From Eledone cirrhosa (lineage: Eukaryota): a DNA stretch of 43,989 nucleotides. Positions 1 through 43,989 of the stretch are shown piece after piece. The position numbers and the translations under genes are program-made. A model generated the notes under the pieces. The model had not been told where the DNA came from. It searched no databases and worked only from the letters and a program-made list of their open reading frames with translations. The DNA lies in the NCBI GenBank assembly GCA_964016885.1, contig CAXHJY010001336.1, forward strand, positions 1-43,989, in the 5' to 3' direction. The first letter of the stretch is position 1, and every line of letters begins with the position of its first letter.

Positions 1-175
1 TCCCAGACAAGTAATAGTAATAGTTAATAGATCTTAGTTATTTGTCCCAGACAAGTAATAGTAATAGTTAATAGATGTTAGTTATTTGTCCCAGACAAGT
101 AATAGTAATAGTTAATAGATCTTAGTTATTTGTCCCAGACAAGTAATAGTAATAGTTAATAGATTGTTAGTTATT
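1..175. repeat. 44-bp tandem repeat, ~4 copies, truncated by window start
   Basis: Unit TCCCAGACAAGTAATAGTAATAGTTAATAGATCTTAGTTATTTG recurs at 44-bp spacing. Confidence 0.95.
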
Positions 176-344
176 TCGAAGATGACTCTTCCAGTTATTC
201 ACTCAACAGGATGGCCATGGAATTAATGTACAAGTGAGTAAGTTATCCTATAGCGATGTGTATCTTTAATATAATTCTTAGAGAGATTCAGCATTACACA
301 GTGTGTGACAAAGATGGTTTTTTTTAATTATATGTACAATTCAT

Positions 345-510
345 CAGATGGGTTTCCAAAGATTTTCCATTTAATCAATTTGAATCACAAACCTTTCATT
401 ACCACAAGGCTATGGTAAATGTAAATGATACTTCTCCAAGATGCTAGGCAGTGAAATCGAACCTGGAATCTAAAGATTGTGAAATCAACTCCTTCTCCAT
501 TTGGCCATGT
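345..510 (-). mobile_element. Decayed tRNA-derived SINE
   Basis: Minus strand reads GGTTCGATTTCACTG (B-box-like), then CTTGGAGAAGTATC, similar to the SINE at 5383-5530. Confidence 0.45.
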
Positions 511-521
511 TCTGTCTATGA

Positions 522-721
522 TTAACCCTTTCACATTTACTCTATATTTATTATTGTATTTTGTGGTAAAGGCTTTATTTCACGTAATATTGAATCTATG
601 AGATTTTGATATTTATTTTGAGAATAATATCTTAACATCAGTATGAGTGGCCAATTATGGCCGGTTTGAACAGAAAAAGAATTCTAGCCAGTTAGAGCCA
701 GTTTAAATGCTAAAGGGTTAA
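522..721. mobile_element. piggyBac-like MITE
   Basis: TTAA-CCCTTT at the left end and AAAGGG-TTAA at the right end (TTAA TSD plus short TIRs); no coding capacity. Confidence 0.7.
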
Positions 722-1313
722 GACAAACACATAAATGAAAGAGCACAATAAATTGATGAAAATCTTTAAGGGTTAGCTGTGTCCCAAACTATGATAGTTA
801 ATGTTGAGTGGGCCTATCACAGATGTTATAGAATTCAGGTAGGGAATGTGCTTTTTAATTGAATAGTCTTAGGTTCAATCCTCCTGAATAACTGGCATCC
901 GAGGACTTCTGCTTCAGCTTCACTGATATTTTGGGAAAGAAATTTTGGAAATACAAACAGTGCAAAAGCTCTAGTTTATATCTTCTTCATCTTCATCATT
1001 TTATGTTCACTTTCCATACCAGCATGGGTTGAACTGGTGGTCACAAGCTGAGAAAGTTCTTATTTCGAGTTACTGCCCTCTTAGACATCTTTCTCGTAGC
1101 TTCCATTTTTGGCATGGATTTTAATGGTTAGACACACCTCCTTATCATCAGTCAGTGTGTAGATGTGTGTATACATACATGTGTGCACGTGTGTGTGTAT
1201 GTGTATATATATATATATATATAAGAAAGGTCAACAAAGAAAGACAAAGGGGAACAATACAGTATGATGATGATATATATATTAGCTTAATACTTGATAT
1301 AGTAGGAAGAGAG

Positions 1314-1349
1314 TCTTAAAGTTTCAGAGGTTGGTCCTTCATCAGAAGA
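1314..1349 (-). ncRNA. Degenerate minimal type I hammerhead motif in a Penelope-like remnant (~1225-1520)
   Basis: Minus strand: TCTT-CTGATGA-AGGACCAACCTCT-GAAA-CTTT-AAGA. Core boxes intact; stem III palindrome broken; stem II imperfect. Confidence 0.5.
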
Positions 1350-1575
1350 TAGAATGCGAGCTAGAAGAAAATAGACGTGAGTAAGAAAGGAAAAAACAAA
1401 ACTAAAAAAAAAAAAAATAATAAATTACCGGAGGAAAGCATATGTGTGTTCAGTAAGCCATTTTGGATAAGTGTAGAACAGAATAGGACTTACCTGTAGA
1501 TATAAAAGAGCTATAAGAAGGGTGATAACCATTGTATATTTTGAGTTGTTATGAGTGTGTATATGTGTGTACATA

Positions 1576-1777
1576 TACAAGGGTAAGCTGGAAAGTTCTT
1601 AGGCTGCCTATGAAGGAATGATACTAAAGCTGTGAAATCTTGCATGTATTAATTTCAACTTTTATCATTAATAACTGCATTGTTTCTTTCCAGCGACTAT
1701 GTTAAAAAATAAACCTCATTTGGTCATTCCATGAGAGTATCTTGGTCAGGCTATGAACTTTTAAGCCGATCTTTGTA
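1576..1777. mobile_element. mariner-derived MITE
   Basis: TA-flanked imperfect TIRs TACAAGGGTAAGCTGGAAAGTTC / GAACTTTTAAGCCGATCTTTGTA; second copy at 17482-17683. Confidence 0.75.
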
Positions 1778-2514
1778 CAAAGCCTCCTCTTCTCATCCTC
1801 CACACTGACAACTCTTCAGCCCCTCACTAGCTTCTCTAATGGCAATTGTTTTTGTAGCTATTCCATGTCTCCATCTAGCTGAGAATCATACTATCAAGAA
1901 CAGGTCTTAGAGATTCACTTCTACCTTCTAGTGGTGACTCTCCAGTAACTCTTTGGCACTATCTGTTCCAATGTAGGAACTACCAGTCTGAGAGAGAGAG
2001 CATGCTGAAACCAATCTTTAAAAAAACTATCAAGATTGGAAGTTCAATATATGGTTAAATGCCTACCAAATATAAACAAAACCTTTGAGTACATGGAAGC
2101 TAGGAAAATATTCAACAACAGAAACTTGTGTTTTACAGCTTCCCTTCTTTACTTCCTTTTATTTTCCTTCTCTTCTCCACAATCTGCCTCCCATTGCCCT
2201 CCTTCAATATTTGAAGGTTTTATTTTTATTTTTTCATTTTTTTGCTCTTTCTTATTTTTATTACTTGTCTCACTAGCTCTTTTTGATTACCAACTGTAAG
2301 GAGAACTCAATACTTCCCCTAGTCTGTCGTGGCTTACTAGCTCTATATGGACGTTAAAATTGATTAAATAAATACTGCACATTCTGACATGCAGTGATAA
2401 ATTGCAGTTATTGTTTAGTTCCAAGTCAGATATATCTTTGAGGCAAAAAACTTATGATTAGAGGCCTTCCTGACGTGACTGTTCAGAGAAGTTCTTGTCA
2501 TAGTTAGTGGCTCA

Positions 2515-2810
2515 CCTTACTGAGGTGGCAAGTGATCCCTCTGAGGGTGCTTGGTTGTTTCAGCACCTTAGCCTCGCCATCTTCCAGCCTTACTGAGGTT
2601 TCAAGTGATGCCTCTGGGGGTGCTTGGTTGTTTCAGCACCTTAGCCTCGCCATCACCTCACCTCACCAAGGTATCAGGTAATACCCCTGGTGAGGGTTCT
2701 TGGTTGTTTCAGCACGTTAGCCTCTCTATCATGCAGCTGTACTGAGGTTTCATGTGATGCTTGTGAGGATACTTGGTTGTTTTAGCGTCATAGTCTCGCC
2801 ATCACCTGTG
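2515..2810. repeat. Degenerate ~75-bp tandem repeat, 4 copies
   Basis: CTTGGTTGTTT(C/T)AGC followed by a TAG(C/T)CTC motif recurs four times. Confidence 0.75.
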
Positions 2811-2911
2811 GTAATGCTGCAAGCATGTTGGCTTGCCTCAACATTTTCTGTTGACCTTTGTTGTGTGGGACCAATTGATGTTTTCTTTCTCTTTTTCACT
2901 TTAATTATATA

Positions 2912-3100
2912 GGGTGGTGGATTGGCAGTATCGGTAGAGGGTCGGACGCCATGCTTTGACACAGAGTTACGGCCCTTGCCATTCTGAGTTCAAATCCTGC
3001 CGAGGTTAACTTTGCCCTTCATCATTACGGGCTCGATAAAATAAAGTACCAGTAATCTACTGGATAATTGCTGGCCTTGTGCCAATAGTAGAAACAATTA
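2912..3100 (+). mobile_element. tRNA-derived SINE (octopus-type)
   Basis: A-box-like TGGCAGTATCGG, B-box-like GAGTTCAAATCC, core TTTGCCCTTCATC..GATAAAATAAAGTACCAG; related copies at 4973-5270 and 16432-16650. Confidence 0.8.
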
Positions 3101-3132
3101 TATATTTTTATGTAATATACTTAAAAGGCTCA

Positions 3133-3570
3133 TAGCAATAATATATTTGTCTATAATATTTATAAGGTTCCTAGCAATAATATATTTGTCTATAATATTT
3201 ATAAGGTTCCTAGCAATAATATGTTTGTCTATAATATTTATAAGGTTCCTAGCAATAATATATTTGTCTATAATATTTATAAGGTTCCTAGCAATAATAT
3301 GTTTGTCTATAATATTTATAAGGTTCCTAGCAATAATATATTTGTCTATAATATTTATAAGGTTCCTAGCAATAATATGTTTGTCTATAATATTTATAAG
3401 GTTCCTAGCAATAATATATTTGTCTATAATATTTATAAGGTTCCTAGCAATAATATATTTGTCTATAATATTTATAAGGTTTCTAGCAATAATATGTTTG
3501 TCTATAATATTTATAAGGTTCCTAGCAATAATATATTTGTCTATAATATTTATAAGGTTCCTAGCAATAA
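3133..3570. repeat. 39-bp minisatellite, ~11 copies
   Basis: Unit TAGCAATAATAT(A/G)TTTGTCTATAATATTTATAAGGTTCC. Confidence 0.97.
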
Positions 3571-4147
3571 TTAATTGATTACATGTATGTACTTCTATTT
3601 AATCTTATATATTTGTTATATGATTATAGCAAGGAATACATTGGTCTATAATCTGTAAGGTTTGGGGCTCTCTAGCTTCACATCTAGAAAAACTATTGTA
3701 GTTATTATTGTTGTTTAGTGCTAGATCAACCATGATCAACCAAACATAGTAACAAAGGTGCTTCCAGTTATGGCCAGCTCATCATTTTGTACAGGAACAG
3801 AGACTACATTGGCCAAACATCTGTAAGGCCTCAAGTCTAGTGGTCTGTAGCTTCAATTCAAGAGAAACTATTGTTGTTGTTTAGCCCTAAGTCAGCCCTG
3901 ATCCAACAAGTCCTATGTTTGAGAGAATTTCCAATCATTACCATCTTGTCTGTTTGAATATGATCAAAGGCTACATTGTCTTATATGTCTGTCTTTAGAG
4001 TGTGAATAGAGGGAGATTTGGCAGCTAGTTTTGTTTTCAGGCAGGTTGAGTAACCATATTGAGGCTCTTTCATTGCTTCTTTAGGTTAGCAGGAATGGTG
4101 GTGGTGTGGTGGTAGTGGGACTAGTGCAAGAAATAGTAAATACTTAC

Positions 4148-4351
4148 CCTTTCAAGTTCGTCTCGTAATGAGAAGATGGACCTTTCTCGTAAAACGACAA
4201 GTTCTTCGAGATATTGGTACCGTAGTTTCTTCCTTGCCCGACATTCTCTTGCACTCTGTCGGCTTCTCTCTAGCCGAGCCTTCTGGTCAATTTTCGAAGG
4301 TTTTCTGCCTCTTCTACCAGCTCGTTTCACTGGCCTTTCAGCAGACATTTT
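4148..4351 (-). CDS. CREBL2: Coding exon of a CREBL2 / REPTOR-BP-like bZIP transcription factor (partial gene)
   Basis: Encodes KMSAERPVKRAGRRGRKPSKIDQKARLERSRQSARECRARKKLRYQYLEELVVLRERSIFSLRDELER, the CREBL2 bZIP signature. Acceptor TTCCTACAG before 4351, donor GTAAGT after 4148; 204 nt, phase 0-0; in-frame ATG at 4348. Confidence 0.92.
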
Positions 4352-4494
4352 CTGTAGGAAGCAACAGGAGAAATTCATATTCAATTTAAACAATTAATCT
4401 CAGTCATTTTGTTTTAAGTATTAAACAGATTTTTTTTTTCTAAAAATCTGCTTAAAGAACTTCTTTTTATGCAATTGTGAGTTATATACCGTGA

Positions 4495-4810
4495 CCTCTG
4501 GCGTCACGCAGTAATACAGAGTACCCGACCTCCCATGGGTACAAGCTGAAGCATATAAACAATATGCTCCCACACCCTCCCACTGCAAGGTGGTCGTGGA
4601 GGTGCCACGGCAAAAAACCACCCAGCCCACACTGTAAATGAGGTTGGTGTTAGGAAGGGCATCCAGCTGTAGAAATCAAACCAAATCAGTTCCTGTATGA
4701 GCAAGGCATGGTCAGCCGACCAGACACTGCCCACAATAGGACAACCCATCTAACCCATGCTAGCATGGAAGAACGGACGTAAAACGGTGATGATGATGAT
4801 GATGATGATG
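4495..4810 (+). mobile_element. Non-autonomous retroposon sharing the RTE LINE 3' tail
   Basis: GTTGGTGTTAGGAAGGGCATCCAGCTGTAGAAA..AACCCATGCTAGCATGGAAGAACGGACGTAAAAC(GAT)n matches the tail of the RTE copies at 15597, 34922 and 36401. Confidence 0.75.
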
Positions 4811-4972
4811 ATATCAAATAATAATAATATTCAATTCATTTGCAAGCAAACAGCCTCATTATACTATGTTTTTACATCCTCTTGTTTAGAACAAAATGGT
4901 GGCAATGGTCATATAAAACACATAGTGTAATGAGGCTGTTTGCTTGCAAACAAATCAAATATTATTATTATT
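4811..4972. mobile_element. Small foldback/MITE-like inverted repeat
   Basis: TTTGCAAGCAAACAGCCTCATTATACTATG pairs with CATAGTGTAATGAGGCTGTTTGCTTGCAAA; flanked by (AAT)n/(ATT)n. Confidence 0.7.
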
Positions 4973-5270
4973 CGGTGGATTGGCAGTATTGGTAGAGGGT
5001 TGAATGCCATGCTTTGCAGCATATGGCCCTTTACAGCCTGAGTTCAAATCCTGCCGAAGTTAACTTTGCATTTCATCCTTACTGGGTCGATAAAATAAAG
5101 TACCAGTAACACACTGAGGTAATTGCTGGCCTTGTGCCAAAAGTAGAAACAATTATTATTATATTATTATTTTGCCTTTCATCCCTACGGGGTCGATAAA
5201 ATATAGTACCAGTAATACACTGGGGGGTAATTGCTGGCCTTGTGCCAAAAGTAGAAACAATTATTATTAT
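4973..5270 (+). mobile_element. tRNA-derived SINE plus duplicated 3' half
   Basis: Same family as 2912-3100; TTTGC(A/C)TTTCATCC..GTAGAAACAATTATT occurs twice. Confidence 0.8.
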
Positions 5271-5382
5271 GATTATTATTCGATATAAAACTCACGAATG
5301 CATTTACATATCTGCTATATTATAGCAAAACTAATTTTGTTTTTAACTTCCTTTTAATTTATCGTATTACAATATTGTCACA

Positions 5383-5530
5383 GGCTTGGTTGTCTGGTTA
5401 AGAAATTTGTTTTACAATTACATGGATTTAGTTTCACTGTGTGGTACCCTAGGCAAGTGTCTTCTATCGTAGTATTGGGCTGATCAATGTCTTGTCAGTG
5501 AAGTTAGTAGATTCTATGTGGGAGCTCATC
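5383..5530 (+). mobile_element. Decayed tRNA-derived SINE
   Basis: GGTTGTCTGGTTAAGAA head and CACTGTGTGGTACCCTAGGCAAGTGTCTTCTA core. Confidence 0.55.
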
Positions 5531-5589
5531 ATTTATATATCAGTTAAATTTTGGTTGAAGCCAAGAGGTACATCATGCCAGGGTTTATC

Positions 5590-5745
5590 TCAGTTTCACT
5601 GGTGTTAAGTGGCAGAGTACAAGACTCCTCCCAGGACAGGATGCCAGTCCATCACAGGATTAAATCCCAGCTAATGCTGGTACTAATTTTTAGCTGAGTG
5701 AACTAGAGAAAAAGTGAAATGAAATGTTTGGCTTATGAACACAGT
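5590..5745 (-). mobile_element. Decayed SINE, second family
   Basis: Minus strand CACTCAGCTAAAAATTAGTACCAG..CCTGTGATGGACTGGCATCCTGTCC; related to 24270-24470 (+) and 34040-34210 (-). Confidence 0.5.
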
Positions 5746-5954
5746 ACCAGTTATATCTGGACATGAGATATGGTGGTAATAGAATCTTCATATCTCACTC
5801 TACCATCTTAAAATAAAAAATAAAAGCAAAAACAAATATACTCCCCCCCCCCCCCCACACACACACACTCAGAAAGAGACATTGTACAATGTAGTCTAGG
5901 ATATACACAATTAGCAGGATGTTCACGGATGGAAGGCCAATTACAAAAATGACA

Positions 5955-7725
5955 AGAACAACAACAACAATGACAACATCACCACCACCAACAACAACAA
6001 CGACAACACCACTACCACCAACAACGACAACACCACTACCAACGACAACACCACTACCACCAACACCAACACCACTACCACCACCACCAACAACAACGAC
6101 AACACCACTACCACCAACAACGACAACACCACTACCACCACCAACACCAACACCACTACCACCACCACCAACAACAACGACAACACCACTACCACCAACA
6201 CCACTACCACCAACACCAACACCACTACCACCACCACCAACAACAACGACAACACCACTACCACCACCAACGACAACACCACTACCACCAACACCAACAC
6301 CACTACCACCACCACCAACAACAACGACAACACCACTACCACCACCAACGACAACACCACTACCACCAACACCAACACCACTACCACCACCACCAACAAC
6401 AACGACAACACCACTACCACCACCAATAACAACACCACTACCACCAACAACAATGACAACACCACCACCAACAACGACAACACCACACCACCACCACGAC
6501 AACACCACACCACAACACCAACCACACCACTACCACCACCACCACCACCACCCACCCCACAACACCACTACCACCCCACAACACACACAACACCACCACA
6601 ACCCACAACCACAACACCACCACCCCCACACCAACCACCACACCACACCACACCACAACCACCACCAACACCACCACACACAACCCACCACCACCACCCA
6701 CACCACCCCACCACCACCACCAACCCACCACCACCAACAATACAACACCACTACCACCACCAACAACACCACCACTACTAACAACACCACCAACACCAAC
6801 ACCACTACCACCAACAACAACACCAACACCACTACCACCACCACCACCACCACCACCAACACCACTACCAACAACAACAACACCACTACCAACACCACCA
6901 CTACCACCACCAACAACACCACCACTACTAACAACACCACCAACACCAACACCACTACCACCAACAACAACACCAACACCACTACCACCACCACCACCAC
7001 CACCACCAACACCACTACCAACAACAACAACACCACTACCAACACCACCACTACCACCACCAACAACACCACCACTACTAACAACACCACCAACACCACC
7101 ACCACTACCACCACCAACAACAACACCACTACCACCACCAACACCAACACCACTACCACCACCAACAACACCAACACCACTACCAACAACACCACTACCA
7201 ACAACACCAACACCACTACCACCACCAACAACACCAACACCACTACCACCACCACCAACAACACCAACACCACTACCACCACCACCACTACCACCACCAA
7301 CAACACCAACACCACTACCACCACCAACAACAACACCAACACCACTACCACCACCACCACTACCACCACCAACAACACCAACACCACCACCACTACCACC
7401 ACCAACAACACCAACACCACTACCACCACCAACAACAACACCAACACCACTACCACCACCACCACCACTACCACCAACACCACTACCACCAACAACACCA
7501 CCACTACCACCACCACCAACACCACTACCAACAACACCAACACCACTACCACCACCAACAACAACACCAACACCACTACCACCAACGACAACACCACTAC
7601 CACCACCAACAACAACAACACCACTACCACCAACACCAACACCACTACCAACAACAACAACACCACTACCAACAACAACAACACCACTACCACCAACAAC
7701 AACAATGCGAACAACACCACCACCT
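5955..7725. repeat. Compound (CAC/CAA/CTA)n trinucleotide repeat
   Basis: About 1.8 kb made almost only of C and A on the + strand. Confidence 0.95.
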
Positions 7726-7739
7726 AATAAAGAAGGCAT

Positions 7740-9683
7740 TGTGCTAGCAAAGAGGTTGGCGCTTGTTGTCGGTGGTCTGCAATACATTATGGAGAGGGTA
7801 GCTAATGAACCTAGCACGGGAGGGGCCTTGATCAATTTAGATCAGTCGAAAGCTTTCGATAGGGTCGACCATCGTTATCTGGCGGCAGTCCTGAGGTCAG
7901 CTGGCTTTGGGCTTGTCGTCAGAGGCTGGATCGCTGCCATGCACAGCGACATCTGCTCTGTAGTGAGAGTGAACAGTCACCTTTCGTAATTGTTCAATAT
8001 CATGTACTTGGCCCGCCAAGAATGTCTCCTCTCATTCCTGTTGTATGTATTGACTCTCGAGCCATTACTGCACAAACTGGAGACGTAGAGGGGCGTCCCG
8101 CATGAATTGGAATGTGGGAAAACTGTGTCAGCATATCCTGATGACGTCACTAGTGGTGTCAAGCGCAATGATTAACCAGGAAAAGTCAGTGGGCCTGTGG
8201 CTCGGCACCTGGAGAGGCAGGTCCATGCCATACAACAGCGTCATTGGGCGCTCGACGGATGGACTGGTTAAATTGCTAGGGGTCTGGTTTGATACGGACC
8301 TCCATACGGACAAAAACTGGAGTGAGGTGATGAACAGGGTGGCCTCTCTCACCCAGAAATGGGCTGAGAGGAAGCTATCCCTGAAAGGTTGAGCGGAGGT
8401 GGCGAACGCGTACATCCCGTCCATCTACAACCACCTCACTGTCGTGCCTTGTCTTAAGCCTTGCCTGACTGCATTGAAGCATTTGCTCTTTCGCTTTTTG
8501 TGGAAGGGATGCGCTCTGATGGTCAGGCGGTCCATTTGCTGTCAACACCCGCTACGTGGAGGGCTGGGCATACCATCGCTGATAATGCACAGACATGCGC
8601 TCAGGCTACGGTATCTCCACCTCTTCCTCGACGGTGATTGGGTGTGGTCGCTGTTTGCTAGATGCATTTTTCCTCAGTTCGTTTAATTAATGGAGCTGCA
8701 GTCCTGGATCAAGCGAAGACTGAGAGGGAACGCTTGGAGATTGGAATGTCTTCAGGTGCTCATAGCCCTCGACCAATCGGGTGATGCGATCGGTGAAACT
8801 CCGCCTTGGTGTTCTATAGAGGGTTAGTGGAGGGGAAGAGCGACGACGTCCTTGGGGAGACCCTGGGTGTCGATGAAAATCAACTAGCCAATCTCTTTGG
8901 GAGAACTTTCGGGCGTGGCCCATGGACAACTTCCAGAAATCCCTGGCCTGGCAGTGTTACTGGGGAACTTTGCCAGTTCGGGATAAACTCTACAGGCATG
9001 GAAGTGCCGTCAGCTGGGCCTGTCTGAGAGGCACACAGGGCAACAAAACCATCCTGCATACACTTGTCCAGTGTCCAAGCATTGCTGACTTGTGGGTTTA
9101 TGTCGAACACCTGCTGTTGCGTGTAGGACAGATCCGGCTATCAGCTGAGTCCATCGTGAGGATTGCCCCGCCCTCTTCCTTTAGCCGGAAAGAGCAGGCA
9201 GTTTTTATCTGTCTGGTGGCCATGGCGAAAGAGATAGTGTGGTGGACACGTTTGAAAGGGCTGAAGACGAGCACTTACCTCTTCGGTGATGCCCTGATTA
9301 ACTTTTTCAAATTTTATTTGAAAAGGAAAATCAGGGTAGAGAGGGAAGTGCTCTCTTCCCAGCTTTTTGTTGAAAGATGGGTGAGAGAGGCAAGAATGGC
9401 CCGAGTGAGTGGACCTCCTCTGAGTATGTGTCTGTAAATTAAAGGTGGAAAACTGGGAGAGGGCACTTGCCCTGGTGGTCAGGGTCACTGTGGCTTTTTT
9501 TAATGGGCTTTCTCCACAAGTGTCCCTCGGAGGTCTCCCCCTATTAGGAAATTTTCCTTTGTTTCTTCTTTTGTTATTTCCTTTGTTATTGTTTTTTCTT
9601 TACATGCAGAAATGCCCATTTGTACTGTCCTGTACTGTCCTTAATGTTATACTTTATGTCAACCCTTGTGGTTAATAAATAAA
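7740..9683 (+). mobile_element. 5'-truncated, decayed L1/Tx1-clade LINE (RT and zf-RVT remnant)
   Basis: LINLDQSKAFDRVDHRYL; AYPDDV (YADD-derived); VKLLGVWF; RGGLGIP; AWQCYWGTLPVRDKL..C..H..C; T-rich 3' UTR and AATAAATAAA end; many stops and frameshifts. Confidence 0.85.
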
Positions 9684-9842
9684 GCATTATTAATGGTTAA
9701 AGAATGAAAAGTGGACAGGATATCAACTGAAAACAAAAAAATACTGTGTTAAATACTGCAAGTCACTGAATCACCATTTTGTTTAATTTTCAATGGGATA
9801 GAAATATCTAGAGAATGACAACTGACCACAGATGACGTTTTA

Positions 9843-10028
9843 TTACTATTACTACTACAATTACCACTACCACTATCACCACCACCACTACTTTCACCAC
9901 CACCACATACTACCACTACTACTACCACTACCACTACCACCACCACCACTACTTTCACCACCACCACATACTACCACTACTACTACTAATAATAATACCA
10001 CCACCACTATTACTACTACTATTACAAC
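9843..10028. repeat. (CTA/CCA)n trinucleotide microsatellite
   Basis: Direct inspection. Confidence 0.9.
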
Positions 10029-10254
10029 AATAAAGTTTCAGTGAATTTCTTTATAACTTGACCCAGCTGGCTTAGAGAGAATTATTCTGTATGTCTGGCT
10101 GTCTTACATTTCTCTCTCTCTCTGTTGTGTCAACTAGCATAACTCAGCTGATTAATACACACACATACACACACGTACACATATATTGTTTATTATGACT
10201 AGGTGATGTGTCTTGTTACTCTGGGCAGGCACAATGACACACACACACAAATAT

Positions 10255-10700
10255 ATATCCTGCGAGGGTTGTAGGGGCAGAGTCCTCAAACACTTCCTCC
10301 AGTGGGTCCTGTCAGAAGCAACCATCTCCAACTGATCCAGCTGGATCCCCAAGCAAGACCAGCCAAGCTCATGGATGTTATCCAACCATCTTGCTCAGGG
10401 TCTACCCCTGGGTCTCCTGCCGGTTGGTTTTGCCCATAAAATCTGTCCAGCAATTCTTTCCTGAGACATTCTAACCACATGTCCATAGTATCGGAGCTGT
10501 GATCTCTCAATTCAGAGAAGTAGCAGCTCTACCTGGAGTGACTCTCATCTCCGAGCTGCTCACTCTATTGAGTAACATTACTTCAAAGACTCTTCGGCTG
10601 CTTGTATTTGCAATCGTGTTTTTTCAACCATTCTCCAAGATTCATAACTATAGGTAAGGTTTGGCACAAAAACCAAATTGAAGACAGCAAGTTTGGCTTT
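10255..10700 (-). mobile_element. RTE-clade LINE ORF C-terminal fragment, decayed
   Basis: Minus-strand frames give LWAKPTGRRPRGRP..W.DNI..LEMVASDRTHWR, a typical RTE C-terminus. Confidence 0.75.
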
Positions 10701-11399
10701 TACGCCTACCTTCCTTCTGATTATTAATTAATTTGATTAACAGGAGGCCAGATTGGTAATATTCCTTTAAAGTGTGTACCTGTGAAGATGACTGGGTTTA
10801 TAGTAAAATAATTTAATTGTTTATTGATTACGATATTCTGTATAAAGACAGCTGAGTCCTCCATCTTCTCCCTCTTGTTATGACAACAATCAACATATTC
10901 CATTTTAAATTTATTCAAATCATTTACACTAATTTTCCTTCAAATTTTCTTTAATCATTACTAAATACTCCCAACATCTCTGACCCCTTCCTATATAACC
11001 CTGCCTCTCCAATGACCCAGTCGACCCTGTAAGATGGTCATACTGGTGCCATGACAACCAGCACCCTGTCCATTTTGTGAAATGGCAGTGTTGGTGACAC
11101 AATAAAATCCTCCCAGTACATACTATAAAGTGGTTGGCATTTGGAGAAGTATCCATCCATGGGAAATCAATCTGAAAACAGAGCAAGACAGTCACCTGAC
11201 CTGTCTGGTCTTAATATGTGTGAGTCTCTCTAACCCATCCAAGCATGGGTGTTAAATGGTGATGGTAATGATGATAATCATATGTGTGTGTGTATGTCCT
11301 CCACACACACTAACTTCCTCGATTGTTTTATTTAAAAATGTGCATGTATGTATATGTTTATGCATTTATATACATACATATATATACAGTCCAAATAAA

Positions 11400-11684
11400 T
11401 GAGAAAAATGAGATCGAGATTGTGTAGGTATCACAAGAAAAAACACACAGTCCACGCTGTAATGTGGCCGTGTAGGTAACACGGTAAACAGTTCCCAGTT
11501 CCACACTGTAAATGTGGTTGGTGTTAGGAAGGGCATTCAGCTGTAGAAAACCTACCAGACAGTCCTATATGAGCGAGACACGGTCACCTGACCAACCTTG
11601 CCTCAAGTGGGACAACTCCCGTCTAACCCATGCTAGCGTGGAAAATGGACGTTAAACAAAGATGATGATGATGATGATGATGAT
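11400..11684 (+). mobile_element. RTE LINE 3' UTR fragment
   Basis: Matches 15990-16250; ends GGACGTTAAAC..(GAT)n. Confidence 0.8.
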
Positions 11685-11925
11685 TATATACATATATATA
11701 TATATACATAAATATAAGTATGTACACGTACATACATATATGTATACAGACGTACAGTAGTATGTATATATATATATATATACATACATGCACACATATA
11801 TATATGTACGTATGGATTCACCGAACATTTATTATAATGATCGGTGTGCTTGTAAACAAACATCCCGTATTAAGCCGCAGTGTCTAGCAACCATCGTTGC
11901 TTGTTTGTTCAACACTGACAAAGGA

Positions 11926-11968
11926 ACACTGTACTAGTTTCAAGCTTATTAGCTATCGTCAGCAACGT
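11926..11968 (-). ncRNA. Type I hammerhead ribozyme motif (left arm)
   Basis: Minus strand: ACGTTG-CTGACGA-TAGCTAATAAGCTT-GAAA-CTAG-TA^CAGTGT; palindromic stem III ACTAGT; GUA site. Confidence 0.8.
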
Positions 11969-12203
11969 ATACCTTCCTGCCAGATTGTTGAACGTATATA
12001 CTTACCTTATGCATATTAATGGCTGGGTAGCCCAATTTGCATATCGAGTGGGTTAATTGGCCGGGTGCACCAAAAACGATAAACGGAAAAAATCATTTTC
12101 GGTGTACCCGGCCGATTAACCCACTCGATATGCAAATTGGGCTACTCAGCCGTTAATATGTATAAGGTAAGTATATACGTTAAACAATCTGGCAGGAAGG
12201 TAT

Positions 12204-12246
12204 ATGTTGCTGACGATAGCTAATAAGCTTGAAACTAGTACAGCGT
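12204..12246 (+). ncRNA. Type I hammerhead ribozyme motif (right arm)
   Basis: ATGTTG-CTGACGA-TAGCTAATAAGCTT-GAAA-CTAG-TA^CAGCGT; predicted cleavage after 12240; stem I extends via AAGG/CCTT. Confidence 0.8.
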
Positions 12247-12440
12247 TCCTTTGTCAGTGTTGAACAAACGAGCAACGATGGTTGCTGGACACTATGGCTT
12301 AATACGGGATGTTTGTTTACAAACACACCGAGCATTATAATAAATGTTCGGTGAATCCATACGTACATATATATATATGTGTGCATGTATGTATATATAC
12401 ATACTACTGTACGTCTGTATACATATATGTATGTACGTGT

Positions 12441-13716
12441 TTACATCCGATATCGAACCTCAGGCAGCATATTTAACATCAGGCGCTTTGCTGCGAAGAC
12501 AAAAGTATTTACATCAGTCATAAGAGACCTCTTGTATGCAGATGATTGCGATCTTGTAGCGCACACAGAGAGTGATATGCAGCACATTTTGAATGCATTT
12601 TCTGACGCTTGCACTGCCCTGGGTTTGACTGTCAGTCTCAAGAAAACCGTCATCATGTACCAACCTGCCCCTAGTAAGCAGTACACTGAACCAAACATCT
12701 ATGTGTATGGCAAACGACTTGGAGTGGTTGATCAGTTTGTCTACCTGGGAAGCACTGTCAATCGATACAGCAACCTTGACAGTGAAATCTCACTTAGGAT
12801 TAGGAAAGCAAGTGATGCTTTCGGAAAGCTAGAAAGGCGACTCTGGGGTCGGCGAGACATATGCAGGAGGACAAAGGTAAAGGTGTACAGGGCATGTGTG
12901 CTCTCTTGTCTTCTTTATGCCTGCGAGACCTGGGTCACATATCGACACCACCTTAAGCAATTGGAGCGTTTCCATCAGATGTGTCTCAGACGGATCCATG
13001 GCGTTCACTGGAGGGACCACATCAGTGATGTCGAGATTTTGGAAAGCTCTATGTGTGACAGTATAGAAGCTCTTGTGCTTAAGCAACGACTCCGTTGGAG
13101 TGGTCACCTTACCAGGATGAAGGATTCTAGAATACCAAAACAACTCTTTTATGGAGAGTTGGTTAAAGGAAAACGACCGCCACATAAACCAAAAAGGAGG
13201 TATACGGATTCCTTGAAAGCCTCTCTGAAAGACGCTAACATCTCTGTTGATACATGGGAAAATATTGCTGCTGATCGTAATAAATGGAGAAAGACTGTAT
13301 ATGAGGGAAAAGTTGCCTTTGAGGCATCTCGAATCGCACACGAGAAAGTAAAGCGGGACGTGAGGAAGGGCATTGCTGTTGCACTTCCACATGGCGAGGG
13401 TCCTCCTATGGTGCTGACATGCAGCGTCTGTGCGAGACTCTGCCTAAGTAAAGCTGGACTCGAAAGTCATCTTCGCAGTCATAAAGTAAGACCAGTGGTT
13501 GACTACCAGGCTGCTGTTGGAGATGCTACTCATCATGCTTGCCAAACATGTGGTAGAGAATGTAAATCAGCAGGAGGCCTCAAGCGACATACAAAAGTAC
13601 ACAAACTCCAACCACAGCCGACTATTCCCAGTGAATGTTTTGGTTGCCGACTCTGTGCAAGACATTTTAGATCATTGGCTGGGCTAAAAAGCCACATTCG
13701 ATCGCAGCACTGTTAG
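12441..13716 (+). mobile_element. 5'-truncated RTE-clade LINE ORF: RT C-half plus three C2H2 zinc fingers, frame intact
   Basis: LLYADDCDL, FVYLGS, LLYACETW, RLRWSGHLTRM, GKRPPHKPKRRY and three CxxC-x12-H-x3/4-H fingers; ends in (TG)n. The ATG at 12379 is microsatellite-derived. Confidence 0.9.
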
Positions 13717-13824
13717 TTGCTATCGTGTGTGTGTGTGTGTGTGTGTGTAGATATGCTTATGTGCGTGCGTGTGTGTGTGTATATATATATGAATATGTAT
13801 ATTATTATTGTTGTTGTCGTTATT

Positions 13825-14640
13825 ATTATTGGTGTTATTCCTTGAATCTCAGTCATTGATGTTGGTTAACTGGAAAGTCCGTTGGAATGAATATCAAGCC
13901 ACTACCTGCAGCCTCAGATATTCAGGACGTATCGGAGGGTTCTTGCTGTTCCAAGCAAGCATGCCTTTTGAAGCGTTCCAAAAAGCGTGAAGGGGCCGAT
14001 TTTCTTTAACCATCCCTGGAAACTTTTGGAGATAGTCCCCAGTGCGCCTATGACAATCGGGATCACTTTGACTTCATGGCAGTTCCAAATCCTTTTCACC
14101 TCCCACTTTAGGTCCTGGTATCGGTTAATTTTCTCCCTCTCCTTCTCTTGCACTCTCGTGTCGAAAGGGCAGGCCACATCCACAATCAGACACAATCTTT
14201 TTTCTTTGTCCACAACCACCAGGTCAGGTCTATTGTATTCCAGTTTTTTGTCCGTCTGTATCCTAAAATCCCACAGCACCTTCACCTGATTGTTCTCCAT
14301 CACCGCCTCTGGCCTATGCTCATACCATTTCTCAGAATGTGGTAAACTGTTTACTTTGCACAGGTGCCAGTGGATCACCCTGCCCATCACATCGTGTCTC
14401 CAGCCCATATAGTGGGTCTGGGCTAGGTGTTTACACTCGGATACAATGTGAGCCACAGTCTCCTCTCTCTCTTCACAGATCCTGCACAGTGGGCTAGCCT
14501 CCTCCTTGTAAATATGGTGCTTCAACCACTTCGTTTTGAGGGCCTGCTCCTGCGCAGCCATTAGCATTCCTTCTGTAGCCTTTTTGAGGTCTCCTCTTCT
14601 CAACCAGTTCCATGTCTGTGGATCTCTAAATTCAGTTTTC
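13825..14640 (-). mobile_element. R4/Dong-like non-LTR retrotransposon 3' fragment (CCHC knuckle plus restriction-like endonuclease)
   Basis: CRIC..ETVAHIVSEC, RHD, RPDLVVVDK..IVDVACP..KEREKINRY; stop at 13914; short 3' UTR runs into (AAT)n. Confidence 0.88.
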
Positions 14641-14641
14641 G

Positions 14642-14674
<33 letters not shown>

Positions 14675-14930
14675 TATGTATATTATTATTGTTGTAGTCG
14701 TTCGTTATTATTATTATTGCTATTATTATTATTATTATCATTATTATTATTGTTATTAATGTATGTGTGTGTATATGTGTGAGTGTATGTGTATGTATGT
14801 GTGTATGTATATATGTATGTATATATATATATATATATATTTCTTTTTTTCTTTTCTTTACCTTTTTTTTTTTAAATTTATTTATTATTATTATTTTTTT
14901 TATTTTATTTTATTTATTTATTTTTTTCTT
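14641..14930. repeat. (TA)n, (ATT)n, (TG)n and T-rich low-complexity block
   Basis: Direct inspection. Confidence 0.85.
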
Positions 14931-15052
14931 CTCGTGCAATGGCCATACTCGATAACGAGGGGGCAGCCATCATCATGTACGTGTACATACTTATATTTAA
15001 GTAACAGCCGTAATATGAGTGGGAAATGAAATTTCGTTTCATTTTTTCCGTT

Positions 15053-15176
15053 TATATATACATATATACATATACACATACATATACATACACACATACA
15101 TACACACATACATACATACATACACACACATACATACACACATACATACACACATACACACATACATACATACATA

Positions 15177-15210
<34 letters not shown>

Positions 15211-15596
15211 CATACATATATACATACATATATACATACATATATACATACATATATACATACATATATACATACATATATACATACATATATACATACA
15301 TATATACATACATACATACATACATACATACATACATACATACATACATACATACAGACATATATACATACATATATACATACATACATATATACATACA
15401 TACATATATACATACATACATATATACATACATATATATATACATACATATATACATACATATATACAAACATATATATATACATACATATATATATACA
15501 TACATATATACATACATATATACAAACATATATATATACATACATATATATATACATATATACATACATATTTACATACAAGCATATATACATATA
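15053..15596. repeat. (TACA/TATA)n microsatellite
   Basis: Direct inspection. Confidence 0.95.
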
Positions 15597-16249
15597 AGCA
15601 TAAACGAACTAAGGAAAAAATTAGAAATAAGAGGGATCAGATGTTGTTTACTCGAGAGAAGGCTACGTTGGTACGGTCACGTGATGCGCATGAAAGACGA
15701 TAGCTGTATAGCAAAGTGCAGGGCAATAAAGATAGACGGTAGCCACGGAGTAGGCAGACCCAGAAAAACCTGGGACGAGCTGATAAATTCCGACCTGACA
15801 CACTTACACCTCTCCAAGACAATGTCACTGGACCGAGACCTTTGGCGGTACTCAGTAATAGAGAAGACCCGCCTTACCTAAATACAAAGTAACAGTCAGT
15901 AGGCATCTCTAACAAAATACACTCCCACCCCATCCACACCGCCCCTTTCAATGTAAAGTTATGTTGGTGCCACAAAATCCAGGCCGAAACAAATGAGATC
16001 GTGTAGGTGTCACGACAAAAAAAACACACAGTCCACGCTGTAATGTGGCCGTGTAGGCAACACGGTAAAAACCTCCCAGACCCACATTGTAAATGTGGTT
16101 GGTGTTAGGAAGGGCATCCAGCTGTAGAAAACCCGCCAGACAGTCCTATGCGAGCAAGACAATCACTCTTGCCTCAAGTGGGAAAACTCCCGTCCAAACC
16201 CATGCAAGCGTGGAACATGGACGTTAAACGATGATGATGATGATGATGA
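15597..16249 (+). mobile_element. RTE LINE 3' end (ORF tail plus 3' UTR)
   Basis: [22 protein letters not shown]; closely matches 36446-37228; (GAT)n tail. Confidence 0.88.
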
Positions 16250-16431
16250 TATATCATTTATTATTAACATTAATTAAAAAAATAATAATCATATATAATT
16301 CTTTAAAAACATTTTATTTGCATTTTTTAAGTGAAGGACCTCAAATTTCATGAGGGCCTCACCAGGTGAAAATCTGAACCTGATTGCAAATATGATATGC
16401 CAGGTACTTAGTCATTGTTATTGTTGTTTAG

Positions 16432-16650
16432 GGTCGGCGATTGGCAGTATCGGTTGAGCGTTGGGCAACATGCTTTGTGGTATTGAGTTACGGCCCTTTA
16501 CGTTCAGAGTTCGAATCTTGCTGAGGTTAGATTTTCCTTTCATCCCTACAGGGTCAATAAAATAAAGTACCAGTAACGCCCTGGGGTTGATTTAATCGAC
16601 TTTCCCCACCTGTTCAAATTGCTGGCTTTGTGCCTAAATCAGAAACAATT
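16432..16650 (+). mobile_element. tRNA-derived SINE
   Basis: Same family as 2912-3100 (GAGTTCGAATC B-box; AATAAAGTACCAG). Confidence 0.78.
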
Positions 16651-17247
16651 GTTGTTTAGCCATAGAAAAGCCCAATTGAGTAGATCTATGGTGAAAGACA
16701 ATCCAGCCAGTGCCATCTCGTCTTTTCAAGTGTATGTACAACTAAATTCTCTCATCTATCCTGTCTTTATAGAAGACAGCAGGATATGATTTAAAGGAGA
16801 CTTGGCTGCCATTTCTATCAGATACCATGTAGAGGATTCCAATAGTTAGCAGGGGTTGCTGATGTGAATATGTGAAGAAACACTCAACACCATCACCATT
16901 ATCACTATCATCACATTACTACTGTTATTAATATCACAATTATCACTACCACTGCTATCATCATCACCAATATTGTTACCATCATTATTGCTACCACCAC
17001 CACCACCACACCACCACACCACCACCACTGTTGGAAATCATACATATAGAAACTCAAACACACAGACACAGACACACTGACAGACAGACACACTGACAGA
17101 CAGACACACACACACACACACACACAGACAATCATTGACTTGTTTTTGTTGTTATTGTTACTGTTCTGGTTTTTCTGACTATTGTTACTGTTTTTATTTT
17201 TGTTATTCTGGTCAAATAGGTTGTAACTTGTTGTTGTGTAGCCCTAA

Positions 17248-17398
17248 GCCAGTCCTGGGCCAGTCCTAGGTCAGTCCTGGGTCAGTCCTAGGTCAGTCCT
17301 GGGTCAGTCCTAGGTCAGTCCTGGGTCAGTCCTAGGCCAGTCCTAGGTCAGTCCTAGGCCAGTCCTGGGCCAGTCCTAGGCCAGTCCTGGGCCAGTCC
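17248..17398. repeat. 10-bp minisatellite GG(C/T)CAGTCCT(A/G), ~15 copies
   Basis: Direct inspection. Confidence 0.92.
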
Positions 17399-17481
17399 TC
17401 AATACATTAACATACAGTGGTTTATGTAGTTGTTATTGTTGTATAACCCCAGTTCAGTCGTAATTCAACAGATCTCAGACT

Positions 17482-17683
17482 TATGGATATTGTACTAAAA
17501 GTTCAGAAACTGACTATAAAGGAGTGATGTTAGAGTTGTGAAATCTTGCATGCACTAATTTCAACACTTTTTATTAATAACTCCATTGTATCTTTCCAGG
17601 GACTATGTTGAAAAATAAACCTCATTTGGTCATTCCATGAGAGTATCTTGGTCATCTTATGAACTTTTCAGCTGACCCTCATA
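17482..17683. mobile_element. mariner-derived MITE, second copy
   Basis: Aligns with 1576-1777; right TIR GAACTTTTCAGCTGACCCTCATA. Confidence 0.72.
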
Positions 17684-17825
17684 TAGGAGTATGGTGTCAC
17701 AGTGTAGTTATGTTATATTCTCTCCGCTGGTCAGTAGGTTTTAATATGTCATTTGTTGATGTATCACACAAGGTCAGTCCTGACCAAATAAAAATGCAAT
17801 CAAAGATATTCCAGTTGTGACCATC

Positions 17826-18047
17826 CTGTTTTTATGGTCATCACACAGTAACACAAAAGGCCTGACCCCCCCCCCCCCGGTACAAGCTGAAGCTGAAGCA
17901 TATAGACAATATGCCCCAACACCCTCCCACTGTAAAGTGGCTGTGGAGGTGCGACAGTAAAAAGCCCCCACTTAAATGAGGTTGGTGTTAGGAAGGGCAT
18001 CCAGCTGTAGAAATCAAGCCAGAATCAGTTACTGTATGAGCAAGATA
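17826..18047 (+). mobile_element. Truncated copy of the 4495-4810 retroposon
   Basis: Shares GGTACAAGCTGAAGC..CACCCTCCCACTG..GGAAGGGCATCCAGCTGTAGAAATC; ends at the satellite start. Confidence 0.75.
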
Positions 18048-18048
18048 A

Positions 18049-21000
18049 GTGGTGTTAAACCAGGTAATGGACACTGCTAAAATCATCTTATAGTCAGGTG
18101 GTGGTGTTAAACCAGGTAATGGACACTGCTAAAATCATCTTATAGTCAGGTGGTGGTGTTAAACCAGGTAATGGACACTGCTAAAATCATCTTATAGTCA
18201 GGTGGTGGTGTTAAACCAGGTAATGGACACTGCTAAAATCATCTTATAGTCAGGTGGTGGTGTTAAACCAGGTAATGGACACTGCTAAAATCATCTTATA
18301 GTCAGGTGGTGGTGTTAAACCAGGTAATGGACACTGCTAAAATCATCTTATAGTCAGGTGGTGGTGTTAAACCAGGTAATGGACACTGCTAAAATCACCT
18401 TATAGTCAGGTGGTGGTGTTAAACCAGATAATGGACACTGCTAAAATCGGCCTATAGTCAGGTGGTGGTGTTAAACCAGATAACGGACACTGCTAAAATC
18501 GGCCTATAGTCAGGTGGTGGTGTTAAACCAGGTAATGGACACTGCTAAAATCATCTTATAGTCAGGTGGTGGTGTTAAACCAGGTAATGGACACTGCTAA
18601 AATCATCTTATAGTCAGGTGGTGGTGTTAAACCAGGTAATGGACACTGCTAAAATCACCTTATAGTCAGGTGGTGGTGTTAAACCAGATAATGGACACTG
18701 CTAAAATCGGCCTATAGTCAGGTGGTGGTGTTAAACCAGATAACGGACACTGCTAAAATCGGCCTATAGTCAGGTGGTGGTGTTAAACCAGGTAATGGAC
18801 ACTGCTAAAATCATCTTATAGTCAGGTGGTGGTGTTAAACCAGGTAATGGACACTGCTAAAATCATCTTATAGTCAGGTGGTGGTGTTAAACCAGGTAAT
18901 GGACACTGCTAAAATCACCTTATAGTCAGGTGGTGGTGTTAAACCAGATAATGGACACTGCTAAAATCGGCCTATAGTCAGGTGGTGGTGTTAAACCAGA
19001 TAACGGACACTGCTAAAATCGGCCTATAGTCAGGTGGTGGTGTTAAACCAGGTAATGGACACTGCTAAAATCACCTTATAGTCAGGTGGTGGTGTTAAAC
19101 CAGATAATGGACACTGCTAAAATCGGCCTATAGTCAGGTGGTGGTGTTAAACCAGGTAATGGACACTGCTAAAATCATCTTATAGTCAGGTGGTGGTGTT
19201 AAACCAGGTAATGGACACTGCTAAAATCATCTTATAGTCAGGTGGTGGTGTTAAACCAGGTAATGGACACTGCTAAAATCATCTTATAGTCAGGTGGTGG
19301 TGTTAAACCAGGTAATGGACACTGCTAAAATCATCTTATAGTCAGGTGGTGGTGTTAAACCAGGTAATGGACACTGCTAAAATCATCTTATAGTCAGGTG
19401 GTGGTGTTAAACCAGGTAATGGACACTGCTAAAATCATCTTATAGTCAGGTGGTGGTGTTAAACCAGGTAATGGACACTGCTAAAATCATCTTATAGTCA
19501 GGTGGTGGTGTTAAACCAGGTAATGGACACTGCTAAAATCATCTTATAGTCAGGTGGTGGTGTTAAACCAGGTAATGGACACTGCTAAAATCACCTTATA
19601 GTCAGGTGGTGGTGTTAAACCAGATAATGGACACTGCTAAAATCGGCCTATAGTCAGGTGGTGGTGTTAAACCAGATAACGGACACTGCTAAAATCGGCC
19701 TATAGTCAGGTGGTGGTGTTAAACCAGGTAATGGACACTGCTAAAATCATCTTATAGTCAGGTGGTGGTGTTAAACCAGGTAATGGACACTGCTAAAATC
19801 ATCTTATAGTCAGGTGGTGGTGTTAAACCAGGTAATGGACACTGCTAAAATCACCTTATAGTCAGGTGGTGGTGTTAAACCAGATAATGGACACTGCTAA
19901 AATCGGCCTATAGTCAGGTGGTGGTGTTAAACCAGATAACGGACACTGCTAAAATCGGCCTATAGTCAGGTGGTGGTGTTAAACCAGGTAATGGACACTG
20001 CTAAAATCATCTTATAGTCAGGTGGTGGTGTTAAACCAGGTAATGGACACTGCTAAAATCATCTTATAGTCAGGTGGTGGTGTTAAACCAGGTAATGGAC
20101 ACTGCTAAAATCACCTTATAGTCAGGTGGTGGTGTTAAACCAGATAATGGACACTGCTAAAATCGGCCTATAGTCAGGTGGTGGTGTTAAACCAGATAAC
20201 GGACACTGCTAAAATCGGCCTATAGTCAGGTGGTGGTGTTAAACCAGGTAATGGACACTGCTAAAATCACCTTATAGTCAGGTGGTGGTGTTAAACCAGA
20301 TAATGGACACTGCTAAAATCGGCCTATAGTCAGGTGGTGGTGTTAAACCAGATAACGGACACTGCTAAAATCGGCCTATAGTCAGGTGGTGGTGTTAAAC
20401 CAGGTAATGGACACTGCTAAAATCATCTTATAGTCAGGTGGTGGTGTTAAACCAGGTAATGGACACTGCTAAAATCATCTTATAGTCAGGTGGTGGTGTT
20501 AAACCAGGTAATGGACACTGCTAAAATCATCTTATAGTCAGGTGGTGGTGTTAAACCAGGTAATGGACACTGCTAAAATCATCTTATAGTCAGGTGGTGG
20601 TGTTAAACCAGGTAATGGACACTGCTAAAATCATCTTATAGTCAGGTGGTGGTGTTAAACCAGGTAATGGACACTGCTAAAATCACCTTATAGTCAGGTG
20701 GTGGTGTTAAACCAGATAATGGACACTGCTAAAATCGGCCTATAGTCAGGTGGTGGTGTTAAACCAGATAACGGACACTGCTAAAATCGGCCTATAGTCA
20801 GGTGGTGGTGTTAAACCAGGTAATGGACACTGCTAAAATCATCTTATAGTCAGGTGGTGGTGTTAAACCAGGTAATGGACACTGCTAAAATCATCTTATA
20901 GTCAGGTGGTGGTGTTAAACCAGGTAATGGACACTGCTAAAATCACCTTATAGTCAGGTGGTGGTGTTAAACCAGATAATGGACACTGCTAAAATCGGCC

Positions 21001-22171
21001 TATAGTCAGGTGGTGGTGTTAAACCAGATAACGGACACTGCTAAAATCGGCCTATAGTCAGGTGGTGGTGTTAAACCAGGTAATGGACACTGCTAAAATC
21101 ACCTTATAGTCAGGTGGTGGTGTTAAACCAGATAATGGACACTGCTAAAATCGGCCTATAGTCAGGTGGTGGTGTTAAACCAGGTAATGGACACTGCTAA
21201 AATCATCTTATAGTCAGGTGGTGGTGTTAAACCAGGTAATGGACACTGCTAAAATCATCTTATAGTCAGGTGGTGGTGTTAAACCAGGTAATGGACACTG
21301 CTAAAATCATCTTATAGTCAGGTGGTGGTGTTAAACCAGGTAATGGACACTGCTAAAATCATCTTATAGTCAGGTGGTGGTGTTAAACCAGGTAATGGAC
21401 ACTGCTAAAATCATCTTATAGTCAGGTGGTGGTGTTAAACCAGGTAATGGACACTGCTAAAATCATCTTATAGTCAGGTGGTGGTGTTAAACCAGGTAAT
21501 GGACACTGCTAAAATCATCTTATAGTCAGGTGGTGGTGTTAAACCAGGTAATGGACACTGCTAAAATCATCTTATAGTCAGGTGGTGGTGTTAAACCAGG
21601 TAATGGACACTGCTAAAATCATCTTATAGTCAGGTGGTGGTGTTAAACCAGGTAATGGACACTGCTAAAATCATCTTATAGTCAGGTGGTGGTGTTAAAC
21701 CAGGTAATGGACACTGCTAAAATCACCTTATAGTCAGGTGGTGGTGTTAAACCAGATAATGGACACTGCTAAAATCGGCCTATAGTCAGGTGGTGGTGTT
21801 AAACCAGATAACGGACACTGCTAAAATCGGCCTATAGTCAGGTGGTGGTGTTAAACCAGGTAATGGACACTGCTAAAATCATCTTATAGTCAGGTGGTGG
21901 TGTTAAACCAGGTAATGGACACTGCTAAAATCATCTTATAGTCAGGTGGTGGTGTTAAACCAGATAATGGACACTGCTAAAATCATCTTATAGTCAGGTG
22001 GTGGTGTTAAACCAGGTAATGGACACTGCTAAAATCATCTTATAGTCAGGTGGTGGTGTTAAACCAGGTAATGGACACTGCTAAAATCATCTTATAGTCA
22101 GGTGGTGGTGTTAAACCAGGTAATGGACACTGCTAAAATCATCTTATAGTCAGGTGGTGGTGTTAAACCAG
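18049..22171. repeat. 52-bp satellite array, 79 full units, with higher-order organisation
   Basis: Unit GTGGTGTTAAACCAGGTAATGGACACTGCTAAAATCATCTTATAGTCAGGTG with constant 52-bp phase. Confidence 0.98.
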
Positions 22172-22419
22172 ATGATGGATTAAGTTTATCACCCAAACAG
22201 GCAATACTTGGATTTGAACTCGACACAAACAACTTAAACAATTACTGCAATATATCACACCTAATGTTCTAACAATTTGGTTAATTCCTTACTTTGTATT
22301 GGGACTTTATCAATCTGAAAGAATGAAAGGTCATGTTGACATCAAAAGGATTTGAACACAGAGTGCAATAAATCGGAACAAATACTGCAAGCCATTTTAT
22401 CATACATTCTAATCATAAC

Positions 22420-22895
22420 CATTTCATGTCCATTTTTCCACACTAACATGGTTAGATGAGCTGTTTTGTGAGCAATGCCACGTTAGGTGACCATGTCTTG
22501 TTCATACAGAACTGATTTTGGTTTGGTTTCTACAGCTGGATGCACTTCCTAATGCCAATCTTATTTACAGTGAGTACTGGGTGCTTTTGTTGTGACACCT
22601 ACATGACCACTTTACAGTGTGGACTGGATGCTATTTGTCATGATACCTACATGACTACTTTACAGTTTGGGCAGGGTGCTTTTTACCATGACACCTACAC
22701 AACCACTTTACAGTGAGGACTGGGAGCTTTTTGTCATATCACCATCACAACCACTTTACAGTGTGGGCTGGAGGCTTCACTGGATGTATACTTCGGCCTG
22801 TCTTCATGGAGATGTATGGGAGGGTGGAGTGGTGCATTCTATATGTATGCTTCAGCTTCGGCCAGTGCCCGTGGGAAGGCAGGTCTTCTGTATTT
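22420..22895 (-). mobile_element. Retroposon of the 4495-4810 family with internal ~47-bp tandem subrepeats
   Basis: TTTCTACAGCTGGATGCACTTCCTAA on the + strand; repeated ACCACTTTACAGT motifs. Confidence 0.7.
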
Positions 22896-23630
22896 ACTAA
22901 TTTGTTGTTGGTATAAGAATATAAAAGAGTCAGTTATGAGTTGTAAAGACACAAAACTCATGAATTATAAATAAAAGAGAAAGAAATGAAAAGTAAATAT
23001 AATGAAGTTAGCTGCACAAACAGACAACCTGAAATAAGTTGTATGTCATTACATGGAAACCAGCCAAGTAATATTTGGTAGCTGACACATTAATTACAGG
23101 TAAGAACAACAGAACAGTCACACGACAGGAAGGAATACAACCTGTACAGGTAGAATAGATCACAGCCTATAGAATATAAAATATTTGCATGTCTCTGGCA
23201 GTTGGCCAGTAAATGTTTGATGGTTATCTAAATAATCTATGACCATGTTTAACATCACCACCTGACCCTCAGGTATCTTTAGCAGAGTCCACTTTGTTAC
23301 AAGCATTTATATTAAATCACCAATATGTTGTTGTTGTTGTAGTGGTTTACACATGCATCAATTCAGCTGCTTTCCTATGATATTGCATCTCATAAGAGAT
23401 TTCTTGGGCTTTTAAATGATGGAGTCTCTCCATCGTGTAATGATTTTCCTGGTGACACAAGGCATGGGTTGAACTCAGCACAGAACTGGAACAAGTCAAC
23501 TTTGCCTTTCATTCTTTTAGGATTGACAACTAAAATAGCATCTATGGTGGTGGATTGACAGAATTGGTAGAGTATTGAAAGAGGTGTGTTGCAGTATATG
23601 TTCTGAGTTGAAATGACAGATGGCTGGATT

Positions 23631-23830
23631 TACCATATATACTTAAATATAAGCTGATTCAAATATAAGCCACACTCCTATTTTATGTCCAAGAAGGTGA
23701 AAATCCAAACCCTGTTTATAAACCGAGGCAGCTAATCAACACATTGTTTAGATGGTCTATATATGCCAACCTCCCTTCTTCCATCGATTTTTTGGGTCAC
23801 ATATTCCTCAGCTTATATTCAAGTATGGTT
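23631..23830. mobile_element. Tc2/pogo-like MITE
   Basis: Imperfect TIRs ACCATATATACTTAAATATAAGCTGA / TCAGCTTATATTCAAGTATGGT. Confidence 0.55.
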
Positions 23831-24819
23831 TAACACCACCTTCTACCACTTGGATGTCTTCAATGGATACCATTCTGTTGCAAGCATTCATACCAAGTCA
23901 CCACTAATTTCAGATTACCTTTCTTCTTTCCTTGCCCCAGTAAAAAACAAAACAAAAAACCTTGAAATTTCTGTATGTTACTAGTTGAGAGTCAATTAAC
24001 ATCCACTAACCTAGAGATCAAGTATTGAACAGACAGGTAGACCCTTTCAGAGAATGAAGAGGTCCCCTCCAATATAACCTGTAGTTATACTTCTGACACT
24101 AAATCTTCACATGTAATGGGTAGAATACCCCAGAAAATGAAAGGACTATCCTCAACAGAACTTACTGTTAAAATCCCAGTAGTAAAGCTACCCGTGTTAA
24201 ATACAGATCGGCAGATCCCTTATCACATAAGGGATCTGTTAGGCTCATGACCATACAATTATGGTTTCCTGTTCCTAGACTGAATGGTGCATTGTGATTT
24301 TGAGCAAGGCAAGGCTTTTCATTTCATGCTGCTCCAGTCCTCTCAGCAGGAAGAATGAGTATCAGTAATAACAGCAGCTAGGGATAAACCTTGTGATGGA
24401 TTGGTGTCCAGTCCTGGGCTGAGTCTTGCACTCTTAGAAGCTTAATACCACATGAAATTGGAAGAAATTGTATCCTGATAAGATAGACATTAAGAACCCT
24501 AATTAAATGCAGATGGGGAGAGACTTCCATATAAGGAATAGGAGACTTGCAGTTAAACCTCCAGGAGTTAAACTAAACATGTTAAATATAGATGAACCAA
24601 GAAATAAGAATAGATTGAAGACCAAAGATCATGAAACCAATAAAAATGAAGGAAAATAACAAACCATCATATTATGGTTGAATCAAAAATTATTTTAAAG
24701 AGCTTATTAAGTATTGGCAGAGATGGTGTGCTGAATATTTGGGGAATTCAGAGAGAAATATGAAGTGAAGGTACTGAAGGAAGGAAAGGGGCTTTCTGTT
24801 ATAATACAGCGTTGCTCAG

Positions 24820-25212
24820 TTCTTTGAGAACATGTCTTAATAGCTCTGACTTTGAGAACATGTCTTTTAATAGCTCTAACTTTGAGGACATGTCTTTCAA
24901 TAGCTCTAACTTTGAGGAAATGTCTTTCAATAGCTCTAACTTTGAGGACACGTCTTTCAATAGCTCTAACTTTGAGGACATGTCTTTTAATAGCTCTAAC
25001 TTTGAGGACATGTCTTTTAATAGCTCTAACTTTGAGGACATGTCTTTTAATAGCTCTAACTTTGAGGACATGTCTTTTAATAGCTCTAACTTTGAGGACA
25101 TGTCTTTCAATAGCTCTAACTTTGATGACATGTCTTTCAATAGCTCTAACTTTGATGACATGTCTTTCAATAGCTCTAACTTTGAGGACCTGTCTTTCAA
25201 TAGCTTTAACTT
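24820..25212. repeat. 30-bp minisatellite, ~13 copies
   Basis: Unit AATAGCTCTAACTTTGAGGACATGTCTTT(C/T). Confidence 0.97.
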
Positions 25213-25259
25213 GTTCTGATTATCATTTCTTTTCAGATAAATGATAACAGACATCAAGC

Positions 25260-26210
25260 TAACTCAGTAAAAGAAAAGACACGCTGTAATCATTGCCTTA
25301 AAGACACATCATAGTGATTTAGAGATTGCTCACTTCCTGAAAGTTACATGGTTATTAGTTGCAAATTTTTCAAAAGCTGGAAGTCAGTGACTGGGGTTTT
25401 ACAGTGGTAGCTAGACATAAAACACCTGCTAAGGGTCCTATTACCATCAGAACATCCAATTTTGTATGAAAGATGCAGAAAATTACCAATAAGAACCCCT
25501 GAAAGTCAATTAGTGCCATTGCTAAGGAGCTCAAGGTTTCAAGGCACACAATAGGAAGAATTGTTCATGAGGACCTTTGCTACAAGTCATAAGTGATGCA
25601 GAGAGAGGCCAATCCATGTTTGCAAAGACAAAAGATAACTGTCTGATCTGCACAAAGCACTTGTTGGGCAAGTTGAAACATCAAGAGCCTGGAATGCTTT
25701 GGTTATTCTCTGATGAAAAACACTTTGATCAGGACCAAAAGGTCAACTGAAGGAATGATAGATGGTCATGCAGAGACCCTAAAGATGTTCCAATGGTCAT
25801 CCACCCAAACTTTCTGACAACTGTGATGGTTCTGGGAGTCATGAGCAAGAAGGGAGATGTCATGCCTTCTCACTTCTTTCCTTAGGGTTTAGGGGTTAAT
25901 GCTGCTGACTACAAGGAGGTGTTGGAGAAAGTTGTGAGACCTTGGATAGAGAGTGTGAGCAAGGGAAGACCATACACCTACCAACAAGACACTGTGCCTT
26001 CTCATAAGTCCAAGATGACCCAAGAATCAATAAGTTACAATCTCCACAATAATATCACCCCAAATAAATGACCTCCTAGCTCTCCAGACCTGAATCTATT
26101 AGACTACTACGGGACATAGTCAAGAGGGAAGTCAATTAATGCCCTCATAACTTTATAATATCACTGAAGTTTGCCTTAAGTAGCACAATGTCCAACATTA
26201 ATGTTAATAA
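25260..26210 (+). pseudogene. Decayed Tc1/mariner-superfamily transposase, probably DD37D (maT)
   Basis: Manual translation: IAKELKVSRHTIGRIVHEDL (HTH), WLFSDEKHF, VMVLGVMS, YQQDTVPSH, PPSSPDLNLLDYY; multiple stops. Confidence 0.8.
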
Positions 26211-26585
26211 CAGATTCACTGAGAGGGGAGTCAAGAGGAGTCTCAATAATATCTAAGTCAATACTCTCTCAAACATTTTCTTTTAACACTTATGTGTCTT
26301 TTACTAGAACTAAACAACTCCGTACTGTCACTTGTTCTATCAAGTTTGTTGTATAGTCACAAGCTGTGACTATCAGGTCTTTTATTTAGACGAGCTGATG
26401 TCATAGAAATTCCAGTTTAATAAGAAACAATCACCAATTATTAAAGATCAATATCACATTTCAAGTGTTTATTTGTTATATATGCAAGCGTGGAAGATGG
26501 ACGTTAAACGATGATGATGATATATATATAATCAAAGAAATTGATGAAAGGAAAGCAAGCCATTAAAATATATTTATAAGAAGCT

Positions 26586-26905
26586 CTTACACATGTTACA
26601 CCCAAGTTGGACTCCTCAGAGGCTTACACATGTTACACCCAAGTTGGACTCCTCAGAGGCTTACACATGTTACACCCAAGTTGGACTCCTCAGAGGCTTA
26701 CACATGTTACACCCAAGTTGGACTCCTCAGAGGCTTACACATGTTACACCCAAGTTGGACTCCTCAGAGGCTTACAAGAAAATAAAGGATTTAATAAAGA
26801 ACCCTGATGTTTAATAAAGAACCCCAAGTTGGACTCCTCAGAGGCTTACAAGAAAATAAAGGATTTAATAAAGAACCCTGATGTTTAATAAAGAACACAG
26901 ATGTT
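26586..26905. repeat. 37-bp minisatellite (5 copies) followed by a 72-bp duplication
   Basis: Unit CTTACACATGTTACACCCAAGTTGGACTCCTCAGAGG; CCCAAGTTGG..TTTAATAAAGAAC repeated. Confidence 0.93.
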
Positions 26906-27597
26906 TAATTTTTAGCCCACCGTTTTAACACATGCCAGGGCGCAGTGTAAAAGGCCCTGGTGCTATGGTGTTTGAGTATTATCCGGGGTCCATCTATAGA
27001 ACGACTGTTGTAGTCTATGGCCGCAATTGATGACGGTTTCGGCTCGACTGTTGATAAGATCAGGGGGCGCTTGCACTATATATATAATTCCCTACAGATA
27101 AAACTTTATTCTGACCACTCTAACACAATACAATATTTACACAAATTTTATTATTTTCTTACCTATATATTTTTTTATCTATTTTTTTTATCTACTTTTT
27201 CTTTTTCTTTGGTTCCATCTATATTTCTCTACTTGTTATATTTTTAGAACAAATTATTCCTCTTGAACAAAGAAATAACAAATATTTAGGATTGTTCTAT
27301 ACTGTTCTACTGGATATAACACACTGATATCTGCACCCCTTTTCCTCCAACTTTAATCTTTCTTGACCGTCCACACTTTTCTGAAATTTCTATACAATCT
27401 GTCTAAATTCCTTTACACTCACAACTTTCTTTTCTTAAAGGTCATTCGATACCTCATCCCCTGACTGCTAATTTATTCATCTACTACTACCAGCTTAAGG
27501 ATCTATATTGCCCCTTCCTATTTTTACTATTGGACAATCTCAACCCTGTTCTTAAAATGTTACTTATTCATACATGTTTTTATATTCTTCAATAAAC

Positions 27598-27746
27598 AAA
27601 ACTCATTATATCTGAAGACAGTGGGTAGGGAAGCCGTATGTATATTTTCTTACTTTCATAATTTGTAATATATTTTACATAGATCACTAATAGAATGAAC
27701 ATACGGAGAACTACACCCCAGAAACGATCGTAAAATAATGAGTTTT
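27598..27746 (+). ncRNA. Type I hammerhead motif with ~100-nt stem II insertion, base of stem II decayed
   Basis: AAAACTCATTATAT-CTGAAGA-[..CCGTATGT..ACATACGG..CTACACCCCA]-GAAA-CGATCG-TA^AAATAATGAGTTTT; stem I has 13 of 14 positions paired; palindromic stem III ACGATCGT. Confidence 0.7.
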
Positions 27747-28068
27747 ACTATGAATTACTTGTATTTTGTTTAATTTCATTGTTTTCACTATTTGTATTAT
27801 ATATATATATATGTATATATATAACAAATAAACACTTGAAATGTGATATTGATCTTTATATATATATATAAAAATATATATACATATATATATGGAGGCC
27901 AAGTGGACGTATAGGCGCCACGGTAAAAAAGCACCCAGCACTCACTGTAAATGAGGTTGGTGTTAGGAATGGCATCCAGCTGTAGAAATCAAGCCAGAAT
28001 TAGTTCCCGTCCCAGCCTTGCAAGCAGGGAAAAGCGTATGTATGATAATGATGATGATGATATATATA

Positions 28069-28782
28069 TATAACGGCGGCGAAGATTCGAAACCGAATCT
28101 GAGCTTTCCCACCTCTGGGACAAGCCGTGGTAACTTGTTTACGCTCAAAAGACTAACCCCTTGGGAGAGGCTAAACACAGGTCAGAGGTGTTTACGCCTG
28201 ACAGAAAATAGGTCAGAGGATATATCCATCTTTCTGACTTGTTTACGCTTGGCAAACTAATCCCTTGGGAGACTAACCAAAGTTCAGAGGATATATCTAT
28301 CCTTCTAACTTCAACTCTTATAAAGACAGGGATTGTTTACGCCAAAAATAGAAAAGAAGTGGATACAGACAAGACGAGACGTTTTTACAGGCTCTCGTCA
28401 CGAAAAACCAGTCTGCCACTATTTCCCACCTTCCTGGCTGATCGCTGACTCCTGCAATACAAATAAGTAAATATACTGATACGCCGCACACACGCATTGA
28501 TAGTGAGTCCAGCATTTGTACACGTATCATTTATTTCTGTTTACACATATTATAATCGTATTCTGTGATACTTGAATTTACGTGGCTCGAAGAGCGACCA
28601 AATTATTGTATGAATATTTTGTGTCAATTATTTTATCATTCAATATTCAAATTGAATATTGTTATAAAATAAACTTTGTAACACCACAATCCTGGTATTT
28701 TTCTTTACATCGAAACCACCATACCAACAGTTACATCCACCCATCCACTTGTCGTTACAACCACACATAATATTCTGTTACA
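28069..28782 (+). repeat. 5' LTR (714 bp)
   Basis: TATAACGG...CTGTTACA; direct repeat of 33195-33903. Confidence 0.93.
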
Positions 28783-28784
28783 AC

Positions 28785-28795
28785 TGGTGACCCCG
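28785..28795 (+). promoter_or_regulatory. Primer-binding site, tRNA-Trp type
   Basis: TGGTGACCCCG starts 2 nt after the LTR; complementary to the tRNA-Trp 3' end (..CGGGGTCACCA). Confidence 0.85.
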
Positions 28796-28835
28796 TAAAA
28801 CAGACACACAACCTTCTGATCAACCACAACAAACG

Positions 28836-29717
28836 ATGTCTCTAGCACACGACGATTCATCTACGGCAGAAATGGCAGTCAGGGCGGCATTTACATTAAG
28901 GATTCCACCATTCTGGGTGCACGATCCAACACTGTGGTTCGCGCACATCGAAGCGCAGTTCGCATCGAACCGGATCGTTAGCGAGGCATCCCGTCTCACA
29001 CATCTCATCGGTTCGATGTCTCCGGAGATTTTGAATGAGGTTCGAGACCTCATTTTAGCAGCACCCGGCTCTGTATCATATGACACATTTAAAAGAACAT
29101 TAGTTAAGCAGACATCGGAGTCGCAGCAGAAGTGTTTGCACGAGCTCCTCATATCGGAGGAATTAGGAGATAAAAAGCCGACGCAACTCCTACGGAGAAT
29201 GAAGCAGCTTCTGGGTGAACATAAACTCCCGGATTAAATTTTTAAGCAACTCTTCCTTCAGCGTTTACCTTCTGCCACACAAGTTGTACTAGCATCCACC
29301 AGAGAGTCCACCACCATAGAAGAACTTGCCGAGCTGGCAGATAAGATCATGGAGGTACCACATCCGCACTCAACTTTAGCAAATGTAACGCCAGCCGTGC
29401 CTCCCACCAATCCTTTTCTTCAGCCCTCCAGTGCCACAGAGACGCCCGATCTACACCAGTTACTGGCACAGCAAGCAACACAGATACAGGCCTTGACGCA
29501 ACAAATTCGGGCCTTGTCACTGGGCAACCCTGCCACGCGTCGGTCCAACAGCCGAACTCGCCGATTTGGTGGTCGCTCAAGAAGTCCCAGCGCATCTCGA
29601 GATTCACCAGAAATGTGTTGGTACCACCAAAGATTCGGGAGATGAGCGCAAAAGTGCAGCCATCCCTGTTCATTTGTTTCGAAATCGAATCAGGGAAACG
29701 ACACAGCCAGAAACTGA
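28836..29717 (+). pseudogene. gag: gag with in-frame stops at 29235 and 29643
   Basis: IPPFW..DP.LWFAHIEAQF, LGDKKPTQLLRRM, CWYHQRFG..AQKCSHPC. Confidence 0.88.
29693..29699 (+). promoter_or_regulatory. -1 ribosomal frameshift slippery site (gag-pol)
   Basis: G GGA AAC in the gag frame; the pol frame (GGG AAA CGA) is -1 and open into the protease. Confidence 0.75.
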
Positions 29718-32700
29718 ATGCGACAGACGTTTCTGGCCCTCATAACCAAAGTCGCCTATTTTTTATTCAGGATCGCGTCACAGGCACGCGTTTCCTGGTC
29801 GACACCGGTGCTGAAGTGAGCATCATCCCGGTTTCCTGCGTTCCTGGAAAAAGGAGAGAGACACCAGCCTGGCTCCAGGCAGTGAATCACTCACATATTC
29901 CGACCTACGGAGAACAGTCCCCGACACTAAATTTGGGACTACGCCGCACTTTCCAGTGGGTATTCGTTGTTGCTAAGCTGCCGACCCCTATTTTAGGAGC
30001 TGATTTTCTTCAGCACTTCTCGCTTCTAGTGGATCTGAAAAACTAACGTCTCGTCGACAACTCCACTGGACTCACTGTGCGCGGCATAGCTGCTAGGACA
30101 GCCACAGTCAGTCCAGTCATTTCAAGATCGACAACAACCCGGCACAACCACATCATCAACAAATACACATGTAGCTCGACCACTATTCAACGCTTGCCCT
30201 GTAAAACATGATGTCACACACCACATAAAAACTCACGGCCCACCTGTCGCTGCACGACCTAGAAGGCTACCACCAGACCGGCTGAAGTCCGTCAAACAAG
30301 AATTTCAGCACATGCTGGATGTCGGCATCATACGTCCGTCCAGCAGCAACTGGTCCTCACCCATACACTGTGTACCCAAGAAGTCGTCGAACGACTGGCG
30401 AATCTGTGGCGACTACCGTGCACTAAACAACTGCACCGTTCCTGACTCTTATCCAGTGCCTCATCTACAGGACTTCTCTAGCTCGCTGCACGGGGCTCGC
30501 ATATTTTCGAAGATCGATCTTGTGCGAGCTTACAATCAGATACCCGTTGAGCCCGCAGATATTCCAAAGACCGCAGTCACAACACCCTTTGGAATGTTCG
30601 AATTTCTGCGTATGCCTTTCGGTTTGCGAAATGCAGTGCAGACATTCCAGCGATTCATCGATAGTCACCAGGGGTCTACCTTTTGTATACGCATACATTG
30701 ACGACTTACTGGTGGCCAGCAGCTCCGATGAGGAACATGAGAAACACCTGGATCTCCTATTCACACGTTTGCGTGAATATGGAATTGTTATCAACCCCAG
30801 CAAATGTGAGTTCGGAGTTGCGTCCCTTCATTTTCTGGGACACATCATTGACAAAGATGGTATTCGCCCACTTAAGGAGAAAGTCAAATCCATCATTGAT
30901 TTTCCACAACCTACATCTCTCCGCAAACTGCGAGAATTTCTTGGCCTGGTAAACTTCTACAGAAGATGTATACCCCACTGTGCAGAGACAGCCCAACTAC
31001 TCACAGATTTGCTGCGGCAGCGTACAACCCAAAACGCAAACATCAAGCTCAGCGAAAAAGAATGTACCGCTTTCGCTGAGTTGAAGAAAATGTTGTCCGA
31101 GGCTACAATGCTGAGTTACCCCAAACCTGATGCCCCAATGTGTTTATTGACTGATGCATCCGACTTCGGAGTTGGAGGTGTGCTTCAACAACTCTCTGGC
31201 GATATTTGGCGACCTGTATCTTTTTTCTATAAGTGATTAAAACCCACCGAAACTAAGTACAGCACATTCAGTCATGAATTATTGGCAGCATACCTTGCTG
31301 TCAAGCATTTTCGACACATGCTAGATGGTCGTGTGTTCTCTATATACACCGACCACAAACCACTAGTGTACGCGTTCAATGCCAAGCCTGACCGACACTC
31401 ACCCAGGGAGGTCCGACATCTGGACTTCATTTCCCAGTACACTACTGATATTCGGTACATTAAGGGTGCCACCAACTCAACAGCTGATGCCCTATCGCGC
31501 ATGGAGCTTAACATAATCCACACCACTGCCACTATCGACCTCCAGAGGATTGCAGTGGATCAACAGAATGACGAGGAACTGCTGCAACTCCGGAAATCAT
31601 CCTTGAAATTGAAGGAATGCCCGCTGCCCTCTTCTTCGGGTTATATTTGGTGCGACATCTCCACAGGCCACGAGCGCCCATACATGCCCCGGAAACATCG
31701 ACGCGACGTTTTCTCGGCAATTCATTCTCTGGCACATCCTGGCGTCCGCGCCACGCAGAAACTAATGTTTGCCCGCTTTGTGTGGCCCAACATCAACAAG
31801 GACACCGGCACATCAAAGCCCCGATTGGCTCTTTCGCAACACCTGATGCACGGTTCCAACATGTGCATATAGACATTGTTGGACCTTTGCCTCCTTCTCA
31901 CAACTACACTCATCTTCTCACCTGTGTCGACCGATTTTCTCGCTGGCCAGAAGCTTTTCCTCTGACGGATATTACTGCGGAAACTGTCGCCAAAACGCTA
32001 GTGTTTCACTGGGTTTCGCGTTTCGGCACACCAGCGACCATCACTACGGATAGAGGACGTCAGTTCGATTCGCACTTATTTACCGAGCTAACTCGTCTCC
32101 TCGGGTGCAAACACATCCGTACAACAGCGTATCACCCTGCGGCTAACGGCATGGTAGAACGCTTACACCGCCAGCTAAAATCATCTATCAAGGCTTACGA
32201 AGACTCCACTAACTGGTTCGAACACCTCCCACTCATTCTTCTTGGTATTCGTTCCACTGTTAAGGAGGGAGTCGGACATTCTCCGGCTGAAATGGTGTAT
32301 GGCACCGTACTCACTCTACCCGGACAAATGATTGCTCCTGTTTCGCCACAAGAACTTCCAAACCCTACAAAATTTGTGCACCGTTTACGGTCATCGATGT
32401 CGCATCTGTCTCCTTCAGCCCCTAAACAACAGCACGTTACTTCACACATACCAAAAGACATCGATACATGGACGCATGTTTTCGTTAGAAATGACGGTAT
32501 TCCATCGCAACTTCGTCCGCCGTATTCCGGGCCCTATAAGGTGATACAGAAATGCCCTAAGTATTTCGTCCTCGACTTGAACGGGAAACGAAATATCATC
32601 TCCATTGATCGTTTAAAAAAAGCGTTCATAGAACAGGAATTGCCACCAGTACCCACCGTTTCTCCAGCAGACTCACCAACAACTTTGTCCGACACAAACA

Positions 32701-32750
32701 CGACAAATTCTGCACAACCCCGACACACCAAATCCGGAAGAACAGTCTGA
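29693..32750 (+). pseudogene. pol: pol (protease, RT, RNase H, integrase), disrupted
   Basis: FLVDTGAEVS; [11 protein letters not shown]; [12 protein letters not shown]; YIDDLLV; TDASDFGVG; YTDHKPL; [26 protein letters not shown]; PYSGPY. Stops at 30044 and 31234; several frameshifts. Confidence 0.93.
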
Positions 32751-33180
32751 TGGCCCACGCGATACGTACAAGTTTATCGGGTAAGTACAAATTATGCATC
32801 TGGTCGACATTTAGGCTAATTTGTACATTTCAACGAATCGGCCAATTTCTGTGGTCATGAACTATTGCTACACACAAATCAATTAACTCTGTGCATCACC
32901 CACATCAAAAGAACAGACAAAAGAACATTTTTCCGTTTCTATGAAATGAACGAACTTTTAATCAACAAACTTTTCGTACGAACATTTTCAATTTTATGCA
33001 ACATCACAGTACATTTTCCTGCATGTAAATTTCTTTTGCTTTGCATGTTTTCTTTCATGTCTCCTGTTTGTAAATGACTTTGTGTTTTTTTATTTTTTCT
33101 GATTTTCTTCAACAACACACCTATTCATACCTATCTTCATTTCACATGCACCTAGATCGTTCAATCTTAGCTTTCTCACT

Positions 33181-33191
33181 GGAAGGGGGGG
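33181..33191 (+). promoter_or_regulatory. Polypurine tract
   Basis: GGAAGGGGGGG ends 3 nt before the 3' LTR. Confidence 0.85.
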
Positions 33192-33194
33192 TAC

Positions 33195-33903
33195 TATAAC
33201 GGCGGCGAAGATTCGAAACCGAATCTGAGCTTTCCCGCCTCTGGGACAAGCCGTGGTAACTTGTTTACGCTCAAAAGACTAACCCCTTGGGAGAGGCTAA
33301 ACACAGGTCAGAGGTGTTTACGCCTAACAGAAAATAGGTCAGAGGATATATCCATCTTTCTGACTTGTTTACGCTTGGCAAACTAATCCCTTGGGAGACT
33401 AACCAAAGTTCAGAGGATATATCTATCCTTCTAACTTCAACTCTTATAAAGACAGGGATTGTTTACGTCAAAAATAGAAAAGTGGATACAGACAAGACGA
33501 GACGTTTTTACAGGCTCTCGTCATGAAAAACCAGTCTGCCACTATTTCTCACCTTCCTGGCTGATCGCTGACTCCTGCAATACAAATAAGTAAATATACT
33601 GATACGCCGCACACACGCATTCATAGTGAGTCCAGCATTTGTACACGCACCATTCATTTCTGTTTACACATATTATAATCGTATTCTGTGATACTTGAAT
33701 TTACGTGGCTCAAAGAGCGACCAAATTATTGTATGAATATTTTGTGTCAATTATTTTATCATCAATATTCAAATTGAATATTGTTATAATAAAATAAATT
33801 TTGTAACACCACAATCCTGGTATTTTTCTTTACATCGAAACCACCATACCAACAGTTACATCCATCCACTTATCGTTACAACCACACATAATATTCCGTT
33901 ACA
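33195..33903 (+). repeat. 3' LTR (709 bp)
   Basis: TATAACGG...CCGTTACA; by eye about a dozen substitutions and 4 small indels versus the 5' LTR. Confidence 0.93.
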
Positions 33904-34207
33904 TATATATATAACAAATAAACACTTTAAATGTGATATTGATCTTTATATATATATCATCATCATCATCATTTCATTTTACGTCCGCTTTTTCCTTGCT
34001 TGCAAGGGTGGGACAGGAACTGATTCTGGCTTGATTTCTACACAACGACTTTGCAGTGGAATGATAGGGATCCCAGTCCCTATCATCTAATTTCTACAGC
34101 TGGAGTAATGTGAAATAAAGTGTCTTGCTCAAGGAAACAACGCATCACCCGGTCTGAGAATTGAACTCACAACCTTTCTATTGCAAAGCCAATGCTCTAA
34201 CCATTAA

Positions 34208-34255
<48 letters not shown>

Positions 34256-34497
34256 ACCGGTTGCCACATATATATCTATGACTTTATGTATATGTAAATC
34301 TTTATATTTAATAATCTCCCGTTGGGTTGAGATGCAATTGGGCGATATTGGGCTGCGCTTTCTAGCAACCAGCCTACCCGCCGTAAGCAACTAATCACAT
34401 TCTTTCTAACTTGACCACTGCCACATCACGATTCTTAACCATTTTTGAATCTATTTTTGGCGCGATCGCTTTGGAAAATTAACTGTCCAACTGAGTC

Positions 34498-34579
34498 TGT
34501 CTCCTGAAGAGTCTGTTACTCTAGGTTCATCCTTAGCAGTAGGATATCTAAAAGTACGGACGAAACCATGGTAGAGATG
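34498..34579 (+). ncRNA. Type I hammerhead ribozyme with extended stem II
   Basis: TGTCTC-CTGAAGA-GTCTGT..ATCCT-TAGCAGT-AGGAT..ACGGAC-GAAA-CCATGG-TA^GAGATG; canonical core; palindromic stem III; cleavage after 34573. Confidence 0.85.
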
Positions 34580-34920
34580 TAATTACGGTATGTACACGTT
34601 TCTTCTAAGTTTAAATTTACACCTAATTGTGTATGGTTGACGGTATATTTAGTCAGTTTCTACATGCTGTTGAAATGTTGGGTAAATACTCTATTGGGGT
34701 CACCGGGAAGAGGCCATTTTCGGTTATTTATCAAATATTTCTTCATAGAAGCCTTTATTCTTATAGCCTGGTCTAATTGATTTTTTTATATGGTTAATTA
34801 TGCTAATTGGTAGAGGAAATGGTATATATTTTATCTAATAATTCTAAGGACATGATTTATGATATATATATATATATATAACAGATAAACACTTGAAATG
34901 TGAGATATATATATATATAC

Positions 34921-36385
34921 TTTGTTGACTTGGAGAAAGCCTTTGACAGAGTCCCCCGCTCCATTATCTGGTGGGCTCTCAGAAAAACTAGGTGTTGATG
35001 AATGGCTTGTGAGAGCTATACAAGCCATGTATAAAGAAACAGTCAGCAAGGTTAGAATTAACAACGAATATAGTGAAGAGTTTAGCGTAAAAGTTGGTGT
35101 TCATCAGGGCTCTGTTCTTAGCCCCCTACTATTTATTATTGCCCTTCAGGCTATAACAGAGGAGTTCAAGACTGGCTGCCCATGGGAACTTCTATACGCA
35201 GATGATCTAACGCTCATAGCTGAACTAGAGAAGAAATTCCAAACATGGAAGCATGGCCTAGAATCAAAAGGCCTTAAAGTTAACTTGTCTAAGACTAAAG
35301 TTCTAGTTTGTAGGAAGGAAAATAGGGCACCGGTCCCATCTGGGAAATGGCCATGCTCAGTGTGTAGGAAAGGAGTAGGCAGAAACTCCATTTTATGTCC
35401 CAAATGCAAAGTATGGGTGCATAAAAGATGTAGTGGGATGACAGGTAAGCTAACTAAGAATATAGATTTTGTATGTGGCCGGTGCTCTTGTGCAATAAGT
35501 AGCAGCAAGTGCCCACAGAATACTAACTCATTCCATTGCACAGATGGTTCTATAGAAATAGTGGACACCTTCCGTTACCTGGGTGACAAAATCAGTAGTG
35601 GGGGAGGGTGCTCTGAAAGTACAGTAGCTAGAGTCAGAACGGGATGGAACAAGTTCAGAGAGCTTATACCACTATTGGCCGCTAAAGGGTTCTCTCTAAA
35701 AATGAAAGGCAAGCTGTATGATGCCTGCATAAGAAAAGCATAAACGAACTAAGGGAGAAATTAGGAATAAGATGGATCAGATGTTGTTTACTCGAGAGAA
35801 GACTATGTTGGTATGGTCACGTGATGCGCATGAAAGACGACAGCTGTATAAAAAAGTGCAGAGCGATAAAAATAGACGGTAGCCACGGAGTAGGCAGACC
35901 TAGAAAAACCTGGGACGACTTGATAATATTCCGACCTCACACACTTACACCTCTCCAAGACAATGTCACTGGACCGAGATCTTTGGCGCTACACAGTTAT
36001 ACAGAAGACCCGCCTTGCCTAAGTACAAAGCGAAACCTACAGTCAATAGGCACCTCTAACAAAATACACCCCCGTTTTACTACCCCGACTCCATCCACAC
36101 CACCCCCTTAAATGTGAAGTTATGTTGGTACCAGAACATCCAGTCCGAAACAAATGAGGTCGTGTAGGTGTCATGACAAAAAAAACACACAGTCCACGCT
36201 GTAATGTGGCCGTGTAGGTAACACGGTAAAAATCTCCCAGTCCACAATGTAAACGTGGTTAGTGTTAGGAAAACCCGCCAGACAGTCCTATACGAGCAGG
36301 ACAACCAATCTTGCCTCAAGTGGGAAAACTCCTGTCCAAACCCATGCAAGCATGGAAGATGGACGTTACAGGATGATGATGATGA
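34921..36385 (+). mobile_element. 5'-truncated RTE LINE (RT with PHD-like insertion, internal deletion, 3' UTR)
   Basis: FVDLEKAFDRVP, GVHQGSVLSPLLF, LLYADDL, FRYLGD, GRPRKTW, (GAT)n tail. Confidence 0.9.
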
Positions 36386-36400
36386 TATACATATATATAA

Positions 36401-37228
36401 TTGCATGCTCCGCTGGATGTGAAATAGTAATATACGTGAACGGCAAAGCATAAACGAACTAAGGAAAAAATTAGAAACAAGAGGGATCAGATGTTGTTTA
36501 CTCGAGAGAAGACTACTTTGGTACGGTCACGTGATGCGCATGAAAGATGATAGCTGTATAACAAAGTGCAGGGCAATAAAGATAGACGGTAGCCACAGAG
36601 TAGGCAAACCCAGAAAAACCTGGGACGAGCTGATAAATTCCCACCTGACACACTTACACCTCTCCAAGACAATGTCACTGGACCGAGACCTTTGGCGGTA
36701 CTCAGTAATAGAGAAGACCCGCCTTACCTAAATACAAAGGAAAACCTACTACAGTCAGTAGGCAGCTCTAACAAAATACACCCCCGTCCCACCACCCACA
36801 CCCCATCCACACCGCCCCCTTCTATGTAAAGTTATGTTGGTGCCACACCATCCAGGCCGAAACAAATGAGATCGTGTAGGTGTCACGACAAAAAAACACA
36901 CAGTCCACACTGTAATGTGGCCGTGTAGGTAACACGGTAAAAACATCCCAGACCCACATTGTAAATGTGGTTGGTGTTAGGAAGGGCATCCAGCTGTAGA
37001 AAACCTGCCAGACAGTCCACGCTGTAATGTGGCCGTGTAGGCAACACGGTAAAAACCTCCCAGCTCCACACTGTAAATGTGGTTGGTGTTAGGAAGGGCA
37101 TCCAGCTGTAGAAAACCCGCCAGACAGTCCTATGCGAGCAAGACAATCACTCTTGCCTCAAGTGGGAAAACCCCCGTCCAAACCCATGCAAGCGTGGAAC
37201 ACGGACGTTAAACGATGATGATGATGAT
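36401..37228 (+). mobile_element. Second RTE LINE 3' end in tandem, with an internal UTR duplication
   Basis: [20 protein letters not shown]; the segment CAGTCCAC..GTAGAAAACC occurs twice (~36900-37125). Confidence 0.88.
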
Positions 37229-42230
<5,002 letters not shown>

Positions 42231-42538
42231 GTATATATGTGTGCGTCCGCATGTATCTGTGTGTTTCTAAATATATTAATAACTCCCTCTGGTCGAGCAA
42301 TCTTCGAGGTGTGGGGACAACTGGAAAGCTTCCATTACTCATACTTCTCGCCTTCTTCACTACCTCTTCTACGGCCTCGATATGAATACCCCTCCGCCTC
42401 CGTGGTATTTTCTTCGTGGTTATAGGAGGCTTAGCTCTGTTTCTCGACAGTTATATCGCGTGACTATCTCCCCCTCCGCCTTTTGGGATTCTTTCTCACG
42501 TCGTGTAGACGCGTTCTTGAGACTAGTAAAATGAGGTA

Positions 42539-42626
42539 TCCTCTTGATAAGTCGGCAGACCTCGCAAGGACTCTATATCTTTGATATATTGTTTTTGTTT
42601 ATGCCACGAAACTACGTAGTCGAGGA
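42539..42626 (+). ncRNA. Type I hammerhead ribozyme, U3-A8 core variant (unit 1)
   Basis: TCCTC-TTGATAA-GTCGGCA...TGCCAC-GAAA-CTACGTAG-TC^GAGGA; cleavage after 42621. Confidence 0.82.
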
Positions 42627-43129
42627 ATTTAGGAACAGTTTAGGTATGATACATTTTATTACTAATTATATCTAAATGTTTCTTCTCTCTTCATAATGTA
42701 TTTTTAACTCTGATACTGGTTCAGTCTAGTTCAAACTGAATTGGTCTGTCCTGGTCATTCATTGAGCAACATCGGTGAAGTTGGCACCCTTAACTCACAG
42801 TTGGGTGCGGATGCGTTCATGTATATATGTGTGCGTCCGCATGTATCTGTGTGTTTCTAAATATATTAATAACTCCCTCTGGTCGAGCAATCTTCGAGGT
42901 GTGGGGACAACTGGAAAGCTTCCATTACTCATACTTCTCGCCTTCTTCACTACCTCTTCTACGGCCTCGATATGAATACCCCCTCCGCCTCCGTGGTATT
43001 TTCTTCATGGTTATAGGAGGCTTAGCTCTGTTTCTCGACAGTTATATCGCGTGACTATCTCCCCCTCCGCCTTTTGGGATTCTTTCTCACGTCGTGTAGA
43101 CGCGTTCTTGAGACTAGTAAAATGAGGTA

Positions 43130-43217
43130 TCCTCTTGATAAGTCGGCAGACCTCGCAAGGACTCTATATCTTTGATATATTGTTTTTGTTTATGCCACGA
43201 AACTACGTAGTCGAGGA
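43130..43217 (+). ncRNA. Type I hammerhead ribozyme, U3-A8 core variant (unit 2)
   Basis: Identical motif; cleavage after 43212. Confidence 0.82.
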
Positions 43218-43720
43218 ATTTAGGAACAGTTTAGGTATGATACATTTTATTACTAATTATATCTAAATGTTTCTTCTCTCTTCATAATGTATTTTTAACT
43301 CTGATACTGGTTCAGTCTAGTTCAAACTGAATTGGTCTGTCCCGGTCATTCATTGAGCAACATCGGTGAAGTTGGCACCCTTAACTCACAGTTGGGTGCG
43401 GATGCGTTCATGTATATATGTGTGCGTCCGCATGTATCTGTGTGTTTCTAAATATATTAATAACTCCCTCTGGTCGAGCAATCTTCGAGGTGTGGGGACA
43501 ACTGGAAAGCTTCCATTACTCATACTTCTCGCCTTCTTCACTACCTCTTCTACGGCCTCGATATGAATACCCCCTCCGCCTCCGTGGTATTTTCTTCGTG
43601 GTTATAGGAGGCTTAGCTCTGTTTCTCGACAGTTATATCGCGTGACTATCTCCCCCTCCGCCTTTTGGGATTCTTTCTCACGTCGTGTAGACGCGTTCTT
43701 GAGACTAGTAAAATGAGGTA

Positions 43721-43808
43721 TCCTCTTGATAAGTCGGCAGACCTCGCAAGGACTCTATATCTTTGATATATTGTTTTTGTTTATGCCACGAAACTACGTA
43801 GTCGAGGA
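43721..43808 (+). ncRNA. Type I hammerhead ribozyme, U3-A8 core variant (unit 3)
   Basis: Identical motif; cleavage after 43803. Confidence 0.82.
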
Positions 43809-43989
43809 TTTAGGAACAGTTTAGGTATGATACATTTTATTACTAATTATATCTAAATGTTTCTTCTCTCTTCATAATGTATTTTTAACTCTGATACTGG
43901 TTCAGTCTAGTTCAAACTGAATTGGTCTGTCCCGGTCATTCATTGAGCAACATCGGTGAAGTTGGCACCCTTAACTCACAGTTGGGTGC

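Follow-up and report, generated by a model that had tools for sequence, protein, structure and literature searches.

The palindrome centred on position 12086 is a single old insertion of an abundant 420-nt repeat that carries a predicted hammerhead ribozyme (HHR), a non-LTR retrozyme. In all likelihood a retrozyme was reverse-transcribed by the enzyme of a Penelope-like element (PLE) into a (TA)n tract, which would have given truncated head-to-head copies, one of them tailed, with later retroelements entering the right arm. Judged by sequence features, the repeat belongs to the retrozyme class on its type I HHR with an intact core, its short non-coding tandem unit and its many copies. The window, meaning the whole stretch of DNA analysed, is an entire 44-kb contig, unplaced, of the 3.0-Gb genome of Eledone cirrhosa. 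The layout itself has already been described for Penelope-type elements and the locus is ordinary; the value lies in a large young family, from an invertebrate, in which a retrozyme inserts with the complete Penelope signature. The family-wide statistics of the ends are the part worth keeping, as countable evidence on the tandem and inverted insertion of PLEs.

Anatomy of the palindrome

At coordinate sum 24172 the inverted arms are complementary at 230 of 245 positions, the runner-up register reaching 82. Monomer positions follow a natural unit used as reference (L006:1501-1920), position 1 being window 12092. An earlier note on this DNA had described a 720-bp palindrome at 11724..12440; the inverted arms about 12086 stand, but the boundaries do not, as the left arm reaches 11705 and the right arm resumes beyond a nested insertion (Table 1), where it differs from the monomer at 2 of 79 positions. 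What looked like an 11-nt loop is the part of the longer left arm that has nothing to pair with: in monomer terms this arm starts 13 nt upstream of the right one, and the two overlap by 2 nt. The TA/TG stretch formerly read as the tail of the element is internal to the monomer. The palindrome centre has no special status and consists of two random 5' truncation points. The LINE within the nested insertion is presumably an RTE element. A motif of about 45 nt (14931-14974), standing before the second copy of the duplication, also ends other repeats beside (TA)n (L005, L179, L200 and L223).

Table 1. Features of the palindrome and of the insertion nested in its right arm (window coordinates).
Feature	Position	Strand	Remarks
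Left arm	11705..12093	-	monomer 408-420 then 1-370; 95% to L006:1501-1920; end at 11705 is the tail-less 3' site, abutting (TA)n
Type I HHR motif, left arm	11926..11968	-	core 11962-11932, predicted cut after 11932
Arm overlap at junction	12092-12093		2 nt
Right arm, first part	12092..12440	+	monomer 1-351; 97%
Donor-like motif	12165..12172	+	mirror copy 12007-12000
Type I HHR motif, right arm	12204..12246	+	core 12210-12240, predicted cut after 12240
10-bp duplication, copy 1	12431..12440	+	flanks nested insertion
Nested composite insertion	12441..14974		about 2.5 kb, later than the palindrome; microsatellites also present
Nested insertion: 5'-truncated LINE	to 13716	+	RT C-terminus and C2H2 fingers
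Nested insertion: non-LTR fragment	about 13914-14640	-
10-bp duplication, copy 2	14975-14984	+	opens the resumed right arm
Right arm, resumed	14975..15053	+	monomer 342-420 with the ~54-nt tail, followed by (TA)n

Of the 270 non-simple positions, 16 differ between the arms, with 7 and 9 departures from the family majority, none of them in common, and 7 of the 16 differences lie at CpG; the arm differences read as decay, not compensation. The arms also disagree at three polymorphic columns (196, 203 and 204), as do units inside some tandems, so that either the two did not derive from one and the same unit or mutations have arisen since. The divergence of about 6%, brought forward earlier against an assembly fold-back artefact, does argue in that direction, together with the different 3' ends of the arms and the nested insertion with its duplication, which is confined to one arm. 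The window is a small contig in its entirety, and among the pieces listed from four other runs of unstated kind (an uninformative comparison) none spans the junction, both of which would suit an artefact; we give this explanation virtually no weight.

A loose HHR descriptor matches the window twice and no more (+ strand at 12210, - strand at 11962), compared with 0.03 matches per 32 kb across 100 shuffles, and the two cores are mirrored, which bears out the two opposite HHRs symmetric about 12086 that had been described from the letters. The core is complete and intact in both arms. Stem II starts with the U-U mismatch, confirmed at its base, and continues with four Watson-Crick pairs; helix III consists of two pairs closing a 2-nt palindromic loop; and the pairing of stem I, with hexamers as claimed and G-U pairing included, goes past six pairs. 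No Rfam hammerhead model matched at E<=10, and the scan otherwise gave miRNA-type matches only, on simple repeats and on the hairpin and all under the gathering score; the HHR call therefore rests on the descriptor and the conserved core.

The G-U pairs of stem I, pointed out earlier, are CpG transitions which occur in other copies too, and this speaks against a masking switch. Compensatory change in this stem was likewise rejected, both differences being CpG C>T and found in 9/82 and 3/90 other units. The lower variation of the HHR core was left unused, since many loci were selected by that core. A dimer is reportedly required by HHRs whose helix III is short and palindromic (PMC4209133, PMC7229834). 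With a helix III of 2 bp the ribozyme probably needs a second copy on the same strand, present on neither strand here; this copy is therefore probably inert and a dead end, in which a single HHR per strand can neither excise a monomer nor dimerise in cis. The monomer taken from cut to cut is predicted to fold stably (z -8.3), its two ends pairing in stem I, as expected of a retrozyme monomer.

The octamer, the donor-like motif and AATAAA are all present in the arms. Chance expectation is 0.32 for AATAAA, which is expected by chance here, and about 0.01 for each of the two 8-mers, uncorrected for the many motifs that could have been picked. Among units of the commonest type 103 have the GT of the donor-like motif, but the second-commonest type (29 units) and several rarer ones have another sequence in its place (at least 36 units); the donor-less subfamily spreads equally well. 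The octamer is retained in most units, like the rest of this young family. When contigs from the four runs of unstated kind were compared with 12050-12365, the family was found in all four, and among the pieces listed no joint starts from the donor-like motif. Two of these runs, X4 and X5, come from two other organisms and have contigs with the family, tandem junction sequence included.

The 420-nt repeat family and its junctions

Genome-wide, the exact 34-nt HHR core gives 5,653 matches and a second exact motif of 31 nt gives 9,941, with 0 for the reversed control of each; the right arm has 1,743 candidate matches, of which the 40 scored are 97-100% identical. The family monomer is 420 nt long and non-coding, with no PLE protein match below E 0.4. 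Copies are dispersed in large numbers and occur solo, as partial tandems and as dimers up to arrays of more than 18 kb with a spacing of about 420, usually in (TA)n; 5' truncation and AT-rich targets are seen across the family, and the window copy itself is not tandem. One tandem array of the unit (L155-L156, C1:51770900-51790700) extends over at least 18 kb and another (L154) has 10 units; these arrays are possible source loci for multimeric RNA.

Head-to-head junctions were counted in three sets of loci. The census covers contig C1 up to 52 Mb and comprises 77 loci, namely every cluster formed by the 100 matches listed first in the searches with the HHR core and the second motif; one 20-kb array was left out as its ends were not reached. 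The replicate set leaves out four non-family loci and one duplicate. A head-to-head junction is present in 39/77 census insertions, 14/28 top-hit loci and 18/25 family loci of the replicate set, shares which are upper estimates because selection by exact motifs favours two-armed loci. The earlier note had called for a search for palindromic versus solo copies: both layouts are common among the loci counted, but the exact palindrome junction was found once only, the junction pattern of the window having a single match in the whole genome. In the nearest look-alike of the palindrome the junction is another one and the left arm is short.

All 73 junctions of the combined set are distinct; one hit of the replicate set that lies in a local hairpin was left out. 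For the 70 junctions outside simple repeat, the offsets between arm starts are uniform over 0-204 nt (KS p 0.84), with 4/70 within 15 nt against 5.2 expected; 41 junctions show an overlap, 8 are blunt and 21 have extra bases. Among the first 100 HHR-core matches listed there are six two-core head-to-head pairs with six different spacings. As all junctions are distinct and the offsets uniform, the symmetry of the window (offset 13) is a product of chance. Another near-symmetric head-to-head case is L035. At L163 two head-to-head insertions each occur twice with identical junctions, which is local duplication and not transposition of a palindrome.

These counts bear on the proposal that the palindrome works, or propagates itself, as a unit in which a central bidirectional promoter frees two ribozymes while a read-through rod masks both. 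Read-through RNA of the + strand is indeed predicted to fold as a near-perfect rod (-593 kcal/mol, z -80), as had been suggested, both HHR cores are intact, and bidirectional pLTR promoters have been proposed for rotifer Penelope (PMC3846280). Against this, the central junction is not repeated at dispersed sites, near-symmetric offsets are no more frequent than the uniform distribution gives, the arm differences look neutral and one arm tolerates the LINE insertion. The palindrome is thus not borne out as a distinct element, and a functional unit is highly improbable.

Insertion ends and route of insertion

Free 3' ends of the family lie at monomer position about 366 or 420 and are followed by (TA)n; single-arm census loci end at about 366 in 12 cases, at about 420 in 22 and elsewhere in 4. 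In 44 of 46 scorable head-to-head cases one arm is tailed (about 54 nt) and the other tail-less (p 3e-11 vs 0.5), the tally being 26/28, 8/8 and 9/9 plus the window after 28 junctions in which an arm was cut or short had been dropped as unscorable; the exceptions are L131 and L147. The opposite arms share subfamily alleles, with a mismatch of 0.10 (33 loci) against 0.365 in random pairs, which points to one source per event, to which later conversion could contribute. The earlier description as non-autonomous, Penelope-related and head-to-head is upheld. The family shows several traits of a non-autonomous PLE: two fixed 3' ends, an optional tail, a tail at a single end of inverted insertions, 5' truncation, partial tandems, head-to-head inversion and an AT-rich target.

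An origin from two separate insertions that hit the same TA tract, or from a later DNA rearrangement such as inverted duplication or gene conversion, would be compatible with the three polymorphic columns that separate the window arms, with an abundant and TA-targeted family and with the whole-insertion duplications at L163. Yet the junctions have no TA spacer, true tail-to-tail pairs occur at 0/105 loci (the sole one flagged, L128, sits in self-complementary simple repeat), and both the tail asymmetry and a sharing of subfamilies far above that of random pairs oppose independent events, so that this origin is very hard to credit.

An origin driven by a PLE, but with the inversion arising through fold-back self-priming on an antisense template, has been proposed for rotifer Penelope (PMC3846280). 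It agrees with the common subfamily of the arms and with a few near-symmetric junctions (L177, L175, L199 and the window), one of them in a local hairpin. Simple fold-back predicts matching start points of the arms, whereas the observed offsets are uniform and symmetric junctions are not enriched; nor does it by itself predict one tail per insertion. Fold-back priming is very unlikely; the census speaks rather for priming on the two DNA strands.

No excess of 5' ends is found at the HHR cut site (2/120 vs 3.1 expected), and the genome thus bears no sign of a ribozyme cutting the template; the spread of the 5' ends, together with multimers that span several HHRs, indicates templates that were uncut or re-ligated. 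Positions 110-125, near the 5' strand of stem I, have 12/120 of the 5' ends, about 4.6 being expected, a post hoc count that is perhaps an effect of selection by the HHR core. Also post hoc and perhaps a selection effect, 5' ends possibly cluster at positions 401-410, with 408 shared by the window, L142 and L229.

For the preferred origin, insertion of the retrozyme by a PLE enzyme, the pattern of ends and the junction statistics are observed, whereas which enzyme and RNA took part, and in what order the steps came, we infer as follows. A tandem-array RNA, either an uncut multimer or a circle, would be bound by a PLE RT/GIY-YIG protein and both strands of AT-rich DNA would be nicked. One cDNA would be primed at monomer position about 366 and the other at about 420; both would halt at unrelated points and then be joined, often via an overlap of 1-9 nt, and the copy would later have decayed to its present 7 and 9 differences. 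Tentatively, as a serious possibility, a PLE dimer may prime both nicked strands on one RNA with its subunits at different start sites and with no ribozyme cutting. With each subunit at a different start site, an inverted insertion would almost obligately have one tailed and one tail-less arm, the two stopping at unrelated points, and the family's thousands of copies would be a record of how PLEs integrate. If true, the two-subunit model ties the two starts seen in vitro in another PLE to genomic inversions, against antisense fold-back priming.

Relatives and search for a partner

Metazoan non-LTR retrozymes have been described by Cervera and de la Pena (2020, PMC7229834) and by Li, Clavereau and Pollet (2026, 10.64898/2026.07.22.740005). 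Like these, the family has a non-coding tandem unit near the range of 150-450 bp with GC below 50%, one type I HHR per unit and thousands of copies from monomers to multimers; a U-U pair at the base of helix II is also reported there for the axolotl HHR_Amex2. Unlike them, no matching pLTR was found, and the 420-nt unit is known here as a DNA sequence. Head-to-head copies with a one-sided tail do not appear in the consulted text of either paper. Retrozymes have been proposed as non-autonomous PLE derivatives (10.64898/2026.07.22.740005), a preprint which by its own statement leaves the kinship of non-vertebrate retrozymes and PLEs outside its scope.

PLE insertions are reported with an inverted 5' copy, a one-sided tail and a bias to (TA)n or microsatellites (Craig 2021, PMC8557442; Arkhipova 2013, PMC3846280). 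The family resembles endonuclease-positive PLEs in its 5' truncation, partial tandems, head-to-head inversion, microsatellite targets and HHR in the repeat; it differs in that the 420-nt unit has no ORF and that the tail has about 54 nt against the published 30-40 nt (PMC8557442, PMC3846280). The one-sided tail, counted here as 44/46, is worded as 'often' or 'optionally' in the same two sources. How tandem and inverted PLE insertions form is named an open problem (PMC8557442).

For Poseidon of Anolis, cleavage of both strands and two internal RT starts that bound the tail have been reported in vitro, with a predicted dimer, no strand difference in start site and HHR cleavage unneeded (Frangieh 2024, PMC11167929). 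The two 3' ends of the family match two internal RT starts, its targets are AT-rich and its ends give no sign of the HHR cut site, all as in Poseidon. Unlike the family, Poseidon is an autonomous element, and its two starts are not linked to opposite arms of inverted insertions in the text of PMC11167929 as consulted. With its two 3' ends mapped, the RNA of 420 nt offers a compact substrate for the existing in vitro assay. A literature search gave no description of the 420-nt family and no count of tail asymmetry, which is weak evidence of absence as subscription papers or supplements may hold both.

The genome has 10,597 GIY-YIG candidates, of which 150 were scored, some with RT in the same ORF. 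Large head-to-head palindromes are present at 2/20 GIY-YIG loci retrieved, both of them GIY-YIG PLEs: L191:2260-5525 (3.3 kb, 99.7%), which has two opposite HHR motifs, a one-sided tail of about 50 nt and a stem II that also starts with U-U, and L183:1558-5155 (3.6 kb, 98.6%). These represent young autonomous families and are candidates for the mobilising enzyme. Similarity of the monomer to the 3' regions of PLEs exceeded that of shuffles in 0/16 regions, drawn from the 150 scored candidates. A BLAST search of 30 GIY-YIG loci with the monomer gave no partner and one neighbour (L086), on the opposite strand about 0.9 kb off; a variant-core pattern gave no partner either, the 100 listed of its 235 matches being mostly mutated family copies. 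A PLE protein match lies somewhere within 6/177 family-search loci. A second small HHR family was noticed at L187:7567-7712 and also at L183 and L194, and includes a 146-bp palindrome with two opposite cores.

Elsewhere the window has a 52-bp minisatellite of 79 copies with 96% matches (18049-22179), broken Gypsy-like gag-pol ORFs on the + strand (28791-32750) in which protease, RT, RNase H and integrase motifs were recognized by eye, and a 5-kb TA/TG simple repeat (37227-42240) whose strand bias flips around 38-39 kb.

Follow-up and report, generated by a model that had tools for sequence, protein, structure and literature searches.

The tandem repeat of 591 nt at the end of the Eledone cirrhosa window (the whole stretch of DNA analysed, 43,989 nucleotides, contig CAXHJY010001336.1) is best explained as a non-LTR retrozyme with a Penelope-like footprint, each array of which probably arose when a Penelope-type enzyme went repeatedly round a single monomeric RNA template, itself probably a circle. 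We assign this reading a probability of about 0.68. The repeat is dispersed and multi-copy, without LTR structure, and its identity as a metazoan non-LTR retrozyme, put forward in the preliminary description, is supported by its tandem non-coding units, each with a type I hammerhead, and by thousands of dispersed copies. The element itself is of a known kind and of ordinary size; what is of value is the genomic evidence that it offers on mechanism.

The hammerhead array in the window

As the window is an entire contig, the array, which is interrupted by the contig end, is incomplete at its 3' side (Table 1). Three head-to-tail units had been described; they are in tandem and near-identical, with 1 to 3 positions different over their shared length, but the third is only partial. 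The edge of the (TA)n tract, previously taken for the start of the units, is a variable 5' truncation point rather than a defined start. A complete type I hammerhead was recognised by our own descriptor in each of the three units, and the GUC cut sites (C17 of each hammerhead) are, as first noted, 591 nt apart in both intervals. In the third hammerhead one A is missing immediately downstream of the cut, and the helix I pairing is retained. The repeat is non-coding, the longest Met-started ORF on the looped monomer having 75 aa, which agrees with the earlier statement that no credible ORF is present.

Table 1. Features of the window (positions in the 43,989-nucleotide stretch)
Feature	Position	Strand	Remarks
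LINE-type fragment	8877..9437	+	zf-RVT
LINE-type fragment	12355..13716	+	RT with C2H2 fingers
52-nt minisatellite	18049..22179		79 copies, 96% matches
LTR-retrotransposon-type element	28791..32750	+	broken frames: DUF7041, aspartyl protease, RT, RNase H, integrase
Second hammerhead repeat, unrelated, between TA tracts	34257..34860	+	hammerhead ~34498-34579, CUGAAGA core, palindromic helix III ACCAUGGU, predicted cut after 34573
LINE-type fragment	34904..36100	+	RT with PHD finger
(TA)n/(TACA) microsatellite tract, insertion target, ~5 kb	37227..42229		adjoins the array's truncated 5' end
Tandem array, 2.98 units of the 591-nt repeat	42230..43989	+	5' truncation at monomer +199; 3' end lost
Type I hammerhead 1	42539..42626	+	U3-A8 core at 42544, GAAA at 42608, predicted cut after C42621
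Predicted excised monomer 1, 591 nt, candidate circle	42622..43212	+	cut-to-cut interval, folding
Proximal fixed 3' end site, +80 from the cut	42690..42701, also 43292	+	family insertion ends; putative reverse-transcription start
Distal fixed 3' end site, +245/246, behind a long hairpin	42855..42867, also 43457	+	putative reverse-transcription start
Type I hammerhead 2	43130..43217	+	predicted cut after C43212
Predicted excised monomer 2, 591 nt	43213..43803	+	cut-to-cut interval
Type I hammerhead 3	43720..43809	+	predicted cut after C43803

The second hammerhead repeat of the window has no alignable similarity to the 591-nt unit; it matched at 72-82% in eight fetched loci, some of them inverted pairs. 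Further unrelated type I hammerhead motifs were seen in loci L106, L108, L111, L115, L119, L214, L223 and L228. These extra motifs lie near Penelope-like ORFs or TA tracts and show that the genome has many such families.

Structure and conservation of the ribozyme

Helix I of the hammerhead is formed by UCCUC/GAGGA, and the core reads UUGAUAA, i.e. with U3-A8 in place of C3-G8, a feature that the preliminary description did not mention and a covariant reported for Schistosoma Penelope-like elements (PMC4209133). Helix II, GU(C)GGCA/UGCCAC, closes a 44-nt extension and is followed by GAAA. Helix III is the palindrome ACUACGUAGU, with a computed self-duplex energy of -14.3 kcal/mol, and a palindromic form of this helix has been linked to dimeric activity (PMC4209133).

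No Rfam model matched the window at the gathering score; the ribozyme was therefore called by means of our own descriptor, backed by its conservation, and without help from a library model. This descriptor of type I hammerheads, although loose, fitted none of 1000 dinucleotide-shuffled monomers. The monomer has a folding z-score of -3.97, and its circular fold reaches -166 kcal/mol for the + strand versus -130 kcal/mol for the - strand. Two results of the folding count against our preferred reading: the hammerhead fold of the isolated motif lies 1.1 kcal/mol above the minimum-energy fold, and the hammerhead is incompletely formed in the minimum-energy structure of the monomer. The same holds for two published observations, namely that 1 of 9 frog retrozyme dimers was cleaved in vitro (10.64898/2026.07.22.740005) and that the Penelope protein carries out insertion without need of cleavage, with uncut RNA as its main substrate (PMC11167929).

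Core and helices were identical in 110 of the 118 parsed motifs. In 15 representative monomers (down to 79% identity), they differed by 0.8% from those of the window and the remainder of the unit by 9.8%, and in young copies the difference was 0.64% for the ribozyme and 1.8% for the remainder. The low divergence of the ribozyme relative to the remainder points to selection acting on it. Much of the variation in the predicted helices is of the A-U/G-U or G-C/G-U type, with few double changes, a pattern that has no phylogenetic control and is supportive only. Both self-cleavage of the family transcript and a 591-nt RNA circle are predicted from these features.

Family size and anatomy of the insertions

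Dispersed copies, for which a genome-wide search had been suggested, proved abundant: the exact ribozyme 23-mer occurs 7,488 times in 3.0 Gb (reversed control, 0). The loci diverge from the majority sequence by a median of 1.1% (maximum 15%). The recent amplification supposed earlier is supported.

Insertions were parsed in 120 fetched loci, of which 42 came from the ribozyme list (40 of them consecutive, plus two more) and 78 from the +80 list. On the 3' side the insertions stop at one of two fixed sites, +80 or ~+245 from the cut, and pass into (TA)n, and their 5' ends are scattered across the unit. Variable start points had been named as something to look for; the 3' ends, the putative starts of copying, lie at these two internal sites and never at the cut, and only the 5' ends vary. 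Exact junctions of +80 with (TA)n were found 1,965 times genome-wide and junctions of +246 at least 626 times, the latter being a lower bound because the search pattern covers one phase and misses the pure (TA)n phase, and genome-wide no copy was found that ends at the ribozyme cut followed by six A/T. Loose (AT)n ends occur at the same two places, +80 and ~+245, in the DNA-like run X1. The insertions lie in microsatellite or AT-rich DNA such as (TA)n tracts, and the flanks, inspected by eye for target-site duplications, consist of microsatellite.

Two inverted arms with both 3' ends outward make up 66 of the 127 parsed insertions, and the two outer ends both adjoin (TA)n. An arm ending at +80 is paired with one ending at +245 in 59 of these 66 insertions (including two duplicates of a neighbour), like is never paired with like (0/66), and the remaining seven, which are nested, older or rearranged, show an end of a non-canonical kind. 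For the 40 loci chosen regardless of their ends, the +80/+245 pairing was found in 19 of 19 cases (18 independent), which has a chance of ~4 in a million if ends are chosen independently and at equal rates. The arms overlap at their joint in 45 of the 66 insertions, by 1-60 nt as aligned, a count that has no null model.

The 165-nt segment between +80 and +245 is the footprint of a Penelope 'tail'. The tail of Penelope is the stretch between two internal RNA start sites of a protein that cleaves the two strands of its target and extends each of them (PMC11167929); tandem and inverted structures with a one-sided tail have been described for Penelope-like elements (PMC8557442).

A sister retrozyme family of ~595 nt and ~80% identity (L212-L241; 1,738 first-look candidates) has kept the ribozyme core and both end sites, and no autonomous relative of it was found in 30 loci. 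Some single loci have peculiar structures. In L016 the sequence of the left flank recurs on the right as its reverse complement, and whole two-armed insertions are tandemly duplicated in L004-L010 (G000:C1:351.52 Mb), L073 and L176. In L127, an 11-nt segment of the element, repeated ~7 times, fills the joint of the arms (3200-3290), and one unit carries a 16-nt internal duplication; both look like polymerase slippage. Candidate L181 was set aside as an insertion whose TA tract was lost.

Clonality of the arrays and nature of the template

Units differ by 0.43% within an arm, by 0.70% between arms and by 2.9% between loci (0.34%, 0.48% and 2.6%, respectively, in the first 56 loci). When variants were compared between arms, six nested, mixed or duplicate loci having been dropped, the common variants agreed at 199 of 210 sites, and among sites covered at least three times 122 variants were present in all units and 10 in some only; the 11 disagreeing sites and these 10 variants count against our preferred reading. 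In L127, the one locus for which the privacy of variants was examined genome-wide, all six full units depart from the majority in the same 10 places, eight of these changes being A>G, and five of the 10 are absent from the 82 other loci compared. Its A113G+A114G variant is present at seven places in 3.0 Gb, all of them in L127, four in one arm and three in the other. The source locus of this haplotype could be absent from the assembly. Finally, the cut site is crossed without indel in 321 of 321 cases in the fetched loci, some of which overlap.

These observations favour rolling synthesis on one monomer as the origin of the arrays. A monomer copied repeatedly, a seamless junction and a ribozyme under selection are together most simply explained by a cut and re-ligated circle. 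Of the rolling reverse transcription of a circle proposed in the preliminary description, the rolling on one monomer is directly supported in the genome by the clonality, the L127 haplotype and the seamless crossings, and the circle is predicted.

Seamless read-through of the cut site would be equally expected if the same retrozyme and enzyme had used an uncut linear multimer as template, the clonality then being derived from homogeneous or DNA-homogenised source arrays. Uncut RNA is the main in vitro substrate (PMC11167929), local DNA amplification has been proposed (10.64898/2026.07.22.740005), whole insertions are known to be tandemly duplicated at the loci listed above, and a few variants are only partly shared among units. 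We nevertheless consider such a template unlikely, as the L127 variant is found at no other locus of the assembly yet fills both arms, the single-unit differences in this array stay unconverted, and fixed 3' starts combined with 5' truncation would only shorten arrays, whose arms reach ~5.4 units.

Slightly less probable still is a template in the form of a single linear monomer, released by cleavage, with the reverse transcriptase returning time and again from its 5' end to its 3' end, although the clonality would be explained equally well. End-to-end jumps of R2-type reverse transcriptases usually add or lose bases, so that the lack of any indel at the 321 crossings argues against jumping, as do 5' ends distributed over the entire unit. 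Occasional use of cleaved linear RNA is weakly suggested by the 5' ends joined to A/T flank exactly at the cut, which number 11 versus 4 and 3 at two control positions. However, 2 of the 11 are inversion joints and 1 resembles a mutated intact unit; at the second control position, 30 of 33 matches resembled point mutants. Runs X4 and X5, of unspecified kind, contain contigs of 621 and 620 nt, corresponding to one unit plus ~30 nt; they were not used, since either a circle or a tandem repeat would yield them.

The derived alleles include 17 A>G versus 8 T>C (p = 0.003), and A>G accounts for 8 of 27 private array-wide variants versus 9 of 134 single-unit variants (p = 0.002); within the private array-wide variants, the difference between 8 A>G and 5 T>C is not significant (p = 0.15). 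In view of this last comparison, and because selection for G-U pairs would give the same A>G bias, A-to-I editing of the 591-nt RNA is a lead only.

A probable Penelope-type partner

The genome contains 10,597 candidate GIY-YIG loci, of which 150 were scored and 20 long-frame and 30 other loci were examined. L101 (G000:C1:145870000-145878000) has a 938-aa frame with RVT_1 and, at its C terminus, a GIY-YIG domain and is an autonomous Penelope-like element, whose nearest named relatives are bivalve proteins with 45-47% identity, which would fit a molluscan genome. A young autonomous Penelope-like family is formed by L101, L102, L106, L108, L110 and L112. This family has a minimal hammerhead with the U3-A8 core and fixed ends at +82 and ~+146, one of each being paired in L106, L110 and L112, and its distal end finishes with TTTCTAA, like that of the retrozyme. 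L101 and the 591-nt repeat have no alignable homology (best E 0.35). Mobilisation by a Penelope-type enzyme, as assumed earlier, is supported by the tail-type end pairing in 59 of 66 insertions and by the presence of an autonomous element with the same end pattern. We infer that the partner is a resident Penelope-like element, whichever its family.

Searching with tblastn in 56 loci, the window and 13 selected further loci detected no RT/GIY-YIG ORF between units, and no pseudo-LTR homologous to the unit was present in the 50 GIY-YIG loci examined of the 10,597 candidates. In L149 (1409-3537), the retrozyme continues at its 5' end into 2.1 kb of a Penelope-like RT ORF of the L111 family with the same orientation; the joint lies in mid-ORF, at monomer +172 and without TA between, and may be due to a template switch or a deletion. 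L077, at first regarded as a possible retrozyme/Penelope chimera, was rejected as evidence of a partner because it proved to be a nested structure in which the repeat abuts a small L101-family insertion with two arms at the latter's +82 end, and weak matches of monomer positions 181-245 to L120, L103 and others were rejected as TG/TA low-complexity sequence.

That the units merely represent pseudo-LTRs whose Penelope ORF lies outside the window, or that they are a satellite or were duplicated at a single locus, is very improbable and for the family as a whole largely refuted: the far side of the window locus is unreadable, the contig ending inside the array, and L149 does show the repeat fused to a Penelope-like ORF, but the copies are dispersed in thousands, the units adjoin directly, two-armed insertions are bounded by (TA)n on both sides, and the L149 joint is located inside the ORF and not at a pLTR-ORF boundary.

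Proposed mechanism and significance

According to our preferred reading, copying round one monomeric RNA, the array would be transcribed on the + strand, as suggested by the strand-biased folding and the G-U-tolerant variation. The hammerheads, likely paired via the palindromic helix III, are predicted to release 591-nt monomers, and these would probably be ligated into circles, consistent with the conservation of the ribozyme. The RT/GIY-YIG protein of an autonomous Penelope-like element would then cut the (TA)n tract, and cDNA would be primed at the internal positions +80 and +245, where the fixed ends are observed. Synthesis would pass the ribozyme junction for up to several rounds, in line with the observed read-through and clonality. 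The observed structures suggest that either a single cDNA would be joined to the opposite flank, or both target ends would be extended, one per start site, with the tails of the resulting two cDNAs then linked to each other, in many cases through a few nucleotides of microhomology.

A more far-reaching version, which we hold tentatively and at somewhat less than even odds, is that the template is a covalently closed, sometimes A-to-I-edited 591-nt ribozyme circle and that one Penelope-type protein dimer binds it, primes both (TA)n ends at different fixed sites and rolls in both arms. If this is true, RNA edits would become heritable DNA, the rolling-circle model of retrozymes would be proved at the genomic level by these insertions, and Penelope integration would obey an obligatory one-site-per-strand rule.

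The strict end pairing and the clonal arrays bear on the origin of both retrozyme arrays and Penelope inversions. As a young and abundant family, the 591-nt repeat provides countable footprints in the form of fixed starts, end pairing and private variants in both arms, and it supplies a defined RNA, a target and a candidate enzyme for an in vitro test.

Comparison with known systems

A search of the literature on octopus or cephalopod hammerheads, circular RNA and retrozyme rolling reverse transcription gave no matching paper by title or start of abstract, and the supplements of PMC7229834 may list cephalopods. For tandem retrozymes, reverse transcription of circles has been proposed (PMC7229834), as has local DNA amplification, with the mechanism still to be elucidated (10.64898/2026.07.22.740005), and the tandem and inverted structures of Penelope elements have been termed unexplained (PMC8557442).

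Like the metazoan non-LTR retrozymes (PMC7229834; 10.64898/2026.07.22.740005), the family consists of tandem units that have no coding capacity, contain a single type I hammerhead apiece and have a GC content below 50%, and it is present in thousands of dispersed copies beside autonomous Penelope-like elements. The preliminary description considered described monomers to be mostly shorter; 591 nt is not unusually large, as it falls within the reported range of 51-972 bp (10.64898/2026.07.22.740005), although it exceeds the invertebrate retrozyme examples of 170-400 nt. Unlike these retrozymes, the 591-nt family, known here from genomic sequence alone, has a U3-A8 core and a 44-nt helix II extension, and its fixed internal ends, inverted arms and clonality are undescribed for metazoan non-LTR retrozymes in the parts of the sources cited.

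The U3-A8 minimal hammerheads of Schistosoma mansoni Penelope-like elements share the core covariation, the palindromic helix III and a predicted function as dimer; they are mostly single motifs tied to pLTRs (PMC4209133), whereas here the motif is part of a self-standing tandem unit and is highly conserved. With endonuclease-containing Penelope-like elements such as the anole Poseidon PAc, the family has in common 5' truncation, partial tandems and an inverted 5' copy (PMC11167929; PMC8557442), two alternative 3' ends downstream of the hammerhead with a one-sided 'tail', and AT-rich or (TA)n targets. It differs from the PAc type in having no ORF and a tail of ~165 nt instead of 30-40 nt; the starts of PAc are spaced by 7 nt, at positions 111-118 (PMC11167929). 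The strict one-of-each pairing of the two ends, in contrast to the available descriptions of PAc-type elements, has been counted for the 591-nt family.
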